A stretch of DNA of 63,758 nt, the filler included, from Reticulomyxa filosa (taxonomy: Eukaryota > Protista > Foraminifera), in assembly GCA_000512085.1 (NCBI GenBank). It is 15 parts of 15 records of this genome, joined end to end, with 100 filler letters (N's around TTAATTAATTAA, not from the genome) between each part and the next. Parts side by side here need not be neighbours in the genome. Positions count along the whole stretch, not along the records: positions 25,472 to 37,561 come from ASPP01027642.1; 14 more parts are not named here. One strand, given 5' to 3'. The translations under genes and the position numbers were made by a program. This document shows, piece by piece, positions 1-63,758 of the stretch. A model generated the notes under the pieces. It was given only the letters and a program-made list of their open reading frames with translations. It was not told where the DNA came from and did no database searches. How positions within the stretch are numbered: the stretch's first letter is position 1; the number at the start of each line of letters is the position of its first letter.

Positions 1-1152
1 GTGGAGGGACTACGTAATTGGATTGGTACGTATCAACAATGGAAATCTTGGCAACAACGATCATTGGCGATGAATGAAAAGCAATCGCCTTTGGAAAGTA
101 TTGTGCAGCTGATCGAAACGGGATTGGACCCTAATCATCTCATTGCAACGGCGAGGGCACAGCAATTGCGAGGATTGCATCGTCAAGTCGGATTGAAGTT
201 TTTGGCTCTGTTGTTGCGAGAATCGATATCCGAAACATGTCGATTGCAATTTGTGGGAGTTGTTAGTGAATCTTTGCGCAATTCGGGACGTCCTTTTCAT
301 TATCCTTTGGTTTCGAAACATCGTCCAGCCAATTTGTTTGACAGTTTGGGCTGTTGCGATCTTCGAATTCAACGATCAATCCAACAACAATTGGGAGAGT
401 GCATTGATGTATTGGTGTCATTGGCCTTGAATGATCTCAAAGAAGAAGTGCCCTATTTGACACGCATTTTAGCACTCAGTGATGTGTTTAGTTTGTCATT
501 CCATGGAGACTTGCATGAAATCATCAAAGAGCAGAAATTACTTTCCGCCATCTTCCAATCGATCCATGACGAAGATAACGTCTTTGCTAAGTTGTTATGT
601 CTCCCACCGTCCACTGCGCCCACTTTTGCAGCGGGAGATGTCGTCCAGTTGAAAGCCGCTCTAAGCAATCGAAACACCGTTTCCAAGTCCAGCAATGCAT
701 CCGCATCACAACCAGCGCAAGATGCTGCGACTATATTTGGATCGGTTCAAAGTGAAAACACTACTCAAAAAAAAGACAAACATAAGAAAAAAAAACACAA
801 AAACAAAGACAAAAGCAAAAGCAAAAGCAAGAGAGAACATAAGAAAAAGGAAAAAACGGAAACGAAAGAGTCTGAGCCGACGACAAGTGAGAACAAGGAC
901 GTACTTGTCATTGCGGATGAACCCATTGCTGTTGTCGAAAAAGACAAGACAGAACAGCCATTGGAAGTCGTCGATACAACGAAAGAAAAAAAACATAAAA
1001 AAAAGGAAAAAAGAAAGCACAAAAAAGATAAAGTCAAAGAACCGGCCAAAGAAGAGGAAAAGCCCAAAGAAAGAACGATCAATGAAGAAAATAGAAAGAT
1101 TTTGGAAGCTTTTCACAGGTTTGCCAATCATTTTGTTTTTGACACACTTTAA
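1..1152 (+). CDS. Internal fragment of a large protein with a Lys/Glu-rich tract; weak resemblance to HECTD4-type giant E3 ligases
   Basis: 383-aa open frame from the window edge. The segment QQLRGLHRQVGLKFLALLL..RLQFVG..HY..IQRSIQ recalls a HECTD4 region from memory. No HECT domain is visible. Confidence 0.4.
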   Translation: MEGLRNWIGTYQQWKSWQQRSLAMNEKQSPLESIVQLIETGLDPNHLIATARAQQLRGLHRQVGLKFLALLLRESISETCRLQFVGVVSESLRNSGRPFHYPLVSKHRPANLFDSLGCCDLRIQRSIQQQLGECIDVLVSLALNDLKEEVPYLTRILALSDVFSLSFHGDLHEIIKEQKLLSAIFQSIHDEDNVFAKLLCLPPSTAPTFAAGDVVQLKAALSNRNTVSKSSNASASQPAQDAATIFGSVQSENTTQKKDKHKKKKHKNKDKSKSKSKREHKKKEKTETKESEPTTSENKDVLVIADEPIAVVEKDKTEQPLEVVDTTKEKKHKKKEKRKHKKDKVKEPAKEEEKPKERTINEENRKILEAFHRFANHFVFDTL

Positions 1153-1164
1153 ATAATCAAACAA

Positions 1165-1264
1165 NNNNNNNNNNNNNNNNNNNNNNNNNNNNNNNNNNNN
1201 NNNNNNNNTTAATTAATTAANNNNNNNNNNNNNNNNNNNNNNNNNNNNNNNNNNNNNNNNNNNN
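1165..1264. other. Artificial contig-joining spacer (N44-TTAATTAATTAA-N44), first of 14
   Basis: Identical 100-bp spacers start at 1165, 9362, 11069, 14619, 18817, 25372, 37562, 43200, 46298, 47704, 51755, 53116, 58726 and 61309. The 12-mer places stop codons in all six frames. Confidence 0.98.
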
Positions 1265-1288
1265 CAACAACAACAACAACAACAACAG

Positions 1289-1948
1289 ATACCATCAACA
1301 CATGCTCAGACGGCACGTTTTGGTCGAGTATATCATAATCATCCCTCGCAACAGGGAATGGTGAGCCCGTTGTCAGGTTCAATCAATCAAAACAATGTCT
1401 ATGGCGCAGGGACCACGGCTACCGCTTTTGACCACAACGCCATGGAGATTGAAGCGAATATGAATATGGAGGAGCCGGCAAGGGTGAATGCTCCCGCTCA
1501 CTCGCCAGTTTTTCATTCCGGGGACTCACACGGAAATTTGTCTGCCACGATGCCACCCTATCGCATAATGCCTTCACAGTATGCCCGAGGGAACATGCCT
1601 GAATACATACGGTCACCACCAATGTCCACAAGTAGCGCAACAAGTGGACCTATAAACACGATGGGACCGACTAGTGGGAATAAAATGTATTACAATTCTC
1701 AAACTGCACTGCCAATGCAATTCCCTAGAACGCAAAATCAAGGTCATATGGGAAGTTTGTCACCGCCCGTAACAGGTAAATATACGTATACATATGTGTA
1801 TATGTATACGTATGTTTTTTGTTTTTTTTTTTGCTTTAAATTGACAAAAATTGATATAATCCACTATAAAATAGATCGAACTCAGTTCACCAATGTATCA
1901 GCGATGCCACAACGACAAGGCGGTTCACACCAATATCGTGCTGAATGA
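1289..1948 (+). CDS. 3' end of a low-complexity Pro/Ser/Met/Gln-rich protein, function unknown
   Basis: Acceptor AG after a (CAA)n tract at 1287-1288; in-frame GT-AG intron 1776-1874; stop at 1948. Confidence 0.6.
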   Translation: MPSTHAQTARFGRVYHNHPSQQGMVSPLSGSINQNNVYGAGTTATAFDHNAMEIEANMNMEEPARVNAPAHSPVFHSGDSHGNLSATMPPYRIMPSQYARGNMPEYIRSPPMSTSSATSGPINTMGPTSGNKMYYNSQTALPMQFPRTQNQGHMGSLSPPVTGKYTYTYVYMYTYVFCFFFCFKLTKIDIIHYKIDRTQFTNVSAMPQRQGGSHQYRAE

Positions 1949-2731
1949 ACAACCAAACGCCACATTCCCCTTTTTTTCTCCTCCCTTTCTTTCAAATTTC
2001 TTTTGCTTTGCCGTTTTGTTCGTTCTTTTTATTTTATTTTATTTGTTCTTTGTTTTTTTTTTTATCCTTCACAAACGAAAGACAATGCATTGCACTGTTG
2101 ACTTCTTATGTGTTCAATTAAAAAGGGCAGTGTTTTTGAGTTTTGTTGCTTTATTTTTTTTTTTTTTTTCCCCTGACCAACGTCAATTTGCATATTTCCT
2201 TTGTGCAATGATTTTTTTCGTTGTGTGAAAATGTGCTTGCTTTGGTTTTCACGTTTTTCTTTTAAACAAATTTTATATTGTTTCTGACTGGTTTGTTTTT
2301 ATTTCTTGCTCTGTGAACGGTTGATTGACAATTTCCCCAAGATTCAAAAACTTGGAGCGTCGTTTCTCAATTTGGAATGTGTGTTATTACTATACACACA
2401 ATCATCTTTAAAAAAAAGTTGGTATTCTCGATTCTTGAAGGTAGAGTAAGAGAAAAATTGTTGTTTCTTTTTCCTTCAAATTTGGAAGGCTGTTTGCAAT
2501 AAATTTGGATTTTGAATGTTAAACACAGAGATCTGAAAATGTTTCGTATTTCTTGTTGCACAATCAGTGCTTCCATTTGTCGAGCTTTACATTAAATGAT
2601 ATCACTTAAGACAAGAGACATGCAAAATTTTGCAATAAATAAACCCAATTATTTGAGGATTCTTTTTGCTTTATTAAAAGAAACAAACCAAAAAATCACA
2701 AGACAAAATCCAACAAAACACGAAGGTACTC

Positions 2732-4041
2732 TTACACAGTAACAACTTTAAGATGTTTTGTGTTCGGTGGTTCATTAGTTGTGTCAGCAAAGACAATTTG
2801 ATGAACCTGATCTCTCAAAGGGAATAAGAGTCCATTCCCTATGGGAGCATAACAGATAGGCAAGAGCGCCAAGTAGTACTTGGATCCAAAAACTTGTTGG
2901 ATATTGAGTTGAGCACTTCCCAAGTCATACAAATATTTAAAGTGCCGTAGTTTTTTATTTTTGCGCGTTTTTCTCATTTCAGCATTCAAATTTTGAAAAG
3001 ACTCCAAAGTAGTTTGGTTATTGACCAATAAAAATGAATTCCACATTAGAAAAGTCAGCATCACCGCATTGACACCACAACACGCATAATAGCAAAACAT
3101 AAACCATTGATTTTCATCATTATAACGTCTGCCATTGAACCAAGACAACGAATTGTCATTCATCACAACAATTTTATTTTCTTCCAGCTTACAAAATATC
3201 GTTGGCAAAAATGTTAATATACAACTGGATACTTTGTACAATTCGAACAAGCGATTGTATCCAAAGTAGATAAAAAAGAATGTCCCAACCCACAAGTAAA
3301 ATAAAAACATATAAAAATATCGCTGGTTTCGAAACCCAACACAATTCCATATCCATGGACAGTGATGGTCCATTCGCAATATACATCTTTTATGTTACGT
3401 GTGTTAGTATTTTTTTGTTTGTTTTCCTTCATATCAATCAACAAAATGAACTCACTCTAATCTTATCGTGCCTCTATTTTTTTTAATGCCTCGTTTTTTT
3501 TTTTTTTTTATATTATGTGTTTATACCGATTGCAAACTCTACAGTGATGAGCTCTCCAAGGCTTTTCCGTTTGGCATTGTTTGCAATAGCGAACTGTTTC
3601 ATCATTTTTTAGTTCTGGATCATACTTAAAATATTCGTCTGGGACATTTTGGTATTTCGATGAATAGCCATCTGTGCATTTTGGTGCATAACCCGGAGAT
3701 ATCCACACGCAACTTTGATGATTGAAGAGCACACTCACAAACAACCACAAGAACACCCCTGTCACATTAATAGCTGTCGATAAAGAGGTCTCACGTACGA
3801 GGTGTGGATGAATTTGGATGATGTATTGAAAACTCACTATCAGGATCAATAACACTGCGATTATGGCCAAACATGGACCTAAAGACGCCGTGCCCTTGTC
3901 TATCGAACCGTTCAAACAGTTACATCCCCGTTTTGTCGGCTTCTTGCAAACTAAACAGCATTTGAGAGAAAATAGGGCACGACGACGACAATTAAATTTC
4001 CTGTAATTGAGAATATTTCTCAGCCATTTTATCAGCTTCAT
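2732..4041 (-). CDS. DHHC-type protein S-palmitoyltransferase (ZDHHC family)
   Basis: Splicing out 3526-3387 gives [44 protein letters not shown]. Four hydrophobic segments and the NQTTLE (TTxE) motif are present. A probable second 45-nt in-frame intron lies near 3189-3233. Confidence 0.95.
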
Positions 4042-4277
4042 ACCTTCAATTCAAAGGGGTAATCAGCTTAAAAAATTCATTCCCAGTTGGATCAACCGTG
4101 AATTTGGAAAAAATTGTATCGTTTTTTTCTCTTAAAAAAGAAGTTAATTTATTTTTTTAAAACATAGCACTACTAACTCTTTTGTCAATGGTCAGAATTT
4201 TTGTTTAAACGAAAAAAAGCAAGAGTAGTTGATACATTAATAGACACTATCGCAAAATGAAAAACCTACAAAAAACT

Positions 4278-4973
4278 TTAGCAAACTGTTCCAAACTGTT
4301 GAAGTATGGAAAGTTGAGTTTGTTTAAAAGTTGCAACAACAATTTGTCTGTGATTTTCAAAATGCTCAACTTTCCAATGAGTATTGTGGTTAGAAAGTAG
4401 AAATTGTTTGGTTTTCATGTTTACATATAAGGTTTGAGGAACATTGCGCTTCATTATAAAAGTGTTCTTAGAGATTGTGTCCAAACGAGAGCGTCCGTAC
4501 GAATAAATGCCGTGTCTCTTGTCAAAAGCCTGATGGAGACACACACCCATTTGATAACGGCCCGAACTCTTCACTGGCCATTCAAACTCAAAGAGACTGA
4601 CACCACACTCGGCATCCACTTGGTCACTATTGAACATAAATTCGCACATGAATTCCATTGGCTCACTAAGCTTTTCCCCAAACTCAAAAAGGAAGTACTC
4701 TGTCCCTTCACAAGAAAGACCATCCGCAGACACTTTCATCATTGGGGCTATGTCGGGCGGATATTTTACTCGAGTCTTTGTTATTCGAAAAGAATTCATT
4801 GTTAAATACATTATAATCAAGTCCAACAACACCTGTGGGACAAAAATTCTTGGGCTTGCTTCTTTCGCCCAGGTTGCTAGCACTGTCTCAAAAATATATT
4901 TTTGACGCTCTTTGAAAGAAGTAACATTCATATAACCGCCTGTCATTGAAACAAGGCAAGATTCCTTATTCAT
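4278..4973 (-). CDS. Hypothetical protein: N-terminal helical box plus a beta-rich, SPRY-like domain
   Basis: Intronless ORF. N-terminal IFETVLATWAKE..VPQVLLDLIIMY is followed by alternating beta-strand patterns ending in QTLYVNMKTKQF. The start codon is uncertain. Confidence 0.55.
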   Translation of the reverse strand: MNKESCLVSMTGGYMNVTSFKERQKYIFETVLATWAKEASPRIFVPQVLLDLIIMYLTMNSFRITKTRVKYPPDIAPMMKVSADGLSCEGTEYFLFEFGEKLSEPMEFMCEFMFNSDQVDAECGVSLFEFEWPVKSSGRYQMGVCLHQAFDKRHGIYSYGRSRLDTISKNTFIMKRNVPQTLYVNMKTKQFLLSNHNTHWKVEHFENHRQIVVATFKQTQLSILQQFGTVC

Positions 4974-5630
4974 CAAACAATAATTGTATTTTTCAACTAT
5001 TTCTTTCTTCGCTCCTTGGAAGTTCACACCTTTCTCCTTTGAAAACGTTACAAACAATCCACTTGACTTTGATTTCGGGATATTTTAGTTGTATTTAAAA
5101 CTTATAACACGCTTTATATACTCCAGAAAAGGGTTATGTGTTAGTGCTTGTAAAAATTAGAGCATCATTTAAATACTTCTTTCGTTTTTGTTTGATCTAA
5201 GAGAAAAAATAGCATTCAAGATGAATTAAAGCAATGTGAGTTGTTTTCAAGGTATGGATAGCTCTTATATCAAAAATTACTATTTTTAAGCACGATATGG
5301 TACTCTTTAATGCTTTTAAAAGTACTGCGAGAGACGGTTTTGTTCCAAAGCTTGAGAAGCAGAATTACCCCCTCAGTGAACTTTAAGCTCTAGCTTTCAT
5401 TGCCTTGCTGCCTGTTTCCTTGTTTGCCCCTGACTCTAGAATTAGCATCTCTTTGGTGCAACAAATCAGCATAATATGTAAAAAAAAAATGTTAAAATTA
5501 GTTTTTTCCGCTTTCTTCCGGAACACCATGAAAAAGAGAATAGCACGGCAATCTCAGGAAACGAAGTTCGAACGGGTTGGACGAAGAGAACGTAAACGAA
5601 GGAGAAAAAGAGGAAGATAGTACCAAAAAT

Positions 5631-6994
5631 ATGCAATGGAAACCGCATGATGGGGATTGGGGTATATATGTGAGCAACAAACGTCGCAAGCTGAGTCACC
5701 AATTTAAAGACAAGGTCGAGCAATCATCGGACTTGTTCCACAAGCATGTTTTTTGGGTCAATGGCCGAACGAATGTTGAGTGAACAAATTGCACTATCAA
5801 AGCAAGCCATTACGTTTCCACAACTTTTACTCATCTTTTATATTTTATATTTTATATTTTATATTTATTTATTTAAAAAAAAAAAAAAAAGGAAGAAATA
5901 ACCTTCAAAAGTTAAATGTTTGATACGAAAGCCGTCAGCAGCTGTGTTGCACGAAAAATATTGGAAAACGGAGGCATGGTGGTGAATACGTTGTCGTCAA
6001 CTACGACCCACATAATTGCAGACGTTCTGCCAGCGACGAAATTGAGACAAGCATGGGATGGGAAAGTACGCATACCGACAGTGAGGCCCGCCTGGGTGAT
6101 GGACTGCGTGCATGCTCAGAAGTTGCTCGCTATGGACGAATATCGTCTGAAAGGGACGTCGCCTGCACGCGGAGATGGCAATGTGTCCTTGTATCTCATG
6201 CCACCCAAACATGCAAAAGAACAATCTCTTCCAAACACTATCAACAATTCGATCCACTTTGGTATGCCATACGTATAAGCATGTTAACAACAACAAAAAA
6301 AAAGAGTGAGTATATATGTATACGTACGCATGTATGTGCGTATACGTAAAGAGGAAAATAGAGAGAGAGAGAGAGAGAGAAAAAGCAAAAAAACAACGAA
6401 TACTACAAACAAATTTTTTCACTATACATCGAAATAAAATAGAAAAGCAAGGGGGACCAAAATCAACATTGACACATCCAGACTTTGTCAAACAATACTT
6501 TGCAAACTCCAGACTCCACTTTATCGGGTCGTGGAAACATAAGTTCGAAAGCTTGTATCCAACCCTGTTCAAATCCATCAAACCAAGATATGATGCTATG
6601 TTGCTTTCGGATCATTGTTATAAGGACTTAAAACACTTTTTATCCTTTAAGAGAAGAAAGAGGAACAAAAAATTATATATGTATATATGTATATACATAT
6701 ATACATATACGTACATACGTATATGTTTATGGTGTTCATTATTTTTTGCAAAGGTGATAGGTACGTAATCCATGTGGACATGGACTGCTATTTCGTTTCG
6801 GTAGTGGTAAGAAACCGCCCCGAGCTGGAAGGAAAGCCAGTAGTGGTGTGTCACTCCGACGCGGAGCGTGGAACTAGCGAAGTGTCGTCCGCCAATTATG
6901 AAGCTAGGAAATACGGTATTTGTGCCGGCATGGTATCAAACAAAAAAAAAAAAAAGAGGGTAATGTATCAAGAGTCACAGATTTAATAGTTTTA

Positions 6995-7036
<42 letters not shown>

Positions 7037-8956
7037 GTATTTTTTTTTTTGTTTTGGCTTGCTTGAATGAAAAATACTCACAAAAAGTGGATGCGAAAAG
7101 CAAAAGAACTTTGCCCCGAGGTAAAAGTTGTTGCGTATGACTTTGAAGAGTACTTGCGCGTTTCGACAAGGATTTACGAAATTTTTTTTGCGTATACAAA
7201 TATGGTGCAAGCGCAAAGTATTGACGAAGCATACTTGCAATTTCCAAAGGTTGGAGTCAGTGACCCTTCGCAGCTTGCAAATGATATCAGGAGGGACATT
7301 TTCAAAGCCACGCAATGCACTGCCAGTGCGGGCGTTGCTGAAAGCATGCTGCTTGCTCGTGTCGCCACTGCAAGAGCCAAACCCAATGGTTGTCATTTTT
7401 TCAAGACCAGAGAAGATGCGGAAAAAGATATTGAAGAAATGGCAATTGCTTTATTGCCAGGTTTTTTTTTTTCATTGTGGTTGTGTGATAAGTTATTGAT
7501 GGGCCAGCCTTCAAAAAAATAAATTAAATGCCCCCATGTCACTGGAACGAACAGGCGTGGGATACAGGTTTAGAGAAAGACTTGAAGAATTGGGCGTAAA
7601 AAATTGCCGAGATCTCAAAAACTTTACCAAATCACATCTTCAACGAGAGTTTGGCAAAGTGGGCGAAACATTTTTTAATTATGTTCGCGGCGTTGACAAC
7701 CGTTCGTTGGTTATAGAAAGGCTTCGAAAAAGTGTTGGAGCAGAAGTAGGATGGGGAGTCCGCTTTGAAACCCTCAAACAAGTTAAAGAATTTATTGATG
7801 ACTTGGCAGAGGAAGTCTCCTCCCGCTTGTTATCAGTCGGTGGAAAAGGGGCCAAGGGCAAAAAAATTCATTTGAGGTTGAAGTCAAAACACAAAGACGC
7901 CCCGGAATCAACATACAAATTTCTGGGGCAAGGATGGTGTGATACAGTCACCCGCTGTGTTCAATTGCCATTAGCTACCAATGACAAACATGTCATTGCA
8001 GAAACAGTACATGACATGTATTTAAAACTGAACGTTCCCCCTGGCATCGTTCGGTCTGTTGGTATCCAAGTTGCTCAAGTTAACTTTTCAATAATCTTTT
8101 TTAAACTCTTTTTTTTGACTTGTGTATTTTTAAATCTTTTTGATTATGTGTTGAAGCTACAATACTCTGACAATGAAAGCAAGGTCCAACCGACTGGCTC
8201 TAAAATAATAGAATTTCTGTCAAAAAATGAAGTCAATAAAGAAGAAGCGAAAAGAGTGACAGCAAAATTAATAGTTATTGAATTTGTTGTAAAAATATTA
8301 TTCTTTTATCACATGCAATTATTTACTCCTCTCATTCCCTTCCCTCATAGGAAAATCCATTACGACAATTAAACATGGGGATACCAACGAACATAACGAA
8401 GCCAAACGCAAATGAAACCTTAAGAGGCAAAAGTGGAGCCTCTGTTGGACACAAACATTCTACAGCAAAAACTTCACATACATTCTTTTTCACAAAAACA
8501 GAGTCATTTCCAAACAAAACTAAAAATGAATTGGTTATTGGCAGCGCAAATGTGCCAAAGCAATCTTGTACTTTTGCTAACAAAGACGTATCCTCTTTTT
8601 TTGTTCAAGAATCTTTTGATGAAATCAGGTTTGTTGAAGTGGATTGAATATACTCTCTTTTTTTTTTTTTTACACTTGTTTGGTATAAATAAATATTTTG
8701 GGATGAAATGTGAAGGCCATCACTAATAAAATGGCTAAATTATTGCGAGATTGCAAACGACTGCCATTACTCTTTGCTAAAGTTGTATCTTTTGGATTGT
8801 CTCGAACAAGAACGATTGGAACATGTTACGCAAGTGCTGCGATGCGTAAACTGGTTTGGAACGAAAAATGATTCGTGGCAACGGGTTGTCAAAATGTTGA
8901 CCGATGAAATCCAAGCTATTTTACAAAAAAAATATTGTGGTACACTTGACTTGTAA
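5631..8956 (+). CDS. REV1: Y-family translesion deoxycytidyl transferase REV1 (multi-exon)
   Basis: GIYVSNKRRKL plus a BRCT domain (FWVNG..THII..VRPAWVMDCV), N-digit SRLHFIGSWK, HVDMDCYF, SANYEARKYG, SIDEAY, RKSVGAEVGWGVRF and a C-terminal domain ending QKKYCGTL. The exact start and some splice sites are uncertain. Confidence 0.93.
6995..7036. repeat. (ATT)n microsatellite within a REV1 intron
   Basis: A tandem ATT run is directly visible. Similar (CAA)n, (TA)n, (TG)n and (AAT)n tracts recur in introns and at contig ends throughout the window. Confidence 0.85.
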
Positions 8957-9461
8957 AATTGCTTTGCACTCCATTTCCACTTTTAAATTTTTTTCTATTA
9001 TACCTAAAATACATCTTTTAACACAATCAATTTACTTTATCTTGGAAATAATACTCTGTTCCAAAATTTTCCTTTTTTAAAATTTTATAATCAAAACATT
9101 GAAATGTTTTCAAGTATCCTGAATTAGAAACTTTTCAACGCCATTTTTTTGTTTTTGATCCATTACACGAACGTTTAAAAAGAATTTTTAGAGCAAATGC
9201 TCTCAATGCTAGAGCAAACTTTATTGATATTTTTGAAAGTAAAAAAAGGTTTGTTTGAACGGAAGCATTTTTTGTGTAAACAGTTAGTTGTTTTAGACTG
9301 TTTCATTCTTTGTATCGAAGAAGAATGAAAAGAAAAAAAGTTGGAAATGACGGCTATTGCANNNNNNNNNNNNNNNNNNNNNNNNNNNNNNNNNNNNNNN
9401 NNNNNTTAATTAATTAANNNNNNNNNNNNNNNNNNNNNNNNNNNNNNNNNNNNNNNNNNNN

Positions 9462-11068
9462 AACGACAAGACGGCAGGAGGGAAGTCGTTAAGTATTTGT
9501 CGAAAGTGTCCCGATATTTGTTTAGCTTGATCACTGTTCTTGTTCATGTGTTGCGACACAATGTATAGACAGCTCAATAGAGACGACATTCCTGATTGGC
9601 TTTGGTGCACATATGGATCCATGCTGGTTCTAAGCCAAACATGTCTTCATATCCACTACCTTCATTACCACTGCTGTTGCTGTTGCTGCTGGGACCTTGT
9701 GCTGCGGCTTTACCACTTCGCACTTGTGTGCTCAAACTGTATACGTTACGTGGGGCTACGTATAACGTGTCTTCTCCATCCCATGATATTGCGTCCAACA
9801 TTTGTGACATTTTCACATCGCCGTCCACTGCTCCTCCATCTCGACCTGATAACAGGTGGCCTTTGCAAAACAGGTCCAATGTTACCATACACTTGTCACG
9901 CACGGTGACGGTGAGCTTCAATTCGTGCTTGTACCCAGCCAATTCGACCAATGATAACTTGTCCTTCAACTCGTTCCCTTTCGCTTGCTCGTCGCTGTTC
10001 AAAAACACCTGCTGCTTTGCCGATATTATTTCCTCACGTTGCTGGATCTCGTGCTTCACGTCCCGGATCGTGTGCTTCGACTCCATGTCGATCACCACCG
10101 TTTTCGCAAACGGCTTCTTGTCGCACTTTACCGTCACTTGGATCGAGTGCGAGTGCGACATCATCCCACATATTGACACCACGCTTCCGTCACTCAAGTC
10201 TAGAGACGACAGCAACGTCTCTTTCGTTTCAAATCCAATGTCTTTGTCTTGAAACATTATTCTTCTATCTTTCGTCGTTGCCTTTTTTTTTTTTAAATTC
10301 CCAAAAAAAAAAAATCCCCCCCCTCTTGGCATGTTGCTAAAAAAAACTTTTTTGAAATAACAACTTGTTCAAAACAGATTATTCAAACAGTCACAACAAC
10401 AATCAAATACAAATAAAAAAAATGCAAACATTCAATTGCAGTTCCACTGCTTCAATAAAGTCCTTCAAAGTCGCCTTTTTGGAAATGATGACGTCATCGG
10501 AACGATAGGCCCCGTTCACCCCAAGACACACAGTCACACTCATTTGGCTTTCGTCTTTCTTTTTCGTCACATATTTGCTTGCTTCTTTGTTCAGTTTGAA
10601 TTTCCATCTGTGATCGGTGTACGTATTGTGCGTCATATGGAGAAAGGGGGAAAAAAAAAAAGAAGGTAGAGAGGGGAATGAAACACAAAAGGTTCAAAAA
10701 TATGTTGCCATTGTTTTCGAATCTCTTTGTTGCATGCAAGGATAACAATTGACAACAGACACGCAACTGTTGCAAACAAAGAGGACATCGGAAATGCGAC
10801 TTCAATGTATTTTCCAAACAATGGACGTGGAACACATGATTACACTCGCCTTGAGCAATTGCACACGATTCGACATTCGCGTTGCTCTCCTCGCACTCTG
10901 CACAACGACCCATTAAGTCATTGCGACACATGCGACATTCTAACTTCCCACCGGAAGCCTTTTTTTAAAAAAGAACAAGGTGCGTGCAAAAAAAAAAGGG
11001 GGGGGAGAAATTCTATACACGTACAAAAAAAAAAACAAACATCCACAGCAAAAGATGAGGTGGCCTTT
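9462..11068 (-). CDS. Partial multidomain protein: RBX1/APC11-like RING-H2 followed by ubiquitin-like domain(s) and a helical domain
   Basis: RING at ~10770-10940: CRMCRNDLMGRCAECEES..CAIAQGECNHVFHVHCLENTLKSHFRCPLC. Ubl at ~9900-10145: IQVTVKC..KTVVIDMESKHTIRDVKHEIQQREEIISAKQQVFL. A 1-nt frameshift near 9618 restores AWIPYVHQSQSGMSSLLSCLY..FPPAV. Confidence 0.7.
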
Positions 11069-11170
11069 NNNNNNNNNNNNNNNNNNNNNNNNNNNNNNNN
11101 NNNNNNNNNNNNTTAATTAATTAANNNNNNNNNNNNNNNNNNNNNNNNNNNNNNNNNNNNNNNNNNNNAT

Positions 11171-11647
11171 GGATATACTATTTGTTCTGGATCATGGGAT
11201 AATACTATTCGTATTTGGGATATTGAAAAAATTAAACATTTTATTATATTTAAAGGACATAATAAAGCATTAAGAAGTGTAAAACATGGATTAAATATAA
11301 TATTATCTGGATCAGAAGATAAAACTATTCGTTTATGGGATATTAGATCTGGTCAACAAATTCAAATATTTAATGGACATACAAAATGGGTAAATTCTGT
11401 TCAATATTCACCATTCTTAATTAATAATTCAAATATAATATGTTCTGGATCAAAAGATAATACAATTCGTTTTTGGGATATTCGATCAAATAAAAAGGAA
11501 TTATATATTATTTATGGTGATCATAAAAAAGATTGTGGAATATCATGTTTTACATTTTTACCATTAAAAAAGAAAGAGAAAAGTATTGAAACATGTTTAA
11601 GTTTATGTTATGGATCATATTATGGTTCTATTCGTATTTGGGGATAA
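11171..11647 (+). CDS. C-terminal part of a WD40-repeat protein of the lineage-expanded family (missed by the ORF track)
   Basis: GYTICSGSWDNTIRIWDIE..GH..SGSEDKTIRLWDIRSG..GH..CSGSKDNTIRFWDIRS..LCYGSYYGSIRIWG-stop. Confidence 0.92.
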   Translation, partial: GYTICSGSWDNTIRIWDIEKIKHFIIFKGHNKALRSVKHGLNIILSGSEDKTIRLWDIRSGQQIQIFNGHTKWVNSVQYSPFLINNSNIICSGSKDNTIRFWDIRSNKKELYIIYGDHKKDCGISCFTFLPLKKKEKSIETCLSLCYGSYYGSIRIWG

Positions 11648-11939
11648 ATATTTGTTTTTAATGTATTGTGTATAAATTTAATTGTGAGTTTTGGTAAATA
11701 ATAAATAATCAACAGTAAAAAAAAAATGATATGATATGTGTTGTTTAACATTGGATTTAAGCTTTAAATAAATGATAATATTTTTTAAAAAAAAATTCAA
11801 GAAAAAGTTTTCATCATCTTCTTTTTGATACAAGAAAGGACACAAAAAAATGAGGAGTATAAGTAGTACTACTAAAAAAAGAAGCTTCTTTTTGTATTGT
11901 ATAAAGAGTAAATCATTAAAAAGACAAATAGTTTGAAAA

Positions 11940-12280
11940 TGAAATAATGATAATAATTGAACATTGGATTTGAATTTTGAATATAAACTTGATAAATTTG
12001 TTGCTCAATATATTAAGAAGTGTTTAAAATATAGACAAAAGGTTTTCAATTGTTAAAGATTTTACAATAACATGAAAAATATATAAGAAAAGTAAAGTTG
12101 TTTTTAGGATATCTTATCGGAAAATTAATTCAAAATATCAAAGGATATCTCAAATGGATTGTAACTACATTAAATAAATCATATAGATATTTGTTCAGAT
12201 GGAAATACAATTGTATTAGGTTTTTAGTGATGAAATAATTGAAATTTGGGGATATATAATTTAAACATGATTAAATCTTT
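11940..12280 (+). pseudogene. Decayed N-terminal relic of a WD40-family gene
   Basis: EIMIIIEHWI*ILNI..DKFVAQY followed by an SDGNTIVLGF*..EIW remnant, with stops and frameshifts. Confidence 0.5.
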
Positions 12281-12630
12281 GAAACTTTTTTAATTAAATT
12301 CCAATCTCCAAAATTAGACATAATATAAGTAATATATTCAATTTCATTGTTAAGAAGTTTTGTATAATTCACTTCCGAAATAGTTACAAACTCACTTTGT
12401 TATTATTTTTTATACCCGAGGTTGATAAGATATGTGATTGATATATCAAACATCCTGTTTTTGGTTTCCAAAATTAACTCATCCAAACTATTTCAATACT
12501 CTTCAAAAAAATATTTTAAATTAATTATTTTTTGTTTCTTTCTGCAGTTCCAAGTTGAATATCCCGCTTAACCAACTTCTATTTATTATTCTTGAAGTTC
12601 ACTGAAAAGGGACAGAAACATTTTGAAATA

Positions 12631-14045
12631 ATGCATGAAATTATAACAGTAGAAGTCGGTCAAGCAGGTATTCAAGTTGGAAATTCAGTATGGGAACAAT
12701 ACTGTGCAGAGCATAACATCAGTACTACAGGTAAGCAACAGAGAGTAATAAAAGATAGTTCATTTAAAGTATTTTTTGAAGAGAAAAGTATTGATCAATT
12801 CGTTCCAAGAAATCTTGCAGTTAAAATTTGTGTTTTTCAAATTAATTTACATATATACTTTTAAAAAAAAAAAAAAAAAAACTGTTGCAGGTAGATTTAG
12901 AACCAAATGTAATTGATGAGATGAAATCTGGACTGTTTGATAGCAATTTTTTGTTATCAGGAAATGAAGATGCAACCACTTTTGCACGAGCTTATTATAC
13001 GTCTGGAAAGCAAATACTTGATAAGGTAAATGATCAATTGCGAAAATTGGCAGATAATTGTGATAATATAATGGGATTTATGATGACAAATAGTATTGCA
13101 GGAGGAACAGGTTCTGGTTTGGGTGCATTGATCTTGGAGCGATTGGCAGTAGATTACAGAAAGAAGATAAAAGTGGATTGTGTCATATATCCGTCGCATA
13201 CATTATCGACCTCGGTAATTGAACCTTACAATGCAATGCTTGCAATGCGTTGGTTGCTAGGCTACACCGAAGTTATATTGGCATTTGATAATGAGAGTAT
13301 ATACAATATTTGTCAAAGTAATTTGCATATTGCAAAACCTGATATAAGTAATGTAAATCGATTAATTACAAAAGTGATATCATCAATGACTGCATCTATG
13401 CGATTCAGTGGAGAATTAAATACCAACTTAAATGAGTTGCAAACAAATCTGGTTCCTTTTCCGAGATTGCATTTTATGACAACAAGCATGAGTCCAATTG
13501 TCTCAAAAACAGATGTAATTACAACTCCCAGTGATGTACAAACCATTACGAATGAATGTTTCAAACATACTAATTGGTTTATTTATTATGATTCCTTTGA
13601 TCCTGTTGAAGATAAATATATGTCCATTGTACTTAATTATCGTGGAAATGTTACTAGCAAAGAAGCAAATATTGCTATTCAATCGCAAAAAACAAACAAT
13701 CAAGTTTTTTTAGTAGAATGGTGTCCAACTGGTTTCAAAATTGGATTAAATGATATTCCTGCTGCTGTTTTAGAACAGGATGATATTGGTGCTTGTAGCA
13801 AAAATGCTGTTATGATTGCCAACAATACTGGCATTTCTCGTACGTTTAACAAATTGATTACACAAAAATATGATCTTATGTATTCACAACGTGCATTTCT
13901 TCACTGGTATGTTGGAGAAGGAATTGATAGTGATCTATTCTTTGAGGCTCGTGAAGAAATGGAATTTTTAGAAAGAGACTATTTAGATATTTTGAGTGAG
14001 AGTCTAGATGAGGTTGATGATTATGTAAATGATGATAACTATTAA
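12631..14045 (+). CDS. Highly divergent alpha-tubulin (foraminiferan/Retaria alpha2-type)
   Basis: MHEIITVEVGQAGIQVGNSVWEQYCAEH, VPRNLA|VDLEP (intron 12820-12890), GGTGSG, EPYN, TNLVPFPRLHF, EWCPTGFKIG, RAFLHWYVGEG. Confidence 0.95.
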
Positions 14046-14225
14046 TTTTCCAAAAATACTTGATAATAAATTTCTTTCAAAAGAAAAAAAAATACAATTT
14101 TTGATTTTGTTTTTTTTTTTTTTTTAAATGATTAAATTTAGATAATAGATTATAAGACACCTTTTTTTATTTTTTTTCAAAAGTAAAATATATTCTGATT
14201 GTATTATAATGTTGAATAAACTGAA

Positions 14226-14360
14226 TGCACACAGTGCCTAAGTAATTTAACATCATTTGGATATTTACAAATAAACTTGTATTCGTTTTTGTTTTTTTTT
14301 TTTTGAATGTATGATAAGAATAATAACATCTTTTAAATTAATCTCCACAAATGAGGTATA
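14226..14360 (-). pseudogene. Relic of the Kelch-like family seen at 17033
   Basis: The minus strand reads LICGD*FKRCYYSYHTF..KNEYKFICKYPNDVKLLRHCV, matching LICGGWNTRDCFSYDILKNEYKFICEYPNNTELWGHCV. Confidence 0.7.
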
Positions 14361-14790
14361 ATAAATATTGAAAGAACTTTGGTTTAAGTAATTTATTTTC
14401 TTTGAAGCAAAGAGGTTCAATTTTATTATTATTATTATTAAAAATTTTACTAAAAAGTATTATATGATAAATATATTTCGAGCAAAAGGATTATATATTA
14501 TAATAATTGTTTGGATTGTAATGAAAAAAGAAATGAAATTATTTGATTCTTGTAAATGTTTAGAAAAAAAAAATTGATGAAATAATTAATTAATTAACAT
14601 CATCATTTGTAAAAAAAANNNNNNNNNNNNNNNNNNNNNNNNNNNNNNNNNNNNNNNNNNNNTTAATTAATTAANNNNNNNNNNNNNNNNNNNNNNNNNN
14701 NNNNNNNNNNNNNNNNNNTTAGTAACTCTTGTTTTTTTTGTCAAAATAGGCAAAAAAAGGGGGCATTGTTTTGAGAGTAACTTCATTATC

Positions 14791-15710
14791 ATGCTTGCAC
14801 AGCTTCAAGAAACATTCGTCAACATAGATGAAGACATCATTTCAGCTGCATCGAAATGGTCTAATGAAAATGTTGAAAAGACAAAGGATATCTTAGCATG
14901 GCTAACAGAGAACACGTAACAATCAATTTCTATTTTTTCTTTTTTTAATATACAAAAACATCAAATTATTGCCCACTTTTAATATTTTAATATAGCAAAA
15001 ATTTACAGCAATAACATTATTTGATGCAATTACTCAGAAATTTTGGCAATAAACTTGAAAAAACAACAATATCACAAACGTGGAGAAATTGCAATCGAAT
15101 TTTTGTTGGCACATTCGAAAAATTAAAAGGATTTGTGCAGCATTTACCCTAAATGAGTTAAATGTAAATAAAATATACAACAAACTCAACAAATATAAAT
15201 ATAATATATGGATAGGTCTGAAGAAGAAAATGAAATAAAAATACTTCGAGAAATGTATTTGCATATTTTGTGGAATATTTTGAAATATCCTAAACATATC
15301 AAATATCGTCAAATTCACAAACAAGCTTTATACAACTATTTATCCAAAAAAAGTCATACATTGGGTGCTGATTTTGAGAAAGTATTAATAGATATTGAAG
15401 TATATTTACAATATATTGGATTCAAGAAAAGAAAATGATAATTGGTATTATCAGTATGATCATGTTCAATTATTACATCTATGGAAATGTAATCGCTATT
15501 GGATCAATCAACAAATCGTGTATGAGTTTATTTTGTTGTTAATAAAACAAATGATATAAATATATAAATAAATATAACCAATCATTTTAAATAGATATAA
15601 AACAAGACATTGGATTGAAAGAAGATTTTGCATGTTATGGAATAAAAAATGTAAAGATTATGAAAGTGTATTTGATTATGAACATTGAACAATAATGTTA
15701 TTTGATGAAA
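14791..15710 (+). pseudogene. Disrupted gene with a CUE-like N-terminus and a PUB-like domain
   Basis: MLAQLQETFVNIDEDII..NENVEKTKDIL (CUE-like) and HILWNILKYPKHIKYRQIH..LQYIGFK (PUB-like), with in-frame stops and frameshifts. Confidence 0.6.
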
Positions 15711-17032
15711 ATAAGCAATTATTTGCCATTTGCCGGAAAAAATATAGAAACATAAATAAAAACAAAAAATCCATTAAATTTGCAATTTTTTGATATCATG
15801 CTCATCTCATTCAAAATTTACCATTCTACTGTGTAGCATAAAATAACAAAATGCAAAAAATACAAACCTGTGCAAAAGTTACTTTTTTTTTTTTTGCAAT
15901 AACTAACATCAATTTCTATTTTCATTTTCTTTTTTTTTTTTCTTTTTTGTTTGTTTGAGAGAAAACATGCAAATATTAATAGCTTGTTGTGTTATTGTTG
16001 TAGAAAATCGCCAAAACGTTGATGAGAGCATCGACGAATTGAAAGATGCTGAAGCTTATGTGCATCCTGACCAAAAGCGTGTGGAATTGCTCCATCTGGA
16101 ATACAAGGAGCTGAAAAACAACATGCTGTATGTTAGCATGCAACAGTTGGCAAGAAGAAAGTTTGCAATTTTCTTACGTCTTGGATCTCTGAAAAAAGTT
16201 TAACTTTTTTTTTTTGTTTACCATCTTACGAAACGATATAATTTTCCAAAGAACTATAAAGCAATTCTTCAAAAAAAAAAGGAAGCACGTACTATCTCAT
16301 GAAAAAAATAAACTTTTTTATATTGAATATTCATATTCCATTCATTTATTTCTTATTTTTATTTTTATCTTCATTGTTAAATTTTTCTTTTACCAAAATT
16401 AAACAATATTTTGTTTACTTTTCTAAGTTAGTTGTTTGTGTTATTCGAATTCACTGAAATAGATAGCACACTGACTTGATTTTTTCAATTTATATTTTGG
16501 TTTATGTCTAATTGCAATTCTAAGAAACACTGTCTTTTTTCTATCTTTTCGTCTTCTTCTTGATCAATTTACAGCATTTTCATTTCTGCAATAATGTAAA
16601 ATTTTTTTCTCAAAAAAAAAGTATGCAAAAACTTTTTAGAGTCGACAAACGTTTTTTTTGGTATGATATTAAAATTCTGTTTGTATGGGACACTCCAAAT
16701 TCTAGCAAATAAAACCATTAGATAGGAGTAGAATGCTATTTGCAATTCATTGTCGATTATTCTAAAGTAAATAATAAATTGTTTATTTTGGGAAAAGGAT
16801 ACAAAATAACAAGTATATATCTCAATAATATTATAATATTCTGTACTTTCCAAAATAATCTTGTCAGCTATAATCATGCATTGGTATACAATTAATATTG
16901 TAATTTTATGGTTAAAAAATTATAATTTTTGTTTTCCTAGCCAAATTATACCTTTTTTTTCTTTTAAAAGAAAAACTTTTTTCCTCTTTTAAAAAAATCT
17001 AAACTACATCATATTTCCTCAACATTAACAAC

Positions 17033-18052
17033 ATGAGCAACCAAATCTTTCAAACTTTGAAGGAGCTGCCCATTCCACTTTGTCAATCTCAATGTGTGCT
17101 ACACAAACACGAATTCCTCATTTGTGGAGGCTGGAACACAAGAGATTGTTTTTCTTATGATATACTCAAAAACGAATACAAGTTTATCTGTGAGTATCCA
17201 AATAATACTGAATTATGGGGCACTGTGTAGTGAAACTGGTAGATAACAACAACAAAAGCAGCAATGAAATCACTTTATTGTCTTTTGGTGGATCTTCCCT
17301 AACAAAAAGACATACATTAATGATGAAATATGTAAGTGTTTGGAGTAATATATCAAACAAATTAAACAAATCAAACAGTTGCAATGAACGGATTCCTTTC
17401 ACAGACAATGACAGTCATCCAATTATCATTGGAAGAGATAAAAATCATAACTATCTTGGAGTGCGTGCAGTAATTGGTGGAAGCAGCAATCATTTGTTAT
17501 TTGTTACTTATTATCCAAATAATATTAGTGTGTTTGATTTAAACACATTTCAATTTATTCAACAGAATACTTTACAAACTAGTCATTATATTAATTATCG
17601 TTGTTTTGTATCAAATTCAAAAAAAGGACAAAAGGTGATAAAAACAAACCAAGGAAAAAATAAACAAAATTATCAAATGCTGTTGTTTTGTGTCAAAACA
17701 GGATTATATGATGATGATAGCAACACTTTTAAATTTCGTCAATTACCTGTTTATAAGGATATTGGATCATTCTATGCATATGCATATGCATATATCAATG
17801 ATGTCGTCTTGTCCTTTGGTGGGCGTCAGTGGATTGGATATAAATTTATTTATTCAAAATTAGTGCACAAATATTCAATTCAAAAAAAAAATGCATTTCA
17901 TTAAAAGATATATTGCCTATTCCATTGGATCATTGTTTTGGGATATTAACAGTCAAAAGACGAAATAAAATTTGTTGTTCAACATTGGATTCGAATTTTA
18001 AAGATAAAATTAAAATGGATTGATTATTTTAACAAAATCATTATCAAATATG
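17033..18052 (+). pseudogene. Kelch-like beta-propeller gene of an expanded family, frameshifted and internally deleted
   Basis: LKELPIPLCQSQCVLHKHEFLICGG..GHCVV..LLSFGG..RAVIGG..VVLSFGG. Frameshifts near 17220 and 17890. C-terminal box EIKFVVQHWIRILKIKLKWIDYFNKIIIKY. Confidence 0.75.
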
Positions 18053-18550
18053 AGATGTTGCATTAGGAAAACAGCTTCAAACTTTCAGAGAACATACAAA
18101 ATTGGATTTGAATATCAAACATCAAATTGGGATTGATCAATGATTTTGATAAACTTATTATCGAATGTATGATGTCATTTTGTTTTTTTTCCAATTCAAA
18201 ATAAAAAATTCAAATGTTTTTCTATAATCATTTTTTGACACTGACTATTCATATTTTCATATTCAATCCCTAAATTACTCAAGCATTCACTGAATATACA
18301 AGTATTGTAACTAGTCATCATCAGCAATCATTAAATGAAGATAACGTAATCAAATTTTCATTTATGTTTTTCAATTTTTAAAAAAATTGAATGTAATTTT
18401 TTGAATATTTTTAAACAACAGAGTAAAATAAAACACATCTTTCAATGCTTGCATTCAATCAAATCAAACAAGTTTAATATCAAATCATATTTCTTTTAAT
18501 CAAACTTTTCAAACAAAAACACTTTCATTTCTTATTCGACAAAATGTAAA

Positions 18551-18816
18551 TTATCCCCAAATACGAATGGGACCATTGAGTGAACCATAACACAAATTCA
18601 AATCAAATGTGACATTCTTTGTCTTCTCTTTCTTTTTCAATACAATACATTTAAGACAATATATTCCTTTATCTTCTTTCTTGTATCCTTTTATCATATA
18701 CAATTCATCTTATTTGATCGAACATCCCAAAACGAATTGTATTATCAGCTGATCCAGAACATATCACATTTGAATTACCATCACTATTCTTTATTACAAA
18801 TGGTGAATATTCAACA
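18551..18816 (-). CDS. C-terminal end of another WD40-family protein (frameshifted: pseudogene or homopolymer errors)
   Basis: VEYSPFVIKNSDGNSNVICSGSADNTIRF/WDVRSNK..LCYGSLNGPIRIWG-stop, paralogous to 11171-11647. Confidence 0.8.
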
Positions 18817-19552
18817 NNNNNNNNNNNNNNNNNNNNNNNNNNNNNNNNNNNNNNNNNNNNTTAATTAATTAANNNNNNNNNNNNNNNNNNNNNNNNNNNN
18901 NNNNNNNNNNNNNNNNCTTCCCACAATTTCCTTTTTCAAAAATTGTTGGAAATCAAATGTTGAACACAAATTTGGACTTTGTTGTACGTGGACAAAAAGT
19001 CAAATCAAGTGTTGACCATGTTTTATTGCAACTTTTTTTTACACAGTAGATAATTTTTTCATTCATCGAAAAAGAAATTTGTCAAATTAAAATGTGAAAA
19101 AACAACTAATTTAGACAAAAGGTGCAATATAGATTCTAATTTAGAATCTTATACAGTTTTTATATCATCAATCCCAGATTGTACCTAAGTTTGTCATCAT
19201 AAAAAAAAATTTACACATCTGTGTGCTTTCTGTAGCCTCAGTGATCTTAAACTTTAAAAATTTGTAATAATTCTGTAACTGCAGTGGAAATTAGAAAAAC
19301 CAGATTGCTTTACTCAGAGAATTCAAATTTTTGACAATGGAGAAACTTTGATCCAAACTATCAGAAAAATAGTCAAAAATTACAGTATATATTAAAGTGT
19401 GTAAAATCAATTATACTAAAAAAGACATGATACTTTTCAAATTTTCATCTTCAGTTTTATCAGTAACCAAGTTTTTTGCCTCAACGGAAAATAAAACAAG
19501 CAAAGTACAAAGACCTCGGAGAACGGAGGAAAAAAACGTGAACTTGACACTC

Positions 19553-20583
19553 ATGACATCAAAATCGGAACAAAAAGACTTGGTATGCCATGTTCGAAAA
19601 GCAAAGCAATCAGATTTGGGTGAAATTTTGCGAATAATATTGACTGAGCCAAGATTTCGAATGGTGGATCTGGTACCTACAGTCTTTTTCAACGGACTAG
19701 TATTTGGGAGTATTGTGACCATGGCAATTCTGGCAATAGGCATATTAACAGTGATAACAATAATACAAAAACAAGCACATTCGACAATGATGTATATAAC
19801 AGCAGTACTGATCCCAGCGCTAATAATATATATATTTGGATTGATCAAAGCATATAAGCAAATAAACATCAGATACAATAAAATTGCAAAATTGAAGGAA
19901 TTGGGTATTTCTTCATTCAATGAATTAGATTCATTTTTTGAAAGTCATTCGATATACATGGCATTTGAATGTGAAAAGAAAAAAACAGAAGAAGCGAGTT
20001 CTGTAGTTGTTTTTTTTTTGGTCCTTTCGCCCCTTCTATTATTACATATGCATATATATATGCATATACATATATGTATATTATTCAGTGAGTAATGCAG
20101 AAGAAAAAGACGAAGGTCAATGCTTGGGAGTATTGGTGATGACTTCTTATTCACAGTACTGTTTAGAAGTGGAATTTAATCCATTACATTTAAAAAAGAT
20201 TGATGAAAGCCCGACAAATCCAATGATTATACAATGGCTGGTAATCAATGAAAACATAATTGGAAACCAGTCATCAATGTAGCGTTATTTATGAGGCATT
20301 ACTGGAATATATCTGTGGCAATAACAAAATTGCTTCGAATGATTGTGGTAGTTTGGACGAAAACAATGCCAATTATATATTGTGTGTTTCAGATAATATG
20401 CTAACCTGGCAACATCAATGCTTGCTGCAAAATGGATTTGTGCTTTGTGGTAAATGGGAGGATTTACACTTGTGTGGTGTTTCATTTCCAACCAAATATT
20501 ACTTTTTTAACAAACCTATCCATCATCCTCATTTGCCAGCAATTAAAGACAAAAAGCTATTTCAAACTTCTAAGAAAATATAA
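19553..20583 (+). CDS. Membrane-anchored GNAT-fold protein with NAT8/camello-like architecture
   Basis: VRKAKQSDLGEILRI (beta1-alpha1), a two-helix hydrophobic hairpin, IYMAFE..CLGVLVM, IQWLVI, IYEALLEY and LLQNGF. Intron at ~20003-20088 and a 1-nt frameshift at ~20262. Confidence 0.55.
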
Positions 20584-21935
20584 ATTTAACTTTTACATTA
20601 TTTTAACTGTTACCGAAATTACAAGTTTTTTACTGCCAATCCACATTTATGCATGATTTCTTTTTCTTTCGATAGATAATCCACTTTTTACTTAAGGAAG
20701 AAAAAATCACCGAGTAACCAAATCGATCATTGCTTTTCATTTTTCCATTTGTTACTGATACAAACTTATTTGCACATTCATGACAAAACATTTTAGACTT
20801 GAACAACACTTGCAAGTGCGCATATTTTCATTCCTTGCTATCAACAAACGACAATTTTCTTTTTTTGAAAAAGGCAACTGAACTAAAATTGTTTGTATAG
20901 TGGTCCCGAAAAAGGGCTCAGTTCCATTTTTTTTTTTTTTATCTGTCATGATTACCTATTTTCGCTCTTTTCAGTGCAATATCATTAAATGCAAAATTAT
21001 TGTGAATACAATAAGAAATATGCTGCAAACAAGCTGAACGCACGTTATAATTCTAACATTATTTTTTTTTAGTTAACTATGTCATATATCCATTTGCATT
21101 TTTTTTTATTGTCAATTTATTATGTTTTGTATTAATTATTGTCACATGTCAATGTGATTTGTCTTTTTATCTTTTGCATAGCTTTTTCAAATGAAAAGTA
21201 AAATACATTTGCTTCTTAATATAGCAACAAAACTTTACATCATTTTAATCGCAGTGTCCACTTGCCAAAAACAAAAATCATAATATTGTCATACAACAAA
21301 ACCGTTTTGAGATTGTTACTGTTCTCTTTGCAGATATTTATATTAGACTAGCTGCTGTGTTAACTTGGTAATACATACAAAAGTTTGGTAGTTGCACAAA
21401 TAAGAAAAATTTATTGTCCGAATTTGCGCCTATCAAAAAAACTTATTCTGTCTGTCAATGGACACACTGCTTTGGAATTATTATTATCAATTAGCATCTC
21501 TTTGTGTTGTTTTCCTTTTTATTTGACAAATTACAAAGAAAAACTGTTCGTTCAAAAATACGCACATATAAGAGTCGTTTTATTACTTGAAAAAAATCTA
21601 TACTTCCTCTAAAAAAATACAAAAACAGAGTGCGAAAAAAGCTTTAAGACTCCAATACTAAACAGATAGAGCAAATTTAAAATTTTGCTTTGAACGCCCT
21701 TTAAAGCGTTAAATAGAACTTTATCCTAAAAAACGGAGAGTCTTTAAAGGTTTTCACGTTCAAAAAATTTCATAACATTTTGATAACTTTTTATTGGGGA
21801 TTATTTTCCACCAGAAAGTGGAGAAAAAGCTATAATATGTCAAAAAAGCAGAACAAAAGTATATTTTTTTTTGCCAGCATTTTTTGTGTTTAAATGGAGA
21901 ACAGCTAACCAAAAACGCTCAAAAAAAAAAAAGAA

Positions 21936-23302
21936 ATGAGTAAGATCAAGGGCGAAAAGCCGATGGACAATGAATCTGAGCAACGAACCGAATGTTTAAC
22001 AGACAACAGTGGTGGGTGTAACAAGCCAAGCAAAGTAAATTTTAAAATTAGTTTTTTTAAAGCGAAGAGGGCAAGAGCTTGTGAAAGGTTTACAATTGTT
22101 CAAAAAAAAAAAAAAATAGAACCAGAAAGAGCACAATGGCGGATATGGTGAACGCAATAATTTGTCAGATTATTTTAAAGTACAATCATTATCCAAAAAA
22201 GTATGTATTGGTTTCGACAACAACGTACTTCAAAAGGCATAAAAATCTCGAAAATAAATGACCATTTGACAAAATTTAAAAAAATAAAAAATAAAAAAAA
22301 AATGATAGGAAACCATAATTAAGGGTTATCAAAGCGAGAGTTCAAACGAAACTGAAAATGAGCTGATGATAATCGACGAGAAACTAAAGCTGTCCAACGC
22401 TGTTAACAACAATAGCAAGCTCCCTCCTATTGCTTATCAATATGACTATAAGGAAGCTCAATCGGAAGCGGACTCTGTATCCCTTGGTGAACTACTGGAG
22501 GAAAACAAAGAGCTGCACAAACAGATGCAGAGTCTTTTGCATCAGCAAAAAGAAATGCATGTACAGATGACTCCCTCTATATTGCACATATTACATGCAA
22601 ATGCATATATGTACGCATATATACATATATATATATATATATGCTACATACAACCCATAATAACAATAAACGATACATAATACAGTTTTGATTTGTTTTA
22701 TGTTGGGATATCGAAACGGTGGGGACTTTGAAAGTCTGACAGGCTCTGTCCAAAGTGTCAAAAGTTACAAAAGAAGCATCAGCAAAAAAAAGACAATTGC
22801 GAAAAAAGACACCAAAAATTAATTCACAAAAAAGAAGTATTGACGAGTCAACTCAGCCAACGCAAAGAAGTGATTGCACTACAAAATGTTAACGTCTGCA
22901 AATATCTTTTATGTTGTCATGCTATGTGGCTCTATTTCTTAACTAAAACAGCTGTCAAAAGTACATACACATATTTTTTTTTTTTTATAGGAAAAAAGAA
23001 ACAATTAGTTGTACTCTTTTTTGATATATCAGCAACACCTGACGAATGTTCTCTGAGGCCGTTGTCAGGGCACAGAAAATACAAAAGGTATCTGTGCAGT
23101 ACGTATGCTTCGTTGTTTGTCTATGTTTGCCATTTTGTGTCTCCTTGAGGAAACACTGCCACACAATCATAAAAGCCAATCCGGGAGTGAAGCTGAAAGT
23201 GAAAGCGGCAATGAGATAAAATCCGACAGTGATAGTGAGAGCAAGAGTAAGAGTGGAAGTGAAAGTGCAAGTGAGAGTGAAAGTAGCACCATTGGCAAAT
23301 AA
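21936..23302 (+). CDS. Multi-exon hypothetical protein with a short coiled coil and a Ser/Glu-rich tail
   Basis: Exon-like blocks at 21936, ~22120, ~22310-22560, ~22740-22890, ~22990 and 23150-23302 separated by A/T-tract introns. No known motif. Confidence 0.45.
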
Positions 23303-24092
23303 AACTCTGGCAAACCGAACAACATTAAACAATGATTGAAGGAAAAAAAACAACTTTTTTTGCTTGCATTTGCGAGCGTTTTGCTCCAAAGTATGTGGAG
23401 ACAGAAAAGAGGAAAGGAGGGAGGAGAGAATTAGGTACTATTGAAGAAAATAATGTTCAATGTCTTGCTCAAAACTTTCGGATGTTCATAAATCACGGGT
23501 GTCTTCACTATCAAAAGTCGATCAAAAATAATTGTTATGTGAGCTTTTTTTTTTTTTTGAATGCACATATTTTTATTTTGCTTTTTTCTGCTGAAAAAAA
23601 ACCATGCTCACCACATCGATTTTTAAAAGTTTGCACTCATCTCACTTTTTGCAATTCTTTTAACAATTATATCACCAGCACAAAGTGTAATACGAAAATT
23701 TCTTGACTCTTGGAGCAATTTTAGCGATAAATAAATTTTTTGGTCAACTTACTTGTCTCTGTTTTTGTATATCAAAGTCATTTCTCTCAAGTTTGTATCT
23801 CTTCTAAAAATGCCCACATGTAATCGAAATTGAGTAGTTGAGCATAGGCTTCTTTTTCATTTGTACGTACATACTGTTTGAAGAATAAAACTTGTTTGGA
23901 CCTTTTTTCTTTTGCAAAAAAAAAAGTATTATTTTTTTAATATTCACAATTTGCGACGCATTATTCAAAAAGAGCGAGTGTCCAAGAGCAGTTTAAAATA
24001 CAAAAAAGCATGATTTGACATTTGCTTGGATTAAAAAAAAATTACTTAGTTTGATCGGGTAAAAGCTATCCCCGTGTTCACGCTAACAAAAA

Positions 24093-25330
24093 TTATAAAG
24101 CTTTTGCAGCAAGGCTAATGCGAATATTTTTTTCTAACTGGAAGCCTTTTCTCTCTTTCTTCAGCGGATGCATGTCCGCACTTACTTCATTTTCCATCCA
24201 GTTTTGAGCGACCTTTTGCTGCTTTTCGGTCAAAGATTTTTCCAAATCACTGAACGTAGCTTTTTCGAGACTATTGTTTTTTTTTTTTTTTTTTTTCGTT
24301 CCCCCCCCAGACCCCGCGATTAAAGACGTTTAAAGAAAAGGAAGTTTTGGGAGAAAAAAAAAAAAACTTGATCAAATTGACGCCGTTTTGGTCAGTGTAA
24401 TCAGTAGGACAATCGATGGTGGTGTCATCGAGTGGTTCGCCTTTGGCGACACGCGAGCGGAAGTAGATGTACATATGTGCTTGGAACACATTATAAAAGA
24501 TGTGTTCATAGTTGAGTAAGGAAGACAAGTGGCTGCGTTTGATGAGTTTCATGACCGGGTATTTGATATCGGTCAAGAGGAAGATGATACGATTTTGTCT
24601 CAAGTACTTGACAATATTGTCAAGTGCTAACACGCCACTGCTATCCAAGTCATTCATAGCATGGCAATCCAAGACAAAGTAGTGAAAGGGTTTATTCAAG
24701 CGACGGTTGCGTTGGACAAGCACTTGTATGGAGCGTTTGAAATAATTGGTATTTCCAAAATACAAAGCACCGTCAAAGCGAAAGACGACGACGCCAGGAG
24801 TGGTGACAGCGTCTGACCACGTGGTGATACTGCCGTATACTCGTGATTGAGGGATACGTCCAATGATCGCGCAATGCGGTTTGCTTGACCGTTGCACCAA
24901 AAAAATAATGGACAAGCCCACCCCGACTTCGATCCCTTGAAAAATCCCCACACCGTGGTGCACACCAAAGTGACCAGCACGATGTACGAATCTTTGGTAT
25001 CAATCCAAAACAGTTCTTTGATCTTTTGATACGGAAACATGCCAATGCACGCACTGTACACAATTCCTGCCAGCACGCCTTTTGGCAGCCAGTACAATAG
25101 GTACGGCAACTCGCTTATCAAAATCATCGAAAATATCGTTATCACTGCGCAAACCCATACAAACATTAGTGTTTTTGCTCCGGCCTGGTCTGCCAATGGC
25201 GCATGCGTTATCACACCTCCTGCCGGCCAAGTGCCAAACAGTCCACCAAACATATTTATTATTCCGTGCGCATACATTTCGTGTTGAGGAATCAAATCGT
25301 ATTCATGTTTCAGTGCATAATTCCCAGCAA
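24093..25330 (-). CDS. SLC26/SulP anion transporter, C-terminal half with STAS domain (5' truncated)
   Basis: YDLIPQHEMYAHG..GAKT..LPKGVLAGIV..RSSKPHCAIIGRIP..FRFDGALYFGN..VLDCHAMNDLDSSG. 1-nt frameshift in a G run at ~24948; intron 24367-24271. Confidence 0.93.
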
Positions 25331-25480
25331 CTGGAAGGAGGGGGGGGAGGGGGGGGGGGGAAGATATGTTCNNNNNNNNNNNNNNNNNNNNNNNNNNNNN
25401 NNNNNNNNNNNNNNNTTAATTAATTAANNNNNNNNNNNNNNNNNNNNNNNNNNNNNNNNNNNNNNNNNNNNAAAAAAAAT

Positions 25481-25513
<33 letters not shown>

Positions 25514-25570
25514 GTGTATACATATGATTCTTTTATTCTCAAAAAAAAAAAAAAAAAAAAAAAATTGAAG

Positions 25571-28500
25571 ATATTTCGAGTGCAAACCTGGTCATTCTTA
25601 TTTTGTCCGTGTGAGTGATGTGGATTCGATTGTGAAGACACGTGCGGAAATGGAAAAGGAAAATGGCAAGCAACCAGAGATGATTCCAGAGGACCTGGAA
25701 ATGGAACCGCCGGTGCAGGATCAGCAAGCAGTGCAATGCGGAGATCGTGTGACGTTGGTGAACAATCGCACCGGCGTGGTGCGTTTTGTGGGGGCCACTG
25801 ATTTTGCACTTGGCGAAATGTATGGAATCGAGCTGGATGCGAAATTGCCGATCGGTAACGACGGGTCATTTGGGAACATTCGCTACTTCAGCACCGACCA
25901 TGGAAGAGGAATATTTGTGCGAAGAGCAGCTATCATCGCTGTGGACCCATTGCCATTGCTCGAGGAAACCGCGGAATCCAAAGATGACGCAAGCGAGAAT
26001 GTCGACATATATCGTCAAAAAACAGTGATTGAAAAAGGCAGGTCCGACAATGACAACGACGAACAAATGGAACGAATGGGAGCAATTGAAGAGGATGAAG
26101 AAGAAGAAGAAGAAGAAGAAAAAGAAGAAGAAAAAGAAAAAGAAGAAGACGTTCGGGTTGAAGTTGATGCCTATGTCACTTTGATGAATGGACAAACAGG
26201 AGTTACGTTATTTATTTTATTTACTTGTAAACAAAAAATGTACATTAAATTGTATATACATATCGTCAATCCAACAACAATGATGGAATAGTTTGTTCGA
26301 TACATTGGAGTAACGGATTTTAGCAAAGGCGAAGAAGTCCTCGGCATCGAGTTGGATCAATGGGACGTGAATGGAAACGACGGATCCAAAAATGGCAAGA
26401 AATACTTTACTTGCAAGAACGGACGTGGCATATTTGTGAAGCAAGACAGCGTGACGCGAGTATTGAAGATTCCGGTCACGTTGAAACATTTGGAATTGAA
26501 GGACTTGATGAGTAGTGATGAGCGTGACGTAAGAACGGGGAAAAAGTTGGGCTTGGAAGAACGCATCAAAATATTGGAGGAAAAGGAAAAAGAGACACAA
26601 AGAGAACAAGAGTTGCAAAAGATGATTGAAAAATTACAAGTCGGCGACCGTGTTGAATTGGACCGATCTAGAACTGGTATTTGTTTGTTTATTTGAGTGT
26701 GATATGAAAAGAAAAGATGATTTATTTAATAATAATAAAAATAAAAAAAATAATAAAGGAACTGTTCGATATATCGCACCCGTGGAAATTGCAAGTGGTG
26801 GTGAAGCCATTGGTATCGAATTAGATAAGATTTCCCCACAGGGACACGACGGCAAAGGCAAATTTGCCACGAAAGATGGCTTTGGTATATTTGTGCGTGC
26901 CAAAGAGATCAAAAAAGTCCTTGTACGCCAGTCAATGGAATACGGAGCGAATGGTAGCAATGCGACAGGCCTTTTAACCAATGGAGAGAATATTGTTGTC
27001 CATGTCGACGATCGCGTTCGCATTCAAGGCGGTCGAACAGGTATCGTGCGTTACGTAGGCCCATTGGCTGGAATGGAAGACGCGAAGAAACAATACATTG
27101 GATTGGAGTTGGACGAATGGGATCCCAAGGCCACTTCGGGGACGTTTAAAGGAAAGGAATACTTCCGTGTCAATGCCAATAAGGGCGCCTTCATTGATGT
27201 CTTCCAAGTGGTGGAAAACCTTGGAAGCACAAATGTGACCGAAAAAAACCAAACACCGCCAAAGCCTTACGATGGCGACTTGAGTCGAGGACAGATGGTA
27301 AAGACGAAATACTATGGCATCGGCACGGTGATGTTTATGGGATTCGGGCACTTTAGCGATGGCGAAGTGATTGGATTGGAACTGAAACAATGGTGGCCCA
27401 ATGGAAGTGACGGGACAGTGGACAATAAGGAATATTTCAAATGTCCACAAGGACGTTCGTACTTTTGCTCTCGCAAAGATATTGAAAAGGTATTGACAGA
27501 GGCCGAAATCAAAGCCCTGAAAGAATCGGAAACAACAAAGAACAATGACACAAATAAACTCGTGGAAGACTGGCCCGAGCCAAAGACCAATCTGAAACGA
27601 ATGCCTGTAATCAAAGACCGCGTCCGAGTGTTTGATGGCCAAACCGGAGTAATTCAATTCATTGGGTCAGTCGACTTTGCAGAAGGAACATGGATCGGTC
27701 TCGTGTTGGACGATTTTTCCCCCAATGCAACTGACGGGACAGTGAAAAACAAGCCATACTTTCGAACAAAGCCTCAGCGTGGATTTTTCATCAAGCAAAA
27801 GTATTTGACGGAAAATCTGGGCTCCATTGTGAACACGCCTTTGGATCGTGTGGTGCTAGTGGACACCACGAATAATGAAGATGTCAAGTTCAAAGTGGGC
27901 GATCGCATTCAATTGGCGGAAGGCGGAACCGGAGTGGTGAAATACGTCGGCAGTGAGGCAGGCGAGGACGAAATGGAGCCAATTATCGGAGTCGAGTTGG
28001 ATACTTGGGATCCCAATGCCAACGATGGAAAGTTCAAAGGCAAGTCGATGTTCAAAACAAAGATGGGCAGAGGCTTGTTCACACGACGACAATCGATTAT
28101 GCAAGTGCTCCCACCCAAACTGGGACATTTGCCTCATTTGAAAGTGCTGCCTGACAAGGGCGATCGAGTGCGACTGCGATCGGGCGAGGAAGGCATTGTG
28201 CAGCGTATCGAAAAGTCTTTGACGGCGACAACCCCATCCAGTCAACAAGAGATCCAAATTGTCTTGTTGGACTCTTTCATTGGCGGTGACGGCAGCAAAC
28301 GAATTGTCAGGCTCTCCGATTTGAGTGAAAATCTCGGAAAGTATTACGACGAGCGTTATTCGAGTCTGCAAAACGAATCTTTGGAATTGAAAGTAGGCGA
28401 CCATGTGCGATTGCTGCGTGGCAAAACTGGCAAGATTAAATATATCGGCCCCGTTGGCGGAGAGATTGAAATGATTGGTATCGAATTAGATTCGTTCAAT

Positions 28501-31500
28501 CCAAGCGGACATAATGGCAAGGGCTATTTTGTGACGACCAATGGAAGAGGCTATTTCGCTAAGCGGTCCGACGTGGTTGGACTGATCGAACGACCAAATG
28601 ACACGGAGCAAGCCAAAATCCAAACGCAAAGATATCGACAAATGCGTGGATTGCAAAAAAGATTGTACAAAATCGAGCAAATCGAAAAAAACAACCATCT
28701 AGGAACGGAGTTAAATCGCAACCAAGGCCATTTCATGCAACGGAAAATGTCCATCCAGAGACAATTAAAGGACCTTACCGAGGCGTTCAACGCGAGCTAT
28801 CCTCTCGTCGAAATTGATGATGTGGTCAAACGTGAATCGGCCAATGGATCAAATGGACTCGCATTGGCTTCCGGACACGGAGCTTCACAAGTTAAAACGG
28901 GTGACAAGGTCATATTGGACAGTGGCGAAGTTGGCAAAATCATGTTTATTGGCTCTGTCAGCTTTGATGATCGCGAAATGCTTGGCATTTTATTGGACAA
29001 CTGGTCTCCCAATGGTCATAGTGGAACGGTCGATGGAACCCAATACTTTGTGGCGCCGGAAGGAAGGGGATTACTTGTGCCTTTCGACTCCATCGTGGGA
29101 CTGTTTGATGAGGAAAAAGAGGACAGCAACAAAACACCTGTGAAAAATGACCAAAGAAGAAGGTCGATGGAACTGGAGCCAGTTCGCGAAGAAAATGATG
29201 ATGACCTGAACAACGACAATGCCGACGATTTCAAAGATTTACCTGAATTGGTTGAGTTGCAAGAGGAAGAGGAACAGCATTTCTCTGATTTACCAAAAGT
29301 CGGCGAAGCAATTGCCTTTGGAGGTACAAACAAATATGTACATGTATATACATATATGTAAATATTTTTTTTTTTTTTTTTTTTGTTTATTGAAACTTTT
29401 CTTTCGTAAATACTTTTACTAATGCAAAACGATGTTTGCTTGCTTGTTGTAAAATAGGAAAATCTGGAGTGGTGAAGTACATAGGAAAGACCGAGTTTAG
29501 TAAAGACGAGCCAATGATAGGCATTGAATTGAATTCGTGGAGTGCCAATGCAACTGATGGCACATTGTTTGGAAGGAGATATTTCAATGCGGCTCCAGGC
29601 ACGGGATACTTTATTCGAAGACAGTCGTTTGCTTCATTGAAGGATATGATCAAGGACGACGATGCTCAGAAAATTCTGCGACAGGATTCACTGGCTCTGG
29701 AAAACTTTGATCCCAAATCTCTGGGCGTGTTTTACGAAAAGGGCGATCACATTGTGACGAGCGACGGATACAGCGGAAAGGTGATATTTACCGGCAAAGT
29801 GAAATTTGCTCCGCATGAAATGGTCGGATTGCATTTGGACGAATGGGACCCCAATGGTCACAATGGCACTGTCCGAGGTGAATCTACTTTGAGGTGCCTC
29901 CGGGAATGGGATGGTTTGTGCGTGCAGATAGTGTGTTGCAAGTCATTGAGAACGAGCAAGAATGGAAAAAAAGAGTAGAGGCAGAAAAAAAAAAAATAAA
30001 AAGTAAATACCGTATGAAGGTAGATGTTGGACAACGTGTGCAACTCAGAAATGGAATGCGCGGTTTGGTTCGCTTCTGTGATCGAACTGATTTCGCAAGT
30101 GGTGACAAATGGGTGGGATTGGAATTGGATGATTGGTATTACAATGCCCATGACGGAACCGTGAATAGCAAAACATACTTTACCACCAGCAAAGGACGAG
30201 GCTTTTTTGTGAAGCTCGAAGAGATTTCCATTGTCCTACGAAAAGAAGAAGAAAAGAGAGCGCAATCGCTGCGAGTGATGCCGGAATTGGGAGATCGCGT
30301 TCGAACTGTTCGTGGCAAAACGGGAGTGGTTAAGTTCATTGGAGAAGTCGATTTTTCCAGTGGCGCTTTGATCGGAGTGGAATTGGATCGTTGGAGTCCC
30401 AATGCTGGAGATGGGTCTGTCAATGGCGTCGAATATTTCAAGTGTTTGGTCGGACGTGGCTATTTCACCACATTGTCGCATTTGGTTGAAAACCTGGGCT
30501 CAACTCTGCCAGCTTCACTGCAGTCCAACGCAGGTAACGATGTCCAAGCGCAACAAAAGGAATTCCCACCTGATATCAAGCCCGGAGATAAAGTCAAATT
30601 GGCACAAGGAAAAGTTGGTGTTGTCCGTTATATCGGCACTACAGAAGAAACTGGAAATGAAGAAATTGTCGGAATTGAGTTTTGTTTTTTTTTCCGTCCT
30701 GCGTTTACTTTACTATTTGCATTATTTTCACATTTGTTTGTTTGTTTCTTTTTTTATTAAATACAATAAGATTGGATTCGTGGGACGCCAATGCTCGAGA
30801 TGGCACTCTTGGCTCCAAGAAACTCTTTGATGCCAACAAAGGAAAGGGATACTTCACTCGACGCAAGTCGATCGCCAATGTGGTGAAAACACACATCAAG
30901 GAAGGAGGGTTTGCAAAGTTGAAAAATTTAGTGGCGACGCCCAAATACAATGGCCAAATTGTAAAGATCCTTGGATACGCGCCTGAAAAGCAGCGATGGA
31001 AAGTCCGATTGCATGAGGACAAGAAAGACAACAAACTGTTGGGAGTGAAAGAAGAGAATTTGGCTCCAATCTTTGATTGGGAAGTGCCGCTTGAAACCGA
31101 CTTTAGAGCAGGTCATCTCACTCGAGCGCCTCTGGTGGGCGACCGTGTACGCACCAAAACAGGGAAAACGGGTATTGTTCGCTTTGTGGGTGAAACTGAA
31201 TTTGCACGGGACCAATTGAGCATCGGATTGGAGTTAGATCAATGGCATCCCTCTGCACACAACGGCACGGTTAATGACAAAGAATACTTTAAATGCAAAG
31301 AGGGACATGGCTATTTCGCCAGCATAGAACAGTTGGTGGCCAATTTGGGACAATTTGATGAAAGCGAACAGGTAGCACCCTTGCCACCCAAACCAAAGTT
31401 TGCAATTGGAGATAAAGTAAAACTGGCTCGAGGCAAGATTGGAGTGGTCAAATTCATCGGAGTCACTGAGTTTAGCAAAGGAGAAGAAATTGTTGGCTTG

Positions 31501-34500
31501 GAGTTATCCCAATGGACAGAAGGAGCGCACGATGGGAAAATTCGTGACAAACGCTATTTCAAGACAAAGCCTGGTCGCGGATATTTCACCCACAAAGGGT
31601 CCATTGTGAATTTGGTGTTGCCAGATGCAAATACAGCCAATCAAAGCAGCCGACTGCGGATCCGTCGTGAAATTAAAAAGACCAAACGAAGACTACATCA
31701 AATTGCAGTGTTGGAAACACGTCGCGAAAAAGGCGAAACGTTGACATCCAAACAACTCCAAAGAATTGCTAGCAAAGACGCATTGTCGAAAAAGTTGAAT
31801 GAATTGGAAAATGGAAACTTTGACTTTGAGGCTCAAGATAGAGAAAGAAAGGAAATGAGTCTTAAAAAGCGTAATCAACTGTTGGAAAGGAAGGCCACAA
31901 TGGATTTGGGCGCCAAAAAATGGACAGTACCGGTAAGCGTTGGTGATGCCGTACAATTGGAGAATGGAGCCACTGGTGTCGTGAAGTGGATTGGCAAAGT
32001 ACCATTTCTCACGGATGATGTACTTGGCTTGTTAATGGACACAACCAATCCCAACTACCACAATGGAGAGTTGGATGGAAAGGAATACTTCAAAACACCA
32101 AATGGCCGAGGATACTTTGCGTTGCAGGAAGAAATACAAAAGAACATGGGAACCACTAAGCGCACGCGACCAAAACACAATCAAGTATCAACAGAAACAT
32201 CTCAGAACAATGTAAACGTTGGTGATGCTGTCAAGACCATGCAGGGACCTGGGAAAGTGGTTTGGAAAGGCAACGTGATTGGAGAAGATGGGAAAACAGA
32301 GGAAGAAATGCTAGGAGTGGAATTGGAAGCCTTTGATCCCAATGCAAATGATGGCTCCATTCAAGGAACCAAGTACTTTGAAAGTAAACCTGGACATGCT
32401 ATTTTCACGCGTAGAGAGTCATTGCAATTGCCGTTATCAACCGACTTTGACCAAAATCAACCGAATGGTGTTGAATTTACTCTTGGAGATCGTGTTAAAC
32501 TCGACAATGGTTGTACTGGAGTTAAGAGACCATAAAAACATTGTGTGCATATATGTATATGTATGTATATGTGTATATGTATAGGTTGTCAGATTCGTGG
32601 GTCCAGTGACATTTGAACAAAAAGAAGAAACGATCGGCATTGAGTTGGACCAATGGTCACCGAATGGAAACAACGGCAGTGTAAATGGAATAAAGTGCTT
32701 TGACTGTCCAAACATGCGAGGATTCTTTTGTTTAAGGCATCAGATAGTCGAAAATATGGGCTCGACAATTCAACCATCGCACAAAGAAGAAGAGAAAGGA
32801 AATGATAGTGGCGACAAAGATTGGCTCAACGAAAAAGGCAAGGCAGTGAAAGTGGGAGATTACGTGGAGTTGGACCGTGGACGCACTGGTGTGGTCGAGT
32901 GGATCGGCAAAACCGATTTCAACGAAGAAGAAATGCTGGGCATCGAATTGGACGAGTGGTGGATTAATGGGCATGACGGAAGTAAAGATGGAAAGAGGTA
33001 CTTCCAATGCGCCGAAGGACACGGATACTTTGCCCATCGACGTTCGATTGCAGAAATAAAGAGGGATGAGTTGCCCAAAATCGACCCAGTGATCCAAGAG
33101 ACCAATCGTCGAGTCAATCGAATCGACCGCCTTCTCAAGCATTTGAGAGATATTCAAAGATACGAACAACGATTGGCCGGTGGCGATCGATTGCATAAAG
33201 GCCAAATCGAAAAAATTCAACGCAAAGATAAGTATAAAGAGGAATTGGAACAATTGCAGAAAGCCCCGCCACCCAATTTGCAAGATATACTTTTGGAGAG
33301 ACAATATGAAGACGACACCCAAGTCCAACTTGCGAATGACATACCGATACAAGACTTGAAAGAGACACAAGCAAGAGAAAGCGAAGAAGACGAAGATGAT
33401 GATGAAAATGATGATGAAAATGATGAAAATGAAGAAAATGAAAAAGAGCAGGGAGGAAACACGGAGAATAGTAACGAACAACAACAGGGCTCTTCTCACC
33501 GAAAGAGTATTGCCGAAAACCTGATCCAAGTCAACGTTGGAGATCGAGTTCGAATATTGGGCAACAAAACTGGAATAGTCAGATACTTTGGCAATGTCGA
33601 TTTTTCCAATGAAAAGTTGGTTGGCATTGAGTTGGACAGTTGGCATCCCAATGCAACTAATGGAACTGTTCGAGGAAAAACTTATTTCAAAGTTTAGTCT
33701 TTTTTTTATATTTTTTTTTTTTTTAACCTTATAATTAAAATGTTTTTCTTTATTAAATTTCATACAAATTGCTCTGCGGGTGGTCTTAGTGCGATCGTGG
33801 TCGTGGATTCTTTGCTAAAGAAAGCCTCATCCTTGAGAACCTTGGACGTGAGGTATGTGCTTATACAAATGCTTATCTCCTTTTGTTTTATTGGCATTAT
33901 TATTATTATTATTATTATATTGTTATTTGTTTGCATGTCTTTGAATCAGGACATGCAAAAAGAAACGACAAACGACGAGGAAGAAGGAACTCCACCCCCA
34001 CAAGCTCCCTTGCCCAAAATTCAATTCAAAATTGGCGATTATGTGAAGTTGGCTCGTGGAAAAACAGGTGTGGTAAAGTACATTGGAGAAACTGCATTCA
34101 CGCAAGGCGAAATTATTGGACTGGAGTTGGACACGTGGGACCCTCATGGACACAATGGGACAATCCGCAGCAGAAAATATTTCGAAGCCAACGAAGGACG
34201 CGGCTATTTCACGAAACGAGAACTGATATCCCAAGTCGTAATTCCTTTAGTTAAGCCGATTGACTTAAAGGCTGTCAATGTAACCTTCCAGTTGCGACCC
34301 TTTAAATTTGGAGATCGTGTGCAAATCAAAGAAAATGGAAGAACTGGTATCGTCAAATACGTCGGATTCCCATCATTTACTGACGGCGAAGTGATCGGAA
34401 TTGAGTTGGATGAGTGGTCCATGGATGCACACGACGGCATTGTCAACAACGAGGTCATTTTCGAGACATTCCCGGGACGTGGCACATTTGCAAGACGAGA

Positions 34501-35511
34501 CGATATTGAAAAGTATGATCCCGAGCAAAAGAAATTGGAAGAGGCCAAAATCCAATTAAAACTTGGTGATAAGATTAAACTTACCAATAACCGCACAGGA
34601 GTGGTAAAATATATTGGTGCAGATCATTTATCTGATCAAGAAATTATTGGAGTCGAATTAGGTTTTTTTTTTTTTTTTGTACTTGTTCAATGTATTATGT
34701 ATGCTAATGCATTTGAGCACAAACATTCTCTCTTTTTTTTTTGATCAGATGCATGGACCCCTGGCGCGCACGATGGTGTTTATAACAACTATCGATATTT
34801 CCAAGTATTGCTGTGTTTATATTTTATGTTTTGTGCTATCGTTTACAGAAATTGTGTTAACACAAATAGTGCCCAATTGGAAGAGGCATCTTTGCACGAA
34901 GATCGTCTGTGATTTCGGTAGAGCCTGTTCCAGAAGTTGAAACCAAATCAGACGACAGCGAAGATGAAAGAGATGAAATAAGATATGACATTGGTGACAG
35001 AGTGCAAATTGACACCGGAAAAAAAGGAGTTGCGTTGGGACATTTTGTCTCTTTGTTTATTCTTCTTATTATTGTTAAATGAAGCATTGCCATACATGAA
35101 CGGCAATAACTTAACAGACTATACGATACATTGGCAAAGACACTAAAGGAGAAGAAGTATATGGAATAGAATTGGATGAGAAAATACCCAAAGGAACAGA
35201 TGGACGTCATAACAACGTGAGATACTTTAGTTGCAGGTTTTCATTCATTTAAAAAAATATATATATATATATATGTATATAAATAATTGCTTACAAATAT
35301 AAATGTTTTGTATTATATCACTTTGTGAAAAAGACTTGGACGTGGTATATTTGTACGAAAGCACGTAATTGTAAGCATAGTGCAAGAAGATGATCTTCCA
35401 AAATTTGTCACAGGAGACAGAATTAAGTTAAGTCGCGGACGCTATGGTTACATCAAATATATCGAAGAAACAGAAGAAGGCGAGGTATTTGGCATTGAAA
35501 TCGGTATAAAT

Positions 35512-35542
<31 letters not shown>

Positions 35543-37514
35543 CTATGTAATATTTTCAATTTCTGTAACTTCTATTTTGATGGAGATGAGAGAAAGGAAA
35601 GAATTCATTAAAAAGTAATATGAAATAATATTTGTATGTGTGCGTAATGAATCTATATAGATGTGTGGGGCGGAGACATAGCCAATGAGGAAGCAGGAAG
35701 AACAAGACGCTTCAGTGTGAAACACGGATACCCAATAACGCGATCTCGTTCGAGTATGACAGGGAATTTATTGTCTCCAGAACTTGATGAGACCGCTCCT
35801 TCCACGCCCACGGATGACAAGAAAGAAAGCAATGCAAAAGGATTTTCGTTGGGAGAGACAGTGGAATTGACGAATGGATTAATCGGAACAATACGATTTA
35901 TTGGACCAATGTACTTTGCCAAGGACGAGGAATGGATTGGTGTTGAGCTCCACGATGGATGGGGCAAGCATGACGGAGCGTATCAAGGAGTGAGATACTT
36001 CACTTGTCCTCCCAAGCGTGGTGTGTTTGTCAAAGAAGTAAAACGTCTCCGAGAAGACGATCCTAGTCGACAGTACCTGAAACGCCGATGTCCAGAATGT
36101 GAAGGCCAGTTTTTGAAGTTGCGTAACCCTGCGAAAGCCTATCGAGGTATGGGCATGGTGTGCGATCGTTGTCATCGTCACGGAACCCAATTCTCGGAAA
36201 ATGATTGGTTTTTCCAATGTTCGAAATGTGAACAAATCGACCTGTGCATGGACTGTATGCTAAAACTGCATCCCTCAGAGCCTCAACGCGAAGATGACGT
36301 CGCTGAAGTCCGGGCCAAATGTCGTCTACTCGATGGACAATGGGTGTTTGAAGAAATTGATGTGGACGACGCCGTGTCTGAATTGTCCCAGAAAGATCAG
36401 CAAACAAAAGGAGAAGAACCACAAACAGCACCAGCAACGACAACAACCGAAGCACAAAAACCACAACAAAGTGTTATTTCCACTATCATTGAAGAAGACA
36501 AAGAAGATGACAATGATTTTGAACCTCTTGCTCCAAAGACATTACAGGCGCAAGTGTCATCTAAATTCCATTTATCTGAAGTTCTTTATTTTTTCTTTTA
36601 TTTTTTTTTTTTTTTTTGCTATACAACTCCAGTATAAATAATCCAAATTTCAAACTAAAATAATAATAATAATGGATAGATCAGGGCAGTCTTCGACTTC
36701 TTCGATCGTGACGAAGATGGGCTGCTGCACACAACAGATATTGACGATATGTGGGCTGCATCAAGGCATGAATTGGATCGAGAATACTTTATTTCTCCTT
36801 TAAGTTTTGAACAATTTCAAAGAGCATGGAATACCGTGTCCGATGATGCCAGCCAAAATCTATTTCAATACCTCGAATTACACAAAAACAAGCTGGTACA
36901 GATAAACTTTCTGTCTTTCCAAAAATAAGTATATGTATATGTAATGTATGTGTACGTATACACGCTCACACCGCATGAAGTGCTTTTGTTGTTGTTCGTT
37001 CGTTTATACTTTAAAAAAAAACTAGGCCAAAGGTGGTCGTAAGTCAATGGAATTTTTGGAAAAAGTACGAGATATATTTGAATACTTTGACAGAAATGTA
37101 GACGGTACATTGACAATTGAGGACATGGCGCGCATAGTCCCATTAATAAGCGTATCACTTGGAGTAGATCAGGGAAAGAAATGGTTCGACCCTCCTTGCG
37201 ACTTTATCAAGTTCCTGTCTCGAATGCAGGCATTGGGTGAAGATGTCACAAAACCGATCATCGATCGCTTAGTCCATCACATGAAGCTGCGTGTCAAAGA
37301 CGTGTTTTTCTTATTTACACATGGCACACATGAAATGATGACAGAGCAAGAATTCTTACAAATGTATGCATATGCATTGAAGAAGGAATTGGATTGGCGA
37401 AGAGTTTATCGCTTCCCGTGTTCACAGTCCGAATTTGTCGAAAAATGGAATCATTTGGGAGTCTTTGAACAGCACGGAATTTTGATGGAAACAGAAAAAC
37501 GACTGACAAAAGAA
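25571..37514 (+). CDS. Giant tandem CAP-Gly protein (~28 domains) with helical hairpins, a ZZ-like zinc finger and EF-hands; truncated at both ends
   Basis: Repeated xGDxVxL..GxTGxV[KR][FY]xG..F....IG[IVL]ELD.W.PNxxDG....YF....GRGxF units across consecutive + strand exons. The last unit has canonical WIGVELHDGWGKHDG..GVRYFTC..GVFV. It is followed by CxxC..CxxC..CxxC..LCxxC and the EF loops DRDEDGLL and DRNVDGTL. Confidence 0.93.
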
Positions 37515-37520
37515 GTTTTG

Positions 37521-37554
<34 letters not shown>

Positions 37555-37681
37555 GGTTTTTNNNNNNNNNNNNNNNNNNNNNNNNNNNNNNNNNNNNNNN
37601 NNNNNTTAATTAATTAANNNNNNNNNNNNNNNNNNNNNNNNNNNNNNNNNNNNNNNNNNNNAAAAAAAAAAAAAAAAAAAG

Positions 37682-38956
37682 GATTATGGAAGTGGGCCCC
37701 GGAACGAACCCGAGAAGTGTGCGGCGTGCATCACATGAAAGCATACATATTTGACAACAAGTTGATAATCAGTGGTGCGAACCTGAATGACACGTACTTG
37801 ACGAATCGACAGGACCGATATATGGTCGTGGAAGACAAAATGCTGACTCAGCATGTGTTCGAAATGCTGAAAACGCTTTGGACCAATGTTACTACGTTGA
37901 AAAGAAACGGTGTGACGAGTCCACTTTGGAAAAGGACGACGACAAGTATACATTGTCAGTCCATTACCCTCAAGAAAAGACTAGCCACGAGGGAACAGTC
38001 GGACTCAAATTCAAACTTGCGTCCATGCCTTCCAAGTACCCTTGGCAATGGCTCCAACATGTTTCACAAAGCCTGCAGCCATGGACCCATCCGCAGCTGC
38101 AGTCTTTGAATAAAACAGACTCGTCGGAAGATAAGGATACGTGTGTGATTATGTCCACTCAACTGATGGATCGAATCACAAATGATAGTCAGTTGACATG
38201 CAGCTTGCTGTCGTTACCACATTATATATTCAATGACAATGACAAAGTTCAACCGTTGACTCAAACGATCACTAAAAAAATGGCCACTGCGTACTTTAAT
38301 ATCTTTGACAGATATCAGACCATTATGCTTGCCAAACACGATGAAGATAAACAAAACATTATGCCACGTGGAGAAAGAGAAGGAGGCATCCCCGAATGGC
38401 ATATCATCACTGCCAGTGAACAGTGCAACTCGTTTTATAAATCCCAAGGCTGGAGTGGATACGTCACTCCGCTCTATGAAATGTTCGCGCAAGACTTTGA
38501 ACGGCGGTTTAATCGTCGTCATTCCCACTCTTCGTCTTTGATCTTTCATCGATATTCCAGACCTCTATGGACCTTCCATGGCAAAGGCTTATGGGTCGAT
38601 TTTTCTTCTCATCTTCAAACCCATCGCAAAAATGAACCTTTTGCTTTGACCTTAATTGGGAGCTCCAATTTTGGTATTTGTGTGTGTGTGTGTGTGCGTA
38701 TGTGCTATCACATATTTAATTTGCATTTCTTTGATGTAAATGAACAGGGGAACGCTCGGTGAACAGAGACAGTGAACTGAATTTCACTATTATCACAAAA
38801 AACAAAGAACTAATACAAAGCTTTCATCAGGAGTGGGATCGTCTCGTTCAATACAGCGACAAACACGAAGAAAATCAGATCACAGATAACACAGGCACAA
38901 CCAAACCGCCATGTTGGCTGCGCGTTGCTTCTTTTTTCGTTCGGCGATGGATGTAG
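37682..38956 (+). CDS. PGS1: Phosphatidylglycerophosphate synthase (PLD superfamily), 5' truncated
   Basis: GVHHMKAYIFDNKLIISGANLNDTYLTNRQDRY and WTFHGKGLW..TLIGSSNFG|ERSVNRDSEL. 1-nt frameshift at ~37880; intron ~38674-38747. Confidence 0.9.
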
Positions 38957-39258
38957 TCACTCCTTTTCAAAATATCCAATCCCTCGTTATTGTTTTTGTT
39001 TTTTCGTTGTTTGCGCGTTTGTTGTCTGTTTCCAACTTTATTTTAAATTCACCTAGTCGAAATATTGCACCTCTCAAGAACAATACTTTTCATTCATCAC
39101 TTTGCAAAGTGGTTCTAAAATGTGGCCAAACTGTGTCGCTTCGCCAGCATTGAAACGATGAGCCCTTCAAAAAAAAAAATCTTGCTTATTTGTATAGTCA
39201 AGGAAAATTTATTTCGACCAATAGCTATAATAATTACAATTGATAAGAACTAATCCAA

Positions 39259-39927
39259 ATGGGGTGCAGCTGTTTTTCAATTTGCAAAATTTCAAGGCCA
39301 CAGGCAGTCATTCCGGACCAGACGGGCTGCAATCGTACCCCATCAGAATTTAAACAAAAGTCTCCATACTTTTTGCCCGAGTTGTCCAAATATTATGAAG
39401 AGCCACAAATAGAAATCGACATCAGACAAATACTAAATCAAGACACCAAAGAATTAACCATGTTTCACGAATTGATAAAAGCTTCTATTTTAACCGCCGA
39501 GAAATCACATCACAGTGAAGAAGAATTGGATGCTTTAATATATGATTTATATGGAGTGGAACATTTGTGTGAAAAGAGATGGAATAGGAATTGGTGCGCC
39601 TTTTATGGAGGATATTTGGACGGCGTTCTCATAGTCGCAGGATGTCTATGCAGTCTTGAAGAAGATCAATACTCTTCTTATCCCAACACATTGGAGGTAA
39701 TGGCATTGTTTGTCCATCCGATGTTTTTTCGAAAAAATCTGGGCTCAAAGATGCTGGCACATTTGGAAACACAAGCTAAACACAGCTCTACTGATCCAAA
39801 AACCTCGCAGCTGTATGTAGCATCAGCTTTGACTTCCATTGGCTTTTATGAAAAACATGGATTCAAAAGACAAGGTCTCAAACAATTTGACGAAGAAGTA
39901 TGTATGGAATTAACAAAAATTCTTTAG
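39259..39927 (+). CDS. GNAT acetyltransferase with a predicted N-terminal myristoylation/palmitoylation motif
   Basis: MGCSCFSIC start; ALFVHPMFFRKNLGSKMLAHLE (motif A); LYVASALTSIGFYEKHGF (motif B); intronless. Confidence 0.85.
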   Translation: MGCSCFSICKISRPQAVIPDQTGCNRTPSEFKQKSPYFLPELSKYYEEPQIEIDIRQILNQDTKELTMFHELIKASILTAEKSHHSEEELDALIYDLYGVEHLCEKRWNRNWCAFYGGYLDGVLIVAGCLCSLEEDQYSSYPNTLEVMALFVHPMFFRKNLGSKMLAHLETQAKHSSTDPKTSQLYVASALTSIGFYEKHGFKRQGLKQFDEEVCMELTKIL

Positions 39928-41725
39928 TTTGTTATTAGTTATAGTAAGTAATAATGCCAAAACAGTTTTCCTTTCGTTAATTTTTCAAATATAAAGTCTA
40001 CACATTTTGTTCGCGAAAGTTCGAGTATAATGTACAATCGATATTTAAAAAAATACTTTCAAAATGAGTACATACAGTCCTCAAAGGAGCCAGAGCAAAA
40101 AAAAAAAAAAATATATAAATTTTAAACTTATTCGAACATAGTACGAAATACTCTTGATTGTGCAAGAGTATACTTTAAATTATAATTCTCACTCCAAAAT
40201 AAGTCAATTTTAATTTCTTTCTAGGATGTTCTTTTTTAATGTGATAACAAACCTACTTGCAATCTACAAGACAATACAAAAAAAAAAAATTAAAATTATT
40301 GACTCTATAAAGACTAATTTAAAATACAATCTTCCTTATATTACACTGTATACATCAATCAAATTGTCAAAGTAAAAATCGTCATTGTACAAACGAAAAA
40401 ATTTTACTAACAAAACAAAATGAATAAATCGAAAAATGACACTGTTGTTCCACTTTATGAAAAATCGATTTTTCTCATGAAAAACAAACATTAATCCTAA
40501 ATTTTAGACACTTTATTATTTATTGTTTTTGGACCGTATTATTTTTAAATAGTTTTTAATTTTAAAAATATATGGTCAGCTACTCGTAGGGAACGGTAAT
40601 GATTAATTAAAAAGATATCATTATGTTTATTTTCGGCTTTTCTGTTTTTTCCATAATTTAGGATCTTTAATGTCATTTAGTTGATTAAAACAAAAAATTA
40701 AAATTATGATAAATCAACAAAAACAAACGCTCAAAAAAAATTATGCACTTAAAATAGCGCAAGTTTTACAAATTTAACAGAAAAAAAGAGCTTGAAAGAT
40801 ATGGCATGCGTTGCAAAAAAAAAAAACAAAATTTTAAAGTGGATCCCAAAAAACATTAAAAAAAATAAGTATATTAAAATCGTCAATCCATCTTACGACT
40901 TTAAAATATCTTTGAAATCATGCATTACTATCAAATTATTAGATGATGTTTTAAAGTAATTATGACTACAACAATATGTTTTTGTCAGTTGTGCAATAGA
41001 AAAAATTTAGTATAAAAACACTTCTTTCTGTTCGCATGACATCTGCTTTTGTTGAATGAGTGCAAGTGTTTAGTTCAATTGGGCACATTAAACAGACCAA
41101 ATTGTGATAAATAACAAAGTTTGTTGTCGCAAAAAAAAATACAAACGAAGTAATAACAGTACTCACAGTCATAGAAAAATTAGTTCTTTGTTTTTTGACT
41201 AGTATCGAGTACGTAATGAGCGCTTTTCATTGAATAGCTGCAACAATTATTTACATACATGAAGAACCCTACAACTGAAAGAAATTTAATTGGCGTCTAA
41301 ATTATAAAAGTGGTAATTCACGTATAATTTTTAATTTTGTTTATGAACAAATAAAACGGTAAGTTTATTAAAAATTGTACCTGTCACTGTCGATTTATTC
41401 AAAAACTTGTTCATTATCCGGATTTTGATTGCCCTTTTAATTCCGTAATTACTTTAATGATTATTGTATTTCTTGATTAGTGTTGCTATGTGGGGAGTCA
41501 AACGTTTTTGCAAAACAACAACAAAAATATGTAAATAGAACGATGACGGAACATTGATATGTATTAATGCGACAAGTCAAAATATTTTTAAAAAACTCCA
41601 AAAATCTGGACATCTTGTCAGATCAAAAGAAAAACACTGGTACACAAAAGTGAGCCGTCTTTAGAAAAAATTCTCTATTTTAGACTCAATTAAATTGTAT
41701 CGTAATTTAAAATCTTTTGAGGATA

Positions 41726-43150
41726 ATGTCGCTTGGAATTTCTCAAAGTGTACCACCGCCAGCATCTGGACGTGTTGTTAACTTATCATATGGAGGCAAC
41801 ACTCATGGGACTGGAAGTAGTTCTGGTTTCGTTCACAAAGCTACAAAATCAGACATGGGGCACCAAGTTGCGTCACCCAATATGATATTTTGAAAAAAAA
41901 AAAAAGGGTTGGATTTTTTTTTGTTCCCCTTCAAGCGTTGTCGTATTTTGTTAGAAAAAAGAGGAAGTACGTACACTTTTGTTTGAAGAGGAAAAAAAAA
42001 AAAGGGAGAAATATGTGTATGTGTGTGTGTGTGTGTGTGGGAGTGCAGTACTATAGAACAAATGGTAGTGAGAGAAATATAGCACCACAACAATCTAAGG
42101 AAAGAGCGGAATACTATGGGAATATGTCATTAATGAGTCCAAGTCAAGAAATGGCTCGTGTCATTGGATACTATTCTCCATCGCCATCAGCCTTTGAATC
42201 GACATGGCCAAATCCACCAATGTCACTTTCAAGCAAGAAGCAGCCGCACAGACAAGTGAAAAGTGGGAACGAAATGTATTTCAATGGAAGTATTTCAGCA
42301 GGAGTGGGCAATGGTACAAGCAGCAATAGTAATTCAATTTCAATGCTAGCATCGCAGCAACAACATCAACACCAACATCATCAACACCAACATCATCAAC
42401 AGCAACTTTATCCCCAAATGGGGACAGGACGTAACAAGAGAAGCAGTGGCCATCGCAATGTTGGTGGTACTGCTCCGACGACGACGACGACGACGACGGC
42501 AACAACAACAACGCCGCACATATATAATAGCGCGTCGAACATGAAATATGAGCAGTTTGTGACAGTGCCGACGGGACTAACGAATATGCACCCGTTCTCG
42601 GTGGTGCAACGACTCGGACCCATCGACACCACTGGCGTTAGCACAGGCGATGCGACGATTGCCATGCGGGATTCGATGTACGCCAATGGAATGACCCCGA
42701 TCTCTCCTTCACCGCCGACCATGAATACGACGACAGCAACAACAACAACAACAACAACAACAACGCTGACCAGCGATTCCAACGCACAATTGACCGGACC
42801 TCACGGACTGACCCCTTCAGGCAAGTCTCGCTTGTCTTCGTCGTCGATGAACACTCCATACACACAATTGATGGCGCCGCTAACGCATGTCATGCCGACC
42901 ACGTACGGGAACTTTGGATCGCAGACCAGCTACCCACGTGGCGCACGTAGTCCCCACAAACTGCAAATCCAAATGCAGTTGCCTCCGTCGTCGACGCTCC
43001 CATCGACTGCGACCAATATTGAATCACCGATTAATGTCAGCGACGCCAATGGTACGTATTTCGGACGACCTCCGGTGATCAAAGTGAAAAGTCCTCGATC
43101 CGTTCCTCGCGACGTGCAAACGCATCTGTCACAATTGACATTTACACAAA
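41726..43150 (+). CDS. N-terminal part of an intrinsically disordered Ser/Thr/Gln/His-rich protein
   Basis: ATG at 41726 (MSLGISQSVPPP..), a probable intron at ~41870-42048, and a long low-complexity exon with poly-T and QH repeats running towards the contig end. Confidence 0.6.
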
Positions 43151-43165
43151 TCAACAACAACAATC

Positions 43166-43199
<34 letters not shown>

Positions 43200-43342
43200 N
43201 NNNNNNNNNNNNNNNNNNNNNNNNNNNNNNNNNNNNNNNNNNNTTAATTAATTAANNNNNNNNNNNNNNNNNNNNNNNNNNNNNNNNNNNNNNNNNNNNT
43301 TTTTTTTTACGAAAAAAAAAATAAAAAAATATTGCTACATTA

Positions 43343-43569
43343 GATATTTAGAGTTAGTGGTTTCGTTCAAAGATGTAGAGAGCCAGGCTTATGCATTCCA
43401 CAATTTGGGAAGAGTTGTGGCAAAGACCAACAAGGACGATGCTGAGGACTTTTTTAGACAGGCAATCAAAGCTGCTCAATACATTGGTGACAAAGGCCTG
43501 GAAAACCAAGTGAAAATGAATTTAGCTATTACTGTTGCTAAAAACACGTTAACTCAAGAATTGAGCTAA
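43343..43569 (+). CDS. Last exon of a TPR-repeat protein (TTC29-like pattern)
   Basis: QAYAFHNLGRV..AEDFFRQAIKAAQYIGDKGLENQVKMNLA fits the TPR consensus. Confidence 0.6.
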
Positions 43570-43898
43570 TCAAATTGATATTGTCTTTTTAATTTTTATT
43601 TTTATTTTTACCTTGTTTCAAAAACTGTATTAGCAAAATGATTTGTGAAATTATTAATATATTATAACCAAATTCTCTTTTTTCAGTATTATAGACATTT
43701 TTTTATTTCTTTTTGCAATATTTGATCAAAATATCTTTAAAACATTTTTTAGAAAAGAAAGCCTCTTGATACCACAATTCAGCTTTTAATTAAATTTTAT
43801 TGCATTTAGTACTACTACAAATAAAAAACTCTAACAATGCTCATAATAGTCGCTAGGCGCTACACTGTTTTCTTTGCGTAATTGACACATTAAAGAGA

Positions 43899-44791
43899 AT
43901 GAAACCCAGCACAAATAAGCAGGAGGAAAAAAATATATCAGACAAAATACTCACACAATATTGCACATATGAGGATTATCTAGACGAGCAAGTCACCGAA
44001 AAGGATTTGTATTATCTTCAGGTTGGCTTTGTTGTGTTTTTCTTGACATAATTTTGAGTATCAAAACAAAATTTTGAAAAGATAATTAGGATACTGAGCT
44101 AGTAAGAAAATTGGTGGAGTTAGGATATCGTGGGAATGGTGATACATTGTCCAGAAAAGAATTTGAAAAAAAAAAAAGGGAGCTAGCAGAACAAAGTAAA
44201 CCAATTTTTCAAATTCAAAAACTGCTATCCTCTGCTGGTCAAGATCTCACAAATAATATATTTTTACAAGAATTAGCAAAAAGAGAAGAAGCTGTAAGAA
44301 GTGGAAAACTAACAACAATCATTTTTTTGAGATGTTTTAACAAAAAAAGTCAAGAAATTAGTGGATATATTGACTATGGCCATCGATTGCAAATGGAAGA
44401 TTTCGTGCCATATTTTGAAAGGAAAAAAAAACTTCGTCCGAAACCCTCAGATTTATCTTATTACAACTGGGAAACCCAAGTTGTGAATTCCAATGATAGT
44501 CTCAATTTTCAAGTTATTTCAGATTTTACTTCTTTCACTAACGTAGATAAAATTACTACAGAATCATGTGGCATCGAGCCTACTGAGAGTGAAAACAAAA
44601 AAGCTTCTAAGTTTTCTGTAGTAAATAATTGTACAATTGGTCTACAATTTAAAAACAAAACAGACCGCAAAACTATAAATGTAGATCCATCTTGTAAATC
44701 AGTTGGAGATAACTCCTTCAGATACCAAATTGAATCAACAGATTATTTACAAATTGTCATATTCGATCACTCAACAAGAAGAATGACATAA
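43899..44791 (+). CDS. CFAP299: Cilia- and flagella-associated protein 299 (C4orf22/DUF4464)
   Basis: TYEDYLD..DLYYLQ|DTELVRKLVELGYRG (intron 44022-44089), LAKREEAVRSGKLTTIIF, QEISGYIDY, DLSYYNW, FKNKTDRKTINVDP, IFDH. Confidence 0.9.
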
Positions 44792-45006
44792 CAATAATTT
44801 CATTTAAGATTTTTAATAATTATTTAAACAAAAAATAAAAGCAAAACAAATTCTCCTGCTTGGGGAAATTGTTAAGTTTGCATACTGTTCATTTTATCAT
44901 CGTGATTTTTCAAAATTGTCATTTTTGCATTAACTTGAATTGTCTAAAAAATTATTCAATATGAAATTCAATAGGAATTATTTTTTTAGTTTCTTGTGCA
45001 TTGAGC

Positions 45007-46256
45007 CTAACAGGAGTCCAAAAAATGTATTGCAAATAAACTTATATCACTTAATATCCATCGGCCATTCCATGTTACACAAATAGCAGACTCATTGAAA
45101 TGACCTGACCATATTTCATGTAAATATGAAGCAATATCTGATGATTCCATCTTTGCAATCTTTTCAACACGTTCACGAATCAGTTGTACACGATTCATAT
45201 AAAAAAATGGAGTATTTAAATCTAAAGGAGATGATTGGAAAGGTTGTTGAAAAACAAAAGGGATATTATCGTTATATATTACATTCCACATAAATAATCC
45301 GAATATCATGCGATACAAACTACCTTCACTTTTTTTTTTCAAATAAATTAAATAAAAATAATTATTATTATTATTAATAAAAGATATAGCATTATTTACA
45401 TACCAATGTATGCCACACCATTGTCCATTTTCAACTTGCGAAAAATGTTCTAAGATAATTTCCTTTAAAAAATATAAGCATTTTCGGACGTGTGAATGAT
45501 TATTTTGTATAATTATTTTTTGTAATGTGTTGTTAATTTTTTTTTTTTTTAATTAACTTCAACCGTCAACACTTCATTATTGATACCATAAAAATGGGAT
45601 TTCTGTCCTGTTCGTTTAGTTATTGCATTACCTTCCACAACGATAGTTCTGATGTTGGTGGCCATCATCATAACATCATCACTTGTCGAAATTGTAGATA
45701 GCCCACGCAGAGGTTCGGACAAATTGATCTTGGTTTTTTTTTTTTTTTGGGATTGATCAATCTTTTTATATAACTTATTATAACGTTTCATCAATTCCAT
45801 GCGTTCACCAACATTTACAAACTTGTCACCAAGTCCCTCCTAATGGAAAAAAGGAAGGATAATATTGTAAAAAATAAAAAAATAAAAAAAAACGTATAAA
45901 TCAAACTTGACACCATCGGAAGCATTCATCATACAACTGCAAGTGATAATCCAAAATGAGAGCACAGCGTACGTACCATTTCCCTCGTTTGTAAGAACAA
46001 GGACAGTTTTGTAATAGCAATTTATAGATCTCTCGACAAGCGTCAAATTGTTTCATATCTTCCAATAATTTGACTCCCAAGTTTAATAGCTTACACCACA
46101 CATGCTTTTCACGGAAGATAGAAATAAATCCCAATGCATCGTTGTTTTCATTATTATTCAATATTATATTTTTGCAACAGGAATCATTGTTGATATTATT
46201 ACCTTGATCCGATTCTATTAACAACTCTATCAAAGTAAGAGTCATATCAATCATAA
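45007..46256 (-). CDS. FAN1: FAN1-like protein (TPR region and start of the nuclease region), apparently lacking the VRR-NUC catalytic core
   Basis: KRGKWYVRCALILDYHL, LTVE|EIILEHF, WCGIH|EGSLYRMIFGLFMWNVIY..IPFVFQQPFQSSPLDL..FYMNR. No PD-(D/E)xK motif is found before the convergent CFAP299 gene. Confidence 0.8.
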
Positions 46257-46397
46257 CGTATACATATTTATTTATTTATTTATTTTTTTTTTTTTTTNNN
46301 NNNNNNNNNNNNNNNNNNNNNNNNNNNNNNNNNNNNNNNNNTTAATTAATTAANNNNNNNNNNNNNNNNNNNNNNNNNNNNNNNNNNNNNNNNNNNN

Positions 46398-46435
<38 letters not shown>

Positions 46436-46449
46436 TGTTCAATTATTCT

Positions 46450-47650
46450 TTTCTCCGCCACCTTTTCCTCGTTGGAAGACATAATGGTAGAACCAGACTC
46501 GAGCACTTTGACTACTATCTGTTGCAAGTCCCTTAGCAGTACCATCGAATCGGTGTTGCGTTGAGACAGTATTGTCATTCGTGTGCTCAGCTGTCGCAAT
46601 TTCTTGCCAAGACTGTCGTTTTTGTGCTTTAGCACTTTCATGTCGGCCTCGGTTGGGTCTGTTCCCATTTCTATTTTCGTCTTTTTAATTTCGTGAATTG
46701 TGTTACTCGAGTTTCGCTCTGCTTTCTGTTGTCTCTGCCATTATATATACATATACACATATATACATATATACATATATATGTGTATATTATTCATTTG
46801 TTAAATTGTTATGAGTAAACCAAAAAAAAAAAAAAAAAAAAAATTGAAATACAAAACTAACCAAAATGGAAATATCCGGGACTACTTTCTCTTGTGCCAA
46901 GTGTTTCAACTGGGCAGCAGTGGCGGTTTCTAAGGATTTCATATGGAATTGTAATCCGTCCATTTTGAGTTCCATCGTTTTCACAGTTTTCTTGAGTTCC
47001 AAAAGCTCTTTCCATTTGTCATTCTTTGTGGTTTCGTGTTCTTCCAGAACGGGCTTGAATCTCTATTTGTGTTGTTGTTGTTTTTCTTCAAATGAAAAGA
47101 AAGAAGAGTATTAAGTGATACAACAGTACAATTACAAAACGACACATTTACTGGCTCGCGGCTGTGACACACTGTAATCTTTGAGTGTGAGCACATCTGT
47201 GTGCGGTTGTGCAGAGTTGGAAGAATAGATATCATGCAAGCCTGTCTTGCCTGGATGTCCTCGTGTTTGTGGCGATTGGAACATGGTCGAGCTATGAAAA
47301 CTTCAGTTCAATCGTCGTAAGTAGCTTACAAACAGAGAAAGAAGGGAGGAGGATGAATATGCAAAAAAATATAACTTTTTTTACCTATTGTTTCGGGTTC
47401 GTCGTTGAGAAGACGGAGAGTCTGTGTCAACTTGCGTATTGTGAACTGGGGGTTTGTTTCCATAGTAATACTTTTGATCCTTTGTGTCATCGTCGTCATA
47501 GTTGCCGTCACGCGAGCGTTCTTCATTGCTCTCTTCTTGTTCAGGCACTGAAGGAGATATCTGTATTTGATCACTGAGATAAGGTTTATCCACAGGTTGC
47601 AGAAGTGATGTTGATTTCTTTGATTTTGTACCTTCTCTCGCTTCTGCAGC
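46450..47650 (-). CDS. Internal exons of a coiled-coil hypothetical protein
   Basis: Several minus-strand exon-like ORFs with heptad patterns (ELKKTVKTMELKMDGL, LGKKLRQLSTRMTIL) separated by A/T-tract introns. Confidence 0.5.
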
Positions 47651-47669
47651 AATTTGTTTATTTATTTCT

Positions 47670-47703
<34 letters not shown>

Positions 47704-49225
47704 NNNNNNNNNNNNNNNNNNNNNNNNNNNNNNNNNNNNNNNNNNNNTTAATTAATTAANNNNNNNNNNNNNNNNNNNNNNNNNNNNNNNNNNNNNNNNN
47801 NNNCGCACAATTCAAGAAGATAATAAGTGTTAAGTTAAGTTCTTGATAGTATCAACCGAAATATATCGTGATCTTTAACCTGATTCAAAGATTAAAACAC
47901 GATATATCTTGAAGATCAAGAGAAACTGCAGCTGATAGTACTACGATATATTGTGATATTAATTGGAAAATTTATTTATTTTTTTTTTTAATAAAAAATA
48001 AATAAAAAAAAATAAAAAAAAATAAATAAAATAAAAAATAAAAATAAATAAATGAATATTATTAATAAACAACATCTTTTTCCTTAATGTTTTATTTTGT
48101 AGTGCATACGCAATAAATATCTCAATGAGTTTTTGTGAAAATATTATTTACAAAATCAAGAAGTAGACATAAAACTGTAGCGTAAGTTACATCATATAAA
48201 TCATAACTGACTCCAAAGTTAGTCAAACAACTTCTACTTTCTTTTTAACAATCTCTATTTCGGTATCAGATGGAGTTGATAAAAAAAATGATATGAACAT
48301 ACGAAATCAATTGCTAAAGTTTAGATGGGCGAGCAGCAAAAAGAATTGTATTGTTAAACGAAATAGTTTATGTATGTAAATAGAGACAACATATTTTTGG
48401 ATGTTATCATGACACGTTCGCAGAATGTAGAAGATATATAGCATCACGAACATAGTGCATCTATTATTTAAATATATGATATATACATATCGGAAATAAT
48501 GCAATTTCCGTCATATTTTAATGAAGTAATAAAGAAATTCTATTACTATGCATAATGCAAAATTTGCAACTGAATTAGATTATGCTTCATGTGCATTAAA
48601 TATCTATGTTTGAATATATGAACGACGTTAATGTATACATTGACTATATATTAATTAAATGAAAATTTAAAGGAGTTTTATATCAACTAATCTAGTATTT
48701 TTCCACTAGCCTTAATTAGGCTCAACCGCTTACTTAAATGAACTTAACACATTTTTTGCAGTAATTTTGTGTTAGTTTAGGCGATATTGCGTTTCAATCA
48801 AAAAAAATACTTTATAATTGGAATTGAACTTGCAAAATGTTTTTATAATTTTCAAAGTGTAGTAGATTGATATTTTTGTTTTTTTAAAGAGTTAATTCAA
48901 AACCTTAAGAATTTGTACACGTTTTAAAAAATTCTGAATAAAGCTTAATTTTTTGTTGGGAAAACTGACATTTTCTAAATCGTTATTTTAAGCCATTTTT
49001 CCAACGATAGTACCTGTGAAAATTGAGAAATGGGTCATTTCGCAAAAATGTGGAGAAGCAAAAGATCGTCCAATGAAAAGAAAAAAAAGTGAACGTTTAC
49101 AAACGTTTTCTTATTAACTGCACAAGATGAGTTTATCATTCACCGAGTTTGAAATTAATTCATGAGGATGGCGATATTTGTACAAGGCATATTCAACGTG
49201 TTATTTTGTAAAACTGTTCGAGAGC

Positions 49226-51681
49226 TTATTTTTGGATTTGTTTGCGCTTTTCATTTGAGCTGGAGTCTGAATTTTCCTCTGTTTTTTCTAATTCTGGTTG
49301 ATCTTTGCCATGTGACCATCGACAAGCGTTCCCACGAACACAGCTTCCCTTCTGAGTCCAGTCAAAGCACATGTGATAAGGGACACCAGACGTTGAGAAC
49401 GATTGAATTGGAGTTGAAAATGAATATTCAGTGACATTCAAGCCAACAGTAGACCGATCATGTGAATATGGGCACGAATACCCATTTCGACATTGTCCCA
49501 ACATATGAAAACAGCAAGGAATGTCCGATCTTTTCTACAAACGAACAACAAACTCTCCGAAGAAAAATATACATGCATATAAATATATTTAAAATATGTA
49601 TAAAATGGCGTATAAAATAACATCGTGTTCAAATTCAGTGTGTTGTGCTGCGACAGCAGTCATTAGCTTTTTTTTTTGTTTGAAGATAAGGAGCTTGCAA
49701 GCTGTGAGTACGTGCGTTTGACACCAATGGGAGCAGTAGGCGTAGCTTTTTGTCCGTTGTCATCGCCATTATGTCTCTTGGATTTGTCCAGTTTATTAGT
49801 TAAGGACGGTTTGTGGTTTTTACGAATTTTACTTAGCAAATGATGATAGTCTCTCTGTGTTACATTCGTGTTGAACCATCCCACCGCATTTTTGGACGAA
49901 GCGTCTGTCGAAGAGTGAGAAGGAGAAGGCGACGAAGTAGAGGAAGAAGGGACGGGTGAGGATGGAAGAGAAAGAGAAGTCGAGGAAAATGGCAAGGGCG
50001 CAGACAGAGGAAGAGAAGAGAGCATTGAGGGAGGAGGTGGAGGGGAAGACGAAGGAGAAAGAGACGATAGCGACGACGCACGTTTCAGCGCACGTTTTTG
50101 CTTTTTGAGTGGGTGCGAGTGTGATTGTTTGATGGTTTTCAGATATTCGTCAAAATCGAATTCGTCATCACTTTTGACATCGTCAAAGGGCGTTTCAAAC
50201 AACATTTTTCGCTGAAAGGCTGTTTCTGTAAAGTAGTTATTGTCATTGAGTCCCCCCCTCCCAAAGAAGAAAAAAAGATATACGTATTACAATATTATGA
50301 TTCAAAAAAAAAAAAAAAAAAGAAAGGACAAACTTGAGTTCAGAACCAAAAACGCGTCTCATTTCGTCAGAATCAAAGAGATCATTCCAAGTGAAAGTAT
50401 CGCTTTGTCGCAAAGTATTTTGGAGACATGGCATTGGAATAAAGTCGTAATGATGTAAACGATCCATTACAATGGGCGTTTTTGTCGCGGGTGCTCTCAA
50501 AAGGAGCATGTCTCCACGCAATCCAATGAGCAGACCTAAGAGAGAACGACGTCCTATGTCATGTTGATGCGAAGTGAGAGTTTTGATGCGTATTGAAATG
50601 CACTTCGAATTTTCATGATATTGAACGAATTTTTGCCCGCGTCCATGAATACGTGATCGGTACTTTCAAACGGACATTTGACACATAGCATAAAGGGTTG
50701 TCCGCCGCCGCTGTTTTCTGTCGATGGTGCAATTTCATCCCAAAGCGTGGCCTGCAAGGCATGGTTGTGGCCGTGGTAATTGCGGCCATTGAACACGGCA
50801 TGCTTTTGGAAGTAATGAGGGTGGGGATAAGGCGAAATTCCCAATCGCGAAAAATTGAAATGGAAGCCAAACATTTCCAAAAAAGCCAGCAAAAACGAAC
50901 CCAATGTACACTCCTCCCACACGTTTGGAATGGTGTTTTGACTGTACATAGGATGGGCTTGCAGCATATGAATGATCAGCATTTGCAACAAATAGCTGCC
51001 CATACCTCCAAAGTAGGGCTCGTGCAAATTACGATACCATAAAAAGTACTTCAAAAAGTTACTAAGCATTCGCAGCATTGGAAACTTCTTTTGCAACGTG
51101 TTAATCTCCTTTGCCGCCAACACACCCGTCATTTTGTTGAATGCAATGTCTACGTTAATGTGACTCTCTTTGTCCGTATATTTCAATATCGGTACTCGCG
51201 CTGTTTCGATCATTTCGATGTACGATACTCCATTCTTGCTTCCAATTAACGCATTAAACAGACGCTGTTTGAATCCAATCGTCGACGCTTTATTGCACTT
51301 TGTCGTGCCCATGATCGTGCTTGTGATTGTCCCTGTTCCTTGTTCATTATCTTTCTCCTTATCCTTGTCCCTAATCTTACCCTTCTTCAAACTCTCACTG
51401 TCTTGGTCGTTGTAGAAAATCACCACATCCAGGTCCGATGTCGGTAGGTACAACAGCGTCTTAAATGATCCAAATACCTTCACTTTCGCCTTTTTGTCAA
51501 TGCTCTTGACCAGCTGCTTCAATCCGTGAATCACTTTCAGTCTTCGCTTGTGCTCAATTTCCGTTGGCGATATGAACATATTGAAGTCGATCAGTTCCAT
51601 ATGCAAACGATCCGTCCACGTCGTCCATCGATCATAATTCCGACGAACCCAAGGAGGGAGGTCGTCTGCTTTGCGAAAAGT
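49226..51681 (-). CDS. TRF4/PAPD5 (TENT4)-like non-canonical poly(A) polymerase, probably with two C-terminal CCCH zinc fingers (5' truncated)
   Basis: PW..LHMELIDF, FGSFKTLLYLPTSDLDVV, ARVPILK, VDIAFN, GGMGSY, LGSFLLAFLEMFG. Downstream same-strand exons encode a Ser-rich linker, CCFHMLGQCRNGYSCPYSH and CFDWTQKGSCVRGNACRWSH. Joining them needs homopolymer corrections. Confidence 0.85.
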
Positions 51682-51854
51682 CTGCCATTTTTAAAATTTC
51701 ACATACATATATACACTTATTTATTTTTTCTCAACTTTAAAAAAAAAAAAAAAANNNNNNNNNNNNNNNNNNNNNNNNNNNNNNNNNNNNNNNNNNNNTT
51801 AATTAATTAANNNNNNNNNNNNNNNNNNNNNNNNNNNNNNNNNNNNNNNNNNNN

Positions 51855-52713
51855 GTTCGCGCTGGGTGTTGAGCGGAATGACGAGCGCGCCGCTGCCCAC
51901 CCAGGTCAGCACGCGCAGGTTCTTGTCCTTCTTGGCCTTGACGATGTTCTCGGCGCGATCCTCCCATATCACCTGAACGTCGCCCTTCACCAGGCTGGCG
52001 TAACGGGCGTCAGAATCGGGCAGCGGCCGCACGGTCACGCGGTCGAGATAGGGCTTGTCCTTGTCCCAGTAGTTGGGGTTGCGCTCCGCGACCAGCCGGT
52101 CGGCGGCACGCCATTCCTTGAAGACGAACGGTCCGGTGCCGACGGGATTGCGGTTGTAGTCGGCGCCCTTCTCCTGGGCGATCTTCACCGGGATGATCAG
52201 CGTCGTGACGGTGGGCTGCGCCAGCGTCCGCGGCAGCGCCGCGTTTGGCCCGCGCATCTTGAACACCGCGGTCAGATCGTCCGGCGCCTCGACCTTCTCG
52301 ATGGCGAGATAGGCGCGGCCGGCAAAGCGGTTGGCCGGATCGAGCAGCCGGTTGAAATGATCGGCCACGGCCTGGGCGGTGAACGGCGTGCCGTCGTGCC
52401 ATTTCACGTCGGGCCGGATCTTGGCCGTCCAGACACTGCCATCCGCGTTGGGAGTCATCGACAGGGCCAGCGCCGGCAGCAGGTTGCCCTTGTCGTCGAG
52501 GCGCATCAGCGTCTCGTAGAACAGCGAGGCCGCCGTCACCGTCGAATTCGAATAGACGCCGGCCCGGATCGGATCGAAGCCTTCGAAGTCGCTCTCGACC
52601 CCGATCGTCAATGCGCCGCCGCGCACTGGCGCCGGTGCCTGGGCGAAGGCTGGAACTGCGAAAGCCGCGGCAAGCGCCGCCGCCAGACCAAATCTGCGTG
52701 AAAACAGTGCCAT
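51855..52713 (-). CDS. Bacterial ABC transporter substrate-binding protein, family 5 (DppA/OppA-like), 3' truncated
   Basis: Signal peptide MALFSRR..AFAQ, GGALTIG..FDP, LYETLM-like FYETLM, PALA..W..KIRPDVKWHDGTPFTA, PVGTGPF, ERNPNYW; high-GC codon usage. Confidence 0.95.
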
Positions 52714-52719
52714 TAAGGC

Positions 52720-52725
52720 CCTCCC
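52720..52725 (-). promoter_or_regulatory. Shine-Dalgarno site for the ABC substrate-binding protein
   Basis: GGGAGG lies 6 nt upstream of the ATG at 52713. Confidence 0.75.
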
Positions 52726-52825
52726 ATCGATCGCGCCGTTGACCGGCATCAACTCTATGGGCGGCAAGATAACGCGGCGTCTGCCGCAAGCCTAGAGGAT
52801 TGCGGAGCGCCGCAAGACTCGCAGG

Positions 52826-53115
52826 CTACATGCAGTAGGCTTGTGCTGCGACGACCGCGTTCAGGCCCTGCATTTCCTGCGGCGACAGGTTCGACGGGTT
52901 GAGCAGGTTGCCGCTCACGCTCACCGACTGGTTCGACTTGCGCAGGCCGAGGATCGCGTTGGCACGCTGGTCGGCCGGGATGCGCGCGATGATGCACTGG
53001 CACATCTTCTCGGAGGCCGTCACCATGCACTCGCTCATGAGCTCGTCGGCGCGAGAGGCGGACGAAAAGCCCAGGGTCAGGACGAGAGCGGCAAATCCGG
53101 CGGCGATGATGCGCA
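52826..53115 (-). CDS. Small secreted bacterial protein with 4 cysteines
   Basis: (A)TG CGC ATC at the contig edge gives MRIIAAGFAALVLTLGFSSASRA (signal peptide), then C..C-Q-C..YCM-stop. Confidence 0.75.
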
Positions 53116-56100
53116 NNNNNNNNNNNNNNNNNNNNNNNNNNNNNNNNNNNNNNNNNNNNTTAATTAATTAANNNNNNNNNNNNNNNNNNNNNNNNNNNNN
53201 NNNNNNNNNNNNNNNCTACGAATTTGAAAGAATATGTTTTGTTTTTTATATGTTGAACTAAATTTCTCCAGAAATGTTACAATTTGGTGACATTATGGAA
53301 GAAAAACGCGAAGTATAATACTTGTCTTGTAAGAAAAAAGAATGCAAGAAAATACAAAAAACTATTTCAAACACAAACCCCCGACCATGATGACAGAAAA
53401 TTTGAACCGAATAGGCTTCCAAGTGATACCAATATTGGTAAAGGTATTGTTCGATTGTCCAACGCTACTGCCAGGGGTGAATGAATCTTTTAACTTTTTT
53501 TTTAAACAACAACAAAGGAACTTTTTATTTTTTTTAAAGAGGACCCAATCCATGTGAACCTTTCATAATAATAGACTAACGATATGGGAATCAAGTCCCA
53601 AAGACAATAAACAGTCGAATACATTATACGATGATGCGGTTGACAACATACCGTTTGGAAGGGTGATAATGGAATTCGTTTCAGACGTTCGGTCGCGTAT
53701 CTCTCAACATTTTTCCAGTAGTACTACGTATATTGGATCGACATACTTGTGCAAGTCTGTTCTCGATGACGACACGTTTCCTCACATCACATGCACACCG
53801 CCGTCGCTGCCTCTGCCAATAATTCATCGATCAAATCACGACAGTGCATGATCTCTGTGTCAAAGGACTTACCCCTTCTCAAGACAAGGGGCAATTTTTT
53901 GCTTTCTGTCGATGATTTCGATTCATACTCCAGTATCAAGCCAACTCTGTCCACAAGTTATATACATATATATGTATATCCAAACGATCTCCAAAGTCTT
54001 TATGCAAATATTGACAGAAGTAAGAAGATGCAATATCCAAAAGGATAGTTGCTGACGTTCTTGGCACGCTCAAATAATAATAAAAAACCACTGGAACTAC
54101 GATATCTACTGTCAATAGCCACAACAGTAACATCAGTGTGAGCACACGCGAATAGTGATAACGGTATATAGATCGTGGGCGTCGTCGACGACATGGCAAG
54201 CGCGACGACATACATCACGATGTCGACGTCGAAGAAAGAGTCAACGATGGTTCCGATGGTTAATACTGTCCACCACTGTGGGCGTGGCCAAGACAAGACC
54301 AAAGAGTCAAGTGCGGCCAACGCCAATACCGCTGCCAGTGATGGAGGAAATGCAAAGTATGTCGTTCACAACAATGCCAATAAGAATTTGTCCTTTGCTT
54401 GTGTCACAAGGAAAGCAACCTAATTAGTTGTGTTCAAGTTAATCAAGCGAACAATTTCATTTTTTTTTCCCATATATGTGTATACATATTTTATTATTCA
54501 AGTATAATTATAAAAAAAAAATAGAAAATAAAAAGTTTTTGCATGTGATTGACACTTCCATTCCACTTCACCCATTCTGGCCGGGCCCTTTTTTTCTGCA
54601 AGTGGCGATACTAGTTCAATGATAGAACTCAGTAACAACTGTAACAATAATAACAATAATAATAACTCCATGAATTCAATGTCCTTTATTTTTATTATTG
54701 CAATGCAAACATCAAGGATTGACAGAATAGCCAGAGTTTCGTACTTTAGCACATATATGTACGAATAATAATAATTATTATATATTTATATATATATTAT
54801 ATGTTGTTTTGTTTACATAAAATTAAAAGTGGCTAGAACGTGCTAATTGTGTTTGCAACTTTCGTGTGCATCCTGAAAGCCGAAAACATGCGTTTACTAA
54901 CCCTAAGCGCCTTCAGAAAGGTTGCATTTGTTTATTGTGACACCGGATAACTTTGGTCGGTAGTATTTGAATTCTGACGCCCAATGATAAGTGTCACAAT
55001 ATTTGCATAGTTTAATCATGTTGCAAGCGGAAACATTGTTTTGCTTGAAATACTTGAGCTTTTTCAATGTGCTTCAGCATGTGTCAAACGCGCAACGTAC
55101 TCCTACCGTGGACGCCTGCTAAAAATAGCATCATCAGTCGTCTACATCTGCACAAATATCAAAGCTTTCTTTATCTGCACTAAAGTTAAATAGTTTAAAC
55201 AATGATGCTTATCATAAATTGAAAAAAAGAACAGTTTCCACTCACAAACAAAACTACATACAAAAGACAGCTAACAATTAAAAACATTGAAAAGGCAGAA
55301 GCAATGCAGAAATGATCCAGTAGCACATGTTTACTCCAAGTAATCGTTGTGATTTATTGTGTGGGCCTCATGGATTGGTAAAAAAAATGTGCAAATAAGT
55401 TATTTGTAATACTTTCAATAAGGAAAATATTAATTAAAATTTATGTAAATCTTGAAGTGCAGGTGAGCGCATCGTACCAGCATAATAAGCTTACGACTGT
55501 TGCTGCTGTTGCCATTGTGCCATCCAAGGATTAATATTGACATTGCCACTTCACTGTTATGTTGTTTGTATTATTTATTACAGGCAAATTCGGGATCGAA
55601 CTTTTTTATTATTATTATTTTTATTTATACGTAAAAAAAAAAACTCGTCGGAATTTTTTTCATTTTAAAAACGCATAAAAAAAATTGCTAAATATATTAT
55701 ATATACATAAGTAATAAAGAGTTGTTTTGCACAAACATAACAGTACAATCTCAATTACTATTGATGGGGTCATATCTTTTTGTAAATATGTATTAATTAG
55801 TCTTTTATTTTTTTGTTGATAGTTTTTTTGAAATAAATAAGAGATTATGAAAGATATACAAAAAGACAAAGCGTTTGTTTTCTTAATAAATGTTAATATG
55901 TAGATATGAATATTGTTAAAAGAGTTTTTAGAAACCCTTTTATTGACAGAAAAAGTAAAGTTTTTTTTATCATCATCATCAATGACCAAGAGGCTAATGT
56001 TTTCTTTAAAAAAATCTGTTGTGCTTTTGGATCATCTTGGCTCGAAGAAAAAGAAATGTAAGTATCTTATGTTGTACGACTTATCTTAATACGAACATGA

Positions 56101-56122
56101 CGATTATTGTATTTACTCTGAA

Positions 56123-56690
56123 TATCTTCGTGAAAACTTTAACGGAAAAACAATCACGTCGGACGTTGAACCCAACGATACGAACCAAAACTTGAAAGAT
56201 AAAATCCAAGACAATGAAGGCATTCCTTCAGAGCAGAAACGATTGATCTTTGCCGTAAAGCAATTAGAGGATAACAACATCCAAAAAGAAAGTATATTGC
56301 ATTTGGTATTGCGATTACGAAGTGGTAAGTTGTATATATTTTTATAAATAATTTTTATAATCCAATTACATACAAAAAATGTATATCTTCTTGAAGACAT
56401 TGATCAGTAAAATTATTATCTTAGATGTTGAGCACATTGATACGATCCAAGATAATACCACAAGCAACAACGGCTAATCTTTGCTAGAAAGCAATTGAAA
56501 GATGGAAGTGCCTTAAGTGATGCAAATGTAAGTAGTAGTTTTTATTTTCTGAAAATTCGCAATCTTTATTTATTTGCTGGAATAGAATTATAATTATAAA
56601 TATGATTATATAGCTTTGTGAAAACATTAACTGTGAAAATAATCACGTTGAAATTGAACCAAATGACATGTCTTGTGTGCTTGCAATAAA
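56123..56690 (+). pseudogene. Three decayed tandem ubiquitin/ubiquitin-like units (not in the ORF track)
   Basis: Unit 1: [66 protein letters not shown]. Unit 2: [30 protein letters not shown]. Unit 3: FVKTLTVKIITL/EIEPND. Confidence 0.85.
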
Positions 56691-57429
56691 TAATAACATT
56701 CAAGATGTTCGAAGGACAAATACGTGTTGGAAGTGTAAATGAAGTCAGTGTCGAAAAAAAACAGGATAATGAAATGGATGAAAAGCAATCCAACGATATT
56801 GAGAATATCAAATGCTAGTAGTAGCATTAGTATTGGCAGTAATAGTGATAGTGTGATTACTGCACGCGAAGCTGAAAGAAAGTGAAGATAGTGAAGCCAC
56901 CACGGTGAACTCGAGCGAAATGTCGGATATCAAGTCGACAGTCGCGAATTACAACTCATTGTCGTCTCGTCAGTACCAATATCAATACCGACAACAGGCC
57001 ACGGCCAAGCGATATCGCCAAAGACGACGACAAACCAAAAACAAAAGGCAAAGAAATCCAGGAAAGTGACAACGACGAAGATAGAAACAGCAGCGAAAGT
57101 TTGCAATCGAATACTTCTTCGTCGTCAGTATCGTCGGCTGGTTTTGAAGATATGCGATCTGGTTTGCAAATGCGACAGCTCAACAAAACGAGCAGGCAAA
57201 ATCCTTATATAAAGAAAAAGATCAACCCAAATAGAAAGTAGTCAATGCCACATCAGCATGCAACAACAATGACTGGTCCCACATGAGAAAGAATAGCCCG
57301 AAGAAAAAATATAGACAAAAAACGCGACCAAAACCAAAACTCAAGCATAAATATGCAAATCTATATGTATATATACATATATACGTCTGTCAACCCATTC
57401 AATAAAACAGCGTCTAAAATTGATGAAAG

Positions 57430-57840
57430 ACTAAGAACATTCTGCCAATACGAGTAACAGCTACGTGGGAAGTGTTCAAGCAGGTCAGGTTGCGCACTCG
57501 CACAACTTGATACATTTGCCTGCGGTAGAATCCAATATGTATCAAACTTTTGTTTATTTGTTTATGTGTTTCATAGTATCATTCCATTTCTAGTAGCAAT
57601 GGTATCCGTGAAGATTTTCGGCCAGAATTGAGTGACAAAAACTCAGTTTGAATATGTTGTTTATTATTAATATATTGCAATTACTACATATAGTATATAT
57701 GTACACGTATATAAATAATAAAGGATATATCACTTGATTCAAACTTTGCGATGGCGAAGCAACAGCATGATATCCAATCCAGTGGGGTTAGTACTTTGTC
57801 AAGACTTTAGGTACCACCACGAGTGTGCACAACGCAAACT
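57430..57840 (+). pseudogene. Decayed CCCH zinc-finger remnants
   Basis: FCQYE*QLRGKCSSRSGCA/SHN and VLCQDFRYHHEC, with stops and frameshifts. Confidence 0.35.
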
Positions 57841-58825
57841 CGCCGAACAATCACAACAAAGTCTCGGCAGACAATTCCAATTGCATCGCTTACAACCAAC
57901 ACGTGAAAACAATCATACGCCTGCTCCTCTGATGGACACAGCTACCACAACCAAGAAACCGAACATTAAAATGGCTAATCCTAGTACAATGCATATGATT
58001 TGCCGATGCGGTTGATAATGAAAAACAAGATCAAGAGTATCGCATCTCCCAAAATTTGAGAACCACTTTCGTTATATCAGCTATTCCAATTGGCAATTGC
58101 TCAAGACAAGAGAGTCAATTCGTGCTAAGTGTCAAATCTCTTTCCAAAAAAAAGAATAATGTAATCTCTACTCTTATACGTATAGCTCGGGTTCTTGTTA
58201 TGACGTAAATATATATTTATGTGTCTGTATTTACTCTATTTTTATAGCATTGAAATCACTTGATGTCGCTCAATCCCAAAGAGGAACTTCCCTTGGAGCT
58301 GTTGATAGCAACGATCAATATAACATCATAATGTGAAAAATGCTATTAGTGTCAAGTGATGTGGCTAGCCACAATAATGATCAAAATGGAAATCGTGTTA
58401 CTATGGCCTCCAAAACAAACAAAAATATATGGAAGAATAGCCGAGTCAGATAATCCTTTTCTGATATTGTTTCAAATGAGAAAAAAAAAAGAAGTTTAAA
58501 TAACGTATAGTTGAAAAATAAAATGACTGTGATAGAAGAAGAAGATAAAGAAATAAGATCTGTAAGAAAGATAGTTTTCTATAATCAATATTTGTATGTA
58601 TAAGAATACGATCATTGTTTGAAGCAGTTTGCACCACATATAAATCCACAGAAGTAAACTTTTTTAGAATATCTTTATCTCTTTTTTTGGCAAATATTTT
58701 AAACGCCAAACATGTGCGAAAGTTANNNNNNNNNNNNNNNNNNNNNNNNNNNNNNNNNNNNNNNNNNNNTTAATTAATTAANNNNNNNNNNNNNNNNNNN
58801 NNNNNNNNNNNNNNNNNNNNNNNNN

Positions 58826-59360
58826 TTTGGCAGCAATTTCCAACGATACAAACTCGAATGGTGGCAATGATGGACCTGGTACTTCGCCATCGTCACATAA
58901 GTCAGTATTACCTTTGTGGACCATACCATTGATTGTTTTTGCAGTGGGAACATTATTGCTAGTGTCTTATGCTCTGCTACGTCGTCGAAAATTGTATCAA
59001 GCTATAGCAACAGAAGATGATGTAATTAATCCAGAGACAGTTTGTGTCTGTTTTTTTTAGCCAAAAAAACTCGATAAATTCTGTTTTTTGTTTGACGATA
59101 AAACAGGCCGAAAAGTATATCAAAAAAAGAAACACTGATGGATTTTTGGAAATACCTCGCGATGAGAGCAGTGATTTTCTAGAGACAGACCCAGAGATAG
59201 GACCAGGTATATATATGATATAACAACCATAACAAGTGTGAGGAGGGAAAGAGGCAAAAGTACGTATGGTAGGTATTGCCATTTTTTTTGCCGACAACAA
59301 TTATGACTGTTGGATAAAACACTATTTTGTCTGTTTTTAGATCATGGCAACCCGATAAGC
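58826..59360 (+). CDS. C-terminal exons of a type I single-pass membrane protein
   Basis: LPLWTIPLIVFAVGTLLLVSYALL followed by the RRRK stop-transfer signal and short downstream exons. Confidence 0.6.
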
Positions 59361-60483
59361 GAACCACAACAACCACTTTGATATCTCCATTGTTTTTGCT
59401 ATCAACGCAAAAAATTCTCAACCTGCTGTCTTGAAACAAAGAAATTTTTCAATTGATCAAATGTGCTTTTTTCATTTTTTTGTGCACTAGAAAAAAGAAA
59501 CTTTCAGATGAATGATGATATTTAGTTTAAAATTCTTCATTAATATTGTGGTGCACTTGTTTCCAATGTTATTACATCTGAAAAATTCCTAAAACACTAT
59601 CATTGTGAAAGCTTACACTCTTTTTTATAAAAAGAAGTTTGTACTAAAAATTTCGAAAAAGCATTTTTTTAAAAAGTGCACAAGGATATATCTTAACTGT
59701 ACCATCAACAATGCATTTCCGTTAATATTTATTCAAAATTAGAATTGAAACATGTTAACAATTTTTTCGTTTTATTAAAAAAAAATTTATTATTACAGAA
59801 AAAGAACTTTTCAAGTCAGTTTATTTTATTTTTTTAAAAAAAAGTTCAATTTTAAAAAAGAGGGTAACACGGGCCTCTCCACCGCAATAATTCTCATCGT
59901 TACGAGCCATAGCTTAAATACGATTTGTCTCTCTGCGAATACGTGATTGTATAAGAACATGAGGCGGCCTGGTTGTGTTGTTCGTGATGGAATACCTGAC
60001 GACACTTTGCCGTCGCCACTGTAACAAGCACCAATATTTTTATTGTCCTCTTCTTCTTTGTCACAATTTCGACAGAAAAGTCATATGATTATTGGTGACC
60101 AAACTGAGGTCTACTGAAAATACTTTTGTTTTTTGCATTAAGATGTAATCTTCTTTGTGTTTCGCAAAAAAAATTTTGCAGCAATTTAAAAAAGTTCAAA
60201 ATGAAGTTTTCAACAATTTTGTCTTTTGCCTCTTTTTTTGATGATAGCACTGACTTGAAAATAAAAGTACATTTGCATACTAATTACAACACATGTATTT
60301 CAAAAGGAATTATAGCAAAAAATTCAGTTAGATTCAAATTCGTCTGATTTATTGTAACTGCCCTGTTTCTCTTTTTTAAGAAAGGAGAAAATTGTCCTTT
60401 TGCTCCAGACCTTCAAAGCACTTTATATTTTTTGTCCCTGTGGTTGTTTGAAATTTAATTGATCTATCAAGAAGGTAGGAACA

Positions 60484-61261
60484 ATGGGCAATGTACACGG
60501 CGATACGAGCCAAGCTGCTCATCATATGATCCGTAGACAAAGCCGAATGGACTTAGCAGGTCTGGCAAAAGAAGAACAGTGGGCTCGTTATAACGAAAAA
60601 GAATTAACATTATTAGATCGAATGTTTCAAGATCTGGTCAAGAGGTAAGTGAGCCCTATAATTGTCGTCGATATTTATTTACTAGTAGTGCACATATATT
60701 TTTTGGGGGGGACCAATTTTTTTTTTTTGTGCAAGTGAGTAAGTTGTGTTTGCAATCTGTATGCAAATTCACGGATGAACCACTGTTCACAGATCTCCAG
60801 ATAAGAACATGTCAAAGGAAGTGTTTTTAGACTATTTCAATTTGCCTGGAATTTTAGGAGAGCGATTATTTGATGTATTTGACACCAAAAAAGACGGTGT
60901 AATTAATTTCGATGAATTTGTAACTGGATTGGCGCGAGTAATTTAAAAAAAAAGGGGTCATTTTTTCCTTCCCCCTCCCCCCTTTTTTTTTTCCTTATTA
61001 AAAAAAATACCCAAACAATTCTTCGTGCCTTTAAAACAAACAAACAAACAAAAACGCCTCACCTTAAAACAAACGAAACAGTACAACCGCGGGACAGTGG
61101 AGGACAAAATCGATATGCTATTTGAAATGTATGGATTGGATGGACAAGAGTTTATTACCAAAGAAGAATTAGGCATGGTGTTATTTTCGCTGGTCACACC
61201 AACAACCAGCATCTTCTACAGTGACAGTTCAACAAGAACAGTCGATGGGACACCCGTTCAG
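60484..61261 (+). CDS. N-myristoylated EF-hand protein (NCS/calcineurin-B-like N-terminus), 3' truncated
   Basis: MGNVHG..; LGERLFDVFDTKKDGVINFDEFVTGL; GTVEDKIDMLFEMY..FITKEEL; introns ~60645-60792 and ~60938-61081. Confidence 0.85.
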
Positions 61262-61479
61262 TGGAGCAAACAAAATTTTTTTTTTTGAACTTATTTTTTT
61301 TTTTTTTTNNNNNNNNNNNNNNNNNNNNNNNNNNNNNNNNNNNNNNNNNNNNTTAATTAATTAANNNNNNNNNNNNNNNNNNNNNNNNNNNNNNNNNNNN
61401 NNNNNNNNAAAAAAAAAAAGGACAACAATAGCAATGATAATAGCAATAACAAGGAACAAGAGTCAGTGCAAGAGAGAGC

Positions 61480-62100
61480 ACAAATGGTATCGTTTGCATC
61501 GGGGGTCGTGGAGTCTAAGTCCACACGTGATATGCTTCCATCCAGATAACAATCGCATAGCGTTTGGAGACGCAAATGGAGGTATATTTCTATGGTCGAT
61601 GCTGGAAGCGTTGTTTACAAAAGACGCGACAACGACGACGACGACAAATGAACAATAGAATTGGAGACAAAAGAGATGGAAATGGAATAATAATAGTAAT
61701 GATAATAATAATAATAATTGGATAACAGACACATATGAAAGACCGGTGGTGCGCATATGCGGTGAGTGAGCCAAGATAGAGTCGATAATTCCAACGCATT
61801 CGAACTGGAACAACTACTTGGTGAGCAAGTGGCATTGGCACTCGCACGTGGCCACGGCGGCCAACTTTACGACGGATGGTGCGTACATGTTGACGGGAGG
61901 AGAGTAAGGGGTGTTGGTGGTGATGATGCAGTTGGAGACGGGAGTACATCGTTTAGGAGGTGCCATTCACACATATTGCCATGTCGCCCGATACAATGCA
62001 GTACGCGCTGTCTTTGACGTCCAAACATGGTGCGCATTGTCAACTCGATGAGCAATCAGGTGGTGTTGACCATCGAAGGGTCGGGCTATCTCCATCGTAT
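61480..62100 (+). pseudogene. WDR75: Disrupted internal fragment of WDR75/UTP17 (NAN1)
   Basis: ICFHPDNNRIAFGDANGGIFLW and KWHWHSHVATAANFTTDGAYMLTGGE*GVLVV..QLETG..RLGGAI, with an in-frame TAA at 61905-61907. Confidence 0.65.
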
Positions 62101-62139
62101 TGAAAAAAAAGACGATTGAAATTTTGGAACAACAGAATT

Positions 62140-63745
62140 ATGCGATTCGGCGTGAGAAAAAAACTCTGAAAGCGATGCACGACAAAAGATGTTGGAAATA
62201 ATCAAGCACAAAAAGCAAACGGTGTTGAAATTGAAGTTGACGTTGCGACTGAGCGGAGGAGGCACTGAAGAAGTTGCAGCCGCTTTCGGTGTTCAATAGC
62301 TCGACACAAACAACGGAGACGTGGACGTTGGAAGCGCTTCGAGCGATCATTGAAAAAGAGACGGAGCAAATGAATGAATATAAGAAGAGTCACGGTCGAG
62401 TGTTGTTGGAAGAAGAGAGACAGGCGAACTTGGAATTGAAGCAGTAGAAAGAGCAGATGATCGACTTCATCCATCGTTTCGTCAATGACAGTGAAAATCG
62501 ATTCCGCAAAGACCAGTTGATGAAATGGAAGAATGCCGTTGGCACTTTGATTGATGAGAACATGCAATTGAAGCATCGCAACGAAGGCAGTAGAAGAAAA
62601 TGATGACAATGATGATAATAACAACAACGACAACGATATTATGTTCATTTTGACAGACAATCGTTAATGCAAGATATCGATGGTGACATGTGCATGCAGG
62701 ACACAATCAATGCTGACACAATTGCAACTGCAAGTGCGACAACGACAGCTGCAGCTGCAATGGCGGGCAATGAAACAGCGTCGGCGAAACAGTCAAAGAG
62801 ACAGCGCGAAGTGCGAGGAGGAACTGCAGATGCTACTGGAAAAAGAACGATAAGAGCAACAGACGGTCGAACCAGCTGCGCGGACAAATGGACGTGCATC
62901 AGGAGAAGGAGGAGTGGAACAATCGATAGCACGAACTCGAAAGTGCCAAGGCGGAATTGCAAAGCAAGACTCCAGCTGGAAATGATTAAGTTTGAAAAAG
63001 AAAAAGAAAACCTATCCAAAGGCTTTGAGCAGCAACTGCTACAGGTTCAAAATGGCGCGCCGTTCAGGCTATTGACTCGACGACGGAGGAAAACATGAAA
63101 CTGAAGCTGCGCATTGCACAACTGAAGGGACACAACGGAAGCGTTGGAATTGGAATTGCAAAAGGCCTTTGAACTTTATCAAATCCAAAGACAGCCAATT
63201 GTGATCGGCTTGCCAAGGTCAGCTAACTCTGCTCCAACAACGTGTCGACGATGCCCAATGCACACTTGCACACCGCCCAAGACGCGCGCGCTGCAGCTAG
63301 CACAGACCGACAATACCAAACTCGCTCAGCAGCTCGTCGAACACAAAGACCACCACGCACAGGCAACGCGCGAGGTTTGGACGCTGTCAGGCTCGAGGCC
63401 CACCGATCTGCAAACTCAAATGGCCAAACTGAAGGAAACGCTCACGCACAAAAATACCAAATTGGAGAGCTTGGAAAATCAAGTCGATCAGTTGGATAAT
63501 GACTTTCACAAATTAAAATTAAATTTTGATTCTTTGACTGACGATCACCAGATTCTTACTGACGCATACGAGTTATACATATACGTATATATTCTGTGTG
63601 CTTATTTGTAACTCATGTACGTATATAATGTACATATCGTTCACTACGTACTTTATAACAACAAAAGGACATTAAAAGATGAAAATAGTCAAACAACCAA
63701 GGCTTTAGAAGAGTCTAAAAATGAAGTACAATTGCTGCGCGTATG
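62140..63745 (+). pseudogene. Degenerate coiled-coil protein gene
   Basis: Coding-like composition with heptad-rich fragments broken by many stops and frameshifts. Confidence 0.5.
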
Positions 63746-63758
63746 CTTTTTTTTTTTT

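What the first reader, a model, noticed from the sequence alone, without database searches (positions are those of the whole stretch)
25571..37514. Giant protein with about 28 tandem CAP-Gly domains: candidate undescribed microtubule scaffold
Seen in sequence: manual splicing yields 26 well-formed CAP-Gly domains, 2 degenerate ones (~28150 and ~35400-35750) and the tail of another at 25571 (YFECKPGHSYFVR). The gene is cut at both ends and encodes more than 3000 aa. Established: the characterised CAP-Gly proteins p150glued, CLIP-170, TBCB/TBCE, KIF13B, CAP350 and CYLD carry 1-3 copies and bind tubulin or EB tails. Inference: this valency could bundle or cross-link microtubules, or organise the helical tubulin filaments and fast transport of foraminiferan reticulopodia. 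I know of no described protein with this architecture.
Basis: partly seen in the sequence, partly recalled or inferred. Interest (0 to 1): 0.95.

Follow-up and report, generated by a model that had tools for sequence, protein, structure and literature searches.

The report
Foraminiferan giant protein, 29 CAP-Gly domains
This contig of the foraminifer Reticulomyxa filosa carries one very long gene whose product strings together about 29 CAP-Gly domains (the module that other cells use once to three times to grasp microtubule and EB1 tails), the highest count found among 1.84 billion representative proteins, but its binding motif is altered and its function is untested.

Summary
The + strand of 25571-37514 encodes 26 well-formed CAP-Gly domains, two degenerate ones (28159-28338, 35407-35743) and the tail of another at 25571.

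The piece is Reticulomyxa filosa contig ASPP01027642.1. GenBank already holds it as two adjacent 'hypothetical proteins', RFI_31450 (2604 aa) and RFI_31451 (992 aa). I find these are most likely one gene. A 63-nt microexon (33790-33852) completes the domain that model 1 truncates and joins in frame to model 2, and homologues span the junction.

My model has 16 exons, 14 GT-AG introns and about 3,520 codons. It is cut at both contig ends and has one apparent 1-nt indel near 29880.

A profile search of 1.84 billion representative proteins puts this gene first with 24 domains. The next best has 14, and the listed hits outside this family's multi-domain set mostly have 2-4.

It belongs to a foraminiferal family with several R. 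filosa paralogues and relatives in Nonionella and Bolivina transcriptomes. Those relatives continue into a Cys-rich ZZ-like finger, EF-hands, RPEL repeats and a coiled coil.

Two caveats apply. The tubulin-tail motif GKNDG is replaced by N-[A/G]-[H/N]-D-G in all but one domain, and half the domains are acidic. Microtubule binding is therefore plausible but unproven. I found no transcript data and no literature on it.

The parts
25571..37514 (+). One gene, 16 exons, cut at both contig ends. Exons: 25571-26201, 26292-26676, 26759-29323, 29458-29879 / 29882-30678 (1-nt indel between these two blocks), 30771-32520, 32585-33691, 33790-33852, 33950-34661, 34749-34804, 34870-35028, 35118-35236, 35334-35503, 35661-36580, 36680-36895, 37026-37514.
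   Evidence: There are 14 GT-AG introns of 64-157 nt, each chosen because it restores the CAP-Gly consensus. All exon phases agree. Positional homologues tile the whole span. GenBank models were mapped.
25571..25610 (+). CAP-Gly 1, C-terminal tail only (YFECKPGHSYFVR). The rest lies off the contig.
   Evidence: HMM positions 51-64; AG acceptor at 25569-25570
25740..25925 (+). CAP-Gly 2, motif IGNDG
26163..26447 (+). CAP-Gly 3, split by intron 26202-26291, motif NGNDG
26640..26904 (+). CAP-Gly 4, split by intron 26677-26758, motif QGHDG
27004..27195 (+). CAP-Gly 5, motif KATSG
27289..27477 (+). CAP-Gly 6, motif NGSDG
27604..27807 (+). CAP-Gly 7, motif NATDG, keeps the canonical Trp
27895..28092 (+). 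CAP-Gly 8, motif NANDG
28159..28338 (+). CAP-Gly 9, degenerate (the N-terminal strand and LLDSFIGGDG...ENLG remain)
   Evidence: 8.5 bits, N-terminal part only
28393..28566 (+). CAP-Gly 10, motif SGHNG
28600..28800 (+). Helical insert 1 (shared motif R..R..L..I..E....G..L...Q...K)
   Evidence: The three inserts align with 12 invariant columns. No Pfam family matched.
28897..29079 (+). CAP-Gly 11, motif NGHSG
29299..29624 (+). CAP-Gly 12, split by intron 29324-29457, motif NATDG
29742..29929 (+). CAP-Gly 13, motif NGHNG, interrupted by the frame change
29879..29882 (+). Apparent 1-nt deletion. The frame changes between ...GTVRGE and IYFEVPPGMGWFVRAD, and no GT-AG intron fits.
   Evidence: DNA read. 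Paralogues P0001, P0003 and P0004 run straight through this site with one residue between the two blocks.
30026..30217 (+). CAP-Gly 14, motif NAHDG, keeps the canonical Trp
30281..30472 (+). CAP-Gly 15, motif NAGDG
30584..30867 (+). CAP-Gly 16, split by intron 30679-30770, motif NARDG
30868..31128 (+). Conserved 87-aa non-CAP-Gly insert (AKLKNLVATPKYNGQIVKILGYAPEKQRWKVRL...VKEENL), unassigned
   Evidence: Conserved in paralogue P0001. No Pfam hit. The Atlas search returned only unnamed clusters.
31129..31323 (+). CAP-Gly 17, motif SAHNG
31405..31596 (+). CAP-Gly 18, motif GAHDG
31642..31836 (+). Helical insert 2
31939..32130 (+). CAP-Gly 19, motif NYHNG
32218..32418 (+). CAP-Gly 20, motif NANDG
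32482..32737 (+). CAP-Gly 21, split by intron 32521-32584, motif NGNNG
32852..33040 (+). CAP-Gly 22, motif NGHDG
33083..33277 (+). Helical insert 3, followed by an acidic low-complexity run at 33377-33448
33536..33822 (+). CAP-Gly 23, motif NATNG, split by intron 33692-33789. GenBank model RFI_31450 stops inside it at 33697.
33790..33852 (+). 63-nt microexon (CDRGRGFFAKESLILENLGRE), phase 0 at both ends, with GT-AG introns on both sides. It joins the two GenBank models into one frame.
   Evidence: DNA read. Splice enumeration. tblastn HSP of paralogue P0001 at 33790-33846. Homologues P0025, P0026 and P0009 span the junction.
34031..34222 (+). CAP-Gly 24, motif HGHNG
34310..34501 (+). CAP-Gly 25, motif DAHDG
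34562..34902 (+). CAP-Gly 26, split by introns 34662-34748 and 34805-34869, motif GAHDG
34990..35361 (+). CAP-Gly 27, split by introns 35029-35117 and 35237-35333, motif KGTDG
35407..35743 (+). CAP-Gly 28, degenerate, split by intron 35504-35660 (the motif position reads DIANE)
35849..36037 (+). CAP-Gly 29. It is the only copy with both a canonical Trp and GKHDG. The Lys is P or Q in homologues. With the adjacent finger, this is the best-conserved part across the homologues aligned.
36089..36271 (+). Cys-rich, ZZ-like zinc finger (CPEC...CDRC...CSKC...CMDC..H)
   Evidence: Pfam gives only weak hits: ZZ at E 0.09 and DnaJ_CXXCXGXG at 0.02, and zf-KKT2_KKT3 'weak'. The Cys pattern is conserved in homologues.
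36680..36895 (+). EF-hand-like module 1 (loop DRDEDGLLHTTD at 36704-36739)
   Evidence: EF-hand_6 17.1 bits, below cut-off, for this exon alone; coordinates
37026..37514 (+). EF-hand-like modules 2-3 (loop DRNVDGTLTIED at 37089-37124). This is the last exon before the contig end.
   Evidence: EF-hand_6 30.6 bits against a cut-off of 25 in P0013. It is 73% identical to paralogue RFI_32347, which continues for about 600 aa.

Best explanation
The contig carries one gene, not the two annotated. It belongs to a foraminifer-specific family and encodes a protein of at least about 3,520 residues. About 29 CAP-Gly domains are spaced every ~120 residues. Three related helical inserts and one small unassigned domain interrupt the array. 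A Cys-rich ZZ-like finger and EF-hand-like modules follow it. In homologues the chain goes on into RPEL (G-actin-binding) repeats and a coiled coil.

The most likely role is a polyvalent cytoskeletal scaffold. Many weak CAP-Gly contacts with C-terminal tails of tubulin, or of tubulin-associated proteins, would add up to high avidity along or between microtubules. The C-terminal module would add regulation (Ca2+) and possibly a link to actin.

Shown here: the domain count, the fold, the single reading frame, the family and the unmatched valency. Inferred: any binding to microtubules, the Ca2+ and actin links, and expression in R. filosa.
For: Domain identity and count.

Fold. pLDDT is 87.4, and single domains superpose on CLIP-170 CAP-Gly1 at 1.1-1.4 A rmsd.

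One gene:
- A microexon with GT-AG on both sides completes domain 23 and keeps the frame.
- All 16 exon phases are consistent over about 3,520 codons.
- The Nonionella transcript protein P0025 and the R. filosa paralogue models P0026 and P0009 align collinearly across the GenBank gene boundary.
- Positional homologues at 48% identity or more tile the whole contig.

Valency: this gene ranks first of 10,255 hits in 1.84 billion representatives with 24 stretches. The next has 14.

Family and C-terminal module. RPEL passes Pfam's cut-off in P0025 and P0163.

Expression of relatives: homologues come from foraminiferal transcriptome sets, namely Nonionella, Bolivina, Ammonia and Elphidium.

Position 3 of the motif (Asn or His), which H-bonds the EE[Y/F] tail according to PMC3806363, is kept in most copies, as are D-G and the glycine scaffold.
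Against: - The Lys of GKNDG is absent in 27 of 28 scorable domains. The one Lys (domain 29) is P or Q in homologues.
- A one-residue insertion and a new Trp sit beside the motif, and the canonical Trp is kept in only 3 of 17 unsplit domains.
- Domain pI ranges from 4.3 to 9.9 with mean net charge near 0, and the whole protein is net -79. The tubulin tails it would have to bind are acidic.
- No R. filosa RNA or read data could be listed.
- One frame-breaking indel sits inside domain 13.
- The RPEL and coiled-coil parts are seen only in homologues, not on this contig. In the R. filosa paralogue RPEL scores just under cut-off, 21.5 against 23 bits.
Confidence: 0.55

Rival explanations
1. It is a real single giant protein, but the variant CAP-Gly domains have a ligand other than tubulin or EB EEY/F tails. 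That ligand could be other C-terminal peptides, ubiquitin or proline-rich partners as for CYLD's CAP-Gly domains, or the protein's own segments. The protein would then be a scaffold unrelated to microtubule bundling.
For: - Loss of the motif Lys, the shifted Trp and the one-residue insertion.
- Many domains are acidic and the protein is net -79.
- CYLD CAP-Gly3 is solved bound to ubiquitin (7owc and 7owd), which shows the fold can take other ligands.
Against: - The closest structures by sequence and fold are the tail-binding CLIP and p150 domains.
- Position 3 (N or H), D-G and the Phe residues of the groove are mostly kept.
- About half the domains are basic.
Confidence: 0.3
2. These are two separate neighbouring genes, as annotated in GenBank: RFI_31450 ending at 33697 and RFI_31451 starting at 33869.
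For: The GenBank gene calls. There is a stop codon at 33695-33697 in the frame of exon 7 and an ATG at 33869.
Against: - Model 1 ends in the middle of a CAP-Gly domain.
- Model 2 begins with a hydrophobic low-complexity peptide translated from T-rich, ATT-repeat sequence.
- A phase-0 microexon restores the domain and the frame.
- Three homologues span the boundary.
Confidence: 0.1
3. It is a decaying pseudogene copy of a multi-copy family, as marked by the frameshift in domain 13.
For: The 1-nt frame break near 29880. Several paralogues exist that could cover its function.
Against: - There are no other stops or frame breaks in about 3,520 codons.
- Every intron keeps GT-AG and its phase.
- The break sits at a short A run (gaa|atc) in a fragmented draft assembly, a place where a one-base miscall would be easy (inference).
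Confidence: 0.07
4. It is an assembly artefact: paralogous CAP-Gly fragments were wrongly concatenated into an over-long array.
For: The assembly is fragmented and the family is multi-copy.
Against: - All domains are distinct, 27-60% identical.
- There is no DNA-level repeat.
- Domain order is mirrored over more than 1,500 residues by independent paralogue contigs and by an environmental homologue.
Confidence: 0.02

Closest known systems
CLIP-170 / restin (CLIP1), CLIP-115, CLIPR-59
   Same: They are the best sequence and fold matches for single domains: E about 1e-17 to 1e-18, and rmsd 1.1-1.4 A to CLIP-170 CAP-Gly1. The domains are tandem, with a Cys-rich metal-binding element and a coiled coil elsewhere in the family. 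GenBank calls one paralogue fragment 'restin-like'.
   Different: The CLIPs have two CAP-Gly domains, not about 29. They carry GKNDG with Lys and flanking basic Ser-rich regions. Here the motif is N[AG][HN]DG and the protein is acidic. No CCHC zinc knuckles or ETF tail were seen; the family's C-terminus is a coiled coil ending in ...QMCK or ...ARKK.
Dynactin p150Glued CAP-Gly
   Same: A similar level of sequence match (E about 1e-17) and fold match (3tq7, 2hl5, 1txq).
   Different: It is a single N-terminal domain in a dynactin subunit, with canonical GKNDG. Nothing else in the architecture is shared.
CYLD (three CAP-Gly domains)
   Same: It has the highest copy number among characterised proteins, and its CAP-Gly domains have non-tubulin ligands. 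That is a precedent for divergent specificity (7owc and 7owd).
   Different: CYLD is a deubiquitinase with only three copies, and its match is weaker (E about 1e-10).
Other multi-CAP-Gly proteins in public data: environmental P0019 (13-14 domains), metagenomic P0165 (14 domains, ARHDG type), R. filosa paralogues RFI_03278, RFI_06887 and RFI_05929/05930
   Same: They are arrays of CAP-Gly domains at a ~100-130-residue period. P0019 and the RFI paralogues are collinear with this gene and share its motif variant.
   Different: All are shorter or fragmentary, and none is characterised. P0165 has a different motif with a basic residue at position 2, and it comes from an unidentified organism on a 170-kb contig.
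Spectraplakins / GAS2-type microtubule-actin cross-linkers (a functional analogy only)
   Same: If the homologues' RPEL repeats bind actin, the family would combine a microtubule-side module, EF-hands and an actin-side module in one giant chain.
   Different: There is no homology: no calponin-homology, spectrin, plakin or GAR domains. RPEL binds G-actin rather than F-actin (established knowledge, not tested here).

Membership tests
CAP-Gly domain (Pfam PF01302) | Sequence match above Pfam's gathering score | tested here: met
   271.6 bits for ORF 26626-29358, 822.8 bits for P0018 and 258.8 bits for P0013, against a cut-off of 26.5
CAP-Gly domain (Pfam PF01302) | The CAP-Gly fold (a small beta structure with conserved glycines) | tested here: met
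   AF2 pLDDT 87.4. Foldseek TM 0.88-0.90 and rmsd 1.1-1.4 A to 3rdv and 2qk0. Four invariant Gly columns.
Tail-binding (EEY/F-recognising) CAP-Gly subclass | GKNDG motif on the loop flanking the peptide groove (PMC3806363) | tested here: not met
   Only domain 29 has GKHDG. The other 27 read N/S/G/K-[A/G]-[H/N/T]-[D/N/S]-G with a one-residue insertion. Asn or His at position 3 is mostly kept.
Tail-binding (EEY/F-recognising) CAP-Gly subclass | Conserved aromatic residues of the groove (Phe, and the Trp before G-V-E-L-D) | tested here: inconclusive
   Phe is mostly kept. The canonical Trp is kept in 3 of 17 unsplit domains. A new Trp after L-D-x is present in most copies.
Tail-binding (EEY/F-recognising) CAP-Gly subclass | Binding to alpha-tubulin, EB1 or CLIP C-terminal tails | not testable with these tools
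CLIP-170 / restin family | Two N-terminal CAP-Gly domains with Ser-rich basic regions, a long coiled coil, and C-terminal CCHC zinc knuckles with an ETF tail | tested here: not met
   There are 29 domains and an acidic chain. A ZZ-like finger replaces CCHC knuckles. The homologues' C-termini are not aromatic.
ZZ-type zinc finger (PF00569) | Pfam match above cut-off, with the Cys/His ligand pattern | tested here: inconclusive
   ZZ scores 13 bits against a cut-off of 21.4, E 0.09. Eight Cys in four CxxC pairs are conserved in homologues. The AF2 model of this region failed, pLDDT 36.
EF-hand | Pfam match above cut-off, with a 12-residue Ca2+ loop | tested here: met
   EF-hand_6 scores 30.6 bits against a cut-off of 25 in P0013. 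The loops are DRDEDGLLHTTD and DRNVDGTLTIED, and both end in Asp rather than the usual Glu. Ca2+ binding itself was not tested.
RPEL repeat (PF02755) | Present in this gene | not testable with these tools
   The contig ends before the region. RPEL passes cut-off in homologues P0025 (34.6 bits) and P0163 (31.7 bits). It is just below cut-off in R. filosa paralogue P0164, 21.5 against 23 bits.

The most novel reading that the evidence does not exclude
Foraminifera evolved their own class of giant polyvalent microtubule-associated proteins. An array of about 30 re-tuned CAP-Gly domains would read the tails of the lineage's unusual tubulins. The array could zipper or store tubulin polymers (microtubules, helical filaments, paracrystals). 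EF-hand, RPEL and coiled-coil modules would couple it to Ca2+ and actin. Such a protein would be a direct molecular handle on the exceptionally fast assembly, disassembly and transport seen in reticulopodia.
Probability: 0.2. Interest if true: 0.85.

Novelty: new variant of a known kind. Interest (0 to 1): 0.62.

Why it matters
Reticulomyxa and other foraminifera are classic examples of extreme microtubule behaviour: very rapid length changes, conversion to helical filaments and fast bidirectional transport. Divergent tubulin has been discussed as a cause (PMC4990898). I found no paper in the searchable library that connects CAP-Gly proteins with foraminifera.

This gene gives a concrete and unusually striking candidate. 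It has the highest CAP-Gly valency in 1.84 billion representative proteins. It is conserved as a family in foraminifera, and its binding loop is systematically altered.

It also corrects the public annotation: two 'hypothetical proteins' are one gene, and several introns are read through. Finally, it offers a natural experiment on how avidity from many weak tail-binding modules can be used.

Tried and rejected
- The look-up of sequencing runs on 27000-33000 listed no run (none was listed, which does not mean none exists). Read laying was therefore not used, and there is no transcript evidence for R. filosa.
- The AlphaFold2 model of the C-terminal 488 residues, built on only 8 aligned sequences, failed (pLDDT 36). 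No fold is claimed for the finger or the EF region.
- The 87-aa insert at 30868-31128 and the three helical inserts gave no Pfam family. The Atlas search returned only unnamed clusters.
- Minus-strand ORFs up to 343 aa have no Pfam match and lie antisense to coding exons, so they were rejected as genes.
- Recent DNA-level repeat expansion was rejected.
- The joined spliced protein was neither searched nor folded. All searches used single exons by reference or the stored GenBank models P0018 and P0013.
- Literature searches for CAP-Gly with Reticulomyxa, foraminifera or the locus tags returned nothing. The R. filosa genome paper (Glockner et al. 2014) is not held, so I cannot exclude that it mentions the family.

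Full report
WHAT THE PIECE IS. Places 25472-37561 are the whole of Reticulomyxa filosa contig ASPP01027642.1 (12,090 nt, assembly GCA_000512085.1). The protein RFI_31451 maps to it exactly, and the record lists two + strand genes:
- RFI_31450 (P0018, 2604 aa, partial), window 25472-33697.
- RFI_31451 (P0013, 992 aa, partial), window 33869-37514.
Both are 'hypothetical protein' in GenBank. The sequence is therefore public, but I found no paper naming these genes or linking CAP-Gly proteins to foraminifera. The R. filosa genome paper itself is not held in the library.

CHECK OF THE OBSERVATION. Pfam CAP_GLY matches every long + strand ORF. It finds 21 stretches in P0018 and 6 in P0013.

A profile iterated on the piece's own stop-to-stop fragments found 38 segments. 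They assemble into 29 units:
- a C-terminal tail at 25571-25610, right after an AG acceptor;
- 26 well-formed domains;
- two degenerate ones, 28159-28338 and 35407-35743.

The domains are only 27-60% identical to one another, and there is no DNA tandem repeat of the domain period. AlphaFold2 of domains 5-8, with an alignment of 37 four-domain stretches, gave mean pLDDT 87.4 and pTM 0.60. Foldseek superposes single domains on CLIP-170 CAP-Gly1 (3rdv, 2qk0) at 1.1-1.4 A with TM 0.88-0.90. The Spt5 hits in the same list have rmsd above 17 A and reflect only tandem small beta domains.

GENE STRUCTURE. I enumerated GT-AG introns that keep the frame and restore the CAP-Gly consensus. This gave 14 introns of 64-157 nt and 16 exons whose phases agree throughout. 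About 3,514-3,520 codons lie in the contig, roughly 87% of it.

The GenBank models read through several introns. Examples are 'LLCLYFIGIFARR' and 'VALGHFVSLFILLII' in P0013.

The contig begins inside a homopolymer-rich intron. It ends 47 nt after a GT that follows exon 16, so the gene is cut at both ends.

One defect remains. Inside domain 13 the frame changes between ...GTVRGE and IYFEVPPGMGWFVRAD at about 29879-29882, and no intron is possible there. Three paralogues read straight through this place with exactly one residue between the two blocks. The site is therefore a 1-nt indel in this contig. Because it is the only break in about 3,520 codons, I take it as more likely an assembly error than a real lesion.

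ONE GENE, NOT TWO. GenBank model 1 stops at 33697 in the middle of domain 23. After 33691 comes GTTTAGT...CTTAG. Then comes a 63-nt exon (33790-33852) encoding CDRGRGFFAKESLILENLGRE, which is the missing end of the domain plus the ENLG tail seen after many copies. Then comes GTATGTG...ATCAG, and then 33950 in the frame of model 2. Model 2's own start (MLISFCFIGIIIII...) is translated from T-rich and ATT-repeat sequence.

Independent homologues span this boundary collinearly:
- the Nonionella stella transcriptome protein P0025 (464-825 on 33536-34801, then on to 37505);
- the R. filosa paralogue model P0026 (32633-34852);
- the R. filosa paralogue model P0009 (33065-36094).
Positional homologues at 48% identity or more tile the entire contig in order, which also argues against mis-assembly.

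I did not search or fold the joined spliced protein. All database work used single exons by reference or the stored GenBank models.

HOW UNUSUAL IT IS. A profile of 17 unsplit domains was run against 1.84 billion representative proteins and gave 10,255 hits. P0018 from this contig is first with 24 stretches. Next come an environmental protein P0019 (14), the R. filosa paralogue RFI_03278 (13) and RFI_05929 (10). A run of foraminiferal or unnamed environmental proteins with 5-8 follows, and most of the remaining listed hits have 2-4.

A cluster member, P0165, from an unidentified organism on a 170-kb metagenomic contig, has 14 domains. With model 2 added, this gene has about twice the valency of anything else found. 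The profile was built from this gene's own domains, which favours its relatives in score. Even so, the count of stretches would still have brought up any protein with many canonical domains.

THE FAMILY. At least three other R. filosa loci (RFI_03278, RFI_06887, RFI_05929/05930) cover the same stretch, 29885-32523, at 55-63% identity. These are paralogues, not alleles, and they too are split into several gene models. One fragment is labelled 'restin-like'.

The part after the array is conserved at 40-73% in Bolivina (P0163), in Nonionella (P0025) and in R. filosa RFI_32347 (P0164). It comprises domain 29, a Cys-rich ZZ-like finger and EF-hand-like modules. P0164 continues for another 600 residues beyond the point where this contig ends. 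That stretch holds more EF-like repeats, RPEL-like motifs and a coiled coil. RPEL passes Pfam's cut-off in P0025 and P0163.

P0025 and P0163 are identical over their shared C-terminal parts although they are attributed to two species. They should therefore count as one source.

HOW IT MAY WORK, AND THE CAVEATS. Solved CAP-Gly domains bind C-terminal EE[Y/F] tails through a groove flanked by the GKNDG loop, whose Asn hydrogen-bonds the tail (PMC3806363).

In this protein the HMMER alignment to CLIP and p150 chains shows ...LDEW-x-P-N-A-H-D-G where they have ...LDEP-x-G-K-N-D-G. The differences are:
- a one-residue insertion;
- Gly changed to Asn;
- Lys changed to Ala or Gly;
- Asn kept, or changed to His.
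A new Trp follows L-D-x, while the canonical Trp survives in 3 of 17 unsplit copies. Only domain 29 reads GKHDG, and its Lys is Pro or Gln in homologues.

Domain pI runs from 4.3 to 9.9, and the whole chain is net -79. That is not what one expects of a module that binds acidic tubulin tails everywhere along its length.

My best reading, at confidence 0.55, is a polyvalent cytoskeletal scaffold in which a subset of re-tuned domains bind tails of tubulin or its partners with high avidity. The main rival, at 0.3, is that the variant domains have another ligand.

The spacing of about 120 residues per unit, with 20-45-residue linkers, would let successive domains reach successive 8-nm tubulin dimers. 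The ENLG tail is modelled as an extra strand. The spacing argument is an inference only.

VERDICT. The architecture is real and exceptional in valency. It is already deposited but mis-annotated and uncharacterised. The functional idea is reasonable but rests on a binding motif that this family has changed. I rate it a new variant of a known kind, with interest 0.62.

Noticed in passing
window 29879-29882: There is a single 1-nt frame break inside CAP-Gly domain 13, at a short A run. Three paralogues are continuous here. It is probably an indel error in the draft assembly.
   Followed up: partly
window 33697-33950, 34805-35117 and others: The GenBank models RFI_31450 and RFI_31451 split one gene. 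They miss a 63-nt microexon and translate through several introns, which gives hydrophobic junk peptides.
   Followed up: yes
window 28600-28800, 31642-31836, 33083-33277: Three related helical inserts of about 65 aa follow domains 10, 18 and 22. They share 12 invariant positions (R..R..L..I..E....G..L...Q...K...L..L). No Pfam family matches, and the role is unknown.
   Followed up: partly
window 30868-31128: A conserved 87-aa non-CAP-Gly module (AKLKNLVATPKYNGQIVKILGYAPEKQRWKVRL...VKEENL) lies between domains 16 and 17 and is also present in the paralogues. It has no Pfam match. The Atlas neighbours are unnamed clusters, one of which is recorded as eukaryotic, commonest diatoms.
   Followed up: partly
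P0025 (Nonionella stella) and P0163 (Bolivina argentea): Two EukProt proteins attributed to different foraminiferal species are identical over their shared C-terminal parts, at least 450 residues. This suggests cross-contamination or a shared source in those transcriptome sets.
   Followed up: no
L002:6001-10293 (ENA ERZ26695579, 170-kb contig): An uninterrupted 1430-aa ORF with 14 CAP-Gly domains of an 'ARHDG' motif type, from an unidentified organism. It is a second, independent high-valency CAP-Gly array outside the family described here.
   Followed up: partly
P0066, P0073/P0168, P0107 (Bolivina, Elphidium, Nonionella): Foraminifera also have four-domain CAP-Gly proteins that mostly keep the canonical Lys (GKNNG or GKHNG; all four copies in P0066, two of four in P0073 and P0107). 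The lineage therefore keeps Lys-bearing CAP-Gly domains alongside the variant type.
   Followed up: no
window 36704-36739 and 37089-37124: Both EF-hand loops end in Asp instead of the usual Glu at position 12. The EF-like unit, with a conserved 'PPC.F..F' segment, is repeated at least three or four times in the paralogue RFI_32347.
   Followed up: no
window 25472-25570, 33698-33789, 36585-36617, 37515-37561: Introns and contig ends are rich in long A/T homopolymers and simple repeats. This probably explains why the assembly breaks inside this gene.
   Followed up: no

What the first reader, a model, noticed from the sequence alone, without database searches (positions are those of the whole stretch)
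28630..33256. Three PYM/eIF2A-C-terminus-like helical hairpins embedded in the CAP-Gly array
Seen in sequence: three related ~50-aa inserts, each directly after a B-type domain. They are RQMRGLQKRLYKIEQIEK..GTELNRNQGHFMQRKMSIQRQLKDL (28630-28779), REIKKTKRRLHQIAVLETRREKGETLTSKQLQRIASKDALSKKLNEL (31657-31809) and RIDRLLKHLRDIQRYEQRLAGGDRLHKGQIEKIQRKDKYKEELEQL (33101-33256). Established: the pattern K+LRxIxxL..G..L...Q..Kh.+K..h..EL is shared by the C-termini of PYM1/WIBG and eIF2A, and the PYM C-terminus associates with the 40S ribosome. Inference: the scaffold might tether ribosomes or mRNPs to microtubules, a local-translation system in a giant syncytial cell.
Basis: partly seen in the sequence, partly recalled or inferred. 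Interest (0 to 1): 0.85.

Follow-up and report, generated by a model that had tools for sequence, protein, structure and literature searches.

The report
PYM/eIF2A/Caprin-type hairpins in CAP-Gly giant
A giant protein of the foraminifer Reticulomyxa filosa, built from about 27 CAP-Gly (microtubule-associated) domains, carries three genuine copies of a small helical hairpin otherwise found at the ends of the ribosome/mRNP-associated proteins PYM, eIF2A and Caprin, which makes a microtubule-to-translation link testable but not yet shown.

Summary
The three roughly 50-aa inserts lie at the stated coordinates, inside long exons, and each follows a CAP-Gly domain.

The piece is a whole 12,090-bp Reticulomyxa filosa contig. 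It encodes ETO05945.1 (RFI_31450, "hypothetical protein").

The resemblance to PYM and eIF2A is homology, not a generic coiled coil:
- A profile of the three inserts alone finds human eIF2A as its only significant PDB hit (E 1e-6).
- Against 1.84 billion proteins it finds 276 hits. The top 150 include 21 Mago-bind (PYM) proteins, one eIF2A, and KH/GYF/RRM proteins.
- A reciprocal PYM+eIF2A profile finds only the three inserts in the six-frame translation (E 4e-11 to 3e-8).
- Composition-matched shuffles never come close.
- The wider family profile also hits the N-lobe hairpin of Caprin-2 HR1 (E 3e-5), which is also the top structural match of the AlphaFold model.

The CAP-Gly-then-hairpin unit is conserved in five R. 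filosa paralogues and in Nonionella stella.

Binding to 40S subunits or mRNPs, and therefore microtubule tethering of translation, remains an inference from what is reported for PYM and eIF2A. It is plausible (about 0.35-0.4) and untested. This is a new architecture for a known but unnamed module.

The parts
25473..36271 (+). Multi-exon gene for a giant CAP-Gly array (R. filosa RFI_31450 / ETO05945.1, annotated as 2604 aa partial). The real gene continues beyond the annotated stop, through about 27 CAP-Gly domains, to a Cys-rich C-terminal region.
   Evidence: Pfam CAP_GLY E 1.8e-82, 3.9e-60, 6e-40 and others. jackhmmer map of 30 CAP-Gly pieces from 25569 to 36040. Identity to P0001 and exon map.
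28618..28785 (+). Hairpin 1 (type 1; P0001 aa 1011-1066). PYM/eIF2A/Caprin-type helix-loop-helix module, net charge +7. It has F in place of the family's near-invariant K47.
   Evidence: Reciprocal PYM+eIF2A profile E 1.1e-8. 34.7 bits against a shuffle maximum of 12.0. Signature table. Own paralogue type in P0003 and P0062.
31645..31815 (+). Hairpin 2 (type 2; P0001 aa 1943-1999). Best match to the PYM/eIF2A consensus, net charge +9.
   Evidence: Reciprocal profile E 3.6e-11. 42.7 bits against a shuffle maximum of 12.9. AlphaFold pLDDT 89 as a hairpin. Paralogue P0003:1228-1283.
33092..33262 (+). Hairpin 3 (type 3; P0001 aa 2404-2461), net charge +5. It is followed by a conserved APPPxLQ (33263-33283) and an acidic tract.
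   Evidence: Reciprocal profile E 2.8e-8. 33.1 bits against a shuffle maximum of 14.4. Paralogues P0012, P0033 and P0050 keep the hairpin and APPP.
28393..28569 (+). CAP-Gly domain immediately upstream of hairpin 1 (4-residue deletion variant, shared with paralogues P0003 and P0062).
31405..31596 (+). CAP-Gly domain immediately upstream of hairpin 2.
   Evidence: In the AlphaFold model it is joined to the hairpin by a low-confidence linker.
32852..33043 (+). CAP-Gly domain immediately upstream of hairpin 3.
33377..33442 (+). Acidic low-complexity tract (E/D/N) downstream of hairpin 3.
33692..33789 (+). GT-AG intron. The database model reads into it and stops at 33695-33697. The CAP-Gly domain cut by it is completed by mini-exon 33790-33852. 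A second intron at 33853-33949 follows.
   Evidence: The split CAP-Gly ends ...YFK at the first exon boundary and resumes CDRGRGFFAK.
36089..36271 (+). Cys-rich (CxxC ... CxxC ... CxxC ... CxxC) zinc-finger-like region after the last CAP-Gly domain, which is the only one with a canonical GKHDG.
   Evidence: Pfam gives only a weak DnaJ_CXXCXGXG match, E 0.004.

Best explanation
SHOWN. The three inserts are independently folding copies of a widespread, ancient eukaryotic helix-loop-helix module. Its signature is K-x-L-x2-I-x2-L-E-x6-G-x3-L-x3-Q-x2-K-x3-K...L-x2-L. The same module forms the C-terminus of PYM (partner of Y14-Mago), the C-terminus of eIF2A, and the first hairpin ('blade') of the Caprin HR1 domain. 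In foraminifera, CAP-Gly-plus-hairpin units occur inside giant CAP-Gly arrays and are kept in paralogues and in a second genus. Each hairpin is tethered to its CAP-Gly neighbour by a flexible linker.

INFERRED. The module keeps the same exposed polar residues (K, E, Q, K, K) in very different proteins across eukaryotes. Its best-studied carriers sit at the 40S subunit or in mRNPs. It therefore most likely docks one universally conserved partner in the 40S/mRNP neighbourhood. In this protein, three unusually basic copies (net +5 to +9) would then hang ribosomal subunits or mRNPs on a multivalent CAP-Gly scaffold that binds microtubules, tubulin tails or +TIP proteins. In the giant reticulopodial network this would serve transport or anchoring of the translation machinery.

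The homology step is about 0.95 certain. The 40S/mRNP-docking step is about 0.35-0.4. The confidence given below is for the whole chain.
For: Homology:
- The three-insert profile against PDB sequences gives one significant hit, human eIF2A C-terminus, E 1.1e-6.
- The same profile against 1.84e9 proteins gives 276 hits at E<=1e-3. Pfam on the top 150 gives Mago-bind 21, CAP_GLY 9, GNAT 4, KH 2, GYF 2, eIF2A 1, RRM_2, zf-CCHC and U11-48K.
- A reciprocal profile of 40 motifs, from 24 PYM-like proteins (20 confirmed as Mago-bind by Pfam) and one eIF2A, finds only the three inserts (E 3.6e-11, 1.1e-8, 2.8e-8; the next hit is E 1.1).
- Shuffle control: 33-43 bits against a maximum of 14.
- Each insert keeps 8-9 of the 10 family signature residues.
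- The family profile against PDB gives eIF2A at E 7e-13 and Caprin-2 HR1 at E 3e-5.

Fold:
- AlphaFold pLDDT 89, helix/loop/short helix/helix. This is the same element order as the Caprin-2 N-lobe described in PMC11480233.
- Caprin-2 8k9c_B is the top Foldseek hit (0.6 A over 51 columns) and the top VIA hit (Z 8.6).
- Independent module: the CAP-Gly+hairpin model has pLDDT 87 but pTM 0.50, and the linker is below pLDDT 50.

Conservation of the architecture:
- R. filosa paralogues RFI_03278, RFI_09516, RFI_05930, RFI_05619 and RFI_21287, and Nonionella stella P0019 (6 CAP-Gly and 2 hairpins), always show a hairpin directly after a CAP-Gly.

Function, from the literature:
- The PYM C-terminal eIF2A-like domain associates with 40S/48S in human cells (PMC4072592).
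- eIF2A binds 40S, and residues 529-556 together with the propeller restore translation inhibition (PMC10570035). By my inferred numbering offset, those residues overlap helix 1 of the motif.
- PYM1 and CAPRIN1 are proximity partners of eIF2A, and CAPRIN1 also in the 40S fraction (bioRxiv 10.1101/2025.05.22.655611).
- The foraminiferal copies are more basic than the family (+3 to +10 against +1.1 +/- 3.0).
Against: - No binding of any kind was tested here.
- 40S association of the PYM C-terminus was not reproduced in Drosophila ovaries (PMC4072592).
- The eIF2A TurboID study found no C-terminus-specific interactors.
- The eIF2A C-terminal helices alone did not inhibit translation (PMC10570035).
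- In Caprin-2 the blade region is linked to plasma-membrane localisation, not to ribosomes (PMC11480233).
- The module also occurs with GNAT, CoaE, thioredoxin and other non-RNA domains, so a universal 40S role is not implied by its architectures.
- Hairpin 1 has lost the near-invariant K47 (F instead).
- Most CAP-Gly domains here have N-[AG]-[HNT]-[DN]-G instead of GKNDG, so microtubule or EEY/F binding of the scaffold is itself unproven.
- By structure alone the hairpin is barely above generic helical hairpins (Z 8.6 against 7-8).
- No RNA-seq run was listed to confirm expression.
Confidence: 0.4

Rival explanations
1. The hairpins are true homologues of the PYM/eIF2A/Caprin module, but the module is a general-purpose protein-protein adaptor or structural hinge. 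Here it serves as a rigid spacer, an intramolecular packing element or an oligomerisation element that organises the CAP-Gly array. It has no link to ribosomes or RNA.
For: - The module occurs with many unrelated domains: GNAT, CoaE, thioredoxin, LRR, Death, SPRY.
- In Caprin-2 it is a flexible 'blade' of a dimeric scissors, proposed to accommodate different partners (PMC11480233).
- 40S binding of PYM was not seen in Drosophila (PMC4072592).
- The three types have diverged from one another (20-29% identity), and each is conserved in its own paralogues, as expected if each has its own partner.
Against: - The same exposed polar residues (K20, E29, Q44, K47, K51) are near-invariant across very different proteins and lineages. 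This argues for one common ligand rather than many.
- The AlphaFold hairpin is a self-contained intrachain antiparallel pair and does not pack on the CAP-Gly.
- RNA- and translation-related partner domains (Mago-bind, eIF2A, KH, GYF, RRM, zf-CCHC, U11-48K) make up most of the architectures that could be named.
Confidence: 0.33
2. The unusually basic hairpins act electrostatically on acidic surfaces of the cytoskeleton or membranes. They would bind the glutamate-rich tubulin tails or the microtubule lattice, strengthening or regulating CAP-Gly binding. Alternatively they would bind acidic phospholipids, or the protein's own acidic tract as an autoinhibitory switch.
For: - Net charge is +5 to +9 for the window copies and +3 to +10 for other foraminiferal CAP-Gly copies, against a family mean of +1.1.
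- An acidic E/D/N tract lies about 40 aa after hairpin 3 (33377-33442).
- In Caprin-2 a basic cluster of the same N-lobe mediates plasma-membrane localisation (PMC11480233).
- Each hairpin is always placed next to a CAP-Gly domain.
Against: - The Caprin-2 basic cluster (R200/R201) lies outside the segment homologous to the hairpin (about aa 130-180).
- Conservation of the non-basic signature (I25, E29, G36, Q44) is not explained by simple electrostatics.
- No direct data.
Confidence: 0.15
3. The resemblance is a chance or compositional similarity of generic K/E/L/Q-rich coiled-coil linkers. The three inserts are merely variable linkers between CAP-Gly domains.
For: - Pairwise identity among the inserts is low (20-29%).
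- Pfam has no model that matches them.
- The Foldseek E-value for the hairpin is not significant, and many unrelated hairpins reach Z 7-8.
Against: - Among 177,635 PDB sequences, which include many coiled coils, only eIF2A (and Caprin-2 with the family profile) match.
- 21 PYM proteins are retrieved from 1.84e9 proteins.
- The reciprocal profile is specific to the three inserts.
- 0 of 9,000 shuffles reach even half of the real score.
- Position-specific conservation holds in paralogues and in Nonionella.
Confidence: 0.02

Closest known systems
PYM / PYM1 (WIBG), C-terminal 'eIF2A-like domain' (about 54 aa)
   Same: Same sequence signature and length. 21 Pfam Mago-bind proteins are among the top 150 hits of the window-only profile. 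Many PYMs carry two tandem copies.
   Different: PYM is a roughly 200-aa protein with an N-terminal Mago-binding domain, which is absent here. In PYM the module is C-terminal. Here there are three internal copies in a protein of more than 3000 aa, and they are much more basic.
eIF2A (alternative initiation factor 2A), C-terminal helices
   Same: Only significant PDB-sequence hit of the three-insert profile (E 1.1e-6; family profile E 7e-13), aligned over 48-54 residues. A rhizarian (Cercozoa) eIF2A, P0150, carries the motif at 533-579 of 586.
   Different: eIF2A has a nine-bladed beta-propeller (Pfam PF08662), which is absent here. The motif region of eIF2A has no solved structure: 8DYS resolves residues 4-427 only (PMC10570035).
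Caprin-1/Caprin-2 HR1 domain, N-lobe ('blade') helix-loop-helix
   Same: The family profile matches Caprin-2 chain residues 33-82 (E 3e-5). The AlphaFold model of insert 2 has Caprin-2 8k9c_B as its best Foldseek hit (rmsd 0.6 A over 51 columns) and best VIA hit (Z 8.6, residues 123-184). The order of elements is the same: long helix, loop, short helix, helix.
   Different: Only the first hairpin is shared. The dimerising C-lobe of HR1, HR2/RGG and the C1q domain are absent. The window-only profile did not reach Caprin-2. The structural Z-score is not clearly above those of generic hairpins.
CAP-Gly +TIP and tubulin-chaperone proteins (CLIP-170, p150Glued, TBCB/TBCE, CYLD, KIF13B)
   Same: Pfam CAP_GLY domains with very strong scores. 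The last domain has GKHDG and is followed by a Cys-rich zinc-finger-like region, loosely reminiscent of CLIP-170's zinc knuckles.
   Different: Known CAP-Gly proteins have one to three such domains plus a long coiled coil (my knowledge). This protein has about 27 domains and no long coiled coil. Most domains replace the K and N of GKNDG. It carries PYM/eIF2A-type hairpins, an architecture found here only in Foraminifera.

Membership tests
PYM/eIF2A C-terminal hairpin module (the 'eIF2A-like domain' of Diem et al. 2007; no Pfam model) | Significant, reciprocal sequence-profile match to the PYM and eIF2A C-termini. | tested here: met
   E 1.1e-6 to eIF2A; 21 Mago-bind, 1 eIF2A in the top 150; reciprocal E 4e-11 to 3e-8, next hit E 1.1; shuffles.
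PYM/eIF2A C-terminal hairpin module (the 'eIF2A-like domain' of Diem et al. 2007; no Pfam model) | Signature residues K20, L22, I25, L28, E29, G36, L40, Q44, K47, K51 (each at least 80% conserved in 136 non-CAP-Gly instances). | tested here: met
   Insert 2 has 8 exact and 2 K-to-R. Insert 1 has 8 exact, L28I and K47F. Insert 3 has 9 exact and L28Y.
PYM/eIF2A C-terminal hairpin module (the 'eIF2A-like domain' of Diem et al. 2007; no Pfam model) | Self-contained antiparallel helix-loop-helix fold. | tested here: met
   AlphaFold pLDDT 89. pLDDT is 94-96 for the hairpin even with a 14-sequence foraminiferal alignment. This is a prediction only.
PYM/eIF2A C-terminal hairpin module (the 'eIF2A-like domain' of Diem et al. 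2007; no Pfam model) | Association with the 40S subunit / 48S complex (the functional property reported for human PYM). | not testable with these tools
   Literature only (PMC4072592, PMC10570035). Not reproduced for Drosophila PYM.
PYM (partner of Y14 and Mago) | N-terminal Mago-binding domain (Pfam PF09282). | tested here: not met
   Pfam on the three long exons and nine other ORFs finds CAP_GLY as the only significant domain of the gene, and no Mago-bind. The protein is not a PYM.
eIF2A | Nine-bladed beta-propeller (Pfam PF08662). | tested here: not met
   absent. The protein is not an eIF2A.
Caprin HR1 domain | Full HR1: N-lobe hairpin plus dimerising C-lobe (six helices). | tested here: not met
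   Only the N-lobe hairpin aligns (profile positions 10-59 to chain residues 33-82; model to residues 123-184). The inserts are about 55 aa and are flanked by CAP-Gly domains. The protein is not a Caprin.
CAP-Gly domain proteins (Pfam PF01302) | Domain-level match above the Pfam gathering threshold. | tested here: met
   271.6, 200.1 and 135.4 bits, among others, against a cutoff of 26.5.
CAP-Gly domain proteins (Pfam PF01302) | Canonical GKNDG loop used for EEY/F tail recognition. This is a functional feature, not a membership feature. | tested here: inconclusive
   alignment: most domains have N-[AG]-[HNT]-[DN]-G. Only the last domain (35849-36040) has GKHDG. The consequence for tubulin or EB binding is unknown.

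The most novel reading that the evidence does not exclude
The PYM/eIF2A/Caprin hairpin is a universal eukaryotic docking module for the 40S subunit (or a 40S-proximal mRNP factor). Foraminifera have grafted three or more copies of it onto giant multivalent CAP-Gly scaffolds. This would create a dedicated, motor-independent tether that loads ribosomal subunits or mRNPs onto the microtubule network of the reticulopodia. It would be a mechanism for long-range distribution and local translation in a giant syncytial cell, with no described counterpart.
Probability: 0.3. Interest if true: 0.85.

Novelty: new variant of a known kind. Interest (0 to 1): 0.62.

Why it matters
1. It defines, from sequence statistics, a discrete and ancient roughly 50-aa module. 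The module is shared by three families studied separately: PYM, eIF2A and Caprin HR1. It has no Pfam model. The 2024 Caprin-2 structure paper states that HR1 is 'so far only observed' in Caprins (PMC11480233). I found no paper linking all three by this module, though my one search for it was not exhaustive. The Caprin-2 crystal structure therefore becomes a template for the unresolved C-termini of PYM and eIF2A.

2. It shows that the module has been recruited into a cytoskeletal scaffold in Foraminifera, organisms known for extreme microtubule-based transport. This gives a concrete, cheap test (hairpin pull-down of 40S or RNA) of whether translation machinery is physically coupled to microtubules there. 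It also helps to settle what the module binds in PYM, eIF2A and Caprin, which is still disputed.

3. It corrects the database gene model.

Tried and rejected
- Pfam on the isolated inserts at E<=10 gave only noise (PTHB1_hp E 0.077, DUF919 E 0.33). There is no curated model.
- The ESM Atlas feature search of insert 2 returned unnamed 'hypothetical protein' clusters at scores of 0.90 or less. It was uninformative.
- The look-up of sequencing runs (RNA) listed no run, so expression and splicing could not be checked and read laying was not used.
- Foldseek E-values for a 65-residue hairpin are not significant (best 0.86). VIA-align Z-scores do not separate Caprin-2 (8.6) from designed or unrelated hairpins (7-8). 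Structure alone cannot prove homology, so I rest that claim on the sequence profiles.
- The second listing of cluster members on other family members returned almost no names or taxa (Euglena longa, metagenomes) and added little.
- Literature searches for Reticulomyxa + CAP-Gly found 0 papers, for 'eIF2A-like domain' 1 paper, and for PYM1 + 40S + C-terminal domain nothing relevant.
- I considered that the hairpin might pack onto its CAP-Gly neighbour as a composite domain. I rejected this on pTM 0.50 and a linker below pLDDT 50.
- I considered a fourth hidden copy. None exists in any frame.
- The numbering offset between the 8DYS chain (603 aa) and native eIF2A (585 aa) is my inference. Therefore the overlap of the motif's first helix with the functional 529-556 segment is approximate.

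Full report
**What the locus is.** The piece (25472-37561) is exactly 12,090 bp. It is the whole contig that encodes GenBank ETO05945.1, 'hypothetical protein RFI_31450, partial' of the foraminifer Reticulomyxa filosa. That protein (P0001, 2604 aa) was retrieved by the profile search. It is 100% identical to the window translation across hairpin 1 and maps exon by exon onto the + strand.

Pfam finds CAP_GLY as the only significant domain of the gene. Scores are 271.6 bits with 7 stretches in ORF 26626-29358, 200.1 bits with 4 stretches in 30682-32532, and 135.4 bits with 3 stretches in 32597-33694, with further copies in six other + strand ORFs. An iterated search maps 30 CAP-Gly pieces, about 27 domains, from 25569 to 36040; some are split by introns.

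The database model ends at a stop at 33695-33697, but that stop lies in an intron. The exon ends ...YFK at 33691. A GT-AG intron (33692-33789) follows. The mini-exon 33790-33852 completes the interrupted CAP-Gly (CDRGRGFFAK...). A second GT-AG intron (33853-33949) restores the frame of the next CAP-Gly domains. The real protein is therefore longer than annotated. It ends with a GKHDG CAP-Gly and a Cys-rich region.

**Checking the observation.**
- Each lies inside a long uninterrupted exon, 15-20 residues after a CAP-Gly domain, with another CAP-Gly downstream.
- They align without ambiguity. Ten columns are invariant, although pairwise identity is only 20-29%.
- An HMM of the three finds no other copy in any of the six frames of the piece. 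The next best score is below 5 bits.
- The 'B-type' label for the preceding CAP-Gly domains is only loosely supported. They are among each other's nearest neighbours, but they share that clade with a domain that has no hairpin.

**Is the PYM/eIF2A resemblance real?** Yes. Five lines of evidence agree.
1. A profile built from only the three window inserts, searched against all 177,635 distinct PDB chain sequences at E<=10, returns one significant hit. It is human eIF2A, chain residues 553-600, E 1.1e-6. It returns none of the many coiled-coil proteins in the PDB.
2. The same profile, searched exhaustively against 1.84 billion representative proteins, gives 276 hits at E<=1e-3. Pfam annotation of the best 150 gives Mago-bind (that is, PYM) in 21, CAP_GLY in 9, GNAT in 4, KH and GYF in 2, and eIF2A in 1, plus RRM_2, zf-CCHC, U11-48K zinc finger and assorted others. 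Twenty of 24 candidates picked by an N-terminal RxDG[ST]x[RK] pattern are confirmed as Mago-bind. P0150, from a cercozoan, is a bona fide eIF2A with the motif at residues 533-579 of 586.
3. Reciprocally, an HMM made from 40 motif instances, taken from those 24 PYM-like proteins and that one eIF2A and containing no CAP-Gly protein, was searched against the six-frame translation of the piece. It finds exactly the three inserts (E 3.6e-11, 1.1e-8, 2.8e-8), and the next hit is at E 1.1. This test is partly circular, because those proteins were selected by the window profile. The PDB result is not circular.
4. With the same HMM the real inserts score 34.7, 42.7 and 33.1 bits. The best of 3,000 residue shuffles of each reaches 12.0, 12.9 and 14.4 bits. 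Composition does not explain the match.
5. In 136 family instances from non-CAP-Gly proteins, ten columns are at least 80% conserved (K20, L22, I25, L28, E29, G36, L40, Q44, K47, K51). The inserts keep 8-9 of them exactly. The exceptions are K-to-R twice in insert 2, L28I and K47F in insert 1, and L28Y in insert 3.

**The Caprin link and the fold.** A deeper family profile (150 instances, alignment A5) again hits eIF2A in the PDB (E 7.1e-13). It also hits human Caprin-2 HR1 (8K9C and 8K9D, E 3e-5), over chain residues 33-82.

AlphaFold2 with A5 predicts insert 2 as a long helix (2-32), a six-residue loop carrying the invariant G...L, a short helix (39-46) and a third helix (48-60). Mean pLDDT is 89.3. 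This is the element order described for the 'blade' N-lobe of Caprin-2 HR1: alpha1, short alpha2, alpha3 (PMC11480233).

Against 350,542 PDB chains, the top Foldseek match is Caprin-2 8k9c_B (rmsd 0.6 A over 51 columns, TM 0.76 by query, probability 0.99), although the E-value is only 0.86 for so short a query. VIA-align also ranks it first (Z 8.6, Caprin-2 residues 123-184), but unrelated and designed hairpins reach Z 7-8. Structure is therefore consistent with homology but not decisive on its own.

The eIF2A motif has no solved structure, because 8DYS resolves only residues 4-427 (PMC10570035). Caprin-2 is thus the only experimental template for this module that my searches found.

**Independence of the module.** A model of the CAP-Gly plus hairpin-2 unit was built with a 14-sequence alignment of foraminiferal units. 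Both parts are confident (mean pLDDT 87; the hairpin blocks are 94-96). The linker residues 77-80 fall below 50, and pTM is only 0.50. The hairpin is therefore a separate module on a flexible tether, not an extension of the CAP-Gly fold.

**Evolutionary context.** The nine CAP-Gly proteins in the top 150 are these:
- the window's own product;
- five other R. filosa proteins: RFI_03278, RFI_09516, RFI_05930, RFI_05619 and RFI_21287;
- one protein from the foraminifer Nonionella stella, with 6 CAP-Gly domains and 2 hairpins;
- two from unnamed environmental assemblies.

A window-derived CAP-Gly HMM flags two further short fragments. In every case the hairpin follows directly after a CAP-Gly domain.

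Each of the three window hairpins has its own closest type among the paralogues: type 1 in P0003 and P0062, type 2 in P0003:1228-1283, and type 3 in P0012, P0033 and P0050. Lineage-specific flanks are conserved too (EAFNxxYP, NGNF, APPPxLQ), as are peculiarities of the upstream CAP-Gly, such as a 4-residue deletion in type 1. The three copies are therefore old, distinct and maintained. CAP-Gly-plus-hairpin units have been propagated as units.

The foraminiferal copies are markedly basic. Net charge is +5, +7 and +9 in the window and +3 to +10 in the relatives, against +1.1 +/- 3.0 for the rest of the family.

**How it most likely works.** The homology and the architecture are shown. The mechanism is inferred.

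Reported in the literature:
[quoted passage not shown] 2007).
- eIF2A binds 40S directly. A construct of the propeller plus residues 529-556 restores translation inhibition (PMC10570035). By my inferred 18-residue tag offset, that segment overlaps helix 1 of the motif.
- The eIF2A C-domain has been assigned mRNA binding (PMC6208778).
- In proximity labelling, PYM1 and CAPRIN1 are among eIF2A's neighbours, and CAPRIN1 also in the 40S fraction (bioRxiv 10.1101/2025.05.22.655611).

The module keeps the same polar residues in otherwise unrelated proteins. Most partner domains that can be named are RNA- or translation-related. The best-supported function is therefore docking to a universal component of the 40S/mRNP neighbourhood. 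Three such sites on a multivalent CAP-Gly scaffold would then couple ribosomal subunits or mRNPs to the microtubule system. I put about 0.35-0.4 on this.

Caveats:
- Drosophila PYM did not show 40S association (PMC4072592).
- The eIF2A C-terminus alone was inactive, and no C-terminus-specific interactors were found (PMC10570035).
- The Caprin-2 blade is linked to membrane localisation (PMC11480233).
- The module also accompanies GNAT, CoaE and other metabolic domains.
- Most CAP-Gly domains here lack the K and N of GKNDG. By established knowledge of CAP-Gly/EEY-F recognition, this leaves their tubulin-tail binding open.

The rivals are a generic adaptor/hinge role (about 0.33) and an electrostatic role towards tubulin tails, membranes or the protein's own acidic tract at 33377-33442 (about 0.15). 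Chance similarity is excluded (about 0.02).

**Comparison with known systems and novelty.** The protein is not a PYM (no Mago-bind domain), not an eIF2A (no propeller) and not a Caprin (no HR1 C-lobe). It shares only the hairpin module with them. It is a CAP-Gly protein by Pfam, but with about 27 domains instead of the one to three typical of CLIP-170, p150Glued, TBCB/E or CYLD (my knowledge).

The database entries are 'hypothetical protein' or 'CAP-Gly domain-containing protein'. The searchable library holds no paper that mentions both Reticulomyxa and CAP-Gly. Pfam has no model for the hairpin.

I therefore class the finding as a new variant of a known kind: a known but unnamed module in an undescribed architecture. 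A by-product is explicit evidence that the Caprin HR1 N-lobe belongs to the PYM/eIF2A module family.

**What led nowhere.** No RNA-seq run was listed, so expression and splicing were not verified. The Atlas feature search and a second cluster look-up added no names.

Noticed in passing
window 33692-33949: The GenBank model ETO05945.1 stops at 33695-33697 by reading into a GT-AG intron (33692-33789). A 63-nt mini-exon (33790-33852) completes the split CAP-Gly, and a second intron (33853-33949) follows. The gene continues for at least 2.3 kb more, so the true protein is well over 3000 aa.
   Followed up: partly
window 25737-36040 (all CAP-Gly domains): Almost every CAP-Gly domain replaces the canonical GKNDG loop with N-[AG]-[HNT]-[DN]-G (for example NATDG, NGHDG, SAHNG). 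Only the last domain (35849-36040) has GKHDG. Whether these domains still bind EEY/F tails is open.
   Followed up: partly
window 36089-36271: The Cys-rich region after the last CAP-Gly (four CxxC pairs plus His) looks like a ZZ/treble-clef-type zinc finger. Pfam gives only a weak DnaJ_CXXCXGXG match (E 0.004). It is reminiscent of the zinc knuckles that end CLIP-170.
   Followed up: no
window 30904-31071: A roughly 56-aa non-CAP-Gly insert lies between two CAP-Gly domains, running from GGFAKLKNLV to GVKEENLAPI. It has the look of a small beta domain (SH3/Tudor-like 'G..V.I.G......W.V.L') and no Pfam match at E<=0.01.
   Followed up: no
window 33377-33442: A strongly acidic E/D/N low-complexity tract lies about 40 residues after the basic hairpin 3. 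It could be a partner for an intramolecular electrostatic switch.
   Followed up: no
window 37026-37559: A downstream + strand ORF has a weak EF-hand match (E 1e-4) and runs to the contig end. It is either the start of a neighbouring gene or a further exon. Not resolved.
   Followed up: no
P0002, P0004, P0025, P0034 (hits): A set of proteins from unnamed eukaryotic assemblies carry two or three copies of the same hairpin. Pfam finds a GNAT acetyltransferase domain in four of the top 150 hits; it was checked per protein only for P0002, where it is C-terminal, so assigning it to the other three is my inference from their similar motifs. Two roughly 1800-aa proteins (P0064, P0128) combine the hairpin with GYF and KH domains. 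P0064 is labelled as a Flavobacteriales MAG protein, which is probably a binning error for a eukaryotic contig.
   Followed up: partly
alignment A4 /: Many PYM proteins (for example P0005, P0007, P0011, P0015) carry two tandem copies of the hairpin rather than the single C-terminal copy described for human and fly PYM.
   Followed up: no
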